Shown one piece after another: positions 1-64,000 of a DNA stretch of 64,000 nucleotides (position 1 is the first letter of the stretch; each line of letters opens with the position of its first letter). The stretch spans positions 192,001 to 256,000 of the forward strand of contig CAVRJM010000001.1 in the NCBI GenBank assembly GCA_963722075.1, in the 5' to 3' direction. The notes beneath the pieces were generated by a model that saw only the letters and a list, made by a program, of their open reading frames with translations, searched no databases and was not told where the DNA came from. This DNA comes from Candidatus Babeliales bacterium. GTDB taxonomy: Bacteria; Babelota; Babeliae; Babelales; JANWKD01. The position numbers and the translations under genes were made by a program.

Positions 1-81
1 TTTTTGCAGCTAAAGGCGCTGCCAAAACGAATCGAATTATGTTAGGAATTGAATTAAATTATTAAAGGTTGGGTTTAACTT

Positions 82-1131
82 ATGGCAAAATTATTAACGT
101 TCTTTCCCGCAAAAAAACTATTTAGTTTTTTTTCTAATGATATTGCAATCGATTTAGGAACAGCAAATACGTTAGTGTATGTTCGCAATAAAGGTATCGT
201 GCTTGATGAACCGACGGTAGTTGCGGTTAAAGCAAACACTAATATAGTATTAGCTGCAGGACGTAGTGCTAAGGAAATGCTTGGCAAAACGCCAGAAAGT
301 ATTGTCGCCTGCCGTCCCATGCGTGATGGCGTTATTGCTAACTTTGAATTAACTGAAAGTATGTTGCGCTATTTTATCCGCTCGGTAAATGATAATCGTC
401 GTACCATGATCCGCCCTCGTATGATTATTGGCGTTCCTTCGGGCATTACACAAGTTGAGCGGCGCGCGATTGAAGAATCAGCAAAGCAGGCAGGTGCGCG
501 TGAAGTGCACACCATTATGGAACCGATGGCAGCAGCAATTGGTGCTGGGTTGGCGGTACAGGATCCTGTTGGCAGTATGATTGTTGATATTGGTGGCGGA
601 ACTACTGAAGTTGCGGTTATTACGCTTAAAGATGTGGTGTTTTGCCGTTCCGTGCGCGTGGGCGGTGATGAAATGGATCGCTCCATTGTGCAGTATGTAA
701 AACGAAAATATAATCTTCTTATTGGTGAACGAACCGCTGAACAAGTTAAAATAAATATTGGTACGGTTATTCTTGATTCCCCTATTGAGAAGATGAATGT
801 AAAAGGGCGTGATTTAGTAACCGGTATTCCAAAAACAATTTTGTTAACAAGCACGGAAGTTAATGAAGCGTTACTGGAAACCGTTTCGCATATCGTTGAC
901 GTGGTACGTGTTGCTTTGGAAAATACCCCGCCAGAACTTTCATCTGATTTGGTTGATAAAGGAATTGTAATGGCAGGTGGTGGTTCTCTTTTGCGTGGTC
1001 TTGATAAACTTATTTCTAAAGAAACTAAATTGCCGGTGCGCCTTGCCGATGATCCATTGCGTTGTGTGGTGAACGGAGCAGGTATGGTGCTTGATAAATT
1101 AGATTTCTTCAAAGAAACATTAATGAAATAA
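82..1131 (+). CDS. mreB: Rod shape-determining protein MreB
   Basis: Actin-like motifs DIAIDLGTANT, RPMRDGVIA, MEPMAAAIGAG, VDIGGGTTEVAVI, GGGSLLRGL. Confidence 0.97.
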   Translation: MAKLLTFFPAKKLFSFFSNDIAIDLGTANTLVYVRNKGIVLDEPTVVAVKANTNIVLAAGRSAKEMLGKTPESIVACRPMRDGVIANFELTESMLRYFIRSVNDNRRTMIRPRMIIGVPSGITQVERRAIEESAKQAGAREVHTIMEPMAAAIGAGLAVQDPVGSMIVDIGGGTTEVAVITLKDVVFCRSVRVGGDEMDRSIVQYVKRKYNLLIGERTAEQVKINIGTVILDSPIEKMNVKGRDLVTGIPKTILLTSTEVNEALLETVSHIVDVVRVALENTPPELSSDLVDKGIVMAGGGSLLRGLDKLISKETKLPVRLADDPLRCVVNGAGMVLDKLDFFKETLMK

Positions 1132-1136
1132 TACAT

Positions 1137-1919
1137 TTGAATAAAGTACAATCTCAGGGGATTCCCCTTAAAAAGAAATTTGGGCAACATTTTTTACGTG
1201 ATCAAAGCGTGGTTGATGCTGCTATTGCACGGGTAGATATTACTAATGCTTCGGTGTTTGAAATTGGAGGCGGTGACGGTTTTTTAACGCGTTCAATTTT
1301 GCAAGCACCCATTGCGCGTTTGTGGGTATTTGAAATCGATCCCGATTGGGTTAGCTATTTACAAAATAGTATCCATGATGAACGCTTATGCGTTAAACAT
1401 GAGAATATTTTAGATGTGAATTTTGAGCAATTTGAACCCAATAAGCCATGGACCTTACTAGCGAATTTACCCTACCAAATTACCTTCCCTATCTTTTATA
1501 TGCTCTATGATCATCGGGCATTAATAAAAGAAGGAGTGGTTATGGTGCAAGAAGAAGTGGCACAAAAATTAGTTAAAACCCGTGGCAAAGGATATGGATT
1601 CCCGTCGCTTTTTTTTAACCATTATTTTGAACTTGAATTGTTACAAAAAATTCCACCTACAGCATTTTTGCCACCGCCCAAAGTCTATTCGCGGCTTATA
1701 TATATCAAGCCAAAAAACAATGTGCCCATTATTCCCCATGAACCAGAATTTTGGAAATTTATTAAAATCTGCTTTGCTCAACCGCGTCGTACACTTAAAA
1801 ATAATCTTAATCATACGCATTATGATATGAATAAGATTTCTGAAGAAACGTTAGCGTTGCGCGCGCAGCAAATGAAAATGGAAGATTTTTTAGAGATTTG
1901 GAAAAAAATCAATTATTAA
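1137..1919 (+). CDS. rsmA: 16S rRNA adenine dimethyltransferase RsmA/KsgA (TTG start)
   Basis: KKKFGQHFL, EIGGGDG, ANLPYQIT, MVQEEVA, F.PPPKVYS, F.QPRRTLKNNL motifs. Confidence 0.93.
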   Translation: MNKVQSQGIPLKKKFGQHFLRDQSVVDAAIARVDITNASVFEIGGGDGFLTRSILQAPIARLWVFEIDPDWVSYLQNSIHDERLCVKHENILDVNFEQFEPNKPWTLLANLPYQITFPIFYMLYDHRALIKEGVVMVQEEVAQKLVKTRGKGYGFPSLFFNHYFELELLQKIPPTAFLPPPKVYSRLIYIKPKNNVPIIPHEPEFWKFIKICFAQPRRTLKNNLNHTHYDMNKISEETLALRAQQMKMEDFLEIWKKINY

Positions 1920-2360
1920 TAAAACCTTTTCTTATTATAACTAATTTTAATAATACAATATTACAGGAATTAAAATGCAGATCGATCTTTTATTAGATTT
2001 AATAAAGATAGGATGTGTGTTAATGAAGATGGGACACGTAGCTCCCGAATTACGTTTTGCCAGTGACGAGTTATTGCTCGTAAAATATTACTATAATAGA
2101 TCAAATAAGGATGAGCAAACCAAGCTAACAAGATTGCCTACCAACCATGCAGGGGTTAGATATAACACCCCGATTTAATACGAAGATTACCTCCTTAATT
2201 TATTATGCACAAAGTAGTAGTGATCTGAAAATAAAGAGTGATTTAGAAAAATATTTTACTGAGGATAAAATTTTTTTTAGATCGGATGTTGAAGGTAAAA
2301 AAAATGTTGATTATAGTTTGAAAGATCCCCGTACGTAAATCGCCTATCTTTATGGGGCAA

Positions 2361-3575
2361 TTAATCCAGCGTTAATATGACTTTCATCCATCCATCAGCA
2401 CGTTTATCAAATTGCTTATATCCAGTAACAATCTCATCAAAGGGTAATTTATGGGAATAAAAATCGCGCGAGTCAAAAATGCTATTCTGTACCCATTCAA
2501 GCAAGCGCGGAATATACTTACGATGATTGCAATTTCCCATTCGCAGGATAAGATTTTTTCCCATAGCTTCTCCAATCGGGAATGTCTTTAATAATTCGGT
2601 ATAGACGCCAATGATAGAAATAGTTCCTGCTTTTGCAACTGATCTGACTGCCCATTGCAATGCTTGTGATGGTGCATTTCCGGGAATCCAATTACCGTGA
2701 TGCGGATTAATGCGTGGCGCAACAGTTTTAACTTCTTTTTTAAATTCTTTAAGCCACGCATGATGTTTTAATGAAGAAAAAAAGGAATAATGAGGATGAT
2801 CAGCATCAATGCCGACCGCATCAATTATTTTAGTAGGTCCTTTGTTACTGGTACTTTTTTTGAGTTCTGTGTATGGATCATGAGTATCAAAATTAATGGT
2901 AATAGCGCCTTGTGCTGCTGCTTTTTGTAAGCGAAATGGTATGCGATCAATGGCAAACACTGCAGCTGGTTTTAATTGGTTTACACAAAAAAGTATGAGT
3001 TGGCCGACTGGGCCGCAGCCAAATATAGCAACCGTATCATCAGGTTGGATATCGGCCATTTCAACAGCCATGTAGGCAGTGGGTAAAATATCTGATAATA
3101 AAATAACTTGATCATCAACAATGGAATCAGGAATAGCAATCAATGAAGCATCAGCATATGGTACACGAACTTTTTGGGTTTGCATTCCTTGAAAGGGGCC
3201 TGAATCTTTAGGGCCGCCATAATACGGTGTGCCGGCATCAGGACCTTGTGGATTAGCATTATCGCATTGGGAATAGATTTCTTTGCGACAATATTCACAA
3301 TAGCCGCAGCTGATGGTAGAAGGAACAATAACGCGATCGCCGATTTTAAATTTTTCAACGCGAGCGCCAAGCTGCTCAACTATACCAACTCCTTCATGCC
3401 CTAAAATAGTTCCTTTAAGAGTGTTTGCGATAGTGCCGCGTACGCTATGTAAATCGGTTCCGCAAATAGCACTACGCGTTAATTTTACAATGACATCATG
3501 ATCATTTTTAAGTTTAGGCTCAGGAACGTGCTCTAAACGAATATCTCCCACCTTATAAAATACTAGCGCTTTCAT
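2361..3575 (-). CDS. Zinc-dependent alcohol dehydrogenase (formaldehyde dehydrogenase-like MDR family)
   Basis: AICGTDLH, ILGHEGVG, CGYCEYC..C structural Zn site, LSDILPTAY, GCGPVG; start moved to ATG 3575 (MKALVF), which follows an AGGAGA RBS. Confidence 0.9.
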   Translation of the reverse strand: MKALVFYKVGDIRLEHVPEPKLKNDHDVIVKLTRSAICGTDLHSVRGTIANTLKGTILGHEGVGIVEQLGARVEKFKIGDRVIVPSTISCGYCEYCRKEIYSQCDNANPQGPDAGTPYYGGPKDSGPFQGMQTQKVRVPYADASLIAIPDSIVDDQVILLSDILPTAYMAVEMADIQPDDTVAIFGCGPVGQLILFCVNQLKPAAVFAIDRIPFRLQKAAAQGAITINFDTHDPYTELKKSTSNKGPTKIIDAVGIDADHPHYSFFSSLKHHAWLKEFKKEVKTVAPRINPHHGNWIPGNAPSQALQWAVRSVAKAGTISIIGVYTELLKTFPIGEAMGKNLILRMGNCNHRKYIPRLLEWVQNSIFDSRDFYSHKLPFDEIVTGYKQFDKRADGWMKVILTLD

Positions 3576-3654
3576 AAACTGAATCTCCTTTTTATGGTAA
3601 GCGTAGTTTAACAATGAGATTGGATGCAATTATTTTACAAAAAATCCCAAACAG

Positions 3655-5061
3655 TTAGGAGATTATTGCACGGCGCCATTTGCGGCGTTTGAGCCATCTT
3701 TCTTTTTTTTGAGCCTTTTTTGATTCATGTGCGTTTGCAAGCGCTTGCTGCGCTTTTTGTTCGTACATTTCTCGCGTGTATTGGGCGGGAATACAGGGCT
3801 TAATCACATCAAGGACGCGTTGATGATCGTCAATGCCAGGAAAGCTTACATTAAGTTTGTGAGAAGTATTAAGTGACCTAATACGCATTTTATTTTCAAA
3901 TAAGCGAATATCCAACATTACATGATTAGAAGGTAAATTAAGTTCTTTTAGAATAGTAACCAAATACCCTAAATAAGCGCCCGCTGGAAAGGGATGGTAC
4001 GGCAAATAATCGCGATAGCCAAATGTCCAGCCAAATGACCATAATTCTGTATGTCCTGGATCAGCATTCCGTAACAAACGCGAAGGAATAGTATCTTTGT
4101 GGCGCGTACAATTATTGTTGATGGCGGTGCGCGCGATACGTTTAAAGCGTAACCAAATTTGGGTTAATTTATCAGGAAGGGTGAACCCATAACGTGAGCT
4201 AAAGATACGGTTAGAAAAAAAGCGATTAGTAGCCAGGCAATCAACCACTTGAACGCGATCTCCGGTGGAATAAAAATGATATACTTTTTTAAATAATGGA
4301 TGAAGAATTAAATAATCAGCGTCAGGAATAACCGGAACTCCAATCAAAATAAGTTCATCAATGTGCCAGGGAAGTTTAAGTGGTGGTAAGGCATTTGCTG
4401 CTGGAGATGCAGTAATTGTTGGCGTAGCAATTTTTTGTGGTGCATTATGGCGTTCGTCGGCGGCATGAGCAGTTTTTAATACCACGTAACCACCATGGCT
4501 ATAGGCGACCGTTTGAATTTTAGGTTCTATTCCTTTTGCACGTAATTTTGCTACTTCTTTATCAAGCTGATCATAAAAAATTAATGCCTCTTGGTAGCGT
4601 ACTTGTGAGCTGAGTAATCCTGACCAGCCAAAGGTATAAAATAGATGTTCTTGCGCTTGTGGGTGCAATGAAGCAAACTCTTTATATGCATGAGCAAATG
4701 CTGTTGAGGCGTTGCCTTGCAGTAAGCTGTGCATATCTACGGGCTGCAGCCCTAAACCTTGCATTGCATATACTTGGTAAAAAAACGGGTCTTTGCGCAT
4801 AATTTCAACAGCGCGGGCATATATAGAATCAGCTATCTGATCTGTCATGAATCGGATTAAATTTGATACTGAAAGATGTGGTTTAATATTAATAATGCCA
4901 TGCACAAAAATGGTCATCCATACTTCTTTAGGTTTCACGGTGGGTGAAATTCCATTTTGATTAGCGGGAATAATTTTTTCTGTTGTATGTACCAAAGAAA
5001 TACCGCAGGTAACCCAAGTAAAAAGAAAAATAAAAGCAAAGCTTTTTTTAAATAAATTCAT
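3655..5061 (-). CDS. Secreted hypothetical protein, alpha/beta-hydrolase-like
   Basis: N-terminal signal peptide; FVHG, FGWSG, AYSHGG nucleophile-elbow-like motif; very basic C-terminus. Confidence 0.55.
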   Translation of the reverse strand: MNLFKKSFAFIFLFTWVTCGISLVHTTEKIIPANQNGISPTVKPKEVWMTIFVHGIINIKPHLSVSNLIRFMTDQIADSIYARAVEIMRKDPFFYQVYAMQGLGLQPVDMHSLLQGNASTAFAHAYKEFASLHPQAQEHLFYTFGWSGLLSSQVRYQEALIFYDQLDKEVAKLRAKGIEPKIQTVAYSHGGYVVLKTAHAADERHNAPQKIATPTITASPAANALPPLKLPWHIDELILIGVPVIPDADYLILHPLFKKVYHFYSTGDRVQVVDCLATNRFFSNRIFSSRYGFTLPDKLTQIWLRFKRIARTAINNNCTRHKDTIPSRLLRNADPGHTELWSFGWTFGYRDYLPYHPFPAGAYLGYLVTILKELNLPSNHVMLDIRLFENKMRIRSLNTSHKLNVSFPGIDDHQRVLDVIKPCIPAQYTREMYEQKAQQALANAHESKKAQKKERWLKRRKWRRAIIS

Positions 5062-5186
5062 AATAGAAATAATTGAAAAAAATGAATAATACGTACCATT
5101 TCTTAGTATATACAGTTTTTTAATAATTTTTATCGGGTATTTAATTCTATTTTATCATATTGGAGGGAGTAGAGGGGGAGGGAAAT

Positions 5187-5428
5187 AAATTTTCGGGTGT
5201 ACGACGCTGTTACCGGTCTTAATCAATTAATGGATCAAGCCTTCGCTAAAAAAAGCTACGGCGGACACAGTCCCCACGCCTTGTCCGGCATAGTCTTGGC
5301 GACGACGGAAAGCTCAGAATGACATGAGTGAGTCCTTGTCATCTTGAGGGAGCGTAGCGACCGTAAAGATCCAGTTATAAAATTAATTTATTATTTATCA
5401 TCCTGAGGAGCGTTAGCGACAAAAGGAT
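5187..5428. repeat. Cluster of nested palindromic (REP/RPE-like) repeats
   Basis: GTCATCYTGAG..GATCC units, a CCTTCGCTAAA..GCTACGGCGGAC unit, and a 30-bp segment repeated at 8330. Confidence 0.8.
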
Positions 5429-5432
5429 ATTA

Positions 5433-7271
5433 TTATTCAATAGTCACTGACTTTGCCAAATTGCGTGGCTTATCAATATGACAACCCAAGCTGCGAGCAA
5501 CACTATAAGCAAAAAACTGCATCAGGCCCGTCATAGCAAGAGGTGCTAAAAGCGGCTCAACTGGTTGAATAATAAATGCGGTATCAGCGAGTTCTATTAA
5601 TTCCTGTTGGCCTTCAAATGCAAATATAATAAGATGACCATTGCGCGCTTTAACTTCTTGTGCATTAGAAATAAGTTTTTGGTAAATAAGAATATCCAAA
5701 GAAGAAAATATAAAAATTGGTGTTTGGTTATCAATAAGAGCTATAGGGCCGTGTTTTAATTCGCCGGCAGGGTAACATTGCGTAAATACATAGGCGATTT
5801 CTTTTAATTTTAATGCCGCTTCCATAGCAAACGGGTAACTAATATTACGTCCTAAGAAAATAAATTTTTTAAATTGAGCATACCAACCAGCTAATTGATT
5901 AACAATTTTATCATGATAAAGCCATATGCTATTTTCAAGTACTTCAGCTGCGATAGAAAGATTTCGGTATGCGTCATCCATAGAGGTTATTATATTCTTT
6001 TCAAGCGCAATACGGTGAGCGAGCCAATACAGCGTTGTTAATTGGCATGAAAATGCTTTGGTTGAAGCAACCGCAATTTCCGGGCCAGCATTCATTAAAA
6101 GAGCGCCTCTTGTTTCGCGTATAATGCTGCTGGAGGGTACATTGGTGAGGCCAACTGTTGGCAGATTAAAAGAATTGATTAAGCGAAGCGCTTCAAGTGT
6201 ATCGGCTGTTTCGCCTGATTGTGATATGCCAATATAGATGGAATTTTTTTCAGCAAAAAAAGTCATATACCTAAATTCAGAAGCCAGTACTACACGGGTG
6301 GGAATATTACAAATTTGCTCAAAAAAGAATTGAGCAATGCGTGCTGCATACCAAGAAGTGCCGCATCCAATGAGCGTAATAGATTCCATATTTTTTACCA
6401 AATCGGCGCTCACTCCCATCTGCTGCCATATTGTTTCATGCTGTGAAGAAAGCTGTTCAAGCGTAGATTGAATGGCTGCTTTTTGTTCAAAAATTTCTTT
6501 TAACATAAAATGTTCATAACCATTTTTGTTAATAACAGACCATTGACCGGTCATTTCCTGCGCTTGCAGTGGTAATGCTTGTCCAGAAAAATCATAAAGC
6601 TGTACGGCTTGATGATCTAAAAATGCAAAACTTTTATCAGGTAAAAAAACAGTTTTATTTGTATGTTCAATAAACGCTAAATGATCAGAGGCTACAAAAG
6701 TTTCTTGGGTACCCAACCCTAAGCATAACGGCGACCCTTTACGTATAACGATCATGATATCAGGGTATTGTTGGGTGATGATAGCCAGCGCATACGCCCC
6801 TTCTAATTGCTTAATAAGCGCACGCGTTGCATCATAAAGATTAGGAATGGCTGTAATAATTGATTCAAAAAGGTGCGCTACTACTTCGGTATCTGTTTGA
6901 GAGCTGAAAACATGTCCTTCTTTAATAAGAGTATTTTTTAGCTCATGATAATTTTCAATGATACCATTGTGCACTACCGAAACCGTTTTTAAGCAGTCAA
7001 ATTGCGGATGTGCATTATCTGTAGAAGCAACGCCATGGCTTGACCATCGCGTATGGCCAATCCCCACATGACCATCAATAGGAGAATCTTCAATTTTTTT
7101 AACCAAATTAGAAAGATGTCCTGCTGCCTTTTGATAAAGGATGCTATTATCTTGTGGATTTATACAAGCGAAACCAGCAGAATCATAACCGCGGTATTCC
7201 AAACGGCCCAAGCCTTTAAGAATAGTAGCACAGCTAAAATTTTTACCTATATACCCGACCAATCCACACAT
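5433..7271 (-). CDS. glmS: Glutamine--fructose-6-phosphate transaminase
   Basis: MCGLVG N-terminus, LEYRGYDSAG, GHTRW, HNGIIEN, SQSGETADT, VASTKAF, GELKHGP, PRNLAKSVT. Confidence 0.98.
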   Translation of the reverse strand: MCGLVGYIGKNFSCATILKGLGRLEYRGYDSAGFACINPQDNSILYQKAAGHLSNLVKKIEDSPIDGHVGIGHTRWSSHGVASTDNAHPQFDCLKTVSVVHNGIIENYHELKNTLIKEGHVFSSQTDTEVVAHLFESIITAIPNLYDATRALIKQLEGAYALAIITQQYPDIMIVIRKGSPLCLGLGTQETFVASDHLAFIEHTNKTVFLPDKSFAFLDHQAVQLYDFSGQALPLQAQEMTGQWSVINKNGYEHFMLKEIFEQKAAIQSTLEQLSSQHETIWQQMGVSADLVKNMESITLIGCGTSWYAARIAQFFFEQICNIPTRVVLASEFRYMTFFAEKNSIYIGISQSGETADTLEALRLINSFNLPTVGLTNVPSSSIIRETRGALLMNAGPEIAVASTKAFSCQLTTLYWLAHRIALEKNIITSMDDAYRNLSIAAEVLENSIWLYHDKIVNQLAGWYAQFKKFIFLGRNISYPFAMEAALKLKEIAYVFTQCYPAGELKHGPIALIDNQTPIFIFSSLDILIYQKLISNAQEVKARNGHLIIFAFEGQQELIELADTAFIIQPVEPLLAPLAMTGLMQFFAYSVARSLGCHIDKPRNLAKSVTIE

Positions 7272-7446
7272 AATACTTCTCCTTTAGTATGTTCAGTAGT
7301 ATATCCAGTCTTCGCTTGCGATGGAGTATCGTTGAGTAGGGCTGAGCTACGACGGACAATCTTCGTATCATTTCAAACCTATAGCAACGCAGTCGATCGT
7401 AGCCGAATTTACCTTCGAAGTTTTTCTCGTGAAGGCAAAGATTGAA

Positions 7447-7905
7447 TTAACGTTTTACAAACTGGAATCGGCGACGTGCTGCTTTACGACCATATTTTTT
7501 ACGTTCTTTTACGCGTGAATCGACTGTTAATAACCCGTGAGAGCGCAATAAAGAACGAGACGCTTCATCGATTTCCAGTAAGGCACGTGATATGCCAAGA
7601 CGTACTGCTCCTGCTTGGCCATTAATACCGCCACCCATTACATCAGCATATGCATCATATAGAGAGGTTTTTAATGCTTTAAAAGGTTTAGTTGCATCAA
7701 GGCGGGCAATATCAGTAGTGAAATAAGAAGAGTATTCTTTATCGTTTACTAAGATTTTACCGGTTCCTCGGCGTAACCAAACACGTGCTACTGACTTTTT
7801 ACGGCGACCAACACCGTGAGCCAACGGAGCTTGTTTTTTAATCGCTTTTACTGGCGCAGTACCTGATTTAGGGGCTGCTTTAGTTGTTTTTTTTACTTTT
7901 TCCAT
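7447..7905 (-). CDS. rpsI: 30S ribosomal protein S9
   Basis: GRRKKSVARV, GGGINGQAGAVRLGISRAL, ERKKYG, QFVKR end; start set at ATG 7905 (MEKVKK). Confidence 0.96.
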   Translation of the reverse strand: MEKVKKTTKAAPKSGTAPVKAIKKQAPLAHGVGRRKKSVARVWLRRGTGKILVNDKEYSSYFTTDIARLDATKPFKALKTSLYDAYADVMGGGINGQAGAVRLGISRALLEIDEASRSLLRSHGLLTVDSRVKERKKYGRKAARRRFQFVKR

Positions 7906-7953
7906 TAGAGGTTTTGATATCCTTATTTGATAACAGTGGATTAACAATCCTTA

Positions 7954-7982
7954 ATTATGTCAAAAAGGGGTAAAATTGTCAA
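7954..7982 (-). promoter_or_regulatory. Sigma70-type promoter of rpsI
   Basis: Minus-strand TTGACA-17 nt-CATAAT about 50 nt upstream of the start. Confidence 0.55.
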
Positions 7983-8050
7983 TCCGCCTTCGTTTTCTAA
8001 AAGTATTACTTCTAAGTAAAGAAAACTACGGCGGGATAAATCCGCTCCCT

Positions 8051-8604
8051 GTCATCCCGAGCTTTCCGTCGTCACCAAGGTTATGCCGGACACCGGCGTG
8101 GGGACTGCGTCCGCCGTAGCTTGCCAAGCCTGTAGGCGTGGATAAGCGTAGGCTGGATCCATTAATAAAAATTATAATCCTATTTTGCAAGTAAGGTATT
8201 TTTCTCGCCAAAAATACCTTAACTAAAAGGGGGCCACCATGCTGGTGGATCCGTCTTCGCTAAGGCTTCGCCGAGACAGGATGCTCTCCCACGCGTATAT
8301 ACACCACTTCAATGTTAATGCTGCGCATTAAATTTTCGGGTGTACGACGCGTTACCGGATTTTAATTTTATACATTTCCTCGTCATCTTGAGGGAGTAGA
8401 GCGACCGTAAAGATCCAGTGGATAATATAAAGAGTCATTTAAAATTGGCGTTACCCAAGGCGAAGTACGCCTACGCTTTCTATAAGTTTTATTATGGGGT
8501 AAAGAAAGCTTCGGACGGGACAGCCTACGCCTATCACTTTTCTCATATAATTTATATAGATCATTAAAAAAACTGGCTTGCCCAGCCGTAGCCTTGGCGT
8601 AGGC
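8051..8604. repeat. Cluster of nested palindromic repeats
   Basis: 8051-8166 is an inverted counterpart of 5227-5323; 8330-8358 and 8382-8418 are direct counterparts of 5187-5216 and 5338-5374. Confidence 0.8.
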
Positions 8605-8679
8605 TGGAGCCGATGATCGGACTTGAACCGACGACCTATTGATTACGAATCAATTGCTCTACCACTGAGCTACATCGGC
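8605..8679 (-). tRNA. tRNA-Thr(CGT)
   Basis: GCCGATGTAGCTCAGTGGTAGAGCA-ATTGA-TT-CGT-AA-TCAAT-..GGTTCAAGTCC..TCGGCTCCA; full cloverleaf with encoded CCA. Confidence 0.97.
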
Positions 8680-8724
8680 GTTTGCTGCTTGTAGGATAAC
8701 AAAAATGAAAATAAAAGTATAAAA

Positions 8725-9102
8725 CTATGCAGCTTCTTTAGCCGATTCTTCAATACGTTCTTGGCATTTAAGACAGCGGGTTGCATTAGGGTATAATTTC
8801 AAGCGTTTTTCTGAAATTGGTTGATTACAATCAACACAAATACCATATGACCCTTCAGCGATCATTTCTAATGCTTTAAGAATGCGATTATACTCGTCCA
8901 GTTCAGCGTCTTGCAGAGAAATTTTAAGTGTTTCCATAGAAGAAGACGATGCTTGATCACCAATATCCTGTACTTCACCGGGGTTATCCGTTTTATACAG
9001 TTCGCCCAGTTCTTGATCCAGTTCTTTTTTACGTGTTAATAATTTAGCTTTTATTGCAGATAAGTTTATGCCTTCTCTAATTATTTTTTTTTCCTCGCTC
9101 AC
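8725..9102 (-). CDS. DksA/TraR family C4 zinc-finger protein
   Basis: Coiled coil with DIGDQAS tip; YGICVDC..ISEKRL..PNATRCLKCQ. Confidence 0.9.
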   Translation of the reverse strand: MSEEKKIIREGINLSAIKAKLLTRKKELDQELGELYKTDNPGEVQDIGDQASSSSMETLKISLQDAELDEYNRILKALEMIAEGSYGICVDCNQPISEKRLKLYPNATRCLKCQERIEESAKEAA

Positions 9103-9552
9103 TCGAGATCCTTCTTTCTTTGAAAAATTTTTTTAATAAGGTTGCTGATTCCTGAAGGCAGATTCCTGAAATAATTTCTAAAGTATTTCTTCTATATACC
9201 TGAAGAGGGCCTTGGTTGTCAAGTTTGTAACCAAATAAAGGAGAAGAAGCACCAAAAACTACCCCACGTAATCTGCTTAGTAATATTAAATTCATACACA
9301 TGGCGCATGGTTCCAAGGTAACATAGAGCCAGCATCCCTCAAGGCGCCAATCTTTTTGGAAGGCGCATGCTTTAGTAATTGCTCGTATTTCTGCATGGGC
9401 TACTTGCTGTTTTTTTTCTCTACCTGATTATAGCCGCGACCAATAATAGTGCCGGTAGAATTCACTACTAGTGCTCCAATAGGAACCTCATTTTGCTTAT
9501 AGGCGCGCCGTGCTTGGGCAAGGGCCTGTTTCATATATAATTCATGATTCAT
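9077..9552 (-). CDS. tadA: tRNA adenosine(34) deaminase TadA, frameshifted at an A8 run (9410-9417)
   Basis: 5' part YMKQALAQA..EVPIGALVV..GRGYN; the -1 frame continues QVAHAEIRAI..WRLEGCWLYVTLEPCAMC, giving the complete HAE/PCxxC deaminase motifs. Confidence 0.88.
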
Positions 9553-11335
9553 CGGTACCCTGCAGAAATCTAATAAGATCTTCAGAGGCATGAGGGGTAA
9601 TATAATCTGATGCAGTTCTTCCTTGGTGATCTTTCATCGTTTTATCAGCGCCATTATTAACGAGTAATATTACTGCATTAGTATTATTACGACCTACTAC
9701 TATCATAAGCGGGGTAATGCCTTGATTATCTGGTGAATTAATAAGTTTTGTAAGTTGGTGAGGGTAGGTCGTGTGTAGTAGCAATTTTAAGCAATCAAAA
9801 TTGTGTTTCGCGGCAAAATGGATAGCATTGCGTCCCTTATTATCAGTTAAAAATATATCGGCTTTAAAGTCGTGAATTAATGTTGATGCCACTGGAAATA
9901 GATTATGCTTAATGGCCTGATGTAAGGGTGTACGCCCTTTATTGTTTTTCTTATCAAGAAATGAACGATGTTGATCAACAAGCTTTTCTAGTAATTGAGG
10001 GCAATAAATTGCAAAGTGTATAATTGCATCACCTCTATTAGTGACATGAGTGGTATCGGAATTGGGTAATAATTTTAAAGATAACTCGCTATCATTATCA
10101 CGAAGTGCGTTCATGAGCGCGGTTTCACCAGTATCATCACATTGGTTGATGATATTTGGATAGCGGCATAATGTATCAATTGTGGTAGGATCTTTATGGC
10201 AGGTTGCGTACCATAAAACGGACCTTTTTTGAGAATCAAGGATGGCTGGATTAGCGCGTTTAGCAAGTAATCTATTAAAAGTTTCTGGAGAGATACCAGA
10301 TTTAACGCATAATTGTAATAAGGTACATTTTCGATTCTCACAAAAAAAATATATATCATACGCATCATTTATATGGGCCCACCAACTATCATCAACTAAA
10401 TGTATGTTGTTAGTTATAACAGCTAATAATAAAAATAACTTATTTTTTTGAGCAATGGTCAATTTCGGTGTGTCTGTTAGTAACTTATCATATGCTCCGT
10501 CTTCAACTTGTTCAACCAGTTCTTCATATGCTCCAATTCTAACGTGCCCCTGCGGAGCATGATAGTTTGTTGGTAATTCGGTGACTCTATCTTTAAATTG
10601 GATTTCCGCCTGCGCAACCATATAGTCCGTTGCTAATTCTGGAGCATGATTAAGTATTAGTTCTAATAAATGAGTATTACGATTAGTAGCATTTACTTTT
10701 TGCCATAAATATTTCTTGGTAATAATGTTAATTAATAAGCTTGCAAGTTTTTTACAATCATATATAAGCGCATTATGTAACGGGGTCATACCGTTCTTAT
10801 CTGGTGTTACTATATCTAAATATCCTGCATTGCGCGGTAATTTCTTGCGATCACAAAGTAGTAATAGTTCCGTTGCTACCTTAGGATCTCCATTACAAAT
10901 AAGCGCATTAAGGGGCGTTTGCCCAGCTGTATTAGTAGCTTCTAAATTACAGCGATAATTTTTTAATCTATTATGTAATGATGCTATGGTTCTTGATCGG
11001 TGAATAAAAAAATCCGGCTTACATTCGCCTGATTCTAAAAATGTAGCAAAGTCAACATGAGCTTTTAAGAGGCTCTCATAATCTTCATTTTGAAGTAATG
11101 GTTCAATTTCTTTATGGGTTAACTTTTTATTTTCCAGTGCATGTAATATGCCATCTATGGCTAAGGTAATTAAGGAAGGTAGCTGGTAGGTATCGTGTAA
11201 GGGTTCTACCGGTTCTAATATAGTAGGGTCAATATCCATTATAGTAGGATTAACATTCATTGTAGTATGTTCCATATCCATGGCGGCTATAATGCTCGTG
11301 CAAAAAAGTGAGAATAAAAGAATATTTTTTTTCAT
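9542..11335 (-). CDS. Secreted ankyrin-repeat protein
   Basis: Signal peptide MKKNILLFSLFCTSIIAA; repeated G.TPLH/G.TALM/G.TPLM ankyrin motifs. Confidence 0.9.
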   Translation of the reverse strand: MKKNILLFSLFCTSIIAAMDMEHTTMNVNPTIMDIDPTILEPVEPLHDTYQLPSLITLAIDGILHALENKKLTHKEIEPLLQNEDYESLLKAHVDFATFLESGECKPDFFIHRSRTIASLHNRLKNYRCNLEATNTAGQTPLNALICNGDPKVATELLLLCDRKKLPRNAGYLDIVTPDKNGMTPLHNALIYDCKKLASLLINIITKKYLWQKVNATNRNTHLLELILNHAPELATDYMVAQAEIQFKDRVTELPTNYHAPQGHVRIGAYEELVEQVEDGAYDKLLTDTPKLTIAQKNKLFLLLAVITNNIHLVDDSWWAHINDAYDIYFFCENRKCTLLQLCVKSGISPETFNRLLAKRANPAILDSQKRSVLWYATCHKDPTTIDTLCRYPNIINQCDDTGETALMNALRDNDSELSLKLLPNSDTTHVTNRGDAIIHFAIYCPQLLEKLVDQHRSFLDKKNNKGRTPLHQAIKHNLFPVASTLIHDFKADIFLTDNKGRNAIHFAAKHNFDCLKLLLHTTYPHQLTKLINSPDNQGITPLMIVVGRNNTNAVILLVNNGADKTMKDHQGRTASDYITPHASEDLIRFLQGTDES

Positions 11336-11486
11336 AAAAGGCCTTTTTATAATACATGATTAACAACAGCATAGTATCACATATTATTTCAATTAGCAAA
11401 TAATGCAAAAAGGTGGTTTTTACCAAGGCGTTATAGGAAAATACCTATTTTTAGGGTATACTAACTATGGTATGCTCAGTGCATAA

Positions 11487-13958
<2,472 letters not shown>

Positions 13959-13964
13959 CTTTTT

Positions 13965-14168
13965 GTCATCCCGATCCAACCTTCGCCTGAGAGATTTGGG
14001 CGGACATGGCTTGTGAATCAATCCATTAATAAAAATCCCCTGTCATCCCGATCCGCCGCCGCCAAAGGCTAAGGTGGGATAAAAGCGCTTGTCCCGTCGA
14101 AGTTGTTTACTCCGCCATAGCTTTTTTAGCTACGGCTGGATTAACGTAGACGGATGGGGATCCATTAA
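13965..14168. repeat. Nested palindromic repeats downstream of gyrB
   Basis: Two GTCATCCCGA..ATCCATTAAT units, each interrupted by smaller hairpin units. Confidence 0.75.
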
Positions 14169-14240
14169 TTAATAAAGGCCATAGTTATGGTCATTCTAAA
14201 CAGAAGTAACCTAACAACCTACTAAAAAGAAGTTTAATAG

Positions 14241-14981
14241 ATGAAATATTTATTTATTAAAAAAATAATAAGCACCGTTATGATATCCATTTTTAGTGGG
14301 CTTTTATATAGTATGGATAGGCCAGATGATCTAGAGGGTGGATCTATTCAAGTAGATTTGGCCAATATTTCTTTATTTAGTCATATTTATAATGCAGATG
14401 AGGTCAGTGTACTTGATCGTGAAAGTTTAAAGGAAGATCTAGAGCAAAAAAAGCTGAAAACCGTTTCCATTCTTCTTGAAATGTGTTACAGATGTCGCGT
14501 TGATCTTTGTGACGGTGATTTATTCCAGAACAGCTTTTTTTTCCCACAATGGGCATGGGAAGAAGAATATCCGGAAGGCTTAATAAAAATACATGCCATT
14601 TGGCAGTTGCTACGAAGTGATTATGAAATACAACGCGATATCGGAAAAATTACATTTTTAAATCTTATCGAAAGTCTTAATTCTACTTCACAAGAAATAA
14701 TATTGAAACAATTAAATTCTTACAAAATGTCCAAAGAAAGACTTTTTATTAATGTGTGTCTAACGCTAATGCCTTTTTCTGTAATAGGATTAATTGGCTA
14801 TTACGAAAATGAAAACGATTTGTGGAAAAACAAATCTTTTAAATTAGTGATAGGGCTTGGGGGTGTTGCTGCTCTTTTATATGGCTCGATAAAAGTTGGC
14901 TGCTCAACTCAAGATTATAGGTGGTGGCAATCAGCCAAGCGGTTTCAGAAGGCAGTAGCTATCTGTGAACAATCTTCTTAG
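14241..14981 (+). CDS. Secreted/membrane hypothetical protein (paralog of 16922-17611)
   Basis: Signal peptide ending YS-MD; two C-terminal TM helices; RWW..AV.IC ending shared with 16922. Confidence 0.75.
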   Translation: MKYLFIKKIISTVMISIFSGLLYSMDRPDDLEGGSIQVDLANISLFSHIYNADEVSVLDRESLKEDLEQKKLKTVSILLEMCYRCRVDLCDGDLFQNSFFFPQWAWEEEYPEGLIKIHAIWQLLRSDYEIQRDIGKITFLNLIESLNSTSQEIILKQLNSYKMSKERLFINVCLTLMPFSVIGLIGYYENENDLWKNKSFKLVIGLGGVAALLYGSIKVGCSTQDYRWWQSAKRFQKAVAICEQSS

Positions 14982-15101
14982 TTTCTTGAAAAAAGCACTT
15001 CTTGTAAATATTTTCAAATAGAAATATACAACATTCTATTGGTTGTAAATTCATAAAGTTTATGTATACTAAATAATACAAATATTAATAATGGAGTAAT
15101 A

Positions 15102-16364
15102 ATGCATTATAAAAAGCTTTTTTTATTATTCTTGTTGATTGGTATACCGTTAACAAGTAATGCTAGGCTTAAGACAGCATTGTTAAATTCGATCTTAACG
15201 AATAAATTTCATCGGCGGCTTGAGGATGTTGGCTTTGGGGGGACATGGGCTTTATTAGCAATGGGTGGTTTTCATGCAGCTGAAACAATGTGGTGGGATA
15301 AGAAACCACTTAGTAAACACAATCTTATACTACCGATTGCAGGAATTGTTACTATGATAGGAACGATGGGTTTATCTACTTATTTACAAATTAAATCAAG
15401 AAGTTGGAATCCCTTTCAAGAAGAGCTTAATGCCGCAACTAATAATTATGAGAATAAGAAAAAGGATCTTATCAAAAAACTATATGAAGTAGAGCTAAAT
15501 AAAGAAAAAGAAATAGTTGAGCGGTTGAATGAGTTAGAAACTGATTTAGATAAAAAAATAATAGAAGCACTAGATAATAACCATAATTATAAATCATTTT
15601 TCCTTTCCAGGAGCATGGGAACAGACCGATACCAAAACATACAAGAATTATTATTTAGTCGTAATCCACGGCCAAATATTCTTATTCATCTTTGTAGGTA
15701 TGGATTTAAACTCACCACTCACGAATTTCAAACAATACTGAATGAATGGCCCTTAACTGATGCTAACTATCTATTTAAAAAAATGAGTAAGTTAAAAAAA
15801 AATGGTCTTTACACACAAAATAAATGCAAAATTGTCGGATTGTCTGACTATTCTGATTGGTTGGAGCTCTGGGCAGATTATGCAAATAATTCAAATAACC
15901 TATATCGTAATATAAAACTTTTTGAACGGTTAAATAAGTATGGTACTTGTATGGATTTAACAGAAGTAGTTATTTATTGTGTTAGAAAAAACTATTTTAA
16001 TGTTATTGATTGTTTAAAAAAACAATTTGGTATTGATTTGAATAAAGGAAATAAATATGGGGAAACGCCACTTGAAACTGCTACTTTAGCTAATAATATA
16101 GTGATGGTTAAATACCTAATAGAGCAAGGTGCATCTGTGGTGAATGCGAAAACTAAAGGGTTATTATGGTTTGCTAAGAGATTTCCCGACCGCTTAATTT
16201 ATGATTATCTAAAAAGCAAATTGAGAGACCAACTAGTTGATAATTTTAAAATTATATTGGGCAATGGTTATACCAATAGATATGAATACAGAACTGGCTC
16301 TATTCCTACAGAATTGCCTGATGAACTTATACAACATATTGCCGACTATGCAGTAAAAAAATAA
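15102..16364 (+). CDS. Secreted/membrane ankyrin protein with C-terminal F-box-like motif
   Basis: Signal peptide, 2 hydrophobic segments, coiled coil, GETPLETATLANNIVMVKYLIEQGA ankyrin repeat, terminal ELPDELIQHIADY. Confidence 0.75.
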   Translation: MHYKKLFLLFLLIGIPLTSNARLKTALLNSILTNKFHRRLEDVGFGGTWALLAMGGFHAAETMWWDKKPLSKHNLILPIAGIVTMIGTMGLSTYLQIKSRSWNPFQEELNAATNNYENKKKDLIKKLYEVELNKEKEIVERLNELETDLDKKIIEALDNNHNYKSFFLSRSMGTDRYQNIQELLFSRNPRPNILIHLCRYGFKLTTHEFQTILNEWPLTDANYLFKKMSKLKKNGLYTQNKCKIVGLSDYSDWLELWADYANNSNNLYRNIKLFERLNKYGTCMDLTEVVIYCVRKNYFNVIDCLKKQFGIDLNKGNKYGETPLETATLANNIVMVKYLIEQGASVVNAKTKGLLWFAKRFPDRLIYDYLKSKLRDQLVDNFKIILGNGYTNRYEYRTGSIPTELPDELIQHIADYAVKK

Positions 16365-16395
16365 ATTGATGAATACTTAAAATGAGGAAATCAAA

Positions 16396-16902
16396 ATGGA
16401 ATTATATAAAAAATTGATATTGCTTATGGGTATTATAGTGGTAATGCCTTGTGTATTTGCAATGGAGCATGAAGATGACCCAGAATTAGCGGAAGCAATG
16501 AAGCGGTCATTACTTGGGCAAAATCAATACCTGCCAAGTGCGCCCCCAATGCATGGAGTTCAAAATAGTGAAATAGCAGATCGAAATTTAGCAATAGAAC
16601 TTACCTACTCATGGAATAATTCTGAAGGCAATGGAAAAGAAAGAACGGGTAATGATGATTCTCAAAATTATGCAGGTTCTTCACGTTCACGTGGTACAAA
16701 TAGACCGGTTGATTCCACTAATTTTAATTTTGCTGCCCGTCATGCTGCACTTACCGAGTTTAAAAACAAACCATGTAATAATTGTTTTTATAGGCAAAAT
16801 CTACCTTGGTACAAAAAATATTTTCTTCCACTTATTAGTAGTGCAGCACTTTTTGGTGCGGGTAGTTTATTTACCTACGCATTGATGAAGTGGACTCGAT
16901 AA
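16396..16902 (+). CDS. Secreted tail-anchored protein with UIM-like and PSAP motifs
   Basis: GAGG RBS; signal peptide ending FA-ME; EDDPELAEAMKRSL; LPSAPP; C-terminal TM helix. Confidence 0.75.
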   Translation: MELYKKLILLMGIIVVMPCVFAMEHEDDPELAEAMKRSLLGQNQYLPSAPPMHGVQNSEIADRNLAIELTYSWNNSEGNGKERTGNDDSQNYAGSSRSRGTNRPVDSTNFNFAARHAALTEFKNKPCNNCFYRQNLPWYKKYFLPLISSAALFGAGSLFTYALMKWTR

Positions 16903-16921
16903 TGATTCTCCTTCAGTAATA

Positions 16922-17611
16922 ATGGTTTTTATGAAGAAGTATATTTCTTATCTACTTTTTGCTTTTTCTATTTTAAGTTTATTTATGAGTACTGCTTCAT
17001 TACTGCATGCTATGGATAGTGATTCAGAATGGTGGCAAGAAAATGAAAAGCAACAAGCAATTATCACGCTGGTAAGTACCATAGCAAAAATGGGATATAT
17101 TTATCAAAAATTAGATATTCAAAATATCGAATTTCCCGTTTACATACCGGAGGTTACCGGAAGATATGATTTATGGTGTAATAATTATGATTCTCCTAAT
17201 CCTTTTGAGAATTCTCATTGGGATAAATACTGTCCTGGTGGGTATGATCAATGTTCTGCTGCAGTAGATCAATTAAAGAAACGTTTACCAGAAAATACAT
17301 TACTTTCTCTTATTGCAAAACTAACGCCATTAAATAAAAAAATACTCTTGAAGGATTTGCAACAATATAATCCAAACCCTTCTTTATATTGGCGTATTGC
17401 AGGTACAAGTGCATCGGCAGTGTTGTCGGTAGGTAGTGCGGCTCTTACGTATACATTTCCTGATTTAAAATATGCTGGTATTGCTGGCATGGTGCTGGGT
17501 GGAATTGGTACTTTAGTAGGAGCATGTTTTGTAAAAACTAGTTTTAGTGAGCGGCAATGGTGGCGGCGATGTCCTAATTGCCATGAAGCAATTAGACTTT
17601 GCAAAGAATAG
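16922..17611 (+). CDS. Secreted/membrane hypothetical protein (paralog of 14241-14981)
   Basis: Signal peptide ending HA-MD; LSLIAKLTPLNKKILLKDL matches LNLIESLNSTSQEIILKQL; two TM helices; QWW..AIRLC. Confidence 0.75.
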   Translation: MVFMKKYISYLLFAFSILSLFMSTASLLHAMDSDSEWWQENEKQQAIITLVSTIAKMGYIYQKLDIQNIEFPVYIPEVTGRYDLWCNNYDSPNPFENSHWDKYCPGGYDQCSAAVDQLKKRLPENTLLSLIAKLTPLNKKILLKDLQQYNPNPSLYWRIAGTSASAVLSVGSAALTYTFPDLKYAGIAGMVLGGIGTLVGACFVKTSFSERQWWRRCPNCHEAIRLCKE

Positions 17612-17721
17612 TAAAAACAATCTCAATGGTTTCAAAACTTCGATGGTATTCTTGACGTAAGTAAAACCTTTTATAAAACAACCCAGTCTATTAAGAAAAA
17701 AATGACAGCTATGGTAATACC

Positions 17722-17844
17722 GTCATTCCGCTATGCCATTGCCAGGATTATGGCAGAATAAAAGCGCTTGTTTCGTCTAAGCTTTAGCGAAGACGGATAG
17801 GGAATTGAATTGCATCAGCCGTAGCTGGCAAAGCGAAGGCTGGA
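17722..17844. repeat. Nested palindromic repeat
   Basis: GTCATTCCG start; AAAAGCGCTTGT segment shared with 14081; ends GCGAAGGCTGGA. Confidence 0.7.
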
Positions 17845-17873
17845 AACAATGGATAAAATTAAATGACCTTAAA

Positions 17874-18030
17874 GCAAAACCCGTTGAAGGGTCTGCAGCA
17901 CATCGTTAGATGTGCGAGGGCCCGCCTTTTTTGCGATCAAAGAGAGATACATAAGAGATTCTTCTCTTATGTGCCCTTGTATTGAAAATATTGGGCAAGC
18001 AATATTTTCATACCCGGCCGGTATTAGGCC
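17874..18030. ncRNA. Candidate structured RNA of unknown family
   Basis: Series of perfect hairpins (7, 10 and 11 bp stems) unrelated to the repeat families; no convincing ORF. Confidence 0.3.
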
Positions 18031-18059
18031 AATTGAGAAATTGGATTAAAATTTTATTG

Positions 18060-18327
18060 CTGGATTGCTTCGACAAGCTCGCAACGACAATGGCGATTTT
18101 ATTACCCAATTGCTTTGACAAGCCATGTCCGCCGAAGTTATTCGAGCGAAGGATCGATCGCAACGACAAGAGGTTCTATTTCTTAATGGATTCCCATCGT
18201 CTCTGCTAAAGCTTCGACGTGACAAGCGCATCCCGCCATAGCTGTTTACTCCGCCATAGCTTTCTTTACTTAGTATTAAAGCTTTTAGAAAGCGACGGCT
18301 GGATTGGCGGCGGCGAATCAGGATGAC
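18060..18327. repeat. Nested palindromic repeats upstream of rapZ
   Basis: CTGGATTGCTTCGACAAGCTCGCAACGAC unit, a second copy split by an insert, and an inverted counterpart of 14042-14168. Confidence 0.8.
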
Positions 18328-18478
18328 AAAGGTGATTTTGTTGCTTTTTATACCTTTGTTATCTTTCTCAATTTAAAAATAAGTCTTAATAAAATAGTTG
18401 GCAAGATAAAAAATTGCATTAGCCCAATGAGCCATGGTAAAATAATTCTCAAAAATCTTTTTACCATTGCATTAGCTC

Positions 18479-19390
18479 ATGAATGAAAAAAATATAAACG
18501 CTCCTGCTCAATTATTAATTGTAACCGGCTATTCTGGTGCGGGCAAAAGTACTGTTTTGCGTGCCTTAGAAGATATCGGTTTTTTTTGTGTTGATAATTT
18601 ACCCATTCCGTTACTCACCTCATTTTTTCAACTCATTGCTCAGTCAACCATGATGGGGCAAAAAATTGCGCTCGGCATTGATATTCGTAGCGGTCAAAAT
18701 ATGCAAGATTTGATCACCAAATTACAAGAACCAATTGCCAATCAATATTTGGTGAAAATATTCTTTTTAACCGCTAGTTTGCAGGTGCTGGTGAAACGCT
18801 ACCAAGAAACACGGCGCAAGCATCCATTGAGCACTACCATGAGTCTTGAAGAAGCGATTAAAAACGAACAAGAATTATTATATCCACTTATGCAATTAGC
18901 TGATTTGGTATTGGATACTGATCAATTAACCATTCATCATCTGCGTAAATTTGTGCGTGGATCATTTGCTGAATCGGGGCAATCGCAATTGGTGGTGAAT
19001 CTTATTTCATTTGGTTTTAAATATGGCATTCCCACCGAAAGCAATTATATTTATGATGTACGTTCGTTACCCAATCCCTATTTTGTGTCACATTTGCGTC
19101 CCTTAGATGGCACCTCTACTGAAATACGTAATTATTTATTTGCGCAGCCAGAAGTGCAAGATTATTGGCATCGCTTAAAAGAGTTTATTAATTTTTCAAT
19201 TCAAAAATCGTATGATGAAGGGCGCTTTTTTACTAATATAGCAATTGGCTGTACCGGCGGGCGTCATCGTTCGGTTGCATTAGTGCATGAGCTTGCTAGC
19301 ATACCGATGGAACAAGTTCATTACGTGGTAAAGCATCGTGATATTATGCAATATGCAACAGAAAACCAAATGACAGGAGGGTTTTATTAA
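18479..19390 (+). CDS. rapZ: RNase adapter RapZ (P-loop, YhbJ/YvcJ family)
   Basis: VTGYSGAGKS, LEDIGFFCVDNLP, ETRRKHPL, SFGFKYG, DVRSLPNP, GCTGGRHRSV. Confidence 0.95.
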   Translation: MNEKNINAPAQLLIVTGYSGAGKSTVLRALEDIGFFCVDNLPIPLLTSFFQLIAQSTMMGQKIALGIDIRSGQNMQDLITKLQEPIANQYLVKIFFLTASLQVLVKRYQETRRKHPLSTTMSLEEAIKNEQELLYPLMQLADLVLDTDQLTIHHLRKFVRGSFAESGQSQLVVNLISFGFKYGIPTESNYIYDVRSLPNPYFVSHLRPLDGTSTEIRNYLFAQPEVQDYWHRLKEFINFSIQKSYDEGRFFTNIAIGCTGGRHRSVALVHELASIPMEQVHYVVKHRDIMQYATENQMTGGFY

Positions 19391-19418
19391 TGGATTCCCA
19401 CACTTCGTTCGGAATGAC
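19387..19418. repeat. Palindromic repeat unit overlapping the rapZ stop codon
   Basis: TTAATGGATTCCCACACTTCGTTCGGAATGAC is a reverse-complement relative of 63737-63769. Confidence 0.7.
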
Positions 19419-19432
19419 CGATAGGAATAATA

Positions 19433-19711
19433 ATGAAGTATAAAAAAATGGTATTACCCCTCATATTAGTAGCGGAAATTATTTTATTTTTTGGTAATTT
19501 TTTAATAGCAGAAAACGGCTTGCGTGCTATTAATGGATTAAAAAATGAAAACGCGCAATTAGGCGCTCATATTGATGCGCTTAAAAAAGAGCTTTTTGAT
19601 TTAGAAGAAGAAATTTTGTTACGGCACAAATATCCTTTTTATAAAGAAAAAATAGCACGCGAACAGCTGCATATGGCAAAAAAGAATGAAACTATTTGTT
19701 ACCTTAATTAA
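19433..19711 (+). CDS. ftsB: Septum formation initiator FtsB/DivIC family
   Basis: N-terminal TM, ENG.., coiled coil, EKIAREQLHM.K.NE. Confidence 0.75.
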   Translation: MKYKKMVLPLILVAEIILFFGNFLIAENGLRAINGLKNENAQLGAHIDALKKELFDLEEEILLRHKYPFYKEKIAREQLHMAKKNETICYLN

Positions 19712-19716
19712 GGAGA

Positions 19717-20328
19717 ATGATGGTATATACGTTGGCTCCCTTACCATACCCCTATAATGCACTTGAACCATATATCGATACTAAAACGATGGAATTGCAT
19801 CATGATAAGCATCAACAAGCTTACATTGATGGCTTAAATAAAGCGCTCGAAAATCATCCTGAAATACAAAATACCCCGCTTGTTGAATTGATTAGACATC
19901 TTGATAAGGTGCCCCAAGATATACGCACTGACGTGCAAAATAATGGTGGCGGTGAATTGAATCATTCAATGTTTTGGTTGATGCTCAAAGTAAATAATGA
20001 TACAGAACCAAAAGGAGTTATTGCGCAAGAAATAAAAAAAAAGTTTGGCTCTTTTGCAGCATTTCAAATGGAGTTTGAGCAGAGTGCAAAAAAACGATTT
20101 GGTAGCGGCTGGGCATGGTTGTGTGTTGATAAGAAAGGTGATTTGATGATTACTTCAACTGCCAATCAAGATAATCCCTTATCACAAGGACATATGCCTA
20201 TTTTAGGATTAGATGTATGGGAACATGCCTATTATTTAAAATATAATAATAGACGCCCTGATTATATTAAGGCATGGTGGCATGTAGTTAATTGGGATGA
20301 AGTAGAACAAAATTATAAAAAAATATGA
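19717..20328 (+). CDS. sodA: Fe/Mn superoxide dismutase (Mn-type signatures)
   Basis: LPYPYNALEP, HHDKH, NGGG..NHSMFW, FGSGWAWL, NQD, DVWEHAYY. Confidence 0.93.
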   Translation: MMVYTLAPLPYPYNALEPYIDTKTMELHHDKHQQAYIDGLNKALENHPEIQNTPLVELIRHLDKVPQDIRTDVQNNGGGELNHSMFWLMLKVNNDTEPKGVIAQEIKKKFGSFAAFQMEFEQSAKKRFGSGWAWLCVDKKGDLMITSTANQDNPLSQGHMPILGLDVWEHAYYLKYNNRRPDYIKAWWHVVNWDEVEQNYKKI

Positions 20329-20341
20329 AAGGAACAAAGTA

Positions 20342-20713
20342 ATGAACGTTAAATTTTTTTCTTTAGTAGTGGTAACTCTTTTATTGAGCACTGTTTGTTT
20401 GAAAGCAAATATATTTAATGATCTAGATCGTTCTACCAATACGGTAATAAGTCACCCGTATTATAATCATGTTCTTAATACTTGTGTTGGTATTTGGACT
20501 TTTTCATTATTAAAGGAACTTTTGGTTCCTAATTTACATCATAACGATACTGAAACTACGGTTGCTACCTTATGTTCACTTGGTGGTGCTTGTGGTGCTT
20601 CATATCTTGCACAGAAGTATCCTGGCTATGCCACAGTAACGTGTGTAGTCTATGGCCTTTACTGTTTTTTACATAAACATCATCGCACCATAAAAAGACA
20701 TATGAGGTTATAA
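20342..20713 (+). CDS. Hypothetical membrane protein with signal peptide
   Basis: ORF with RBS, signal peptide and hydrophobic segments. Confidence 0.6.
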   Translation: MNVKFFSLVVVTLLLSTVCLKANIFNDLDRSTNTVISHPYYNHVLNTCVGIWTFSLLKELLVPNLHHNDTETTVATLCSLGGACGASYLAQKYPGYATVTCVVYGLYCFLHKHHRTIKRHMRL

Positions 20714-20721
20714 AAGATAAA

Positions 20722-20742
20722 AGGGAACGATAATTCGTTCCC
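20722..20742. terminator. Hairpin terminator between convergent genes
   Basis: GGGAACGA-TAAT-TCGTTCCC. Confidence 0.6.
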
Positions 20743-20774
20743 TCATTATTTTCTTTGTTACAAAAAGTAATATT

Positions 20775-21363
20775 TTATTGAGCTGTTGGTGCAACGTCGC
20801 TGGTAGCGGAAGTTTGAATATACATCATATTACCACTATTATCATATACCGGTGTTTGTGGCATAAATACTTGTGGCATCTTAAATCCAGTTACTATTTG
20901 ATACAACAAACTTTGAATGAACTGTTTAGCATTTGGTGTTTCAGTTGAAATTTGTGTTTTAACTACAGGACCAAATATTTGTATAAAGACTTCGTTATCT
21001 TTTATTACAATCTGCCCTATAATCATTTTTTACGCTATTATAAATACCGTTTAAAGCACCTAAAGGAGGAAGCCCTCCCATTCCATATTTTTTAGTGCCT
21101 CCTCGAGCATATGAATTTAATGCATGTACTAAGCCACGAAGTTCATCAACAGTTACCGTACTCAGTGGATTTGTTAGATTCATAAATGGTATTTTGACTT
21201 TTTCAAACGTCGTATTAGCTGTTGTTGTGATATCTTGTATTGCGCTATTTATTTCTTTTTGTATTTTAGCTTTATTATAAAGCCCCTGGCCGCCAATGCG
21301 CGTTGCAGCAAAAGATGCCATTGGCACTAAAGCCAATAAAACTATATATATAACTTTCTTCAT
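20775..21363 (-). CDS. Secreted hypothetical protein, apparently frameshifted at an A6 run (21026-21031)
   Basis: AGGAG RBS and signal peptide; removing one A joins ..NSVK to MIIGQIVIK.. of the overlapping ORF. Confidence 0.5.
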
Positions 21364-21574
21364 GAAAACTCCTTTTAAGTGATTTATAGGTAAAACTGTG
21401 CCAAAAATGGCTCCTATTCTTAAGAATAACTCATTATAGAGGGGAATAGCAATATTTTCAAATAGAAAATAAAATCAGGCGATTGCTTGTAAATAAGGGC
21501 GGGGGCCCTTTTAAAAATAATTATATTTGTTATTATTATAATAGTAATATTTAATTAGTAACGAGAGGAATTGT

Positions 21575-22045
21575 ATGAAAATAAAGTTGTTTACACTGTT
21601 TTTAATGGTTAGCCTTGGAATGGGTACAGTATCTCTTCGGGCAATGGATAGCAAAAAGGTAATTGATTGGGATCGTAGGTATGATGCATTCGAGCAAGGA
21701 GCAGCTACAGCAGAAACTGGGAGGCCAGATCGGAGATGGCAAAGGGTAAGAAATCAGCAGGAAGATGATCTCATTGGTAATCGAACTTCAACAGGATCAC
21801 AGTATCCAAATACATCCTATTATAATCCTAGCAATCATTCATCTGGTAAATCTACTTTTTTCTTAATAAAAGATTACCTAAAATGGGGTTTGAGTGGTGG
21901 ATTATTGGCAACAGCAGTTGGTTTTGTTGGTTATGAAGTATATAAACATGGTTGGGATTATCAATCATACCGAAAACTAAAGATAGTTGGTGGTCTTTAC
22001 TGTGGCGCATTATCTCTTCTTGCTTATAAATTTTTTAATGACTAA
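21575..22045 (+). CDS. Secreted protein with two C-terminal TM helices
   Basis: GAGG RBS; signal peptide ending RA-MD; low-complexity middle; TM pair. Confidence 0.75.
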   Translation: MKIKLFTLFLMVSLGMGTVSLRAMDSKKVIDWDRRYDAFEQGAATAETGRPDRRWQRVRNQQEDDLIGNRTSTGSQYPNTSYYNPSNHSSGKSTFFLIKDYLKWGLSGGLLATAVGFVGYEVYKHGWDYQSYRKLKIVGGLYCGALSLLAYKFFND

Positions 22046-22057
22046 ATTCGGACGTCT

Positions 22058-22654
22058 ATGAAGAACATATTTTTTCTTACGGTAGCTTTAACACTATTTT
22101 CTACCCATCAAATGAAGGCAATGAAGGCATATTCAACGGATGCCGGGCAACCAATGCCTACAGATGTAGCATTTGATCATCGTAATCATATTGCCTCAAC
22201 TGAAGATCATTATTATTTATTTCAGATGGATGCCCAGGATGCATAGGCAATTGGCTGTGTGGTAAATGATATGATGAGAGATCGAAATGAGCTTTGTCAT
22301 CAACGATCTTTTAGAGACTTACATCGAAATGATGCAAGCAGCGCAGAAGCGTCATCTTCTACAGCTACTGCTTCGTCATCTCAGAATCCAAATCAGCAGA
22401 TTAGAACGTACGTTCGTCCCAATCCCATCTGGAATCCAGATTCAAAAGATAAAGCTATGAATAATGCTGAACGCACTATTGTAAGATAGTTTGGTTATGG
22501 AATTTCCTCGGGGCTATTTATAGGTGGCATTTCGTGTATGTGTTTTGGCATGTATAATCAGAGCGGGTATAAAGTATATGGTGCTGGCTTAGGCTTATTA
22601 AGCGGAGCAGGATTTGGTTGCCTTATCACTTGGTTAAAAACAAGAGCGCGATAA
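22058..22654 (+). pseudogene. Secreted two-TM protein interrupted by two in-frame TAG codons
   Basis: One frame runs 22058-22654 with TAG at 22244 and 22487; the last segment FGYGISSGLFIGG..GAGLGLLSGAGFGCLITWLK mirrors the architecture of 21575-22045. Confidence 0.7.
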
Positions 22655-22745
22655 AAGAATTTGTAATACTTAATTTCATCTGATTTTTTTGTTACACTAG
22701 CATAAGTATCAAATTTGTATAATTCTTCTCATAAAGAAATCGCTC

Positions 22746-24251
22746 ATGAAAAAAGATGTAACACCGCAAGAGCTGATCGATTTAGCTGCGGATGAACATA
22801 TTTCCCAAGAACATACCGTTCGTTTGCAAAAAGTAATTGAATTGCAGAAATTAGGGGTTAACCCCTGGCCTGAAGCCGAACCAGTGACTGCCGAATGCCA
22901 CCAAGTAATTACTCAATATTCTGAGAATGCAACCCAAGAATATAAGATTGCCGGGCGTTTGCTTACCATTCGCGGGCATGGCAAAACGGTTTTTGCAACG
23001 ATTCAAGATAGCTCTGGGAAAGTGCAGATTTACCTCAAAAAAGAAGAGCTTGGCGAACAACAAATTGATCTATTTCAACGCTTTATTGATATTGGCGATA
23101 TTATTTGGGTAACTGGTACCTCATTTACCACCAAAACGGGAGAAATCACACTCAAGGTGACTTCGTTTAAGCTGCTGAGCAAATGTTTATACCCATTGCC
23201 TGAAAAATTTCATGGCTTAACTGATATTGAAACGAAATATCGGCAACGATACCTAGATTTAATTACCAATCAAATTTCTCGTTCTAAATTTATAAAACGA
23301 TCCTTATTGATAGCTTCTCTACGAGCATTTTTAAATAAACATGGTTTTATGGAAGTTGAAACACCGATGTTGCACCCGATAGCTGGCGGTGCGGCAGCGC
23401 GTCCTTTTATTACGCATCACAATGCATTAAGTAGTGATTTTTATTTGCGCATTGCTCCAGAACTATATTTAAAAAGATTGGTAGTGGGTGGCTTTGAGCG
23501 GGTGTATGAAATTAATAGAAACTTCAGAAATGAAGGAATTTCTACGCGCCATAATCCAGAATTTACCATGCTTGAATTTTATATGGCTAATCATGATTAT
23601 ATTTTCATCATGGATTTTGTAGAAAGCTTACTCAAAACGATTATTCGCACCGTTGATGAAGCCGGTAAGATTCCTTTTGGTGAGCATACTTTAGATTTTG
23701 GGGTGCCATTTGCTAAAATGAGCATCAAAGAAGCAGTGATGAAGTATGGAAAGTTTACTGAAGCTGATCTTACTGAAGATCATATTGATTCAATATTGCA
23801 TGATCAAGCAATCGTACTTGAAAATAAAGAAGCATCGCTGGGGCAAAAAATATTCGCACTTTTTGAAAAAATTGTAGAGCCGCAACTTATTCAACCTACC
23901 TTTATTACCCATTTTCCTATTGAAATTTCCCCCTTATCAAAACGTGATGCCAACAATCCTGAATACGCAGCTCGTTTTGAACTTTTTATTGGTGGCATGG
24001 AAATTGCTAATGGTTTTAATGAATTAAATGATCCCTTTGATCAAGCAGAACGCTTTAAGGAACAATTAAAAGCTCACGCGGCTGGTGATCCTGAAGCCCA
24101 TCAATATGATGCTGATTATATTTTGGCATTAGAATATGGCTTAGTACCAACCGTTGGGGTGGGGATTGGTATTGATCGATTAACTATGCTTGCTACTAAT
24201 ACTACTTCTATTAAAGATGTTATTCTATTTCCGACATTAAAGAAAAAGTGA
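22746..24251 (+). CDS. lysS: Lysine--tRNA ligase (class II)
   Basis: YRQRYLDL, EVETPML, GGAAARPFITHHN, LRIAPELYLKRL, FRNEG, HNPEFTMLE, GIGIDRL. Confidence 0.98.
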   Translation: MKKDVTPQELIDLAADEHISQEHTVRLQKVIELQKLGVNPWPEAEPVTAECHQVITQYSENATQEYKIAGRLLTIRGHGKTVFATIQDSSGKVQIYLKKEELGEQQIDLFQRFIDIGDIIWVTGTSFTTKTGEITLKVTSFKLLSKCLYPLPEKFHGLTDIETKYRQRYLDLITNQISRSKFIKRSLLIASLRAFLNKHGFMEVETPMLHPIAGGAAARPFITHHNALSSDFYLRIAPELYLKRLVVGGFERVYEINRNFRNEGISTRHNPEFTMLEFYMANHDYIFIMDFVESLLKTIIRTVDEAGKIPFGEHTLDFGVPFAKMSIKEAVMKYGKFTEADLTEDHIDSILHDQAIVLENKEASLGQKIFALFEKIVEPQLIQPTFITHFPIEISPLSKRDANNPEYAARFELFIGGMEIANGFNELNDPFDQAERFKEQLKAHAAGDPEAHQYDADYILALEYGLVPTVGVGIGIDRLTMLATNTTSIKDVILFPTLKKK

Positions 24252-24259
24252 CAATCTTA

Positions 24260-25102
24260 TTATTCAGATTCTTCTTCTAGTTCTTCATTACACAGCAAAG
24301 AACTTATAGAACTTATGCCAACTTGTAATGCTTGATTTGAATCTTGAACTGGTGGGTGGTATTTGGTGATATGATTTTGTAACTCACTAGGACGTCGAAA
24401 GCTTTTCAAACAGATAGAGCATCGGTGCGGTTTGCCATCATGGGAATTCTTAATATGAGCGCTCAGTTCTTTTTTAGCGTTAAAAGCCTGATGGCATGTC
24501 CCATCTGGGCAAGTAAGTTGTAATGTTGATTTATGCTGATCAGATATATGACTTTTAAGGGTATTCTCCGTAGAGAATATTTTGAAGCATTGTGCGCAAG
24601 TGTAGTTTGATTTATTATGAATCTCTTGATGCATTTTTAACTTATAAGGACGTGGAAATCTTTTCAAGCAGATAGAGCATTGGTGTGCTTTGCCATCGTG
24701 AGCGCTCTTAATATGTTCGCTACGTTCTTTTTTAGTGGCAAAAGTCTTACGGCATTTTATATCTGGACAAGTAAACTCTACTCGATCTCGTTTTCTTTTA
24801 TGAGAATTGGTATTAGCATTACCATCATTATTAATAGCAGCGTTTTGATTATCCAAAGGATTGTTATCAATGCTTGTAGTAGAATCTTCATTTTCTTCTT
24901 CTTCAACTAATGGTTCTTTATCTATTAAACCATCATTTATTAAAGCATCATAATCTTCGGTTTCAAACGGAATTAAAAGGGTGTCGTCTTCTTCCATAAA
25001 TTCAGCCCAAGAAGAAATAGGTGAATTTTGATCATGCTCCATTGGCTGTGCTAGAAAAGGAAATAAGGCGATAATAAGTATAAAAAAGATAGGTAATCTC
25101 AT
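24260..25102 (-). CDS. Secreted C2H2 zinc-finger protein (about 5 fingers) with NLS
   Basis: Signal peptide then MEH; acidic region; HKRKR; five Cx2-4C..H..H fingers with HDGK(A/P)H linkers. Confidence 0.88.
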   Translation of the reverse strand: MRLPIFFILIIALFPFLAQPMEHDQNSPISSWAEFMEEDDTLLIPFETEDYDALINDGLIDKEPLVEEEENEDSTTSIDNNPLDNQNAAINNDGNANTNSHKRKRDRVEFTCPDIKCRKTFATKKERSEHIKSAHDGKAHQCSICLKRFPRPYKLKMHQEIHNKSNYTCAQCFKIFSTENTLKSHISDQHKSTLQLTCPDGTCHQAFNAKKELSAHIKNSHDGKPHRCSICLKSFRRPSELQNHITKYHPPVQDSNQALQVGISSISSLLCNEELEEESE

Positions 25103-25193
25103 TTATTCTCCTTGTTAACTTTTTTACTAATTTTTTTAATAAATGGCTTAAATTGAATCTATTTTTATTCTATAAAATAGGTATATAGTTATT

Positions 25194-25221
25194 ATTTTAT
25201 AGAAAATTATCAATTTGTCAA
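25194..25221 (-). promoter_or_regulatory. Promoter shared by zinc-finger genes (TTGACAAATTG..TAAAAT, 16-nt spacer)
   Basis: Same motif and spacing at 29752-29779, 32192-32219 and 33321-33348. Confidence 0.6.
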
Positions 25222-25288
25222 TAAAATATATGGTTTTGACAGGGCAAATGCCCTAAAAATATCGGATTCAAAAGGCTTTAATAGAATG

Positions 25289-25369
25289 CTGGATTGCTTC
25301 GATAAACTCGCAACGACGTTCTTTTGTTTTCGGCCGCGTCGTCGTCCCGAGCGTAGCGTGGGGATCCAG
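25289..25369. repeat. Pair of palindromic repeat units
   Basis: CTGGATTGCTTCGATAAACTCGCAACGAC plus GTCGTCCCGAGCGTAGCGTGGGGATCCAG. Confidence 0.75.
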
Positions 25370-25580
25370 GCAAAAGTTGATAACCTTTAAATTTTTGGCT
25401 TAAATACTGTACTTTAAATGCGTTTGCCCTGGTTTTTCTATTTTAAAGGGGGGATTATAGACCTTCTATTTTAGCTATAATTGAAAGAAAAATAAGATTA
25501 AAATACCTTGACTTATTCAAATAGAAAATATTATTATTATAATTAGATAAAATATTGGATAATTGAATTGGGGAAATGGT

Positions 25581-27542
25581 ATGAAGAAGCTCTTATTTTC
25601 TTGGCTTATGGCCAGTTGTTGTATGGTGATAATGCAGGTATATACAGGAGCACAGCCAACACGTTCAAAAACAGTTCCAAAAAGCAATACTATAGAAGAT
25701 ACGGGTGAGCCATTTACTCAAAGAATACAAGAGGTCAAAAAAAAGTTAGAAGCACAAAGCGCCGAACCCCAACCATTTTCAAAAGAAAGTTATGCAAAAT
25801 TAAAAGATGATTTAACAACAACGTTTAAGTCAATCGCTAAAAACGTACTTATGAGACAGTTGTATGAACGCACGTGGAATCGGTTAAAAGATCTTGCTAA
25901 CCGTATGCCTACCACTGGTGGCACCAATGTGAGGGTTGATACTGCCTTATCAGCTAATGAAAGATTATTTTTAAGTAAGCGAATGGAAACGGTACGAAAT
26001 GCATTGGAGCAATTTTTAGATACTGATTTATCAGATAGAAGAAAAATAACTGATAATGATTTAAAAATAGCATTTGTGGCAAGTGGCGGGGGCTATCGTG
26101 CTATGATTCTTACGATTGGTTACTTATCTGCGCTGCAGCAAATGGGCTTATATGATGCACTTACGTATGTTTCAACCTTATCAGGATCAAGCTGGGCGTT
26201 AGCACCGATGATTTCGCTTAATTATACACCGCAACATTATAAAGAAAAATTATTAAACTCGATTCAAAATTTAAATCTATTGGCAATTCAAAACGTTCTT
26301 TTTAAATCATTGACCAACATAAATAATCTGGTAGATACCATTATTGTGCCCAAATATTTATATAATCAGCCAATACGCTCCATTGATTTTTATGGATTTA
26401 TGTTAGCGCAAACATTATTAGGAAATGATGGGTATAAATATTATTTATCCGATCAATGGAAGATTCTTAATGATTCTAATAATGCAGGAAAAATACCTTT
26501 TCCTCTTTATTCAGCAATCTCAGTGAGTAAGAAAAAGGACAATACGTATGCTCTGGATTGGTATGAATTTGGTCCGAGCGAAGTGCGCGTGGGTTTCCCG
26601 ACGGAAGATAAAAAAGTTGCTTCATTCAATATACCTACGTATGAATTTGGTAGTGAATTTAATGCAGGAAAGCCTGTTAGAAGTGTCCCTGAAGTAATAA
26701 CGCCATACTATCTAGGGCCTGAACAAATGTTAGGGTACTATTTAGGAATTTTTGGATCTGTCTATTCAATCAATTTTAATAAGATTAATCAATTTGTTTC
26801 TGGTGGAATGGCACAATTATCAAGCGGCGGATTTTCACTCGATTCTGCAAAGAATTATATTGCGATTAGCGCCTTTAACGCGCTTCAAAATTTTAGTAAA
26901 AAAACTACGGAGAACATTTTACCAGCACAAGTATTTAACTTCTTAAAAGGATATGAAGAAGCTCCCGATTATTTACAAACAGCAGACTACCTCACCATGG
27001 GTGATGCGAGCATTGATTATAACATTCCAGCGCGCCCCGTATTATGGCCGTTACGTAATGTAAAAGTATTAATTATTGGCGATTCTTCTTCCAACATAGA
27101 ATCAGCAACCGAATTAAAGCGTTTTTTTGAAGATGCATATAAATTGTATGGCTATCAATATACACGTATTGATACGGGCGATAATAAAACCATTCGTTTT
27201 TATAAAGATTTAAAAAATAGCAAAGCACCACGAGTTGTTTATGTTAATTTTGTAAAAGATATAGATTTAATAGAGCAAGCTAAAATAAAAAATAAAGAAC
27301 TGCGAGATTTAATTGAAGTTACGCGCTTAGAACAATTTGATCCAGTCGCCTGCATTCAAACTAAACCCAATAATTTTTGTGACGCCTTTAATTTTAACTA
27401 TTCCAAAACAGATTATGAACAACTCATTGGTATTTCAGAATTCAACATGAAAGTTAATATAGAGAATATTAAACGCTTTTTAATTGATGAAATGGTAAAA
27501 AATCTGGAAGACGTTAATTTCCCCGTTTTTGGCCAACCGTAA
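25581..27542 (+). CDS. Secreted cPLA2/phospholipase B-type lysophospholipase
   Basis: Signal peptide (start MKKLLF at 25581); ASGGGYRAM oxyanion loop; TLSGSSW catalytic Ser; PFPLYSA, WYEFGP; GDASIDYNIP catalytic Asp region. Confidence 0.82.
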   Translation: MKKLLFSWLMASCCMVIMQVYTGAQPTRSKTVPKSNTIEDTGEPFTQRIQEVKKKLEAQSAEPQPFSKESYAKLKDDLTTTFKSIAKNVLMRQLYERTWNRLKDLANRMPTTGGTNVRVDTALSANERLFLSKRMETVRNALEQFLDTDLSDRRKITDNDLKIAFVASGGGYRAMILTIGYLSALQQMGLYDALTYVSTLSGSSWALAPMISLNYTPQHYKEKLLNSIQNLNLLAIQNVLFKSLTNINNLVDTIIVPKYLYNQPIRSIDFYGFMLAQTLLGNDGYKYYLSDQWKILNDSNNAGKIPFPLYSAISVSKKKDNTYALDWYEFGPSEVRVGFPTEDKKVASFNIPTYEFGSEFNAGKPVRSVPEVITPYYLGPEQMLGYYLGIFGSVYSINFNKINQFVSGGMAQLSSGGFSLDSAKNYIAISAFNALQNFSKKTTENILPAQVFNFLKGYEEAPDYLQTADYLTMGDASIDYNIPARPVLWPLRNVKVLIIGDSSSNIESATELKRFFEDAYKLYGYQYTRIDTGDNKTIRFYKDLKNSKAPRVVYVNFVKDIDLIEQAKIKNKELRDLIEVTRLEQFDPVACIQTKPNNFCDAFNFNYSKTDYEQLIGISEFNMKVNIENIKRFLIDEMVKNLEDVNFPVFGQP

Positions 27543-27543
27543 A

Positions 27544-28188
27544 TTATTGATTGGTTGAATTCTCAGATGATGATGATGTTTCTTCCCCTTCTTGCATAAT
27601 GTCTTTACCGATTTGTGCATCTTGTTCTATTTCTAAATGTTGTTTGCTCTTCTTATGCGCCGGAATATGCTTATTTAATTTAGATTGAGACTCGTAAGCT
27701 TTTGAACAATATTCGCATTTATAAGGCTTCCCATTATGTTGAATTTTCATATGATTAGAGTATTCATAATTTTTTTCGGCAAAAGTTGTACCACAGCCTG
27801 GAAAAGGACAAGTATATGGCTCTTGGATACTATGATCTCTTTGTAAGTGATAAATTAGCTCTTTCTGTTGATTGAAAATTTTACCACATTCTTCAATGGT
27901 ACATTTATATTCTGATATAGAACGTTTTCTTTTACGAGAACTACTAGTTGTAGTTGATGAAGTAGTAGATGAGTTAGTAAGATTTTCTGTAGTTTCCTGG
28001 GTAGTATTTGTAGTATCTATAGAATTCTGTTTTTTGGAATGAAATTTTTTCATATGTGTATTATATGTTTTTTCACTCACAAATTTTGCTTGACATGGTT
28101 TACAATAGCGGTAACTACTTGGATCTCGATGGTTTCTTGCCCGATGCTTTCTTAATGCGTCCGCGGTTGTGGATGCAGAATTAGCCAT
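27544..28188 (-). CDS. C2H2 zinc-finger protein (4 fingers plus a half finger), probably 5'-truncated
   Basis: SRKRKR NLS; QEPYTC and HNGKPYKC linkers; begins with a finger remnant (LRKHRARNH) and has no signal peptide. Confidence 0.8.
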   Translation of the reverse strand: MANSASTTADALRKHRARNHRDPSSYRYCKPCQAKFVSEKTYNTHMKKFHSKKQNSIDTTNTTQETTENLTNSSTTSSTTTSSSRKRKRSISEYKCTIEECGKIFNQQKELIYHLQRDHSIQEPYTCPFPGCGTTFAEKNYEYSNHMKIQHNGKPYKCEYCSKAYESQSKLNKHIPAHKKSKQHLEIEQDAQIGKDIMQEGEETSSSSENSTNQ

Positions 28189-28289
28189 TAATAACCTATT
28201 TCTTACAATTTTAACCGGAGAATTTAGGTTAACTAACGTAAATTATATTTTATTCAGTTCTTTCAATATCAGGCCAAATGGGTAACTTT

Positions 28290-29711
28290 TTAGTTGTTTT
28301 TACTATTGAGCGTCAATAATAATCCAATTAAATCAGTTTCCAAATCTTGATATTGGGTGTTATTGTTGGGGTTATGGTCAGGCTGAGGTCCTTCTTCTTC
28401 TTCTTCTTCGCGGTTTACAACTGATGAAATGGCGGGCGGCATATTTGATAGATTGTGCGCATATGAGTCCACAATTTGAGCAGCATTATTACTCGTTGTT
28501 GATGATACCGTAGCTACATCAGGAACTATTGCAAATGGTGTTTGTTCTTCTTGCTGTATCATCTGATCAGGCCTGTTAGTAGATGCTGCATTACGATCAT
28601 TATAGTTGCTGATATGCTTTTGGAGATCCTCGAATTTTTTAGGGCATTTTGGTACATGTTTATCAAAAATTCTTTTGCTCACATATACAATTGAGCATAT
28701 CGGACATGTATATTTAACTTTGTTGTGAGTCTTTATATGCCGGGTTAAGTCACAGTTGCGTTTAAAAGACTTTCCGCAATCTTCATACTGACATATAAGA
28801 GATTTATCTTGCAATTGAGTAACATTTTCTGTTTGGTTATTTTCTTCTTCTTCTTCTGGTTCTTCCGAATCATAAGATTGGTTACTATTGTTATCTTTCT
28901 TATGATATCTCGATTTATGTTTATATAACGCCGCACGAGTAGGACATTTTGTTGAGCAAATTTCACAAAAAAATCCAGGTTTAGTATGTGTTTCTATATG
29001 TGCATCTAATTGATTAGTACGTTTAAAGGACATATTGCAACCTTTATAGTGACATTTATATCGTTTTTCTTGAACTTGAGTAGCATTTTGTACCGATTGT
29101 GTTGATCGTTTTCTTTTTCGGGAACTGCCGGCTGTTGTATTTATATCATTGTTAGAAGATTCTGGTAATTTACTCTGTTCTTGGGTTGATAAATTTGTAA
29201 GAATGTTAGCATCTTGTTGGTGATGAAGTATGGTATGGATTTCTAAAATATGGGGAAACCGTGATGTTGTCCTGCACCCTTTTAGTGAACATTTAAGACG
29301 TTCTGGTGATGCCATATCTTTATGGTGATTCCTACAATGAGTAGAATAAGTAATAGAATTTTCAAATTTATCGCTGCAATATACACATATAATTGGTAAT
29401 TTTATATGGAATTGCAAATGGCGTCTTAGAAGATTTTCATCATCATCAGAGTATTTTTCCCCGCAACTAGGAATGGCACAGGTAGCGGTATTTTCAGAAC
29501 GATTTATATGATTTTCTTTCATATGCGCTAATAGATCACGATATTTCATTGGAGCTTCGGTGCAACCAGGGCATTGAAATGAATTAACAAATGATTGTGC
29601 TACTTCTGGTTGAGAAACAGCGGTTTGGGTAGGTGGATTAGGATCCTCCATTGCCCTAAAGGTAGTGGGTACTAAACTGATAATAAGTAAAAAAAAGCTC
29701 CATTTATTCAT
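28290..29711 (-). CDS. Secreted C2H2 zinc-finger protein (about 8 fingers) with NLS
   Basis: MNKWSFFLLIISLVPTTFRA-MED; SRKRKR; e.g. CQYEDCGKSFKRNCDLTRHIKTH; acidic tracts; DLIGLLLTLN tail. Confidence 0.9.
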   Translation of the reverse strand: MNKWSFFLLIISLVPTTFRAMEDPNPPTQTAVSQPEVAQSFVNSFQCPGCTEAPMKYRDLLAHMKENHINRSENTATCAIPSCGEKYSDDDENLLRRHLQFHIKLPIICVYCSDKFENSITYSTHCRNHHKDMASPERLKCSLKGCRTTSRFPHILEIHTILHHQQDANILTNLSTQEQSKLPESSNNDINTTAGSSRKRKRSTQSVQNATQVQEKRYKCHYKGCNMSFKRTNQLDAHIETHTKPGFFCEICSTKCPTRAALYKHKSRYHKKDNNSNQSYDSEEPEEEEENNQTENVTQLQDKSLICQYEDCGKSFKRNCDLTRHIKTHNKVKYTCPICSIVYVSKRIFDKHVPKCPKKFEDLQKHISNYNDRNAASTNRPDQMIQQEEQTPFAIVPDVATVSSTTSNNAAQIVDSYAHNLSNMPPAISSVVNREEEEEEGPQPDHNPNNNTQYQDLETDLIGLLLTLNSKNN

Positions 29712-29784
29712 AAAGATATTCCTTTTTAAATAAAATCTATTATATACTATAATTTTATATTAAATTTCCAATTTGTCAATAAAA
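29635..29784. repeat. 150-bp promoter+RBS+signal-peptide cassette, copy 1
   Basis: Matches 32075-32224 with one mismatch seen; a diverged third copy lies at about 33210-33353. Confidence 0.9.
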
Positions 29785-29799
29785 AAAGCATTAAGCTAT

Positions 29800-32151
29800 C
29801 TATTTTGTTGTAGGATTGAGAATTCGTAATAATTGTAATAACGCTTCTCGCTGGTCTTCTTCGGTTTCCTGTTCCTGGTAACTTGCAGCCGACGAGTTGG
29901 TATGTAAAATATTTGATGGTTGTTGTGCATATAAGCCTATTATTTGGGCAGTATTACTTGTTGTTAATGTTGTTGTATTAGGATTTGTTGCAACTATATG
30001 TTCTTCTTGTTGTTCTGTGCGATTAGTTGTGTTGGTAGATGCTGCACCAATATCATGATAGTAGCTAAGATGTCTGTCTAAAAAATCCTGAAAGCTATAT
30101 GTATAGTTACCTGAGCATAAATGGCATGTAAATTGACCTTTATGATCATCGGCATGTTTATTGCGGCAATGGTGCTGGTAAGATTTATAAGTGACAAACG
30201 GTTTTAAACAAGCTGAACTGTATGCGCAATGGATATCTTCATTAATATGAGTTAGCATATGTGTTTTTATCCATTCGGTATTCGTTTCTATATTACAATT
30301 TTTGATAGTACAAATACATTTTTTATCTGAATTGGGCGCATCGATTGTATGTTCTTGTACCATATGGTTTATTAAATCTGGAAGTTTCTTAGTAACATGA
30401 CAATTTGGACACTTAAATATGTTACACTTCCATCTATCGGTTTGGTGATTATTGTGGTTAACGTCTATGGTTACTGTATTATTGGATTGTTGCTCAGGCC
30501 GTTGAGCTACTGTTGTTTCTTCTTCTTCAGGTTCTTCAGAGCGATTGATCAACTGTGTGGGTATTTCTCGAATACTTGCAGGGATAACATAATGGTTCTT
30601 ATGATATCGTGCCAAATGTATTATTAGTGAGGGAAGAAAGTTGAACGATATGTGGCATTCTTTATTAGGGCATATACGTTTTGTTTTCTCAGTGGCATGA
30701 ATTTTTTTAACATGGTTATTATGATTATCGAATGTGTGAAGTTCTTTTGAGCAGTACATGCAAGTAAAATTTTCTTTAATGTGTGTTTTCAAATGTTGCT
30801 TAATACTTCTCATTAATTGGTCACTATCATTGTTTACAAAGGTTTTATTACATTTGTTGCATTTATATTGTCCTTCAGATTTAATAGTGTGATCTTGTAA
30901 CATATGCTCTACTAATGCATAATATTTCATAGGGTTTTGTAAACATCCTGTGCAGGGGCAACTGAATAAGATAAAATAATGATAATCGTAGTACTCCTGC
31001 GGTGTATGGTAATAGGTAGAGCCCACTTGCGCGGGATCTAATGTTTTTGCAAAAAATGTCTTATAATTAGTATCATGATACCGTGCCATATGTATTATTA
31101 AAAAAGGAAGAAATGTTAACTTTAGGTTGCAATTTTGTTCAGGACATTGAAACGTGTTACTTTTAATGGCATGGTTATATTTACAATGTTTATAATACGT
31201 ACTTAATTTATAAAATTCTTCTGAGCAATACATACAAATGAAATGTTCGTTAATATATGTTTTCAGATGTTGTTTAGTATCTTTTATTAATTGCTTCTCA
31301 TTATTGTTTTCAATTGTTGTATGACATTTGTTGCACGTATATTGTCCTTCAGATTTAGTAGTATGATCTTGTAACATATGCTTTACCAATGCATAATATT
31401 TCATATTTTTGCTTGGGCATTTCAAGGGACAATCAAATGAAATAGAAAAATGATGGTCGTAATATTCTTGTGCTATTTTTTCTTCAAGATGAGTGGTGTT
31501 ATCCGTAGCAGACATCGTATTAGTAGTTATTACCGGTGGTGTTTGCTCTTCTTGCTGTGCTCTGGGATTAGATATATTAATAGGTGTTATGCTACGTTGT
31601 GCCACATCTTGATAGCTGCCTCTTTGTAAAGAGTCAGGAAACGTAAATGTATCGTTACTGCTTGGGCATTCAAATGTGTTAGACATACATCGATTAATTG
31701 TGGAATCACTACTATTATCAGTAACCATGGGGGTTAATGCGTTATTGTGTTGTTCAGCTTGCTCGGCTATTTCTTCAAGTTGGGTAAAAAAGTCATTTAA
31801 TTCTCCAAAGTCATCCATATTATAAATATCGTCATCTGCAAATATTGATTGAGGAGGCGTTAGTATGGTGGTATTGATATCATTATCAATTGATTCTTGC
31901 TGGTTATTAGTTGTACCATGACTCGTATTAGTTGAAGCATTTTGTATAGCTTCTGTTGGACGTTTTCTTTTACGGTAATTGTTTGTTCTAGTGGTGTTAT
32001 GGCGACTAGGCAATTGAAATGAATTAACCGGTGATTGTGCTAGTAATCGAGCAATAGGGGTTTGATTAGGTGAGGGATTAGGATCCTCCATTGCCCTAAA
32101 GGTAGTGGGTACTAAACTGATAATAAGTAAAAAAAAGCTCCATTTATTCAT
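29800..32151 (-). CDS. Secreted C2H2 zinc-finger protein (about 12 fingers as 3 four-finger cassettes) with NLS
   Basis: Same signal peptide as 28290; YRKRKR; acidic/aromatic DDDIYNMDDFGELNDFF; duplicated MKYYALV.HMLQDHT.KSEGQY.CNKC; LLQLLRILNP tail. Confidence 0.9.
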   Translation of the reverse strand: MNKWSFFLLIISLVPTTFRAMEDPNPSPNQTPIARLLAQSPVNSFQLPSRHNTTRTNNYRKRKRPTEAIQNASTNTSHGTTNNQQESIDNDINTTILTPPQSIFADDDIYNMDDFGELNDFFTQLEEIAEQAEQHNNALTPMVTDNSSDSTINRCMSNTFECPSSNDTFTFPDSLQRGSYQDVAQRSITPINISNPRAQQEEQTPPVITTNTMSATDNTTHLEEKIAQEYYDHHFSISFDCPLKCPSKNMKYYALVKHMLQDHTTKSEGQYTCNKCHTTIENNNEKQLIKDTKQHLKTYINEHFICMYCSEEFYKLSTYYKHCKYNHAIKSNTFQCPEQNCNLKLTFLPFLIIHMARYHDTNYKTFFAKTLDPAQVGSTYYHTPQEYYDYHYFILFSCPCTGCLQNPMKYYALVEHMLQDHTIKSEGQYKCNKCNKTFVNNDSDQLMRSIKQHLKTHIKENFTCMYCSKELHTFDNHNNHVKKIHATEKTKRICPNKECHISFNFLPSLIIHLARYHKNHYVIPASIREIPTQLINRSEEPEEEETTVAQRPEQQSNNTVTIDVNHNNHQTDRWKCNIFKCPNCHVTKKLPDLINHMVQEHTIDAPNSDKKCICTIKNCNIETNTEWIKTHMLTHINEDIHCAYSSACLKPFVTYKSYQHHCRNKHADDHKGQFTCHLCSGNYTYSFQDFLDRHLSYYHDIGAASTNTTNRTEQQEEHIVATNPNTTTLTTSNTAQIIGLYAQQPSNILHTNSSAASYQEQETEEDQREALLQLLRILNPTTK

Positions 32152-32224
32152 AAAGATATTCCTTTTTAAATAAAATCTATTATATACTATAATTTTATAT
32201 TAAATTTTCAATTTGTCAATAAAA
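32075..32224. repeat. 150-bp promoter+RBS+signal-peptide cassette, copy 2
   Basis: Near-identical to 29635-29784. Confidence 0.9.
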
Positions 32225-33283
32225 TAGGCGGTAATCTTTGGCCACCTCTTGTGGCACTGGGTTGAGAATCCGTAATAGTTGCAATAATGATTCGCGCTGC
32301 TGACTCTCCTCTTCTTCTTCTTGGTAGCTAACTGGTCGATCTGCAAATATTGATTGAGGAGGTGTTGGTGCTATTGTATTTCCATTATTATTGGCAATGG
32401 GGTCTGGAAATTCTAAATATTTTTCCCAATTATTGTTTTCATCGTCTAGGAGATTAGTCTCTTGTGTTGTTGTATTATTTTGCAATTGGCTATATCCGGT
32501 ATAAGTTTTGCAATGTTTTTTGAGGCCAGATTTAGTTTTGAAGGATTTTTTGCAATTTTCATGGGTACATTGGTGAGGTTTGCCATTATGTTCTTCTTTA
32601 ATATGAATAGAATATTTTATTGTAGATATAAAAATTTTATTGCAACCAATTGCAGGGCATTTGTAAGGATATGTTTGTGGAATTGGTGTTGATTTTCTTT
32701 TACGAGAATTGCTTATCATGAGAGTCGTATTATTTTGGGGTTGAGTAAGATTGTTTGATAAATTCATAAGGGCACTATCAATCGTATCATGATAAAGCGC
32801 TTTATGTATTGCTAAAATATGTCGATGTTTTGGTTTTGCGGGGCAGTAGCCTATCGGACATATCAGTTGCTGTGGGGTCGCCATATGCCTATGGTCTTGC
32901 GAGCAATGCTTGGAATAAGCATTAAGATTTGTAAATTTTTTATTACAATATATGCATATAATTGATAGTATAATATGGATCGTTAAATGGGACTGTAAAG
33001 TAGAATTGAGCATTGTATCACTAGAGAAATTTTTCTTGCAGAGGTTACAGGTAGCGGTATTATTAGAGCGGGTTGCATGACTTAGTTTCATATGCGCTAA
33101 TAATTCATGAAATTTCATTGGAGGTTTTATACAGTCGGAATCGGGGCACTTAAATGAGTTAACCCATTGCGCTGCTGGTTGGGTAACAGATGTTTGATTA
33201 GAAGTTGGGGGATTAGGATCCTCCATTGCCCTAAAGGTAGTAGGCAGTAAGCTAATCAGTAGAAAAAGACTCCATTTATTCAT
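32216..33283 (-). CDS. Secreted C2H2 zinc-finger protein (about 6 fingers) with NLS
   Basis: Start set at ATG 33283 (MNKWSLFLLISLLPTTFRA-MED); SRKRK; HNGKPHQC linker; LLQLLRILNP tail. Confidence 0.9.
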   Translation of the reverse strand: MNKWSLFLLISLLPTTFRAMEDPNPPTSNQTSVTQPAAQWVNSFKCPDSDCIKPPMKFHELLAHMKLSHATRSNNTATCNLCKKNFSSDTMLNSTLQSHLTIHIILSIICIYCNKKFTNLNAYSKHCSQDHRHMATPQQLICPIGYCPAKPKHRHILAIHKALYHDTIDSALMNLSNNLTQPQNNTTLMISNSRKRKSTPIPQTYPYKCPAIGCNKIFISTIKYSIHIKEEHNGKPHQCTHENCKKSFKTKSGLKKHCKTYTGYSQLQNNTTTQETNLLDDENNNWEKYLEFPDPIANNNGNTIAPTPPQSIFADRPVSYQEEEEESQQRESLLQLLRILNPVPQEVAKDYRLFY

Positions 33284-33449
33284 AAGAATATTCCTTAAAC
33301 AAAATCTATTATATATTATAATTTTAAGGTAAATTTTCAATTTGTCAATAAAATTACTCCAAAAGATTTAAGAATTTTGTTATCTATTGAGTACCTAAGT
33401 AGAGCCTGGGTTAGTAAGATATTTTGATCTTAATTTGTATTGCAATGTA

Positions 33450-34085
33450 TTAATAAGAATCAAAAAGCGCGGAGGGATTAGATGTGTTGATTAATGCCAA
33501 TAATCCTAAGAGTTCTTGTTGATGCTGTTTATAACTTTCCGATTGAGTTTCATATGTAGTTGGCGCAGTTGGCAAATTGTACTGATCATATTGTTTAATA
33601 GCTGCTGATAATGCAGCTATTTTATTTTTTATTTCTTGAGTATAACTGGTTGTTTCTTTTTCAATTTCTTTTGCCGTGGTGATTGGTAGTACATTGTTGT
33701 TAGTATCATCGTTGTCAAAAGTTAAGTGTATAAAATTCATAGTAGGTGTTTCATCAGTAAAATTATACGTTGTAGGACGACTTCGGGGTATGTTAACACA
33801 ATCTCGGGATTTATGTACGTTTAAGCTATGTTGATTAAAGAAGCTTTCCGAGCAGTCGGGGCAGCGATGATCTAACGTGCGATGATCTATTAAATGCCTT
33901 TTTAGATCTGAGTGATGAAAAAAACGCTTCGAGCAACTTACATACTTACATTGGTACTGTTTATGGTGAAAATCGTTAGCTGAACGCTTTCTTTTTTGAG
34001 GATCTTTTTGGTTTTCCATACTTATTAGAGAAAAATATGGAAAGCTCATACTAATAATAAATGCAAAAAATCTTCGTTTGCTCAT
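33450..34085 (-). CDS. Secreted C2H2 zinc-finger protein (2 fingers) with NLS
   Basis: Start set at ATG 34085 after AAGGAG; signal peptide then MEN; QKRKR; CKYVSCSKRFFHHSDLKRHLIDH; ELLGLLALIN tail. Confidence 0.85.
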   Translation of the reverse strand: MSKRRFFAFIISMSFPYFSLISMENQKDPQKRKRSANDFHHKQYQCKYVSCSKRFFHHSDLKRHLIDHRTLDHRCPDCSESFFNQHSLNVHKSRDCVNIPRSRPTTYNFTDETPTMNFIHLTFDNDDTNNNVLPITTAKEIEKETTSYTQEIKNKIAALSAAIKQYDQYNLPTAPTTYETQSESYKQHQQELLGLLALINTSNPSALFDSY

Positions 34086-34423
34086 AGGTGCTCCTTTCTG
34101 GACTATTTTTATCGATGTTAGAGTGGTGGCATCTTCTATAATAGCGTATTGATTATCCGCGAAGGAACAAATTGCATATTTGTAAATTATTTTAATGCGG
34201 CATACTCTGTAATAATTAATTGCAGCTGGATAAAAACGATAGCGCAATCGGAGAATCTTGCCGTGAATGTGTGTGTGCCCTATAAGCATTTAAATTGCTG
34301 GTTTATTTAAATGAGTAAGATTAGTTCTTTAAAATTTCCTTATCCATGGCATACTAGGCGTTGTTGAGTTTTTTTTAGGTAACAATTATAAGAAGTACTA
34401 CTTAACGTTTTAAAGATTGTTTT

Positions 34424-36154
34424 ATGAATAGCATTCAGGGACATAAATATCGCTGGAAATTGCCTACCATCGATCAACAAGAAACAATGGCAATAGCGGC
34501 ATCATATAATCTTTCGGCTCCTATTGCACAAACAGTATTGAGTCGTGGTTTTCTTTCTCCTGAGTCAATTAAATCGTATTTATTTACCTCATATGAAAAT
34601 GAGATAACACATCCTTCTTTATTAAAAGATGCTCAAAAAGCCGTCACTCGAATTATACATGCTCTTGAGCATAAAGAAAAAATATTAATCGCGGGTGATT
34701 ATGATGTTGATGGTATCACCTCTGCTTCTTTAATGATGATCTGCTTAGTGCCGCTGGGTGCTCACATTAATTTTTTTCTGCCGCATCGGGTGCGCGATGG
34801 GTATGGGCTTTCAACTAAGGTAGTAGAACGCGCAGCAGAAAATAATTATAAGGTTATTATTACGGTCGATAATGGTATTACTGCTTTTGAACCGGCTCAA
34901 AAAGCCAAGCAATTTGGTATTGATCTTATTATTACCGATCATCATAGGCCACATGATCAAGTGCCTGAGGCATTTGCTATTATTAATCCACACCAAAAAG
35001 ATTGTCCGTACCCGTATAAGAAATTTGCAGGAGTAGGGGTAGGTTTTAAGATTTTGTCGCTTTTATACGAACAACTCAAGTTGCCGCTTCCTCCCAAAGC
35101 ATACGAGTTGTTACTATTAGGAACCGTTGCCGATGTGGTTCCATTGACCGGAGAAAATCGCTATTGGGTGCGCCATGGTCTTTCATATATTAATAGTTAC
35201 GAAAGCTATTCGTTAAAAATTTTAAAAGAAAATGGTAAAGTAGTACGTACGCCCTTATCTGCAACTGATATTGGTTTCTCAATTACGCCTCAAATAAATG
35301 CCTTAGGACGATTAGAAGATCCGCGCGAAGGGGTAAAGTTTTTAATTGGTTCAGAAGTGAGTACGGTAGAGCGCGTTGGTAAGGTTCTCTTTGAACTTAA
35401 CCAAACACGTAAAGAAATTGAGCGTGCTGTTTTTTCGGACATAAAAAAAGAAATTGATAATGGTACTATTAACATTGAACATGAGCATATTATTATGGCA
35501 GCAAGTGCTGCATGGCCACCGGGCGTTATTGGCTTAGTAGCATCGCGCTTAGTAGGTGCCTATGGTAAGCCTACTATTTTATTTCATCTGACTAAAGAAG
35601 GTGTTGCCAAAGGCTCTTGTCGTTCTATTACAGAGTTTAATATTTTTGAAGCGTTGCAAGAGCAGCGTGAATTGCTGATCAACTTTGGCGGACATGCAGC
35701 GGCGGCGGGGCTTTCATTAGCGGTTGATAAAATTCCACTCCTTAAACAACGTCTTGAAGAACGTATACGCAGTAGTCTCACGCTTGAAGATTTACAACAG
35801 AAAATTGTATTGGATGCGCAGCTTAATTTACCCGATATAACTTCTAAATTTATGAAGGATATGGACTACTTGCAACCGTTTGGTCATGAAAACCCAGCGC
35901 CTGTTTTTTATCTTAAAAATGTCACCATGGTACAAGCACCTATTTTAATGAAAGATGCCCATGTAAAATGTGCGGTATTTGCTGAAGGAGTTATTAAGCC
36001 GTTAGTATTTTTTAATCGGCCTGAACTCTTTGAATATTTGCGCAATCATAGTGCCGATTCCTTTGATGTTGCTGTACAGGTAACCCAAAATCATTGGAAT
36101 AATAAAGTTACCTTAGAATTAATAGGAGTTGATATTGCATGCAGACAGGAATGA
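34424..36154 (+). CDS. recJ: ssDNA-specific exonuclease RecJ
   Basis: GDYDVDG, DGYGL, TVDNG, ITDHH, GTVADVVPL, GVIGLVASRL, KGSCRS, FGGHAAAAG. Confidence 0.97.
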   Translation: MNSIQGHKYRWKLPTIDQQETMAIAASYNLSAPIAQTVLSRGFLSPESIKSYLFTSYENEITHPSLLKDAQKAVTRIIHALEHKEKILIAGDYDVDGITSASLMMICLVPLGAHINFFLPHRVRDGYGLSTKVVERAAENNYKVIITVDNGITAFEPAQKAKQFGIDLIITDHHRPHDQVPEAFAIINPHQKDCPYPYKKFAGVGVGFKILSLLYEQLKLPLPPKAYELLLLGTVADVVPLTGENRYWVRHGLSYINSYESYSLKILKENGKVVRTPLSATDIGFSITPQINALGRLEDPREGVKFLIGSEVSTVERVGKVLFELNQTRKEIERAVFSDIKKEIDNGTINIEHEHIIMAASAAWPPGVIGLVASRLVGAYGKPTILFHLTKEGVAKGSCRSITEFNIFEALQEQRELLINFGGHAAAAGLSLAVDKIPLLKQRLEERIRSSLTLEDLQQKIVLDAQLNLPDITSKFMKDMDYLQPFGHENPAPVFYLKNVTMVQAPILMKDAHVKCAVFAEGVIKPLVFFNRPELFEYLRNHSADSFDVAVQVTQNHWNNKVTLELIGVDIACRQE

Positions 36155-36843
36155 TTATTACTATTGACGGTCCTGCTGCCAGTGGCAAATCATCGGCAGC
36201 ACGCGCGCTTGCACAAAAATTACACTATTATTACCTTAATAGCGGTATGTTATATCGTGCAGTGGGATATTGCTTACTAAACAATGCACGGGTGCCACTT
36301 GATGAGCTTGCTCATGCAGATGTGCGCCAGTATACAGCATGTTTACAAACACTGGAATACCATTACGATACTGCTACTGGTCTTATGAGCATCGTAATTG
36401 AAAAAAAAGAGGTAACTTCTTCTTTTTTAAAAGATCCGGTGATTGATCAAGCAGCTTCGTTGGTAGGTGAAAATAAAACAGTTCGAGTAGTACTATTACA
36501 TCTGCAACAACAAATTGGTTTGCGCCATCCTAACCTTATTGCTGAGGGGCGCGATGCCGGTTCTGTGGTTTTTCCGCAGGCAGAATTAAAATTTTTTTTA
36601 ACAGCGCAGCAAGATGTTCGTGCATTGCGTTGGCTTAATGAGCAGATTAATAAAGGGAACATGAATATTACTTTTGAGCAGGCATTACAGATGATTAAGG
36701 AACGAGATGAGCGTGATATTAATAGGCCTTACGCGCCGTTACATATAGCTGCTGATGATATTGTTATTGATAATTCATCTATGGATTTGGCACAAACGAT
36801 TAATACCATTCTTACGATTATTCATAAGCATGAAAGTGCATAA
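36151..36843 (+). CDS. cmk: Cytidylate kinase
   Basis: ITIDGPAASGKSS, SGMLYRA, AEGRDAGSVVFP.AELKFFLTA, ERDERD. Confidence 0.95.
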   Translation: MIITIDGPAASGKSSAARALAQKLHYYYLNSGMLYRAVGYCLLNNARVPLDELAHADVRQYTACLQTLEYHYDTATGLMSIVIEKKEVTSSFLKDPVIDQAASLVGENKTVRVVLLHLQQQIGLRHPNLIAEGRDAGSVVFPQAELKFFLTAQQDVRALRWLNEQINKGNMNITFEQALQMIKERDERDINRPYAPLHIAADDIVIDNSSMDLAQTINTILTIIHKHESA

Positions 36844-36878
36844 AAAAAGGGGAAGTGAATGACACTTCCCCTTTTTTT
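36842..36878. terminator. Bidirectional intrinsic terminator
   Basis: A7-GGGGAAGTG-AATGA-CACTTCCCC-T7 between convergent genes. Confidence 0.85.
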
Positions 36879-36900
36879 CATAACAGATAAAAATCTATTA

Positions 36901-37401
36901 TTACATGGTTTCTTCAGCCATAGCAGGTGCTGGAGCGCGTCCGCCATTTTTCATAGCTTTGCGTGCAGCTTTTGCTTGAGCTTCTTGTTGTAATTGTGCA
37001 TTATGATCTGCCCAACGGCTGTCTAAATAACGAATCTGTTTTCCTGTTTTTTCAACATGTTCCATAACGCCAGGGTGAACTGGTTTATGATAGGTAGGTT
37101 TGTTTTGGTAAACTGCAGGTGAGGTGCCAACGGGACAGGTTGCTGGTTCAGCAGATTTTCTACCACCACGTGTACCGCGTTCACGGTATACATTTTGGCG
37201 CCATCCTTGTTGTTCTTCATAACCTATAAGTTCTTTACCATCATTGCAACCATCATCATAACAACCTTCATCACAATAATCATCATAATAATCATCGCAA
37301 TAATTCTCACATGGTGCTTCACACGTTCTACGACAGCACCAACAGCCAGGAAGTGCTAGAATGCTGCCTATGCAGACAAGCGCCAATAACAATTTCTTCA
37401 T
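36901..37401 (-). CDS. Cysteine-rich lipoprotein
   Basis: AGGAG RBS; lipobox LPG-C; WCCRRTCEAPCENYCDDYYDDYCDEGCYDDGC. Confidence 0.7.
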   Translation of the reverse strand: MKKLLLALVCIGSILALPGCWCCRRTCEAPCENYCDDYYDDYCDEGCYDDGCNDGKELIGYEEQQGWRQNVYRERGTRGGRKSAEPATCPVGTSPAVYQNKPTYHKPVHPGVMEHVEKTGKQIRYLDSRWADHNAQLQQEAQAKAARKAMKNGGRAPAPAMAEETM

Positions 37402-37478
37402 ACAATCTCCTTAGAAGATATTGGTTAAACATTTTCTGCACATAATGTAGTAAAAAAATAGGGATAAATGCAAGTCCT

Positions 37479-39920
37479 TTATTTTTTCTTATTCTTGGCA
37501 GTTGATTTCTTGTTATTGCCATTTTTACCGTTTTTGCCGTTCTTCTTGAGTTCTTTTGCTTTTTCATAGGGATTTTTGTAAAAGGCATTGGCAAGCACTT
37601 CATCAATAGTATCTACATAAATAATAGTCAGATTGAGGGGGGTATCTTTGAGTACTTCCTCAATGTCATCCTGATTTTCTTTAGGTACTAATACGGTGGT
37701 TAAATTATGTTGCTGGGCAGCAAGAAGTTTTTCTTTAAGACCTCCTACTGAAAGAACGCGACCGCGGAGAGTAATTTCACCAGTCATAGCCACATCAGGG
37801 CGTGTTGGATTTTTAGTGAGTGCTGAAATTAAAGAAACACACATGGTAATACCAGCGGAAGGACCATCTTTAGGGGTAGCGCCTTCAGGAATATGAATAT
37901 GCAGATCTTTACTTGAATAAAATGATTCTTTGAGACCAAGTTCTGAAGCGCGGGATCTAATATAGCTTAAAGCTGCGTAGGCAGATTCCTGCATCACTTC
38001 ACCTAGTTGACCCGTTAAGGTTAACCCGCCTTTACCCGGTAATACTGATGTTTCAATTTCTAATACATCACCACCAACTTCTGTCCATGCAAGTCCGGTA
38101 GCAATACCGATACGCTCTTTTAATAAATCTAATGTTGTTTTTTTATATTTAGGATGGCCAAGCCATTGTTTAATATACTCATCAGTTATAACCAGTGAAG
38201 TGGTATGGGAATCCTTGAGGAATACCTGAATGGTTTTACGCATTAATTTAGTAAGAATGCGCTCTAATTGACGTACGCCAGCTTCTTTTGTGTATTCGCT
38301 AATAATTTTATATAAGCTGACGTCAGTTATGTGAAACTGTTTTTTATTGAGTTGGTACTCTTTAAGCGCTTTAGGAATGAGGAAATTGCGTGCAATATCT
38401 TCCTTTTCCTTTTCAGTATAGCCTGAAAGAGTAATAATTTCCATACGATCAAAGAGTGGGTATGGAATCCCTTCGATCATATTTGCCGTAGCAATAAACA
38501 TAACTTTAGAAAGATCGTATTCCATATCAAGAAAATGATCGGTAAATGCTTTATTTTGTTCTGGATCAAGTACTTCCAATAGTGCTGATGCGGGATCACC
38601 ATGAATATCACGTGCCATTTTATCAATTTCATCAAGCAAAATAAGCGGGTTTAATGTTTTTGCTTTACGCATCCCTTGAATAATTTTACCCGGCAGAGCA
38701 CCGATATACGTTCTTCGGTGTCCTCTAATTTCTGCTTCATCTTTAATACCGCCCAAGGAAATACGCACAAATTCGCGTCCTAAGCTTTTTGCAATGGAGC
38801 TGGCAAGCGATGTTTTACCAACGCCGGGCGGCCCAACCAAGCAAATAATTGGTGAACGCTCAATTGATTTAGAAAATTTTTTAGCAGCGATAAATTCGAT
38901 TATACGTTCTTTTGGCTTTGAGAGCCCTGCATGCTGCTTATTAAGAATTTTTTCTGCTTGTTCAAGGCTGATGGTATCTTTGCTTTGTTTTTTCCATGGT
39001 ATAGAAAGTATCCAATCAATGTAATTACGTGACACTGCTGCCTCAGAAGAAAGTGGCGGCATTTGTTCTAAGCGCTTAAGTTCTTTTTCTACTTTTTCAA
39101 ACGCTTCCTCTGAAAGGCCTAGATTTTTTGCTTTAGCGCGTAATTGAGATATTTCTGCTCCTTGATCTTCCCGTCCAAGTTCTTTGTGAATAGCTTTAAG
39201 CTGTTCGGTAAGATAATATTCACGCTGACTCTTTTCTACTTGGCTTTGAATACGCCCTTTAATGCGCTGCTCCGTTTGTAGAATATCAATTTCTTTTTTT
39301 AATAAAGAACTGAGCTTAATGAGCCGTTCGCCTAAATCAGGAGTTTCAAGCATTGCTTGGCGTTCATCAAAAGAAAGATTGATATGAACGGCGATCGTAT
39401 CAGCAATCGCATCCATATCTTCTACTGATTTGGCAATAGTCATCAAGTCTACTGGAACTTTTTCATTGAATTTAGTATAGGTTTCATAGAGTTCTTTAAG
39501 ATGGCGCCAGAGCGCTTCTATTTCTACCGTCTTTTCAAGCCCTGTTGTTGGCATATCGATAATGGTAACACCGATAAAGCCATGGGTTTGATCTGCTTGA
39601 GTAATACGCGCGCGTGCAATACCTTCTACCAAAATTTTTAATGATCCATTGGGCATACGCATTACTTGTAGGATGGTTGCCCTGGTTCCTACATGAAAAA
39701 TATCGTCTTCGGTTGGATTTTCAGTGGCAGCATTTTTTTGAGTGGAAATAAAGATTGATTTATCATCTTTAAGGGCAAATTCTACTGCTTGAATAGAAGA
39801 TGGGCGACCAACAATAATAGGAAGAATACTTTTAGGAAGAATGATGACATTTTTAAGAGGCAATAATGGTAGATAATGGGAAGTGGGAACTATTGCTGTT
39901 TCATGATTTTCTTGTTTCAT
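37479..39920 (-). CDS. lon: ATP-dependent protease La
   Basis: LON N-domain, GPPGVGKTS, RGHRRTYIGALPG, LDEIDK, PKDGPSAG, GGLKEK. Confidence 0.98.
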   Translation of the reverse strand: MKQENHETAIVPTSHYLPLLPLKNVIILPKSILPIIVGRPSSIQAVEFALKDDKSIFISTQKNAATENPTEDDIFHVGTRATILQVMRMPNGSLKILVEGIARARITQADQTHGFIGVTIIDMPTTGLEKTVEIEALWRHLKELYETYTKFNEKVPVDLMTIAKSVEDMDAIADTIAVHINLSFDERQAMLETPDLGERLIKLSSLLKKEIDILQTEQRIKGRIQSQVEKSQREYYLTEQLKAIHKELGREDQGAEISQLRAKAKNLGLSEEAFEKVEKELKRLEQMPPLSSEAAVSRNYIDWILSIPWKKQSKDTISLEQAEKILNKQHAGLSKPKERIIEFIAAKKFSKSIERSPIICLVGPPGVGKTSLASSIAKSLGREFVRISLGGIKDEAEIRGHRRTYIGALPGKIIQGMRKAKTLNPLILLDEIDKMARDIHGDPASALLEVLDPEQNKAFTDHFLDMEYDLSKVMFIATANMIEGIPYPLFDRMEIITLSGYTEKEKEDIARNFLIPKALKEYQLNKKQFHITDVSLYKIISEYTKEAGVRQLERILTKLMRKTIQVFLKDSHTTSLVITDEYIKQWLGHPKYKKTTLDLLKERIGIATGLAWTEVGGDVLEIETSVLPGKGGLTLTGQLGEVMQESAYAALSYIRSRASELGLKESFYSSKDLHIHIPEGATPKDGPSAGITMCVSLISALTKNPTRPDVAMTGEITLRGRVLSVGGLKEKLLAAQQHNLTTVLVPKENQDDIEEVLKDTPLNLTIIYVDTIDEVLANAFYKNPYEKAKELKKNGKNGKNGNNKKSTAKNKKK

Positions 39921-40209
39921 ACTATTGCCTTACAATTTAATTTTTCTATTTGAATTTATAACGATATAAAAATATACATTTATTATGCGCTCAGAAGGTG
40001 TTTTGGACTAAAGATGACTAGGGTGAGCTGCTTTATCAGCTTCGTATACGATTCTTATATGTAGTTTAGAGTAGCAAAAAGAGAAATGATAGTAAATCTT
40101 TACACGTAAAGGCTTTTAATAATAAGTAATTTTTGCATATTTTTTTACAAATGATTAATCTTTTGTTAGGGTATACATAGGAATATAAACATTGTTAAAC
40201 GAGGATTCT

Positions 40210-41559
40210 ATGGATAATAGTTCGACTATTAAGACATGGTGGGGTACTTTTACCAGGCCAGAGCTTAAGAAATTTTCTTTATTAGGTGGTATTTTTGGAT
40301 TTACCATTGGTGTATACTGGCTTTTAAGGCCTATCAAAGATGGTGTTTTCAATCAGTATGTGGGTGCTACCTACATCCCTACGGCAAAGCTCGTTTCTCT
40401 GGTTGTTGTTATTCCATTAGTTATAGTCTATTCCAAGCTCGTTGATGCGTTCCCGCGTCAACGCGTATTCTATGCATTAAGTGGTATTTATGCATTACTA
40501 GCGCTCGGTTTGGGCCTAATTATGATGCACCCTGAACTGGGAATGCATATGGCAATTCCTCAAGTGGGCCACCCATCAATCTGGGGAAGACTCATTGGCT
40601 GGTTTGCATATTCCTATGTAGAAAGTTTTGGTTCCATTATGGTGGCGCTCTTCTGGGCATTTGCTGCTGACACCACCACTCCTGAATCAGCAAAGCGAGG
40701 GTATGCACTTGTTGCGTTTGGGGCTCAATTGGGTGGGATTCTTGGGCCTCTGGTGGCTGCAACGCAAGCTGAAAAAATTGGAGAGCCAATCTTATTATTA
40801 ATCGCCAGTGTGGTGATGCTTGGTATCGGTGGTATGGTATGGTATTTCATGCGCGTTACTCCTAAAGAAGAACTTGCAGGGTATCAAGCTGCTGGTGCAC
40901 ATGCAAAGCCAAAAGAAAAAACAAACTTTATGGATGATATGAAGCTTCTTTTCTCTCAACCATATTTACTGGGTATTTTTGGCGTTATTACGTTATATGA
41001 AGTAATTGTAACTATTTTTGACTTTTATTTAAAATATTTCGCTTCATTAGAATTTAATGGTGCAGGAGAATATACCGCGTACTTAGGTATGTATGGCGTA
41101 TATACCAATATCCTTGCCTGTATTTGCGTTTTCTTAGGGGTAAATAATATTGGTAGAAAATTAGGTCTTGGTGTAGCGCTTACCATTACGCCCGTTATTA
41201 TTGCAATTGCGGCACTTATTCTTGCCTTTAAACCGACACTTTCAATTGCTTTCTGGATTATGGTGTTCTGTAAAGGTCTTAATTACGCGCTTAATCAGCC
41301 GTCTAAAGAACAGCTTTATATTCCTACAACTCCTGAAACTAAATATAAAGTTAAAGCATTTATGGAAATGTTTGGTTCTCGTAGTTCAAAAGCATTTGGT
41401 TCGCTTATTAACATTGTTAAACAATTTGTTAGCAGTGAATCATTCATACTCTTTTCGACTGTAGCATCACTGGGTATGGTTGGCGTGTGGCTCTATGCGG
41501 CGTTGTTCCTTGCAAAGACACACAAACAAGCGATTGCTGAGAAACGAGTTGTATGTTAA
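40210..41559 (+). CDS. Nucleotide (ATP/ADP) translocase, Tlc/Npt family
   Basis: LLRPIKD, YSKLVD, LFWAFA..TTPESAKRGY, KGLNYALNQPSKEQLYIP..KYKVK; about 12 TM helices. Confidence 0.88.
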   Translation: MDNSSTIKTWWGTFTRPELKKFSLLGGIFGFTIGVYWLLRPIKDGVFNQYVGATYIPTAKLVSLVVVIPLVIVYSKLVDAFPRQRVFYALSGIYALLALGLGLIMMHPELGMHMAIPQVGHPSIWGRLIGWFAYSYVESFGSIMVALFWAFAADTTTPESAKRGYALVAFGAQLGGILGPLVAATQAEKIGEPILLLIASVVMLGIGGMVWYFMRVTPKEELAGYQAAGAHAKPKEKTNFMDDMKLLFSQPYLLGIFGVITLYEVIVTIFDFYLKYFASLEFNGAGEYTAYLGMYGVYTNILACICVFLGVNNIGRKLGLGVALTITPVIIAIAALILAFKPTLSIAFWIMVFCKGLNYALNQPSKEQLYIPTTPETKYKVKAFMEMFGSRSSKAFGSLINIVKQFVSSESFILFSTVASLGMVGVWLYAALFLAKTHKQAIAEKRVVC

Positions 41560-41592
41560 TTACAGCAATTAATAATGAAAATTAATTAGTAT

Positions 41593-41622
41593 AAAGGCCT
41601 TCTAAAAAAAGAAGGCCTTTTT
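41593..41622 (+). terminator. Intrinsic terminator between the two translocase genes
   Basis: AAAGGCCTTCT-loop-AGAAGGCCTTTTT. Confidence 0.75.
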
Positions 41623-41676
41623 GTGTTAGTAGCATTTTTTGCATTATTCATTTATAAGATTTCTAGGGGACGCTAT

Positions 41677-43086
41677 ATGAAATCTAAGCTCGGTGGTTTT
41701 GGTTCTTTTTTTGGTATGCAACGTGAAGAGCGTTTGAAGCTCATTTTATTAGCAGTTTCTTTCTTTCTTGTTATTGGTGCATACTCATTAGTTCGTGAGC
41801 TTAAAAGCTCTATGTTTATGAGTATTGTGGGTAAAGAATATGTACCCATGGCGCGCATGCTCGCCATGCTCTTATTAATTCCTGCTACTTTATTTTATTC
41901 GTTCCTGGTTGATAAAATGAAGCGCTATCAGCTTCTGTATTTTTACAGTATTGCATATGGTGTTGCTGGATTGTTTTGCGTCTATTTAGCGGGGCATCCA
42001 ACGATTGGGCTTCCTAATACAGAAACAAGTGCGCACCGCTTATTTGGTTGGTTTTTTTACTTTTTTATAGAAGTTTTTTCTCCCTTTGTTATTAGCGTTT
42101 TTTGGGCTTTTTCCAACTCAGTGTATAATCCTGAAGGGGCCAAAAATAACTACGCCTTATTAGTATCTGCGTCTAAAGTCGGCGGTATGGTTACCACCGG
42201 GTTAGCGTGGCTCTTATTTAGCCATCGTTCCTTAACGGGTGATAAGATTTTTTCTGACGTCGTTGGCCACCAATTTTTATTGGGATTCTTTTCTCTATTG
42301 GCGCTTATAATACCGTTTGTCGTGTACTTACTTATCAAAAATGTCTCTAAAAAATATCTGCATGGGTATGAAGCGGCGTACCAGTTTGAACGAGAAAAAG
42401 AAAAGAAGCATGAAGAAAAGGTAGGTATTTTTTCAGGCCTTACCTTGCTTATTAAATGCCCTTATATTTTAGGGATATTTGGTATGCTCTTTTTTTACGA
42501 GGTGGTGAGTACCGTATTGAGCTACCATCGATTAGGGATCGCGCAGGAGAGCGCTTCAGACGTCTCTGGCGTGAGTGCGTTCTTATTTGGTATGGCTTTT
42601 ATTCAACATTTTTTTGGTATTATCATCTCGTTTTTAGGAACGCGAACCTTACTACGGGTATTTGGTGAGCGTATTTGCTTATTATTAGTACCGACCATTG
42701 GCGCAATTTTACTGTTATACTTTACGTTGAGTTACACGGTACTTGCCGTGCAAATTGGCCTTATATTATTACAGGCAATTAACTACGCATTTGCGCAGCC
42801 GGTACGTGAGAGCTTATATATCCCAACATTGAAGGATATTAAATTTAAATCAAAATCGTGGATTGATGCATTTGGATCTCGTTTTGCAAAAAGTGTGGGG
42901 TCTACCTTTGTTATGGCCTCGATTAATATGGGTCCTGCCATGTTTGTTCCAGTACATGCGAGTTTCTTTGCGCTCATTAGTATCTTTTGGTTTATTACCG
43001 CGTATCTCCTTGGTAAGCGTTATACACGGGCCATTAGAAATAATGAGGTTATTGGAGTGGAAGAAGCGCGTGAGCAGGTTGCTTAA
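41677..43086 (+). CDS. Nucleotide translocase, Tlc/Npt family (second paralog)
   Basis: LVRELKS, YSFLVD, VFWAFSN, NYAFAQPVRESLYIP..KFKSKSWIDAFGSRFAK; start set at 41677. Confidence 0.86.
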   Translation: MKSKLGGFGSFFGMQREERLKLILLAVSFFLVIGAYSLVRELKSSMFMSIVGKEYVPMARMLAMLLLIPATLFYSFLVDKMKRYQLLYFYSIAYGVAGLFCVYLAGHPTIGLPNTETSAHRLFGWFFYFFIEVFSPFVISVFWAFSNSVYNPEGAKNNYALLVSASKVGGMVTTGLAWLLFSHRSLTGDKIFSDVVGHQFLLGFFSLLALIIPFVVYLLIKNVSKKYLHGYEAAYQFEREKEKKHEEKVGIFSGLTLLIKCPYILGIFGMLFFYEVVSTVLSYHRLGIAQESASDVSGVSAFLFGMAFIQHFFGIIISFLGTRTLLRVFGERICLLLVPTIGAILLLYFTLSYTVLAVQIGLILLQAINYAFAQPVRESLYIPTLKDIKFKSKSWIDAFGSRFAKSVGSTFVMASINMGPAMFVPVHASFFALISIFWFITAYLLGKRYTRAIRNNEVIGVEEAREQVA

Positions 43087-43226
43087 AGTAATTGAGATTT
43101 ATTTGAATTATGGTACAATAAATAATACGTTTTAAGCCTCTTGTATGTTAAATTCTTACTTTCTTGTATGGGTGGTTCCTGTAAAAGCAGACCAGAAAGT
43201 AATTGGTAAAACCCAGAAAGGATATC

Positions 43227-44102
43227 ATGGCAATAGATTTTAAAAAACTAATCGAAGCAGGCGTTCCCTTTGGTCATCCAACGGCAAGTTGGAATCCTAA
43301 GATGGCTTCCTATATTTGGGGACGAAAAAATAAAGTTTATTTAATCAACGTATTAGAAACAGCACGGCTACTAGAAAAAGCAGCGCAGTTTTTAAGCTCA
43401 GTTGCGGCTGAAAATAAAACAATTTTATGGGTTGGAACTAAAAAGGTAGCACGTCCTATTATGACTCATGCTGCGCAAGAAACAAATTGCCCGTATGTTT
43501 CACACCGATGGATTGGTGGTACCTTAACCAATTTTATACAAATTAAAAAACCGATCGCTAAATTGCAGCATTTAAAAGATGTGCTTTCTAAAACGGAGCA
43601 TGAACATTATACCAAAAAAGAAATGAGCCGTTTAAACAAAGAAGCGGATCGCTTAGTAAATAATTTTGGCGGTATTGTAAATTTAAAATGGCCGATTGGT
43701 GCATTAGTTATTGTTGATGTACGTAAAGAACAAGCGGCATTAAAAGAAGCAGCAGCACTTGGTATACCAGTGGTAGCATTAGTTGATACCAATAGTGATC
43801 CTGAATTAGTACAATATGTTATTCCAGGTAATGATGATGGTCGCGATTCAGTTTCAATTATCGTTGATTATTTAGCGCAAGCAGTTAAAAAAGGTAAAGA
43901 AGTTGCTAAAGAAAAAGGTGTACAAGCTGAAGCTGTTGAAGCTGAAACAGTACAAATGCAAGAAGTACTCCCAGAAGCGCTGGAAGTTGAAGACGAGACC
44001 GAAGGATCTGACGCAGTAAAAACTGCCGCAAAAGCTAAACGTTTTAAAGAAACAGGATTTGCGCCCAAGCCTGAAGGTGCAAAAAAAAAGATAAGTAAGT
44101 AA
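43227..44102 (+). CDS. rpsB: 30S ribosomal protein S2
   Basis: LIEAGVPFGH..WNPKM, VGTKK, RWIGGTLTNF, ALVDTNSDP, IPGNDD; start set at ATG 43227. Confidence 0.96.
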   Translation: MAIDFKKLIEAGVPFGHPTASWNPKMASYIWGRKNKVYLINVLETARLLEKAAQFLSSVAAENKTILWVGTKKVARPIMTHAAQETNCPYVSHRWIGGTLTNFIQIKKPIAKLQHLKDVLSKTEHEHYTKKEMSRLNKEADRLVNNFGGIVNLKWPIGALVIVDVRKEQAALKEAAALGIPVVALVDTNSDPELVQYVIPGNDDGRDSVSIIVDYLAQAVKKGKEVAKEKGVQAEAVEAETVQMQEVLPEALEVEDETEGSDAVKTAAKAKRFKETGFAPKPEGAKKKISK

Positions 44103-44125
44103 AGCCTACCCAATAGATTCTTGTT

Positions 44126-44217
44126 GGAGAGGTGTCTGAGTGGTCGAAAGAGCACGATTGGAAATCGTGTATGTCCCGAAAGGGGCATCGAGGGTTCGAA
44201 TCCCTCTCTCTCCACCA
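44126..44217 (+). tRNA. tRNA-Ser(GGA)
   Basis: GGAGAGGTGTCTGAGTGG..CACGA-TT-GGA-AA-TCGTG, long variable arm, GGTTCGAATCC, CCA end. Confidence 0.97.
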
Positions 44218-44339
44218 GTCATTTCTGAAAGAAATGCCTGGCTGCGCCGCTATAGGATTTGTTACGTCGTAACTTTAGCGGCGGCGAATTGAAATTAATC
44301 TTCCTGCTCATCAAAAAAAGGTGAGCAGAATAAAAAGTT

Positions 44340-44422
44340 GGGAAGTCATAAAGGATGAATGCACAATCTGTCAGGTCTGAAAGGAAGCAGCAGGGGCATA
44401 CACATTCTTGTATCGACTTCCC
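44340..44422 (+). ncRNA. ffs: Signal recognition particle RNA (4.5S)
   Basis: Domain IV motif TCAGGTCTGAAAGGAAGCAGCA inside a GGGAAGTC/GACTTCCC closing stem; typical position upstream of dnaX. Confidence 0.9.
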
Positions 44423-44483
44423 TTTATTTTTTGAATGTTTGAGTCTGAAGAGTTTTTATTTATTTAAATGATACGAGGTGTTT

Positions 44484-44981
44484 ATGAAAAGAATCAAATT
44501 GTGTATAGCAGGATTATGCATACTGTTAGCTCACTTAAGCAGCTCTGCTGAACAAGACGGTGCATGTAAAGATGGCGTATGTCCCGTTATACTGGATAAA
44601 CCGCAACCAGCAATACCAAAAGAAAAGCAAGCAGAACACAGTTCTGTTCTTGAGCTAACCAATCAAAATTTTGATTCAATTATCAAAAATTCTACAAAAC
44701 CAGTCATCGTCGATTTTTATGCGGTGTGGTGTGGGCCCTGTAAAATGATGAAGCCCCTCTTTGCTGAGCTTGCTGTAACAGAAAAAGAATATATTTTTGC
44801 AGCAATTGAAGGTGATAAACATCCTACCATAAGTGCACAATGCAAAGTTAATGCGTTTCCTTCTTTTGTTGTTTTTAAAAATGGTGTTCAATGGGGTAAA
44901 ATTGAAGGTGGAAAACCTAAAGAAGATCTTTTGAATGCGATAAAAAAAATTGTCGCAACTGCACAGCCACAAAAAAAGTAA
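44484..44981 (+). CDS. Exported thioredoxin-family protein
   Basis: Signal peptide; extra CKDGVC; VDFYAVWCGPCK. Confidence 0.88.
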   Translation: MKRIKLCIAGLCILLAHLSSSAEQDGACKDGVCPVILDKPQPAIPKEKQAEHSSVLELTNQNFDSIIKNSTKPVIVDFYAVWCGPCKMMKPLFAELAVTEKEYIFAAIEGDKHPTISAQCKVNAFPSFVVFKNGVQWGKIEGGKPKEDLLNAIKKIVATAQPQKK

Positions 44982-44994
44982 ATTTAATAAAACT

Positions 44995-46719
44995 ATGGAT
45001 AATCATTCCCTACAACTTAATCTTGCGCGCAAATGGCGTTCTAAAACGTTTGATCAGGTAGTAGGGCAAGATTTATCGGTACGAATTTTAAAAAACAGCC
45101 TTTATTTAAATCATTATTTTCCGGTGTATCTTTTTGCCGGTCAGCACGGCTGTGGTAAAACTACCATGGCACGTATTTTTGCAGCAGCGGTTAATTGTCA
45201 GCAGCTCACCGTATTTCAGCAAAATCCTAAAGAAGCTGCGATACCATGTCTTGAATGTTCCTCCTGCCTGGCAATGGCGGGAGCTAATCATCCCGATTTT
45301 ATTGAAATTGATGGCGCATCACACACTGGCGTTGATCATGTGCGGCATATTATTGAAGTGGCTGCATTCTTGCCTATTATGGGAAGAAAAAAGATATATC
45401 TTATTGATGAAGCGCACATGCTTAGTAAAGCAGCTTTCAATGCGTTTTTAAAAATACTTGAGGAACCACCGGCATCTGCTCTGTTTATTCTTGCTACTAC
45501 CGAACTATATAAAATTATTGAAACGGTACGTTCACGCAGCTTTCAACTTTTTTTTCGCGCGGTAGAAGAAAAAACATTAGCCGCACATTTAGAACAGATA
45601 TGTGCACGTGAATCAATTGCTTATGATCAGCAAGGGTTAGTTGCTATTGTTAAACACACTAAGGGATCGGTACGCGATGCTATTAATTTGCTTGAACAGA
45701 TACGTTTTGCAGCCAGTCATATTACAAAAAAAGCAGTACTTGAAGTATTGAGTCATACTGATGAGGAAATCATCATTACCGTATATGAAACAATTCAAAA
45801 TGGTAACCCTGAGCAGCTTTTACACTGTATGCAAGAACAAAAATTACAAAGCTATGCAATTGAAGGAGTGTACAAATCATTAATCGAACTTATTACCAGT
45901 TGTATATGGGTTTCATATGGTCAAAAACCGCGCTTTTTTACCCAGTATACTGATCGGCTTAAACGCCTCACGCAAATGCATTCTGTTGCTTATTTTACGG
46001 ATTGTTTAACAGCATTATTTCAATACGAACAACAACTCTATCGAACGGATGCTGCCTGGGAGCTTTTTGAAATGGTGTTATTGCGCTTATGCCTTAAAAG
46101 GAATGCTCTTGCTCAAAAAGCTGAAATAATGGGAGGTTGCAAAGAAACACCAATAGCGTCTCAACCCACAGTTTCCCAAGTAACGTCTAAAAAAAATAAT
46201 GAAATAGTTCCCTTAAATCAAACGAAGTTTGAAATAGTTGATAACCCATTGTGGCATTCATTTATTAGCCAAGTAGAGTTATTTGATCCGTTATTGAGTT
46301 CTATTTTTAAACAAGGCGTATTTAAAGGTTTTGATCAGCAGGGCAGCATTACTATTGCGTTTGGTAAAGAATTTGTCTTTTTTGAAGATATGCTTGAAAA
46401 ATCAAGTACCATTTGGAAGCCGTTGCTTAATTCATTGGCTGGTAAACCGGTGCAGGTAAAGGCACAATTTCAAGAATTGAGCACTTCAATAGCATTGCCT
46501 ATAAAAAAAACAGTTGCTGAACAAAAAGAGCCAATACCGATAAAAAAACCAGTAGCACCAATTAAACCGCCGTATAAAAAAATGGAAAAAAAAACGACTG
46601 AACAAAGAGGAACTACGTATCCCGTGGTTGATACATCAGATACAAATCAATGGAAGAAAGCAGCGTTACTTAAAACATTTTTTCCAGGCACCATTTATGA
46701 ATTACCTGAAGGAACTTAA
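44995..46719 (+). CDS. dnaX: DNA polymerase III subunit gamma/tau
   Basis: LARKWRSKTFDQVVGQ, GCGKTT, EIDGAS, IDEAHMLS..AFNAFLKILEEPP, GSVRDA. Confidence 0.95.
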   Translation: MDNHSLQLNLARKWRSKTFDQVVGQDLSVRILKNSLYLNHYFPVYLFAGQHGCGKTTMARIFAAAVNCQQLTVFQQNPKEAAIPCLECSSCLAMAGANHPDFIEIDGASHTGVDHVRHIIEVAAFLPIMGRKKIYLIDEAHMLSKAAFNAFLKILEEPPASALFILATTELYKIIETVRSRSFQLFFRAVEEKTLAAHLEQICARESIAYDQQGLVAIVKHTKGSVRDAINLLEQIRFAASHITKKAVLEVLSHTDEEIIITVYETIQNGNPEQLLHCMQEQKLQSYAIEGVYKSLIELITSCIWVSYGQKPRFFTQYTDRLKRLTQMHSVAYFTDCLTALFQYEQQLYRTDAAWELFEMVLLRLCLKRNALAQKAEIMGGCKETPIASQPTVSQVTSKKNNEIVPLNQTKFEIVDNPLWHSFISQVELFDPLLSSIFKQGVFKGFDQQGSITIAFGKEFVFFEDMLEKSSTIWKPLLNSLAGKPVQVKAQFQELSTSIALPIKKTVAEQKEPIPIKKPVAPIKPPYKKMEKKTTEQRGTTYPVVDTSDTNQWKKAALLKTFFPGTIYELPEGT

Positions 46720-48032
46720 TGGATATCTTACCTAAAGTAGTTATTATTGGACGAGCAAATGTTGGTAAATCTACCTTATTTAATAGGCTGTCCACCTCCG
46801 TTAAAAGTCTAACCTTAGATATTGCTGGGGTAACGCGTGATTTTATTGCCGATACCGTTAGTTGGAAAGGAGTTACTTTTCAATTAGTTGATAGTGGCGG
46901 GATCAGTTTGAAAAAATCGCAAGACGTGCTTACCGAAAAAGTTCGCCAAATTGCATTATCGCTCATTGAACAAGCGGATTTAGTGCTTTTTGTATGCGAT
47001 GGCAAAGCAGGAATTGTTCCTGAGGATCGAGAAATTAATAAATTTTTGCATAAAGCTGGTAAAGATACCATTGTTGTTGTTAATAAAATTGATGCAACTA
47101 CGGCACAAGAACAGTTATACGAATTTAAGCAGTTGGGTTTTGATACCATAGCAATTTCAGCACTACATGGTACTGGTTCGGGAGAAATATTACACGAAAT
47201 AGTAAAACGGCTTGAAAATAAACAAGTAAGCTACGTTCCTGAAAAATCAAAAATGAATTTGGTGCTTTTGGGCAAACCTAACGTGGGTAAATCATCATTA
47301 TTAAATAAATTATTAGAACAGGAACGTGCCATCGTCTCGCCGCAACCGGGCACCACGCGCGAGCCTATTACCGAACAGATTCGCTTTTATAAAGAAAATA
47401 TTCAAGTAACTGATACGGCAGGCATACGCCGTAAACGTGGCGTCACTGAGCAATTAGAAACAATGATGGTTAAAACGTCATTCAAAGCAGTTGAGCGCGC
47501 TGATATTGTACTTTTATTAATTGAGGGTACTGAAGGGCATTTGAGCGATCAAGAATTGAAACTTGCCTTTTATGCATTTGAACATAATAAGGCGCTTATT
47601 TTATTAATTAATAAGGACGATCTTACCACAGAATTGCAACATGCAGATCTTGATCGCGATTTTGAGAAATATGAATTTTTTGCAAAAAAAATCCCTCAAT
47701 TATATATCTCATGTAAAACCGGAAAAAATATTGGCAAAATTTTACCACTCGTTTCAAAGGTATGGGAGCGGTATAACCAAGAATTCTCTAATCAAGAAGT
47801 AACTGAACTGTTCAAACGAGCGCTTGAAAAAACGCCGCTCTATCATAAAACTTCACAATTACTCCTCAGGAAAGCAAAACAAATTAGCAAAGCGCCGTTA
47901 CAATTTTTATTAATTGTTAATGAACCCTTATGGTTTGGCCCGAGTCAATTATCGTTCTTTGAGAATGTTATGCGTAAGCACTATGATTTGTTGGGCGTGC
48001 CGTTGAAATTTATTCCGAGAAAAAGCGACTGA
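46719..48032 (+). CDS. der: Ribosome biogenesis GTPase Der/EngA
   Basis: Two GTPase domains (GRANVGKSTLFNRL; GKPNVGKSSLLN, DTAGIRRK) plus a KH-like tail. Confidence 0.96.
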   Translation: MDILPKVVIIGRANVGKSTLFNRLSTSVKSLTLDIAGVTRDFIADTVSWKGVTFQLVDSGGISLKKSQDVLTEKVRQIALSLIEQADLVLFVCDGKAGIVPEDREINKFLHKAGKDTIVVVNKIDATTAQEQLYEFKQLGFDTIAISALHGTGSGEILHEIVKRLENKQVSYVPEKSKMNLVLLGKPNVGKSSLLNKLLEQERAIVSPQPGTTREPITEQIRFYKENIQVTDTAGIRRKRGVTEQLETMMVKTSFKAVERADIVLLLIEGTEGHLSDQELKLAFYAFEHNKALILLINKDDLTTELQHADLDRDFEKYEFFAKKIPQLYISCKTGKNIGKILPLVSKVWERYNQEFSNQEVTELFKRALEKTPLYHKTSQLLLRKAKQISKAPLQFLLIVNEPLWFGPSQLSFFENVMRKHYDLLGVPLKFIPRKSD

Positions 48033-48040
48033 TCTTTTCA

Positions 48041-48075
48041 GTCGTCCTGAGGCACGTTAGTGCCGTGAGGATCCA
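48041..48075. repeat. Palindromic repeat unit
   Basis: GTCGTCCTGAGGCACGTTAGTGCCGTGAGGATCCA. Confidence 0.65.
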
Positions 48076-48083
48076 ATAAATCA

Positions 48084-48488
48084 TTACGTGAGTAAATTGG
48101 GATAAAAACGACTCATTACAGAATATGCCGTTATACCAGTGGCTGCAAGTAATGAGATAAAGCACAATCCACCATAGATTACTTGTTTTTTTTCTATTTG
48201 ATTCCATCTGATACTGGGATCATTGTCGTCCAATGCATCTAGATGTTGTATTAGGGCATCGTGATCAATGGTACGAGTTCGTGTTAATTGTTTGTTATAT
48301 TTAAAAGCATGAAAGCCAAAATATAACCCTAATCCAGTCAAAGTCAGCACGGTACTACCAACTTGGAAGGGTGAAAATTGATATGATTGGTTGGTTAGAT
48401 TATTATTTGGTATCCGATTTGCAAAAAAAAAGACAGCGGAGCTGAAAGAAGTGAAAAGAAATAAAGGTAATAAAACTAATTTTTTCAT
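48084..48488 (-). CDS. Small secreted/membrane protein, GLYxG(Y/F) family
   Basis: Signal peptide; TGLGLYFGFHAF; C-terminal TM. Confidence 0.7.
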   Translation of the reverse strand: MKKLVLLPLFLFTSFSSAVFFFANRIPNNNLTNQSYQFSPFQVGSTVLTLTGLGLYFGFHAFKYNKQLTRTRTIDHDALIQHLDALDDNDPSIRWNQIEKKQVIYGGLCFISLLAATGITAYSVMSRFYPNLLT

Positions 48489-48508
48489 AATAATCTCTAA
48501 TTAAATGT

Positions 48509-48856
48509 TCAGTTAAAAATATTTTTTATCAATGGAGCCGCATATACCCCGGCAAGAAATAATGAACAGGCACTGATTGTAAAATAGAAGGCTGTCTGAT
48601 CAGCCAATTTATCATTTTTGTTATAAGCCTGGCGATATTGAATTGTAGTATGCGCAGATACATTATGTAAGATTCGTGCTTGGCGAAGATCATCTTCACA
48701 TTCAGCTAAACGATTTAGGTTATTAACAAAACGATAACCACTATACAATCCGATAATGGTAAAGCCGAGAGATGGTATGGATTCTCCTAATTTTGGTAAT
48801 GTACCCGCAAAGCAAGTAGTGACGTATGTAAGTAGTAATAAAATTAATTTTTTCAT
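48509..48856 (-). CDS. Small secreted/membrane protein, GLYxG(Y/F) family
   Basis: Signal peptide; IIGLYSGYRF; C-terminal TM. Confidence 0.7.
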   Translation of the reverse strand: MKKLILLLLTYVTTCFAGTLPKLGESIPSLGFTIIGLYSGYRFVNNLNRLAECEDDLRQARILHNVSAHTTIQYRQAYNKNDKLADQTAFYFTISACSLFLAGVYAAPLIKNIFN

Positions 48857-48875
48857 AATATCTCTAATTATAAAG

Positions 48876-50024
48876 TTATTTTTTAATGTCTTTGATGGCT
48901 TTTACCATATCCATATCTCGTTCTGAAGCAAAATAATCGAGTAAATTACTTTTGTATTTATATAAATAAATTCCTGTTACTAACAAAAATAATGGTGTGT
49001 ATTCATTCAAAAAATAATTCAATTTATAACGTTGAATAATGCTTTTTAATTTAAGTAAAGCTATTACGGGCTTTTTTTCTATCTGTGCCCCGTTCTCTAA
49101 ATTTATAGTATCATAATGAGCTTGGTAACCTAACTCAGATAATAGTTTTTTTAATTGATCAATATGCCCAGAGCCAGCACAAACAAATATATGCGTATGC
49201 TTATTTACTATTTGTTCCTCATGGATATGATGTAAGAGCAAAAGATCAATTAGTGTATTAGAATATGAGTCTAAAATAAAACGAATAGCTTCTTTTTTAT
49301 TACGCTCAGTAATAGTTGTTTCAAAATCACTACTGATGTTTTGATATAGTATTGTTAGTTCATCATTACCAATGCGAGAAGTACCAAATAAGTTAAAAAA
49401 CTGTAAGGTATGATGGTAACCACGCAAAATCGTTAATAATGTATTGTCATGTGCCGTATGCCTCAGAAGTCGATCACAATATTTTCTAAGTTTCTTTGGG
49501 TAACACATATGTTTTTCTTTAAGTAAATTTACGATTCGGTCAAAATGGTCCCAGACCTGCTCAGAGGATTTTGAAAAATTAGGTAAGCAAAAAGGTAAGA
49601 TTGATGAGCCAATTTCAAAATGCCTACATTCGACGTTAATAACGGGGATATGAGCATATTGTAACAGTGAAGTAAGTCCCGATAGAAATTGTGAATGATA
49701 TATTTTAGTTAGCCCATGAACGAAAGAAACGTATGATGGCACATAATTAATATATTGTCCACTTGAAAGGGAATCCTCAACAATGCAAAGGGCATTCAAT
49801 CGACGAGCTTCATTAATTAATTCAATTTGTTGCTGAGCATCTTGAAAGGATGATTTATGATTATCTGGAAATAGATGGATATAATAATTGTTGTCAGCTT
49901 TATTTGTTAAAATAAGCGTTTCTTTGCTATGTACTGAAGCAGTACAGGGATATATAATAGCAATTAAACTAATAATTATTACTTTAATTGTAGAGATCTT
50001 TGTTATAAGATTCATATTCTTCAT
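48876..50024 (-). CDS. Secreted hypothetical protein, possible TraB/Tiki/EreA-like metalloenzyme fold
   Basis: Signal peptide; HLFPDNH, VED, NVECR, VCAGSGH motifs; C-terminal TM. Confidence 0.5.
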   Translation of the reverse strand: MKNMNLITKISTIKVIIISLIAIIYPCTASVHSKETLILTNKADNNYYIHLFPDNHKSSFQDAQQQIELINEARRLNALCIVEDSLSSGQYINYVPSYVSFVHGLTKIYHSQFLSGLTSLLQYAHIPVINVECRHFEIGSSILPFCLPNFSKSSEQVWDHFDRIVNLLKEKHMCYPKKLRKYCDRLLRHTAHDNTLLTILRGYHHTLQFFNLFGTSRIGNDELTILYQNISSDFETTITERNKKEAIRFILDSYSNTLIDLLLLHHIHEEQIVNKHTHIFVCAGSGHIDQLKKLLSELGYQAHYDTINLENGAQIEKKPVIALLKLKSIIQRYKLNYFLNEYTPLFLLVTGIYLYKYKSNLLDYFASERDMDMVKAIKDIKK

Positions 50025-50545
50025 TATAGCTCCAAAAAGCTTTCATTTTTATTTCCAAAAATATGTTCTAATGTTGCATCCCGCTACGAACGCGGATAAA
50101 ATAAAAGAGCCAATAGCAATTCTGCCATACCATTTGCGTGAATCATGAAGGGGATCATCCCTTCTATTTATTGTAGCTAGTCGTTGTGCCATCTTTGTCC
50201 AATTATTATTAATATCTTGTTGGTTTGCGCTCCACGCTTGATCACGCTCATGACTATTGTTTTTTATTGCTTGATTATCCTTCATAAAGCGATAACCGCA
50301 ATAGGTTCCGATAAATGCTAAACCAATTGAGAGCAGTATGCCCAAAGAAGGGCTACCTAATTTTGTAAATAGGTCGCCAAAAGCACTTATTGATGATGAA
50401 GAAGATGGCATATTTTGGTTATCAGCATAATGCACTATCAGGTCTCCGATTTCGTAAGTGCCATTCAGATGTAAATGATCAAAAATAAAATCTTTTTGCA
50501 TAGCATAAGTAAAAGATAGTGGAAGAGAAAATAATAATATAATAA

Positions 50546-51692
50546 CAGGACTTACGCATTGGTCGAAAGTTCTGATTGGGACTTGAAATAAATAAAAAAG
50601 GGTGCTTCAATTTTGTGAATTAAACAACAAAAGCAAAAAAGAAGGACACCCGAAATGAGAATAACAAATACAAATGAAGAATCAAGCACACCAAAATATG
50701 TAATGGGTTTATTAAAAACAACGGCACGAAAAGTTTGCACAAATATTTCTGAAACACTGGGAATAATGCATGATGTGCTCAATAGGGAAGTTGAAAAAGC
50801 AGCCCAGAATGCAGCAGAAATAACAAGCTCATTACAAAATGTTGCTCTAGAAAGTCTTAGCAATTGCGAAAGATATTTGATAATCGATGATACTCCCGTA
50901 AATAAGCAATATGCTAACGATATTGAAGGATTAGAAATTGTTTATGATAGTAGTGAGAAAAGATCAGCTTTGGGATTACGGTCTGTAATTGGCATGATCA
51001 CTGATACCAGAGTAAGAATACCGATTGATGCGGAGATTATGATAAGCAAAGTATTTGGAGAAACCAATTACAAGACAAAAAGTGAAATTGCTTACATTAT
51101 TATAGAGCGTGTTCTAGGATCAATTCGGTTTAATTGGTTAATTGCAGATGCCCATTATGCGACTGAATACCTTCTGCCAAAGCTTTTTAACAGGTCAATA
51201 AAATTTCTGATGAAAATTCCCAGAAATCGCGTTGTTACTATTAACAATAAAACAGGACAATTGCAAAAAATTTTACGTTTGAAAAAAAATAACAGATTTG
51301 CTTGTGGATACGGCACTATTTTTGGTCTTTCCTGTTATTTCTATGTGTTAAAAATTGATAAGGAAAAAATTATGTATCTTATCAGTAGCCATCAGCTCGG
51401 CAAAGAGAAGCTAATTTCTACATATAAGATTCGTTGGCAAATTGAATGCTTCAATAGAACTGCCAAACAACTTCTTGGATTCAGCGAATGCCAAATGCGT
51501 TCTTTTAACATGCAGCGTGCGCATTTACTTTTCGTGTTATGGGCTTATGCTTTAGCCGACATAAGGCGGGTAAAAGATAATTTCGACAATACTGAACAAG
51601 CCGTCAGATCCTTTCGGGTCGCAAAACCCCCTACACCATCTAGTTTATTTTATGCTTTTGAAGAGAACTCTTATGCTCTTGCGTAAGTCCTG
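50546..51692 (+). mobile_element. IS701-like insertion sequence (1147 bp)
   Basis: Perfect 13-bp terminal inverted repeats CAGGACTTACGCA/TGCGTAAGTCCTG; flanked by a TAATAA direct repeat. Confidence 0.92.
50655..51686 (+). CDS. DDE transposase (IS701/IS4-like)
   Basis: LIIDDT, LIADAHY, YKIRWQIECFNRTAKQLLG; the stop codon lies inside the right IR. Confidence 0.9.
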   Translation: MRITNTNEESSTPKYVMGLLKTTARKVCTNISETLGIMHDVLNREVEKAAQNAAEITSSLQNVALESLSNCERYLIIDDTPVNKQYANDIEGLEIVYDSSEKRSALGLRSVIGMITDTRVRIPIDAEIMISKVFGETNYKTKSEIAYIIIERVLGSIRFNWLIADAHYATEYLLPKLFNRSIKFLMKIPRNRVVTINNKTGQLQKILRLKKNNRFACGYGTIFGLSCYFYVLKIDKEKIMYLISSHQLGKEKLISTYKIRWQIECFNRTAKQLLGFSECQMRSFNMQRAHLLFVLWAYALADIRRVKDNFDNTEQAVRSFRVAKPPTPSSLFYAFEENSYALA

Positions 51693-51725
51693 TAATAAGT
51701 ATTTTTTTCATAATAATTTTCATTT

Positions 51726-52244
51726 CTATTTTGACTGTGTTGTGATTTCAATTAGTTTATTCATTGCAAAAGTAAGACCAGTAGTGGCACTGAAAAATAA
51801 AGTTGATAAGCCAAAAATAGTCGAATATTTAAAATTATTGTTTTCAATTATATTTAATTCGTCTATTTGCACACCGATCGCTTCTGGTGGTCTATTTTCA
51901 TTGCCTGATTGGATTGCTTCAGCTTTTTGTTGTTCAACTAGTCGATCCATTTTTCTATCGGTTAATTCTGATTTGATTGCATAATATAGATACCCTAATG
52001 CGCTTATAGCTAGTAATGATTTATTAATGCTTATAATTGGGTTTTCTTTGATTGTTTGCGCTAAAAAATTAGAATTATTGAATTGTTGATACCCATGATA
52101 CAAACCAAGCCCTGTTACCTCTATACCTGCAAAAATTGCAAAAATATTAAAAGGATTTTGTAAATGCTCAAGTAATGTTGGCCGGCGTGCAAGAGTAAAA
52201 CTGCTGCCAGCTATAAAAAGTAAGAGTAATAATAGTTTTTTCAT
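51726..52244 (-). CDS. Secreted/membrane protein, GLYxG(Y/F) family
   Basis: Signal peptide MKKLLLLLLFIAGSSFTLA; TGLGLYHGYQQF; TM segments. Confidence 0.7.
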   Translation of the reverse strand: MKKLLLLLLFIAGSSFTLARRPTLLEHLQNPFNIFAIFAGIEVTGLGLYHGYQQFNNSNFLAQTIKENPIISINKSLLAISALGYLYYAIKSELTDRKMDRLVEQQKAEAIQSGNENRPPEAIGVQIDELNIIENNNFKYSTIFGLSTLFFSATTGLTFAMNKLIEITTQSK

Positions 52245-52647
52245 TAGTAATATTTCCCCCATTAATAAATAATATACACTTAATTATACCAGTTTTTACT
52301 GTTAATGCAATTAGTAATTATAAATAGGGCCAATTTCTGCTAATCTTAAACAACAGTTAGAGATTAGCAGAAATCTAATCTGGCTGGCCTCTAGGTGGCC
52401 ATTATGGAAGCTGCCCCTCCTGTTTAATGCCTGTTTTGTAATGTTGGTGAATCATTAGAAAGTAATAAGGGAAATCTTATTCATGGTTTGCTGCGGGGCA
52501 ACAGGTAAAAACACTTTAATATCTTGGGCTATTAATGGTATTTTAAAAAAGGTCTAATTATTGTCTATTGTTGCATAATAGACATCTTAATTATTTCTTG
52601 TATTGCTAAATTCATGCCCTTTATTGTACTATTTTATATAGTTAAGC

Positions 52648-52676
52648 CTGGGTTGCTTCGACAGGTTCGCAACGAC
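52648..52676. repeat. Palindromic repeat unit
   Basis: CTGGGTTGCTTCGACAGGTTCGCAACGAC. Confidence 0.7.
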
Positions 52677-52763
52677 GAACATTTGTAAATTTACATGAAT
52701 CGAACAATTTTTTTTGCATACGTTAGTGAAGATTTAGTACTGAAATTATAAAGGAATGTGCAT

Positions 52764-53090
52764 ATGAATAAACAATTTACGTTCCGTGGCATGGAACAGT
52801 CTAATACCCTTCAAGAATGTGTTAATGACCAACTTGCTAAAATTGAAACATTTTTAGAGCACGAAAAAGAACCCATTTATATTCATGTCATTTTTACGGC
52901 AGGCCATACGCATGCGCATCATCGGGTGGAATGCCAGATTGTGGGCCCGGGTTATACTCTTAACGCACATCGTATTGGGCCTGAAATGTATGATCTTATT
53001 GCGGCAGTAATGGATTGCATGTATCTGCAATTAACTGAGGCAAAGAAGAAACGCGTTGACACCCGACAAACAGGAATTAAAAGGGAATAA
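52764..53090 (+). CDS. hpf: Ribosome hibernation factor (HPF/RaiA family)
   Basis: FTFRGMEQS..L...VNDQLAKIE; HRVEC; EMYDLI...MD..YLQL...K. Confidence 0.75.
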   Translation: MNKQFTFRGMEQSNTLQECVNDQLAKIETFLEHEKEPIYIHVIFTAGHTHAHHRVECQIVGPGYTLNAHRIGPEMYDLIAAVMDCMYLQLTEAKKKRVDTRQTGIKRE

Positions 53091-53094
53091 CAGC

Positions 53095-55356
53095 TCATTG
53101 AAAGAGCGCTATAATTTCTGAATCACCGGTTTCAAGGGCAATATCCAATGCAGATTTTTGATCTGTATTATAACTTTTGCTTTGTGCATTGAGTGATAAT
53201 AATTGCTGTATAGCATCCTTATTTCTTTGTTGAACGGCATAATGTAACAAAGAATTGCTTTGTACAAGGGCAGTATGTATTTTGACATTACTATACTGAT
53301 TCTTATTACTAAAATAGTTAAAGCTTGTTTCGGGTAATAGCAGTTTTATTAAATCTCGTTGCTCCTGAACGCTTAAGCTACCTGGTGAAGGATTGGTGGT
53401 AGGTACTAAGGCTTTAAAAACAAAACTATCTATTTGGTCGATACTGCCATACAGCATATGATCAGTTATTAAGCGGGCCATATATTTCATCAGGGCAGGA
53501 TATTTCTCGATAATCGATAACCCCTTAATAAATTGTTCAAAGAGTATAGGATCAGTTAATAACACTTCTTTATTTTTTTGTAATAGTGCAATAAAAGCTT
53601 CCGGTATTTGATTCAAAAGAGCATGCTCAATAAGATTATATTTAAGTATGAGCTGACTTATACGAATACTCGTATGATGATTCGTGCGTTCAAATTCTTT
53701 CATTATATTCATAATAACTGCAATAAGATCAGGGTTTTCTGGGCTACTTTCACACAAATTATCCAAAGCAGTAAGTAACTGCGGCATACTTTCTAAGGAC
53801 GAAGAAAGATAATGATGAATGAGATGTGAAGTTGGAATTTTACGATGAGGATATAACTCATTGCCATCGTTATTTTTAATCAGTGGACGTAACACTGCTA
53901 ATTTATGCGCCTTTTGGGGTTCCTGATGATTGTTTTTTAAAAAAGGAATAACAATTTTTTTGCTGAGCATGGTACCAGTTAATCCATCGGTTTGCGGGCT
54001 CACAAAATAGCAATGATAATCTTTTTCCAAATAAGCCTCCATTATTTCCACTTTTTGAGTGTTATAAGTATGAAAGATAATTTTAAGCACTATGTTACTT
54101 GGGTACGTGGTATCTGCGGTGATTTCAATGCGTTGTTTTTCATTTGAAAGTGCATGAGCTAGTTCTTCAAGTGATTGAGCGTTGGTATTGAGTAGATAGT
54201 TACTGGCGTTAATGAAATTGAAAATTGTTGGTAATAGCTCATGATCCTTACTTTTATATTCCAAGAAAGGATGATCGCACAATAACTGAAACCATGCGTT
54301 TCCCGTTTGGTAATTATTTATGCTTTTAAAATCATTATAGGTTGTATAAAAGTTAATAAATTCCGGGCGCGGGCATAAAGTGGGGGATAAAAGAGTAAGA
54401 TCAAAATGATGCGTATCTTTAAGATAGCGATTAAAAAATTCGCGCAATAATCCTTCCATACAATCCGGTTGGGCGGGGTTATTATTATAAGAATGATGTT
54501 GTAAGTCAACGCTTGGCATTACATATGAACGTAAGGCAAAAACAGCAGTTTTTTCAAAATTATGATTAAGAATTTCAGAAAGTGGCATGCGAGATAACCG
54601 GGATTCATAGTGTTCAAAATCTTTTTGATTATAATGGTCGGCAGCGAATGTGGTTTGGTTAAATGACGGAATTATAGCCTCGGGTATTTGTTGTTGCAAA
54701 CGCGTATAGTAGGGAATTAAATCTTTTTTATCAGTAGCTTTTTTAACCATATGCCCTAATAAAATGGTTTGTGTTGTATATGGCCTATAAGGCGCTGATG
54801 GATTTTGTGTTTGAGATTCTTGATGCGATTGATTAATGAGATCAAGCGTATTATATGCTTTTGCGGCGGTAATAACTTGATTACATGCTTTTTTATGTTG
54901 TGCGCGCCATTGATTTGCCAAGTTAGTTTTGGTAACAGGATCTGTTAATTTATTTTGTTCTAGATTAGTAAGAATATTTGCAGTTAATTCAGGGTTTAGT
55001 GAAGCCCCTAATAATGATTTATTATGGGTAGGCCGAAAACGTGTATGTAATTTATTAAAAAGCGCCTGTGCTAATTTAACGGTAGCATGCTTTTCATTGC
55101 CAAATTTATATAATCGTTCAATCCAATTACTTTCAGCCAATATAGCACCATTTAACGGAGAAAGATGCTGGTAGCCTGGCATAAATGAGCTATGGGTGCC
55201 CTTAAAGTAATCAGGGTGCAATGCACGTGATTGACGCCAAAAGGGGGTAAATAGTGAACTGAGACGAGTAAAAATTGTTGGTTGTGGGGATTTGTGCATA
55301 CTAAAGAGGTTGATATTCCATAGTAATAAAACCCCGTATAAGAGGGTTAATCTCAT
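53095..55356 (-). CDS. Large secreted protein with C-terminal ankyrin repeats
   Basis: GGAGG RBS; signal peptide ending FS-MH; PDCMEGLLREFFN core; SLLHYAVQQRN..KSALDIALETGD ankyrin repeats. Confidence 0.75.
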   Translation of the reverse strand: MRLTLLYGVLLLWNINLFSMHKSPQPTIFTRLSSLFTPFWRQSRALHPDYFKGTHSSFMPGYQHLSPLNGAILAESNWIERLYKFGNEKHATVKLAQALFNKLHTRFRPTHNKSLLGASLNPELTANILTNLEQNKLTDPVTKTNLANQWRAQHKKACNQVITAAKAYNTLDLINQSHQESQTQNPSAPYRPYTTQTILLGHMVKKATDKKDLIPYYTRLQQQIPEAIIPSFNQTTFAADHYNQKDFEHYESRLSRMPLSEILNHNFEKTAVFALRSYVMPSVDLQHHSYNNNPAQPDCMEGLLREFFNRYLKDTHHFDLTLLSPTLCPRPEFINFYTTYNDFKSINNYQTGNAWFQLLCDHPFLEYKSKDHELLPTIFNFINASNYLLNTNAQSLEELAHALSNEKQRIEITADTTYPSNIVLKIIFHTYNTQKVEIMEAYLEKDYHCYFVSPQTDGLTGTMLSKKIVIPFLKNNHQEPQKAHKLAVLRPLIKNNDGNELYPHRKIPTSHLIHHYLSSSLESMPQLLTALDNLCESSPENPDLIAVIMNIMKEFERTNHHTSIRISQLILKYNLIEHALLNQIPEAFIALLQKNKEVLLTDPILFEQFIKGLSIIEKYPALMKYMARLITDHMLYGSIDQIDSFVFKALVPTTNPSPGSLSVQEQRDLIKLLLPETSFNYFSNKNQYSNVKIHTALVQSNSLLHYAVQQRNKDAIQQLLSLNAQSKSYNTDQKSALDIALETGDSEIIALFQ

Positions 55357-55447
55357 TAAAAACCTCCATTGGAAAATGAATTAACCTACGTATATAACAA
55401 TAGTTTAAATTGAAAAATTGTCAATCTTGTCAATAAAATTCGAGGTA

Positions 55448-57220
55448 TTATTGATTAAATGATTTCAATTTGTCAATTAATTGTTCGATTGGCATGTCAT
55501 AAAGCTCTGCTCCCAACGCAGTTTCTATCTGTTCTGTTGCTGGGTTTACAATTAAAAAAGTAGGAAATCCGGTAATGGAAAATTTCTCTTTTAATTCTTT
55601 ATAGGGGCTATTGTAGGCATTGGTGCCATCAACTTTTAAGAGAATATACTCTTGTAACACTTCTATAACGGCAGGTTTAGTAAAGGTGGTGTTATTAATT
55701 GCTAAACAAACCGGGCAGAATCGTGCCCAAAAATCGATGAACAACTTTTTACCACTATCACGTGCTTGTTCAAGTGCTGACTGGTAATCGGTATGCCATA
55801 GATGGTGGTGAACATCATATGAATCTTTTTGAGGTAGAACCACGCTTTTATACGCTTGAAAAAAGAGTAAAAACGAAATAATAGCCAGTAATGAACCAAA
55901 TGCGCTCATACAGGTACTTAAAAATCCGGTTTTTATTTGTTGGGAATGATACAGATAAAAAATGCCGATGGCTAATACAAATAACGCAACAAACCAAAGT
56001 AAAATAGTGTGTGGTACAATAAAATTAATATAATAAAAACAGATGGCAAAAATTAAAAATCCAAAAAGACGTTTAACTTCTATCATCCATAATCCTGCTT
56101 TAGGAAGCACTTGCAGTGAACTTGAGCATACTCCTACTATTAAAAGTGGCATGCTGATTCCTATGCCAAATGAAAATAATAGTAAAAACCCCATTATTTT
56201 ATTTCCTAACGTGGCTACAATACTTAATAAAAGAGCAAGGCCTGGTGATACGCACGGAGAAGCAATAGTACCACTGGCTGCGCCAAACATAAAGCTTGAA
56301 AGCAATGGGCCTCCTTTAATACGACTGGGCCCAATCTTAATAATGTTGGGAACATGAAGATCATAAAGGCCAATCATTGATAGCGCTAAATAGGTTAAGA
56401 TGGTAACTAAACCAATAATAAAAAATGGTTTCATTAACAATTGTCCACATAAAGGGCCTACACAGCCGGCAAGTAATCCAAAACAAGCAAAGGTTGTAGC
56501 CATACCCAGGGTGTAAAATAACGATAATAAAAAATTAAATAATAATGATTTACTTCCTTGTGTTTGTAAGATGCCAATGGTAATGGGAATCATTGGATAA
56601 ATACAGGGCGTTAGACTTAATAAAACGCCCAATAAAAAAACTAATAATATTCGTATAAAGGGCGATTGAACTGATTTTATTAATCCAGAAATATAGGTTG
56701 AAATCGAAAAAGGTTCTTCATACGAATGAGTAGAAACATTTTTTTCTTCATCAATTGTTTGTACTTCACTAGTATGATCGGAGGAAGGAGGAGGTTCGAT
56801 TTCTGGAGTAATTTTTGTAGGAAATAGTTCAATAATTGTTTCTTGTGGACCGGTTTTATTACTGACTAAGGCAATATGCGCAAAAGCGGAAGGTTGGTAC
56901 GAATCATTTTTAATGGCTGTAAAAGAAAAAGTTACATTTTGATCAAATACTTTTTTGGTTTTTTTGTACGTAGGATCATACTGATTATGTGCATCGTAGG
57001 ATGTTTTATATGGCGTTATAGTCACGGCTGGGTTATCACTGGTTACAGTAATAAGATCTTTGTAAATCCATTCTTGAGGTTCTAATGAAACATGCATTTC
57101 GATTTCTTCAATAGTAGGATTAACAGTGTTGGAGGAAAAGGTTGCCGAAAAACCATTTATATTTATGAAGGTAATAAAAAGTGATGTGATGAGAAATGAT
57201 AATATGTTTATTTTTTTCAT
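55448..57220 (-). CDS. dsbD: Thiol:disulfide interchange protein DsbD
   Basis: LSLTPCIYPMIPI, ASPCVSP, LPKAGLWM, C-terminal thioredoxin DFWARFCPVC. Confidence 0.9.
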   Translation of the reverse strand: MKKINILSFLITSLFITFININGFSATFSSNTVNPTIEEIEMHVSLEPQEWIYKDLITVTSDNPAVTITPYKTSYDAHNQYDPTYKKTKKVFDQNVTFSFTAIKNDSYQPSAFAHIALVSNKTGPQETIIELFPTKITPEIEPPPSSDHTSEVQTIDEEKNVSTHSYEEPFSISTYISGLIKSVQSPFIRILLVFLLGVLLSLTPCIYPMIPITIGILQTQGSKSLLFNFLLSLFYTLGMATTFACFGLLAGCVGPLCGQLLMKPFFIIGLVTILTYLALSMIGLYDLHVPNIIKIGPSRIKGGPLLSSFMFGAASGTIASPCVSPGLALLLSIVATLGNKIMGFLLLFSFGIGISMPLLIVGVCSSSLQVLPKAGLWMIEVKRLFGFLIFAICFYYINFIVPHTILLWFVALFVLAIGIFYLYHSQQIKTGFLSTCMSAFGSLLAIISFLLFFQAYKSVVLPQKDSYDVHHHLWHTDYQSALEQARDSGKKLFIDFWARFCPVCLAINNTTFTKPAVIEVLQEYILLKVDGTNAYNSPYKELKEKFSITGFPTFLIVNPATEQIETALGAELYDMPIEQLIDKLKSFNQ

Positions 57221-57315
57221 AGCCGTTATTTAATATATGAATGTTTTACAGTAATATTTCTCATTCAATATAATAAAAATAACCACTTTGATCCATGTTA
57301 TTTTAGATTCTAATG

Positions 57316-58098
57316 TTATTCTAAAAACTGTATGCCGTTATATGCCGCAATCGTAATAGAAGCACCGCCATTACCAATGTTTCCATTTAATTGACGTTTA
57401 AAATGTTCCCAGGTTTGTTTGTTAAAGGTGCTAGTGATCGGTTTTAAGGTAATAAAATGATGAGAAATAATCGAATTGAATGTTGTATGTGCTTTTACGG
57501 TGGCATGAGCATTATTAGGAAGATTTAAAGCAACGGAACTTTTTAAACTTTTTAGTGAGATAGCGCTTTGTAAGGGGAGCGCAGAAAACCCTGCCGTAAT
57601 TGCACCGCTCGCTAAAGCGTAAATGCTATTTGAAGCTTCTTGAATATCAATTGATCCGTTACTGGCAGTAGCTTGAATAATGCCAGTGCTCTTTTTAATT
57701 TTTATATTACCATTTTCAGTTTTTATAATTAAATTGAGGTTTTTGGGGACCATTAATTTATAATTAACATAATTATTTTTTGTTTGTTGAACTGTTCGTA
57801 TTGAAAGCTGATTGTTAATTGAAATTGTTTCTATCGTTATGTGTGATAATTCCTTAGGAAGCCCCCCTTTAATTGCTTCAATTGCAACTTTAGGCAAGCT
57901 CCAACTTTTAATATGAATATTGCCATTGCTATTTTCTAATATGACCGTAGCATTATCACCAATAGGAAATTCTTGAAAGAATGTTTGTTCTTTGGTGCCC
58001 GAAAACCATTCGGTTATTTTTTTAAATGAGAAGCTGAAGCCATCAAGTTGTTTGATACAGCATATAAAAATTAAAATAATACGTACGGCAAAAGACAA
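57316..58098 (-). CDS. DUF4097-like beta-strand repeat (putative adhesin) protein
   Basis: Repeats ENSNGNIHI, KTENGNIKI, TASNGSIDI; GNIGNGGASITI. Confidence 0.7.
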   Translation of the reverse strand: MSFAVRIILIFICCIKQLDGFSFSFKKITEWFSGTKEQTFFQEFPIGDNATVILENSNGNIHIKSWSLPKVAIEAIKGGLPKELSHITIETISINNQLSIRTVQQTKNNYVNYKLMVPKNLNLIIKTENGNIKIKKSTGIIQATASNGSIDIQEASNSIYALASGAITAGFSALPLQSAISLKSLKSSVALNLPNNAHATVKAHTTFNSIISHHFITLKPITSTFNKQTWEHFKRQLNGNIGNGGASITIAAYNGIQFLE

Positions 58099-58165
58099 TG
58101 CTAATTCCTACTACATTATTTGATGATAATTTTTAAAGGAAGTCTACACAAAAGAAACGTAATAT

Positions 58166-59119
58166 TCAAAAATTAATTGTTAAAGCAAAATTACGTAATT
58201 TTGCTTTTTTCTGTTTTAATAACTTCTTGCTTATACCAATAATAATTGCCATTGGGGTTCTCATAAGTAATTTCTTATTAATAATAGTTTCATCTTCATC
58301 TTCAAATAAATCTTCTTCCGGCGAGTGAGGATTATTTTGATGATCAATAATGAAAGAATCAAGAGAAGATTCGTCAGGGGTGCCAACTGAATATAAGTAA
58401 TGGTTAACTGGTTGATTTAATTGTTGTTTTAATTGAGTTCTAGCTGCCTCAATGGTGTGCATTGGTTTGTATTTTAGTGAAGTATGGTTATGGTTTTCTT
58501 CTGCAATTGGGATTAAGGAGTTTAACGAACTTAAATAATCTATAATAAAAGGATTAGGTTTTTTATGCATCTTTTGAAATTTTTGAATTGATTTGGGGGA
58601 AAAGCCGGCAGGTATTTTGAGTGATCGTTCACCAATTAATTGTTGTTTTAATAATTTACTTAATTCTTTGCACAGCACCGCGTGATGAAGTTTTTGTAAA
58701 GCGTTGGGAGTGCAAAGAGAGTTTTCATTTTCCCTAAATTGTTCAAATTCATGATATTTTATTTTATTTTCGGTATTTGATAGCGCTGTTTTTAATAGGT
58801 ACTGAGTAATAAAAGATGTTCTACGGAGAGTGGTAAATATAAGGGGCGGTAAATCTTGATATGTTTGTGAATCGATGAGTTCGAAAATAGTATAATAAGA
58901 TGTTGACGTTTTTAAACGATAACATCCACTATTGGCAATTTCTTCTATTGTTTGAAAATTTTGGATACTTTTAGGAGCCTTTAACATAGATATGATTGGT
59001 GAGGTAGGAAGTTCTACTTCTTCACGATACCGCTTAAGTGGATTTTTTTCAGATTCATTCATTGCGTGAATGTTAGTAATCGTTAAACCAATCAGAAATA
59101 AAATAATCAATTTTTTCAT
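58166..59119 (-). CDS. Secreted hypothetical protein
   Basis: Signal peptide ending HA-MN; PLKRYR basic motif; acidic then basic C-terminus. Confidence 0.7.
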   Translation of the reverse strand: MKKLIILFLIGLTITNIHAMNESEKNPLKRYREEVELPTSPIISMLKAPKSIQNFQTIEEIANSGCYRLKTSTSYYTIFELIDSQTYQDLPPLIFTTLRRTSFITQYLLKTALSNTENKIKYHEFEQFRENENSLCTPNALQKLHHAVLCKELSKLLKQQLIGERSLKIPAGFSPKSIQKFQKMHKKPNPFIIDYLSSLNSLIPIAEENHNHTSLKYKPMHTIEAARTQLKQQLNQPVNHYLYSVGTPDESSLDSFIIDHQNNPHSPEEDLFEDEDETIINKKLLMRTPMAIIIGISKKLLKQKKAKLRNFALTINF

Positions 59120-59274
59120 AGAGTTCCTAAAACACTTTTATTAATTTTTTTTACAAATATAGAATATAATCCTAGAAAAACTATTGTCAACTATAAAAAC
59201 AATTACGTTAATTACTTAAATCACGTTATACTTACAAGGAAAGCAAAAAAAATTAAATTACTAAGGAGTGCCCG

Positions 59275-60678
59275 GTGAGATCGCCAGATCAATTAAAGCA
59301 AATGGTAAATGATCTTTTGGTGCACCATCAATTAGTTAAGCACATTGTTGGTGATATTTACCAGCATAACGGTTCCAGTTTTTTAGTGGGTGGTGCGGTA
59401 CGTGATCTTATTCTTAATTTACCGGTTACCGATTTAGATATCGAAGTTCATGGGATTTCGCTCGAGGTATTAGAAAAAATATTGCGTGTTCATGGTATGG
59501 TAAATTATGTAGGCAAGGCATTTGGCGTGTTGCGCATAGAGCGTCTAGCGGTTGATTGGTCAATTCCGCGTGCTGATAAAGCAGGAAGAAAACCGTTGGT
59601 AAAGATCGATCCTTATATGAATATAAAAAAAGCATTTGAACGACGTGATTTAACCATGAATGCTATGGGGATAAATTTAATCACGTTAGAATTAGTTGAT
59701 CCATTTGATGGCTATAGCGATATGAAGGAAGGGGTGTTGCGTACACCTAATCCTGCTTTTTTTGTAGAAGATCCCTTGCGATTTTATCGCGTAATGGCAT
59801 TTATTGCGCGCTTTAATATGTGGCCTGATCGGCAATTAAATCGTCTTTGTGCAACCATGGATATTGCACATGTTTCGCATGAACGAATTGAAACAGAATA
59901 TAAAAAATGGTTGTTGAAATCTGAAAAACCATCGCAAACGTTAGTTTGGCTTGATATGATTGGGCGTTTACCAGAATTATTACCTGAGATTGCTGCTACC
60001 AAATCTATTTTACAAGAACCCGATTGGCACCCGGAGGGGAATGTTTTTGAACATACCAAGCAAACAATCGATGCCGCAGCATTATTGCATTATGAATCTT
60101 ATGAAAAAAAATTAGTTATTATGTATGCGGCTTTGTGTCATGATTTAGGAAAAATAGTAACGACAAAATTAAGAGATGGTCGTTTAACGTGTTATGACCA
60201 TCCAAGAAAAGGTATTTTTTTTACCAAAAAATTATTAAAAAGAGTTACTCATAATAAAAAACTGATTGCAAGTGTATGCAAATTAGTCGAAACTCATTTA
60301 TATCCGGCAGAATTTATTAAGGGGCATGCGCGGTTAAATGCCTATAAACGGTTAGCATTAAAACTGGCTCCTGAGGTAACGATGGCTATGCTTGCACTGG
60401 TATCATTAGCGGATAAAAGGGGAAGAAATAAAAGTAGAAAAGGACCATTAAATACAACGGAACCGGATATTGAAGCATTTTTAAAAAATGCACAAGCTGC
60501 TGGCGTATTAACAACGGTAGAAAAACCATTGTTAACGGGAAAAGATCTTATGCCGGAAATTGAACCTGGCCCGCTCATGGGAGCGCTTGTTAAACAAGCA
60601 TATGCCCTTCAGTTGCAAGAAGGAATCGATGACAAGGAAGCGCTCAAAAAGTTACTTTTAAAAAATTATAGTAAATAG
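59275..60678 (+). CDS. cca: CCA tRNA nucleotidyltransferase with HD domain
   Basis: LVGGAVRD, DLDIEV, RRDLTMNA, EDPLR, WHPEGNVFEHT, LCHDLGK. Confidence 0.9.
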   Translation: MRSPDQLKQMVNDLLVHHQLVKHIVGDIYQHNGSSFLVGGAVRDLILNLPVTDLDIEVHGISLEVLEKILRVHGMVNYVGKAFGVLRIERLAVDWSIPRADKAGRKPLVKIDPYMNIKKAFERRDLTMNAMGINLITLELVDPFDGYSDMKEGVLRTPNPAFFVEDPLRFYRVMAFIARFNMWPDRQLNRLCATMDIAHVSHERIETEYKKWLLKSEKPSQTLVWLDMIGRLPELLPEIAATKSILQEPDWHPEGNVFEHTKQTIDAAALLHYESYEKKLVIMYAALCHDLGKIVTTKLRDGRLTCYDHPRKGIFFTKKLLKRVTHNKKLIASVCKLVETHLYPAEFIKGHARLNAYKRLALKLAPEVTMAMLALVSLADKRGRNKSRKGPLNTTEPDIEAFLKNAQAAGVLTTVEKPLLTGKDLMPEIEPGPLMGALVKQAYALQLQEGIDDKEALKKLLLKNYSK

Positions 60679-60685
60679 GAATTAT

Positions 60686-61354
60686 ATGTTTGTAGGTAGT
60701 TATTTTGATCCATTAATAAAAGGTATGGTGTTTGGCATTACTATGGCTGCAATACCGGGGCCCATTTTTTTTCTTATTATGCAGCGTACCATTATGGAAG
60801 GAGAAATGGTTGGTTTTTTTTGCGGATTGGGATCAATAATTGCTGATGCTTTTTATGCGCTTTTAGCTGCTATCGGGTTATCTTATATTATGGATTTTTT
60901 AATTACATACCAATCAATTTTTGCATTTTTAGGAAGTATTTTTCTGTTATATTTAGGATATTCAATTTTTAAACGAGCACCGTTAACAAAAAATTTTGAA
61001 TTACAGGATAAAAGTTTGCTTGCGGCATTAGTTTCTACTTTTTTTCTAACGATTAGTAACCCCGTTACGATATTTTCGTATTGTGTTATTTTTGCCAGTC
61101 TTGGCATTGATGGAACTAATCATCATTGGTATTCTACGATACTGTTATTAACAGGCGTTGTTATTGGCTCGCTCTTTTTTGTGTTATTTTTTATAGGCTT
61201 TTTACATTATTTTAAAAATATCGTGTCATATCGCTATATTGTTATATTTAATAAGATAATCGGTGTTATATTAATGGGCTTTGCGCTTTTTGCTTTTATA
61301 AAATCATTTAGTCCTATCTTGCCCGATTGTTCTATTAAACAATTGTTATTATGA
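60686..61354 (+). CDS. LysE family translocator
   Basis: IPGPI, GLGSIIAD, LLYLGY, FFLTISNPVTI. Confidence 0.88.
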   Translation: MFVGSYFDPLIKGMVFGITMAAIPGPIFFLIMQRTIMEGEMVGFFCGLGSIIADAFYALLAAIGLSYIMDFLITYQSIFAFLGSIFLLYLGYSIFKRAPLTKNFELQDKSLLAALVSTFFLTISNPVTIFSYCVIFASLGIDGTNHHWYSTILLLTGVVIGSLFFVLFFIGFLHYFKNIVSYRYIVIFNKIIGVILMGFALFAFIKSFSPILPDCSIKQLLL

Positions 61355-61444
61355 TGGTTGATTAAGTAAAGTAAGTGAGAATGGGGTATTGAGTTACAAA
61401 AATTTGTACTCAAAGCTTATAAAATATGGGAATTTGAAATGCGC

Positions 61445-61664
61445 GTCGTTGCGAGCTTGCGAAGCAATCCAGATTAAAGAATTTGAATTATTTTTAGTTG
61501 CGTGGATTCTTACCGATCCTTCGCTAAAAGCTAGGTTGGTCGAAATGACAGTGAACTCAAAATGTCATCCTGAGGAGCGAATGCGATCGTAAAGACCAGA
61601 GAATAATAATTAAATTGAAAAATTTATTAATTAACCTGGATTGCTTCGACAAGCTCGCAACGAC
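61445..61664. repeat. Composite palindromic element (inverted pair enclosing other units)
   Basis: 61445-61472 and 61636-61664 are inverted copies; GTCATCCTGAGGAGCG and CCTTCGCTAAAAGCT units lie between them. Confidence 0.8.
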
Positions 61665-61742
61665 ATTCTAACCTTCTGCATATCAAGTTTCTGTAGTAAA
61701 TAATATACATTTGGAAAGATGAAATTTATCTAATAATTTTTA

Positions 61743-62444
61743 ATGAAAGTTACGATTATGGAAATAACTATGCATGGCAATTCATTATGGATGCTCGTTA
61801 TGCAATCTGATTTAATTACCAAATGTATTCTTATTATATTACTACTTCTTTCCATTATTGGTTGGACCATTTTCTTATATAAAATTATTTTATTACGGGT
61901 AAAAAGAAAACAATTTGGTCTTCTTATTAACCGCTTAAATGGTATTGACCTTTTTGATGAGTTACGTGCGCTCTCGGTGACCTTTAATGATACATTGCCG
62001 GGTTATTTTTTGCGCAAAAATTTTGTAAGTCTCAAGCATGTCTTAGAAGGTGAAACGCAAAAAACATTGCTTAATGAACGTGAAGTTTCCTTATTGCAAA
62101 ATCAGATGGATCAACATATTGAAACAATTTTGCAAACAGAAGAATCATATTTGCCATTTTTATTCACCAGTGCTTCGGTGGCTCCGTTGCTCGGTCTTTT
62201 TGGCACCGTATGGGGATTAGTACATGCCTTTATACGAATCAGTGAAAAGCAATCAGCAGATATTGCTACTGTTGCACCGGGGATTGCTGAAGCGCTTATT
62301 ACTACGCTAGCGGGATTAGTGGTGGCTATTCCAGCACTAGCTATGTACCATTATTTAGTAAATCAAGTTCGTTTTGTTGAACGGGAACTGGTGATTGTGG
62401 CTGATAAATTTAATTTTATTGTACAGAAAATGTTTATTAAATGA
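61743..62444 (+). CDS. tolQ: TolQ/ExbB (MotA family) proton channel
   Basis: APLLGLFGTVWGLVHAF, VAPGIAEALITTLAGLVVAIPA. Confidence 0.85.
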   Translation: MKVTIMEITMHGNSLWMLVMQSDLITKCILIILLLLSIIGWTIFLYKIILLRVKRKQFGLLINRLNGIDLFDELRALSVTFNDTLPGYFLRKNFVSLKHVLEGETQKTLLNEREVSLLQNQMDQHIETILQTEESYLPFLFTSASVAPLLGLFGTVWGLVHAFIRISEKQSADIATVAPGIAEALITTLAGLVVAIPALAMYHYLVNQVRFVERELVIVADKFNFIVQKMFIK

Positions 62445-62451
62445 GGTAGGT

Positions 62452-62892
62452 ATGGTACGTCGCCGTAGAAATCAAAGATTAGGTGCACATTTAGAAATTA
62501 CCCTAACGCCGCTTATTGATACTGCTTTAACGTTACTTATTATTTTTATGGTTACCACACCGATGATTCAAAATTCCATAAAAATAGATCTTCCTAAAGG
62601 GCAAGCGCAAGAAGGTGGCAAAGAAGCCGAAGAAATAGTGGTGGTAATTGATAAAAAAGATACAATTTACTGTAATAATAAACCGGTAAGTTTGGCTTCA
62701 TTGGGTACTGAGATAAAAAATGCTATAAGCTCCAAAGCAATGAAAGAAGGAAATAGAGTTTGGGTGAAGGTTGATCGGCAAACATGCTCAGCTGATAGTC
62801 TCATCAGCGTCATAGATTGTATTAAAGTTGTCGGGGGTGTTAAGGATGTCGCTATTGCAACCGAAAAATCGGGTGGTGCAGCAACTGCCTAA
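62452..62892 (+). CDS. tolR: TolR/ExbD
   Basis: EITLTPLIDTALTLLIIFMVTTP, IKIDLP; start set at ATG 62452. Confidence 0.85.
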   Translation: MVRRRRNQRLGAHLEITLTPLIDTALTLLIIFMVTTPMIQNSIKIDLPKGQAQEGGKEAEEIVVVIDKKDTIYCNNKPVSLASLGTEIKNAISSKAMKEGNRVWVKVDRQTCSADSLISVIDCIKVVGGVKDVAIATEKSGGAATA

Positions 62893-63639
62893 AAAAACTA
62901 TTTTCTTGGGTAAATTATTATTTTGGTGCATTGTACTCCATAGTATAATACTCATTCTTTTTTTATGCTGACGCACGTGAAAAAAGCAATTTTTTTAGAT
63001 ACACTTCATGAAAATGCTCCTGTCGTTTTTGTTCCATTACTTAAAACATCCGGATTATTAACGGAGCAAAAATCACCTATTTCTATTCCAGGAAAAAATG
63101 AGCCCCTTAAAAAAGCTATGCCGATAAAAAAAAATATTTCTTCATCAGCAAAGCTGATTAAACCCTTAGATAAAAAAGCTGTTGTTAAAAAAGAGCCGGT
63201 AGTAAAAAAAACAACGATGCCTATTGAGAAAAAAAAAGAAATTAAAACTCCCGAAATCAAAAAAAAAGAACCAGATATAAAAAAAGCAGCGGTAGCTGTT
63301 CCAGAAACAAAAAAAGCTAATACTATTCCAGTAACAGCAGAAAATAAGGTTCCTGATAAAAAACAAACGCTGCAATTAGTAGGACGTGATGATTTAGAAA
63401 TAATGGCATTAAGTAATCAAGTAAAAGAAACCATTTTATCACAATGGAAACGGCCGACTAATATTCCATTGGAATCGGTGTGCCAAGTACGGGTGATTAT
63501 TGATAAAAATGGCAGTAAAGAAATTATCATTGAAAAATCATCTCAGGCATTGATGCTTGATATCGCTGTACGCAATTTTTTAACGCACTATGAATTTCCT
63601 AACCAGGCATGGGATAAGGAATTTGTAATTAATTTTTAA
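62873..63639 (+). CDS. TolA/TonB-like protein, frameshifted at a T7 run (62958-62964)
   Basis: Upstream frame encodes the TM anchor FWCIVLHSIILIL; downstream frame has a Lys/Pro-rich linker and a TonB/TolA C-domain (WKRP, SS...LD). Confidence 0.7.
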
Positions 63640-63650
63640 TGAGTTGAATT

Positions 63651-64000
63651 ATGAATATATCGGACTTTTTTTATTTTATTAATGGATTGCTTCGGCAAGC
63701 TCGCAATGACATTTCTTTATTTTTTTACAGCATGTTGTCATTCCGAGCGGAGCGTGGGAATCCATTAATATATATCTTCCTCATATTTACTTTCCTCGTA
63801 TGGGGAAATGTAAACGGTAATCAAAAATTAACTATCAATTTAACTAACCAGCAACAGCAAAAAATGAAGCTTCTATTTGGCCTCATTAAACCCACGCCAT
63901 TAGTAAAAGAAGTAACTCAACACATTAAGCAAGATATCTCTTGTCAGCAGCAAAAATTAATGGGCTTTGAAATTAACATACAAGAATTTGAATCTATTCC
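63651..64000 (+). CDS. Probable TolB N-terminus (partial, runs off the window), with in-frame palindromic repeats
   Basis: Open frame to the window end; signal-like IYIFLIFTFLVWG, then LTINLT..EVTQHIKQDI; lies after tolQRA. Confidence 0.55.
   Translation, partial: MNISDFFYFINGLLRQARNDISLFFYSMLSFRAERGNPLIYIFLIFTFLVWGNVNGNQKLTINLTNQQQQKMKLLFGLIKPTPLVKEVTQHIKQDISCQQQKLMGFEINIQEFESI

Follow-up and report, generated by a model that had tools for sequence, protein, structure and literature searches.

Hrs and Vps27 join a FYVE anchor, UIMs and P(S/T)AP-type motifs and in this way bring ESCRT-I to membranes (PMC2172707, PMC2172688). The PSAP of Hrs alone binds Tsg101 weakly, and a second region is needed for full affinity (PMC2172688). 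Canonical ESCRT-0 is described only from opisthokonts and Tom1 fills its role elsewhere (PMC12051064), so that the counterpart in a protist host would be Tom1; the Dictyostelium protein binds both ubiquitin and Tsg101 (PMC7952518). Pathogens also address this machinery with short motifs. The PTAP of HIV-1 Gag p6 mimics Hrs during virion budding (PMC10159163, PMC2172688), and in Toxoplasma the secreted transmembrane protein GRA14 is described as recruiting TSG101 to the parasite vacuole through a PTAP, its motifs being dispensable for uptake (PMC8700025). Bacterial effectors reported to engage Hrs, Tsg101 or ESCRT-III include the DUF582 effectors of Chlamydia (CT619), EsxG/EsxH and SopB (PMC5053991, PMC10159163). 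As these sources present them, they bind by folded domains, unlike the motifs considered here. The terms PSAP, PTAP, 'late domain' and UIM do not occur in the main text of PMC5053991, and the table of a 2023 review gives no motif for any of its six bacteria (PMC10159163).

Within the Babeliales (Dependentiae), Babela massiliensis is described as growing in a vacuole with a type II system only and three translocases, and as secreting F-box, RING, USP and Ulp1-like proteins, with the ubiquitin system as the target (PMC4378268). The words UIM, Tsg101 and ESCRT are absent from the main text of that paper, and UIM and ESCRT from nine of its supplementary files. Here we describe a gene from a 64,000-nucleotide window (the whole stretch of DNA that was analysed) of a Candidatus Babeliales genome, which encodes a small protein, P0001, in which a UIM-like helix and a PSAP lie between a predicted signal peptide and a predicted tail anchor. 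P0001 likely shares lineage, signal-peptide export and a focus on ubiquitin with the Babela proteins.

As read from its sequence, P0001 resembles Hrs/Vps27 and Tom1 in placing a putative ubiquitin binder, a putative Tsg101 ligand and a membrane element in one chain, within 146 mature residues. Unlike those proteins, it has no VHS, FYVE, GAT or STAM-binding region (Pfam; VHS and FYVE also by NCBIfam), and it differs from Hrs and Tom1 in being bacterial, 168 aa long and equipped with a signal peptide, and in having a predicted tail anchor where they bind lipids. The coiled-coil and Pro/Gln region of Hrs, which holds the second Tsg101 site and the STAM-binding site, is not evident in P0001, where about 90 residues separate PSAP and anchor. 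P0001 would be an analogue at most. The initial annotation had proposed a possible ESCRT-0 mimic; membership of ESCRT-0 itself does not hold, as neither VHS nor FYVE is found with Pfam or NCBIfam. Membership of the Tom1/TOL family was likewise rejected, because Pfam finds no VHS or GAT (domain definition from PMC12051064). P0001 may work like GRA14, although the latter comes from a eukaryotic parasite and, from its description (PMC8700025), carries PTAP plus YPX(n)L motifs at its C-terminus with no UIM mentioned, whereas the motifs of P0001 are N-terminal. P0001 differs from Gag p6 by its additional UIM and integral anchor.

Gene layout and neighbourhood

The features of the locus, in window coordinates, are:

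15102..16364, + strand: upstream neighbour, an ankyrin protein with a signal peptide and, at its C-terminus, an F-box-like pattern (Pfam Ank; two homologs at the G001 locus)
16396..16902, + strand: P0001 gene, 168 aa, four homologs
16396..16461, + strand: residues 1-22, a Sec signal peptide by heuristic prediction, with Met-Glu after it
16471..16512, + strand: UIM-like helix, residues 26-39, with acidic patch, Leu, Ala, Met and Ser (16.8 bits)
16534..16545, + strand: PSAP, residues 47-50, predicted ligand of the Tsg101/Vps23 UEV (from sequence; kept in P0003)
16579..16602, + strand: DxxLAxxL segment, residues 62-69, weakly MIU-like (loose core only)
16603..16773, + strand: polar linker (gaps in the family alignments; low pLDDT)
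16774..16785, + strand: CxxC, residues 127-130 (in four of five family members)
16804..16899, + strand: predicted tail anchor, made of an aromatic/basic flank, a helix of moderate hydrophobicity (143-164) and a short basic tail (165-168)
16922..17611, + strand: downstream neighbour, a signal-peptide protein of 229 aa without known family (homolog in G001)

The layout first described for this protein, with signal peptide, UIM pattern, PSAP, linker and one C-terminal hydrophobic helix, was borne out at these positions. The ORF is preceded by an AGGA ribosome-binding-like site and is one of several consecutive plus-strand genes for signal-peptide proteins that lie between gyrB and a rapZ-like gene (names from reading the translations); a promoter scan gave chance level (16 vs 19.1). 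The database call of the same gene, P0002, begins at Met11 of P0001, but Met1 is the likely start because P0003 and P0007 have the same first six residues. Contigs of two other runs, covering 16597-16839 and 16817-16967, show no differences, and the shortened middle of P0001 is therefore not an assembly error.

The upstream gene adjoins P0001 as the initial annotation had stated, but the name F-box-like gene given to it there holds only in part, since Pfam assigns ankyrin repeats and no F-box, and the F-box-like tail is a pattern match. A functional link between the two genes appears weak, given that the same-genus genome G001 has two ankyrin neighbours at the syntenic locus and keeps the flanking genes there without the P0001 gene. 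An ankyrin protein with a similarly truncated F-box-like C-terminal pattern, also without Pfam F-box match, is encoded at L052:12574-14475. The arrangement of ankyrin repeats with a C-terminal F-box-like element is that of poxvirus ANK/PRANC proteins. Two neighbouring signal-peptide proteins of the window with no known family (14241-14981 and 16922-17611) resemble each other in their C-terminal hydrophobic segments, have a W-W motif, and are possibly paralogs.

The UIM-like helix, PSAP and the MIU-like segment

The UIM consensus (PF02809) consists of an acidic patch followed by hydrophobic-x-x-Ala-hydrophobic-x-x-Ser, with which the profile line against PDB agrees; residues 26-39 of P0001 conform to it. 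On a matrix built from 37 UIMs of relatives, with P0001 excluded, this segment scores 16.8 bits, a value reached by none of 2000 shuffles and ranking within the top three of 1274 own proteins. It exceeds only five of the 37 leave-one-out scores, which places it at the weak end of the range of the order. Pfam reports no UIM in P0001 (the segment is below the curated cut-off of PF02809), and genome searches with PF02809 and with our profiles A4 and A6 missed the protein. The UIM first proposed here thus stands on consensus and matrix score but not as a Pfam match, and residues 26-39 are likely a UIM, if a weak one, from a lineage where UIMs are in wide use.

Shuffling the mature part of P0001 yields PSAP in 360 of 100000 cases, and shuffling P0003 in 85 of 100000; UIM score and PSAP coincide in none of 20000 shuffles of P0001. 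The AlphaFold model of P0001 has a mean pLDDT of 49.4, with residues 35-133 below 50; at this low confidence it shows a helix at 29-44 and places PSAP in coil, an unstructured setting of the late-domain type.

The MIU pattern has a D/E-x-x-L-A-x-x-L core followed by Q/A-x-acidic residues. Residues 62-69 of P0001 contain the loose core, which is found in 152 of 20000 shuffles, but do not fit the stricter pattern, and the MIU-like reading proposed initially is not supported. The segment may be a decayed copy of a UIM of the P0003 type, or the family core may begin here. Among the signal-peptide proteins of relatives, the strict MIU pattern is present in 12 of 83 UIM-bearing and 3 of 601 other proteins, one of the 12 being a mere overlap with a UIM.

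Homologs of P0001

Index searches, which covered lengths close to that of P0001 only, and one full scan gave four homologs, namely P0003 (the closest), P0007, P0008 and P0010. All family members have in common the ending of the signal peptide, a middle region and the aromatic/basic flank before the C-terminal helix, whose best 19-mer hydropathy is 1.44-1.95 over the five proteins. P0001 lacks much of the middle region shared by the four homologs and has the polar linker there instead. Identity between P0001 and P0003 amounts to 12/22 in the signal peptide, 14/50 in the motif region (23-72), 15/63 in the middle and 28/33 in the anchor, so residues 136-168 are the most conserved part. Both proteins contain both motifs in reversed order, PSAP standing directly before the UIM in P0003, where the UIM scores 21.5 bits against a Pfam cut-off of 21. 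The two can be aligned in two registers, one placing the first UIM on the UIM (score 28) and the other placing PSAP plus residues 62-69 on PSAP plus UIM (score 33). The other three homologs score 4.5, -3.2 and 10.4 bits on the UIM matrix; weak UIM-like traces are seen in P0007 and P0010 (reached by 22 and 37 of 2000 shuffles) and none in P0008, while PSAP is absent from all three. Joint retention of UIM and PSAP in homologs, by which the initial annotation proposed to judge its claim, is therefore found in P0003 but not in the three more distant homologs, which have no PSAP.

Beyond these proteins, a search of the remaining 260 of the 261 genomes of the order gave no significant homolog of P0001; weak matches, seen at E<=1 in 11 of 100 other genomes and at E<=0.01 in 8 of 260, were taken as noise. 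P0001 has no family match in Pfam, NCBIfam or the ESM Atlas, and phmmer against PDB returned chance rows only, both for residues 21-75 and for P0003. The AlphaFold model of P0007 has a pLDDT of 49.1, and Foldseek gave no match with it at E<=0.001. Metagenome, genome and viral contigs were scanned for the surroundings of the four homologs and gave a genomic context for none of them; the single locus returned (L013) was rejected as an archaeal membrane protein sharing a short aromatic/basic stretch only.

UIM proteins across the order

At the loose level of E<=1, a Pfam UIM search matched 72 of 201 genomes, four of them over the cut-off, a tally that we do not use as proof since 5 of 14 control genomes also match at that level. 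Reading of 30 loci revealed signal-peptide proteins with clear, often tandem UIMs. Profile A4, made of 37 rows from these loci (five loci and one duplicate left out), matches 67 of 261 genomes at E<=0.3, and a UIM profile of 106 rows matches 79 of 261 at E<=2. The PDB matches of the profile are mostly known UIM proteins (ataxin-3, RAP80, STAM2, Vps27, Hrs and S5a), an agreement that is circular because the seeds came from Pfam UIM matches. On 15 chosen UIM proteins, Pfam shows fusions to USP, RING, WD40 and ankyrin domains, with a sub-threshold F-box-like match.

Across the order (L014-L043, L072-L181), UIMs are carried by signal-peptide proteins, often in tandem and often with an MIU. The fusion partners include USP (L016, L017, L028), RING (L024, L030), WD40 (L014), ankyrin/F-box-like (L037) and a RanBP-type zinc finger (L167). 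Signal-peptide proteins with near-canonical ubiquitin domains devoid of the C-terminal diglycine are encoded at L182:230-1321, L182:1372-2382 and L183:1417-1992, and PF00240 is over its cut-off in 13 of 261 genomes. No UEV domain exceeds the cut-off in the 261 genomes and no ubiquitin gene is found in the own genome, so the partners of P0001 would be those of the host.

Loci of relatives for counting P[ST]AP were picked by UIM, not by PSAP. In the first batch the motif is present in 5 of 64 UIM-bearing proteins against 1 of 430 other signal-peptide proteins; local shuffles predict 1.03 and reach five in 4 of 1000 cases, and of 12 letter orders this was the only one to pass. The second batch (40 regions), which is underpowered at 0.39 expected, gave 0 of 19 UIM-bearing against 3 of 171 UIM-free proteins. 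Pooled, the counts are 5 of 83 (1.5 expected) against 4 of 601, the former reached in 4 of 400 shuffles. The five proteins belong to five separate clusters out of 59, but to four genomes, and the two from L130 have an N-terminal UIM region in common. A PTAP of the L167 UIM protein lies within the signal peptide and was excluded by the fixed cut at residue 22. The co-occurrence of UIM and P[ST]AP in unrelated proteins of the order is a modest signal that the second batch did not reproduce, and it lends modest support to the adaptor reading. Closer spacing was also considered, PSAP at most 20 residues before a UIM being found in 2 of 132 windows against 0.17 expected (53 of 5000), and was rejected, as this count had been devised after the fact and a control that overlaps it, [ST]APP, performed equally.

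The own genome shows no enrichment of P[ST]AP (5 of 553 signal-peptide proteins vs 3.1 expected), whereas the control order PAP[ST] is enriched (9 vs 2.9 expected); PPxY, LYPxL and YPxL show no enrichment there either. The other P[ST]AP proteins of this genome lie at G000:C1:1043109-1046539, 245095-247356 and 225450-226289; among them is a pair with PSAP near the N-terminus, one of which has a second PSAP and a PPxY. In relatives, L056:6609-7499 (the L027 gene) and L134:9470-10597 each encode a soluble secreted protein in which one of several UIMs is immediately preceded by PSAP; the former has a strict MIU in addition. Judged by sequence, these two come next after P0001 as candidate ESCRT adaptors.

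The organism and its export capacity

The genome (1.47 Mb, 34.7% GC, 99% complete) encodes TLC ATP/ADP translocases and FtsZ, and its gene content fits that of published Babeliales, parasites of protists, among which we infer it to belong. Two TLC translocase genes stand in tandem at G000:C1:232249-235023 (about 40250-43020 of the window). Two secretins and two ATPases of the T2SS type are present, while FHIPEP (type III) and VirB4 (VirB-type IV) were not found in this genome. By our heuristic, which is not SignalP, 553 own ORFs are signal-peptide-like and 721 are not. The cultured Babeliales of two genome reports infect protists (PMC6561590, PMC4378268), and for one of them, Chromulinavorax, signal peptides on 44% of proteins and replication wrapped in a host mitochondrion are described (PMC6561590).

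The signal peptide of P0001 was called by the same heuristic, from a basic N-region and a 12-mer hydropathy of 2.93. Its end (window 16459-16467) is of a junction type seen genome-wide, a small residue followed by Met and D, E, Q or N; after own-genome signal peptides, the residue following small residue-Met is one of these four in 143 of 207 junctions, against 20% of 529 in mature regions, a count confounded by the acidic bias after Sec signals. Cleavage before Met would yield N-termini matching the eukaryotic NatB acetylation consensus. Alternatively, the junction may label proteins for sorting during export. A C-terminal hydrophobic helix is present, by heuristic, in at least 27 signal-peptide proteins of the own genome. 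The default for a signal peptide plus a C-terminal helix is insertion in the bacterial inner membrane with the protein facing the periplasm, and the charges flanking the helix of P0001 do not decide its topology.

Discussion

Our preferred reading, possible though short of an even chance, is that P0001 is exported and tail-anchored and serves a protist-parasitic bacterium as an adaptor. Its UIM would hold host ubiquitin and its PSAP the UEV of host Tsg101, and ESCRT-I would thereby be recruited. P0001 would be exported by Sec with cleavage of its signal peptide, would pass through a type II-like system, and would be held by its C-terminal helix in a host membrane, with the vacuole of the bacterium as the most plausible one and the N-terminus in the cytosol. 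There, weak contacts of UIM with ubiquitin and of PSAP with UEV would act jointly, the anchor replacing the FYVE of Hrs, and ESCRT-III would then repair the vacuole membrane or bud host material inward. The weakest step is topology, that is, the exit from the bacterial inner membrane and the placing of the N-terminus in the host cytosol. This adaptor reading is favoured because P0003 keeps PSAP and a Pfam-grade UIM despite the low identity of the motif region, because UIMs are an established tool of the order, and because the own genome has a secretin/T2SS-ATPase system. In amoebae, Tsg101 is recruited to bacterial vacuoles and repairs them, which favoured bacterial growth (PMC6329560). Against it stand the three of four homologs without PSAP and with a weak UIM or none, the lack of P[ST]AP enrichment in the own genome, the empty second batch and the absence of the gene from the G001 locus. 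The vacuole, named as the target of recruitment in the initial annotation, is not supported by the present data.

The same evidence bears on other readings. P0001 could be a ubiquitin-binding effector in which PSAP is an incidental by-product of a proline-rich linker, and which would shield or gather ubiquitinated proteins on a host membrane or bind ATG8, binding of UIMs to ATG8 being cited in PMC11810923. In this sense, P[ST]AP is absent from the mature part in 78 of the 83 signal-peptide proteins of relatives that bear a UIM, the second batch gave none in 19, and in the own genome it is a control tetrapeptide that is enriched. However, P0003 keeps PSAP on the other side of the UIM within an otherwise divergent segment, and the pooled enrichment was matched in only 4 of 400 shuffles; we consider an incidental PSAP somewhat unlikely. 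Less likely again is that P0001 does not face the host at all, either staying in the bacterial envelope or being a decaying family member without its core, with motifs inherited from a P0003-like ancestor or arisen by chance. The default topology, the largely missing middle region, the patchy distribution and a UIM below the Pfam threshold would all fit this. Yet the frame is intact and the anchor nearly identical to that of P0003, UIM score and PSAP come together in no shuffle, the same type of signal peptide heads USP, RING and ankyrin proteins, and the partners, as argued above from the search for UEV and ubiquitin genes, would be the host's.

The same contacts could also serve as a decoy that traps Tsg101 and ubiquitinated cargo on a wrong membrane, for instance the mitochondrial outer membrane, and blunts lysosomal sorting. 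The further Tsg101-binding region on which the full affinity of Hrs depends is missing from P0001, whose anchor combines moderate hydrophobicity with basic flanks, the pattern of mitochondrial tail anchors. Chromulinavorax with its mitochondrial wrapping (PMC6561590) would suit such a role, and mycobacterial EsxG/H inhibit ESCRT (PMC10159163). ESCRT at the vacuole favoured bacterial growth in amoebae (PMC6329560), which speaks against a decoy, and we regard this reading as the least likely of the four.

Returning to the adaptor reading, its wider form would be that Babeliales have repeatedly built ESCRT-0/Tom1-like adaptors from a UIM or MIU plus P(S/T)AP, a late-domain mimicry as in viruses. 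At least seven secreted proteins in six unrelated groups could be counted (P0001 with P0003, those of L027, L110 and L134, and two in L130), with P0001 as the membrane-anchored minimal form. We hold this generalization as doubtful. We found no bacterial protein with UIM plus PSAP in the published literature, a survey with subscription journals mostly outside its coverage, nor a description of the UIM/MIU set on secreted proteins of the order in the literature on Dependentiae/Babeliales and ubiquitin or on UIM bacterial effectors. Late-domain mimicry as such is already known from viruses and Toxoplasma, and the new part would be the pairing of UIM and PSAP that the sequence suggests in a bacterium. 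If the adaptor reading is true, P0001 would be a minimal bacterial ESCRT adaptor made of a ubiquitin reader and a Tsg101 ligand, and it would address how vacuolar bacteria recruit ESCRT.
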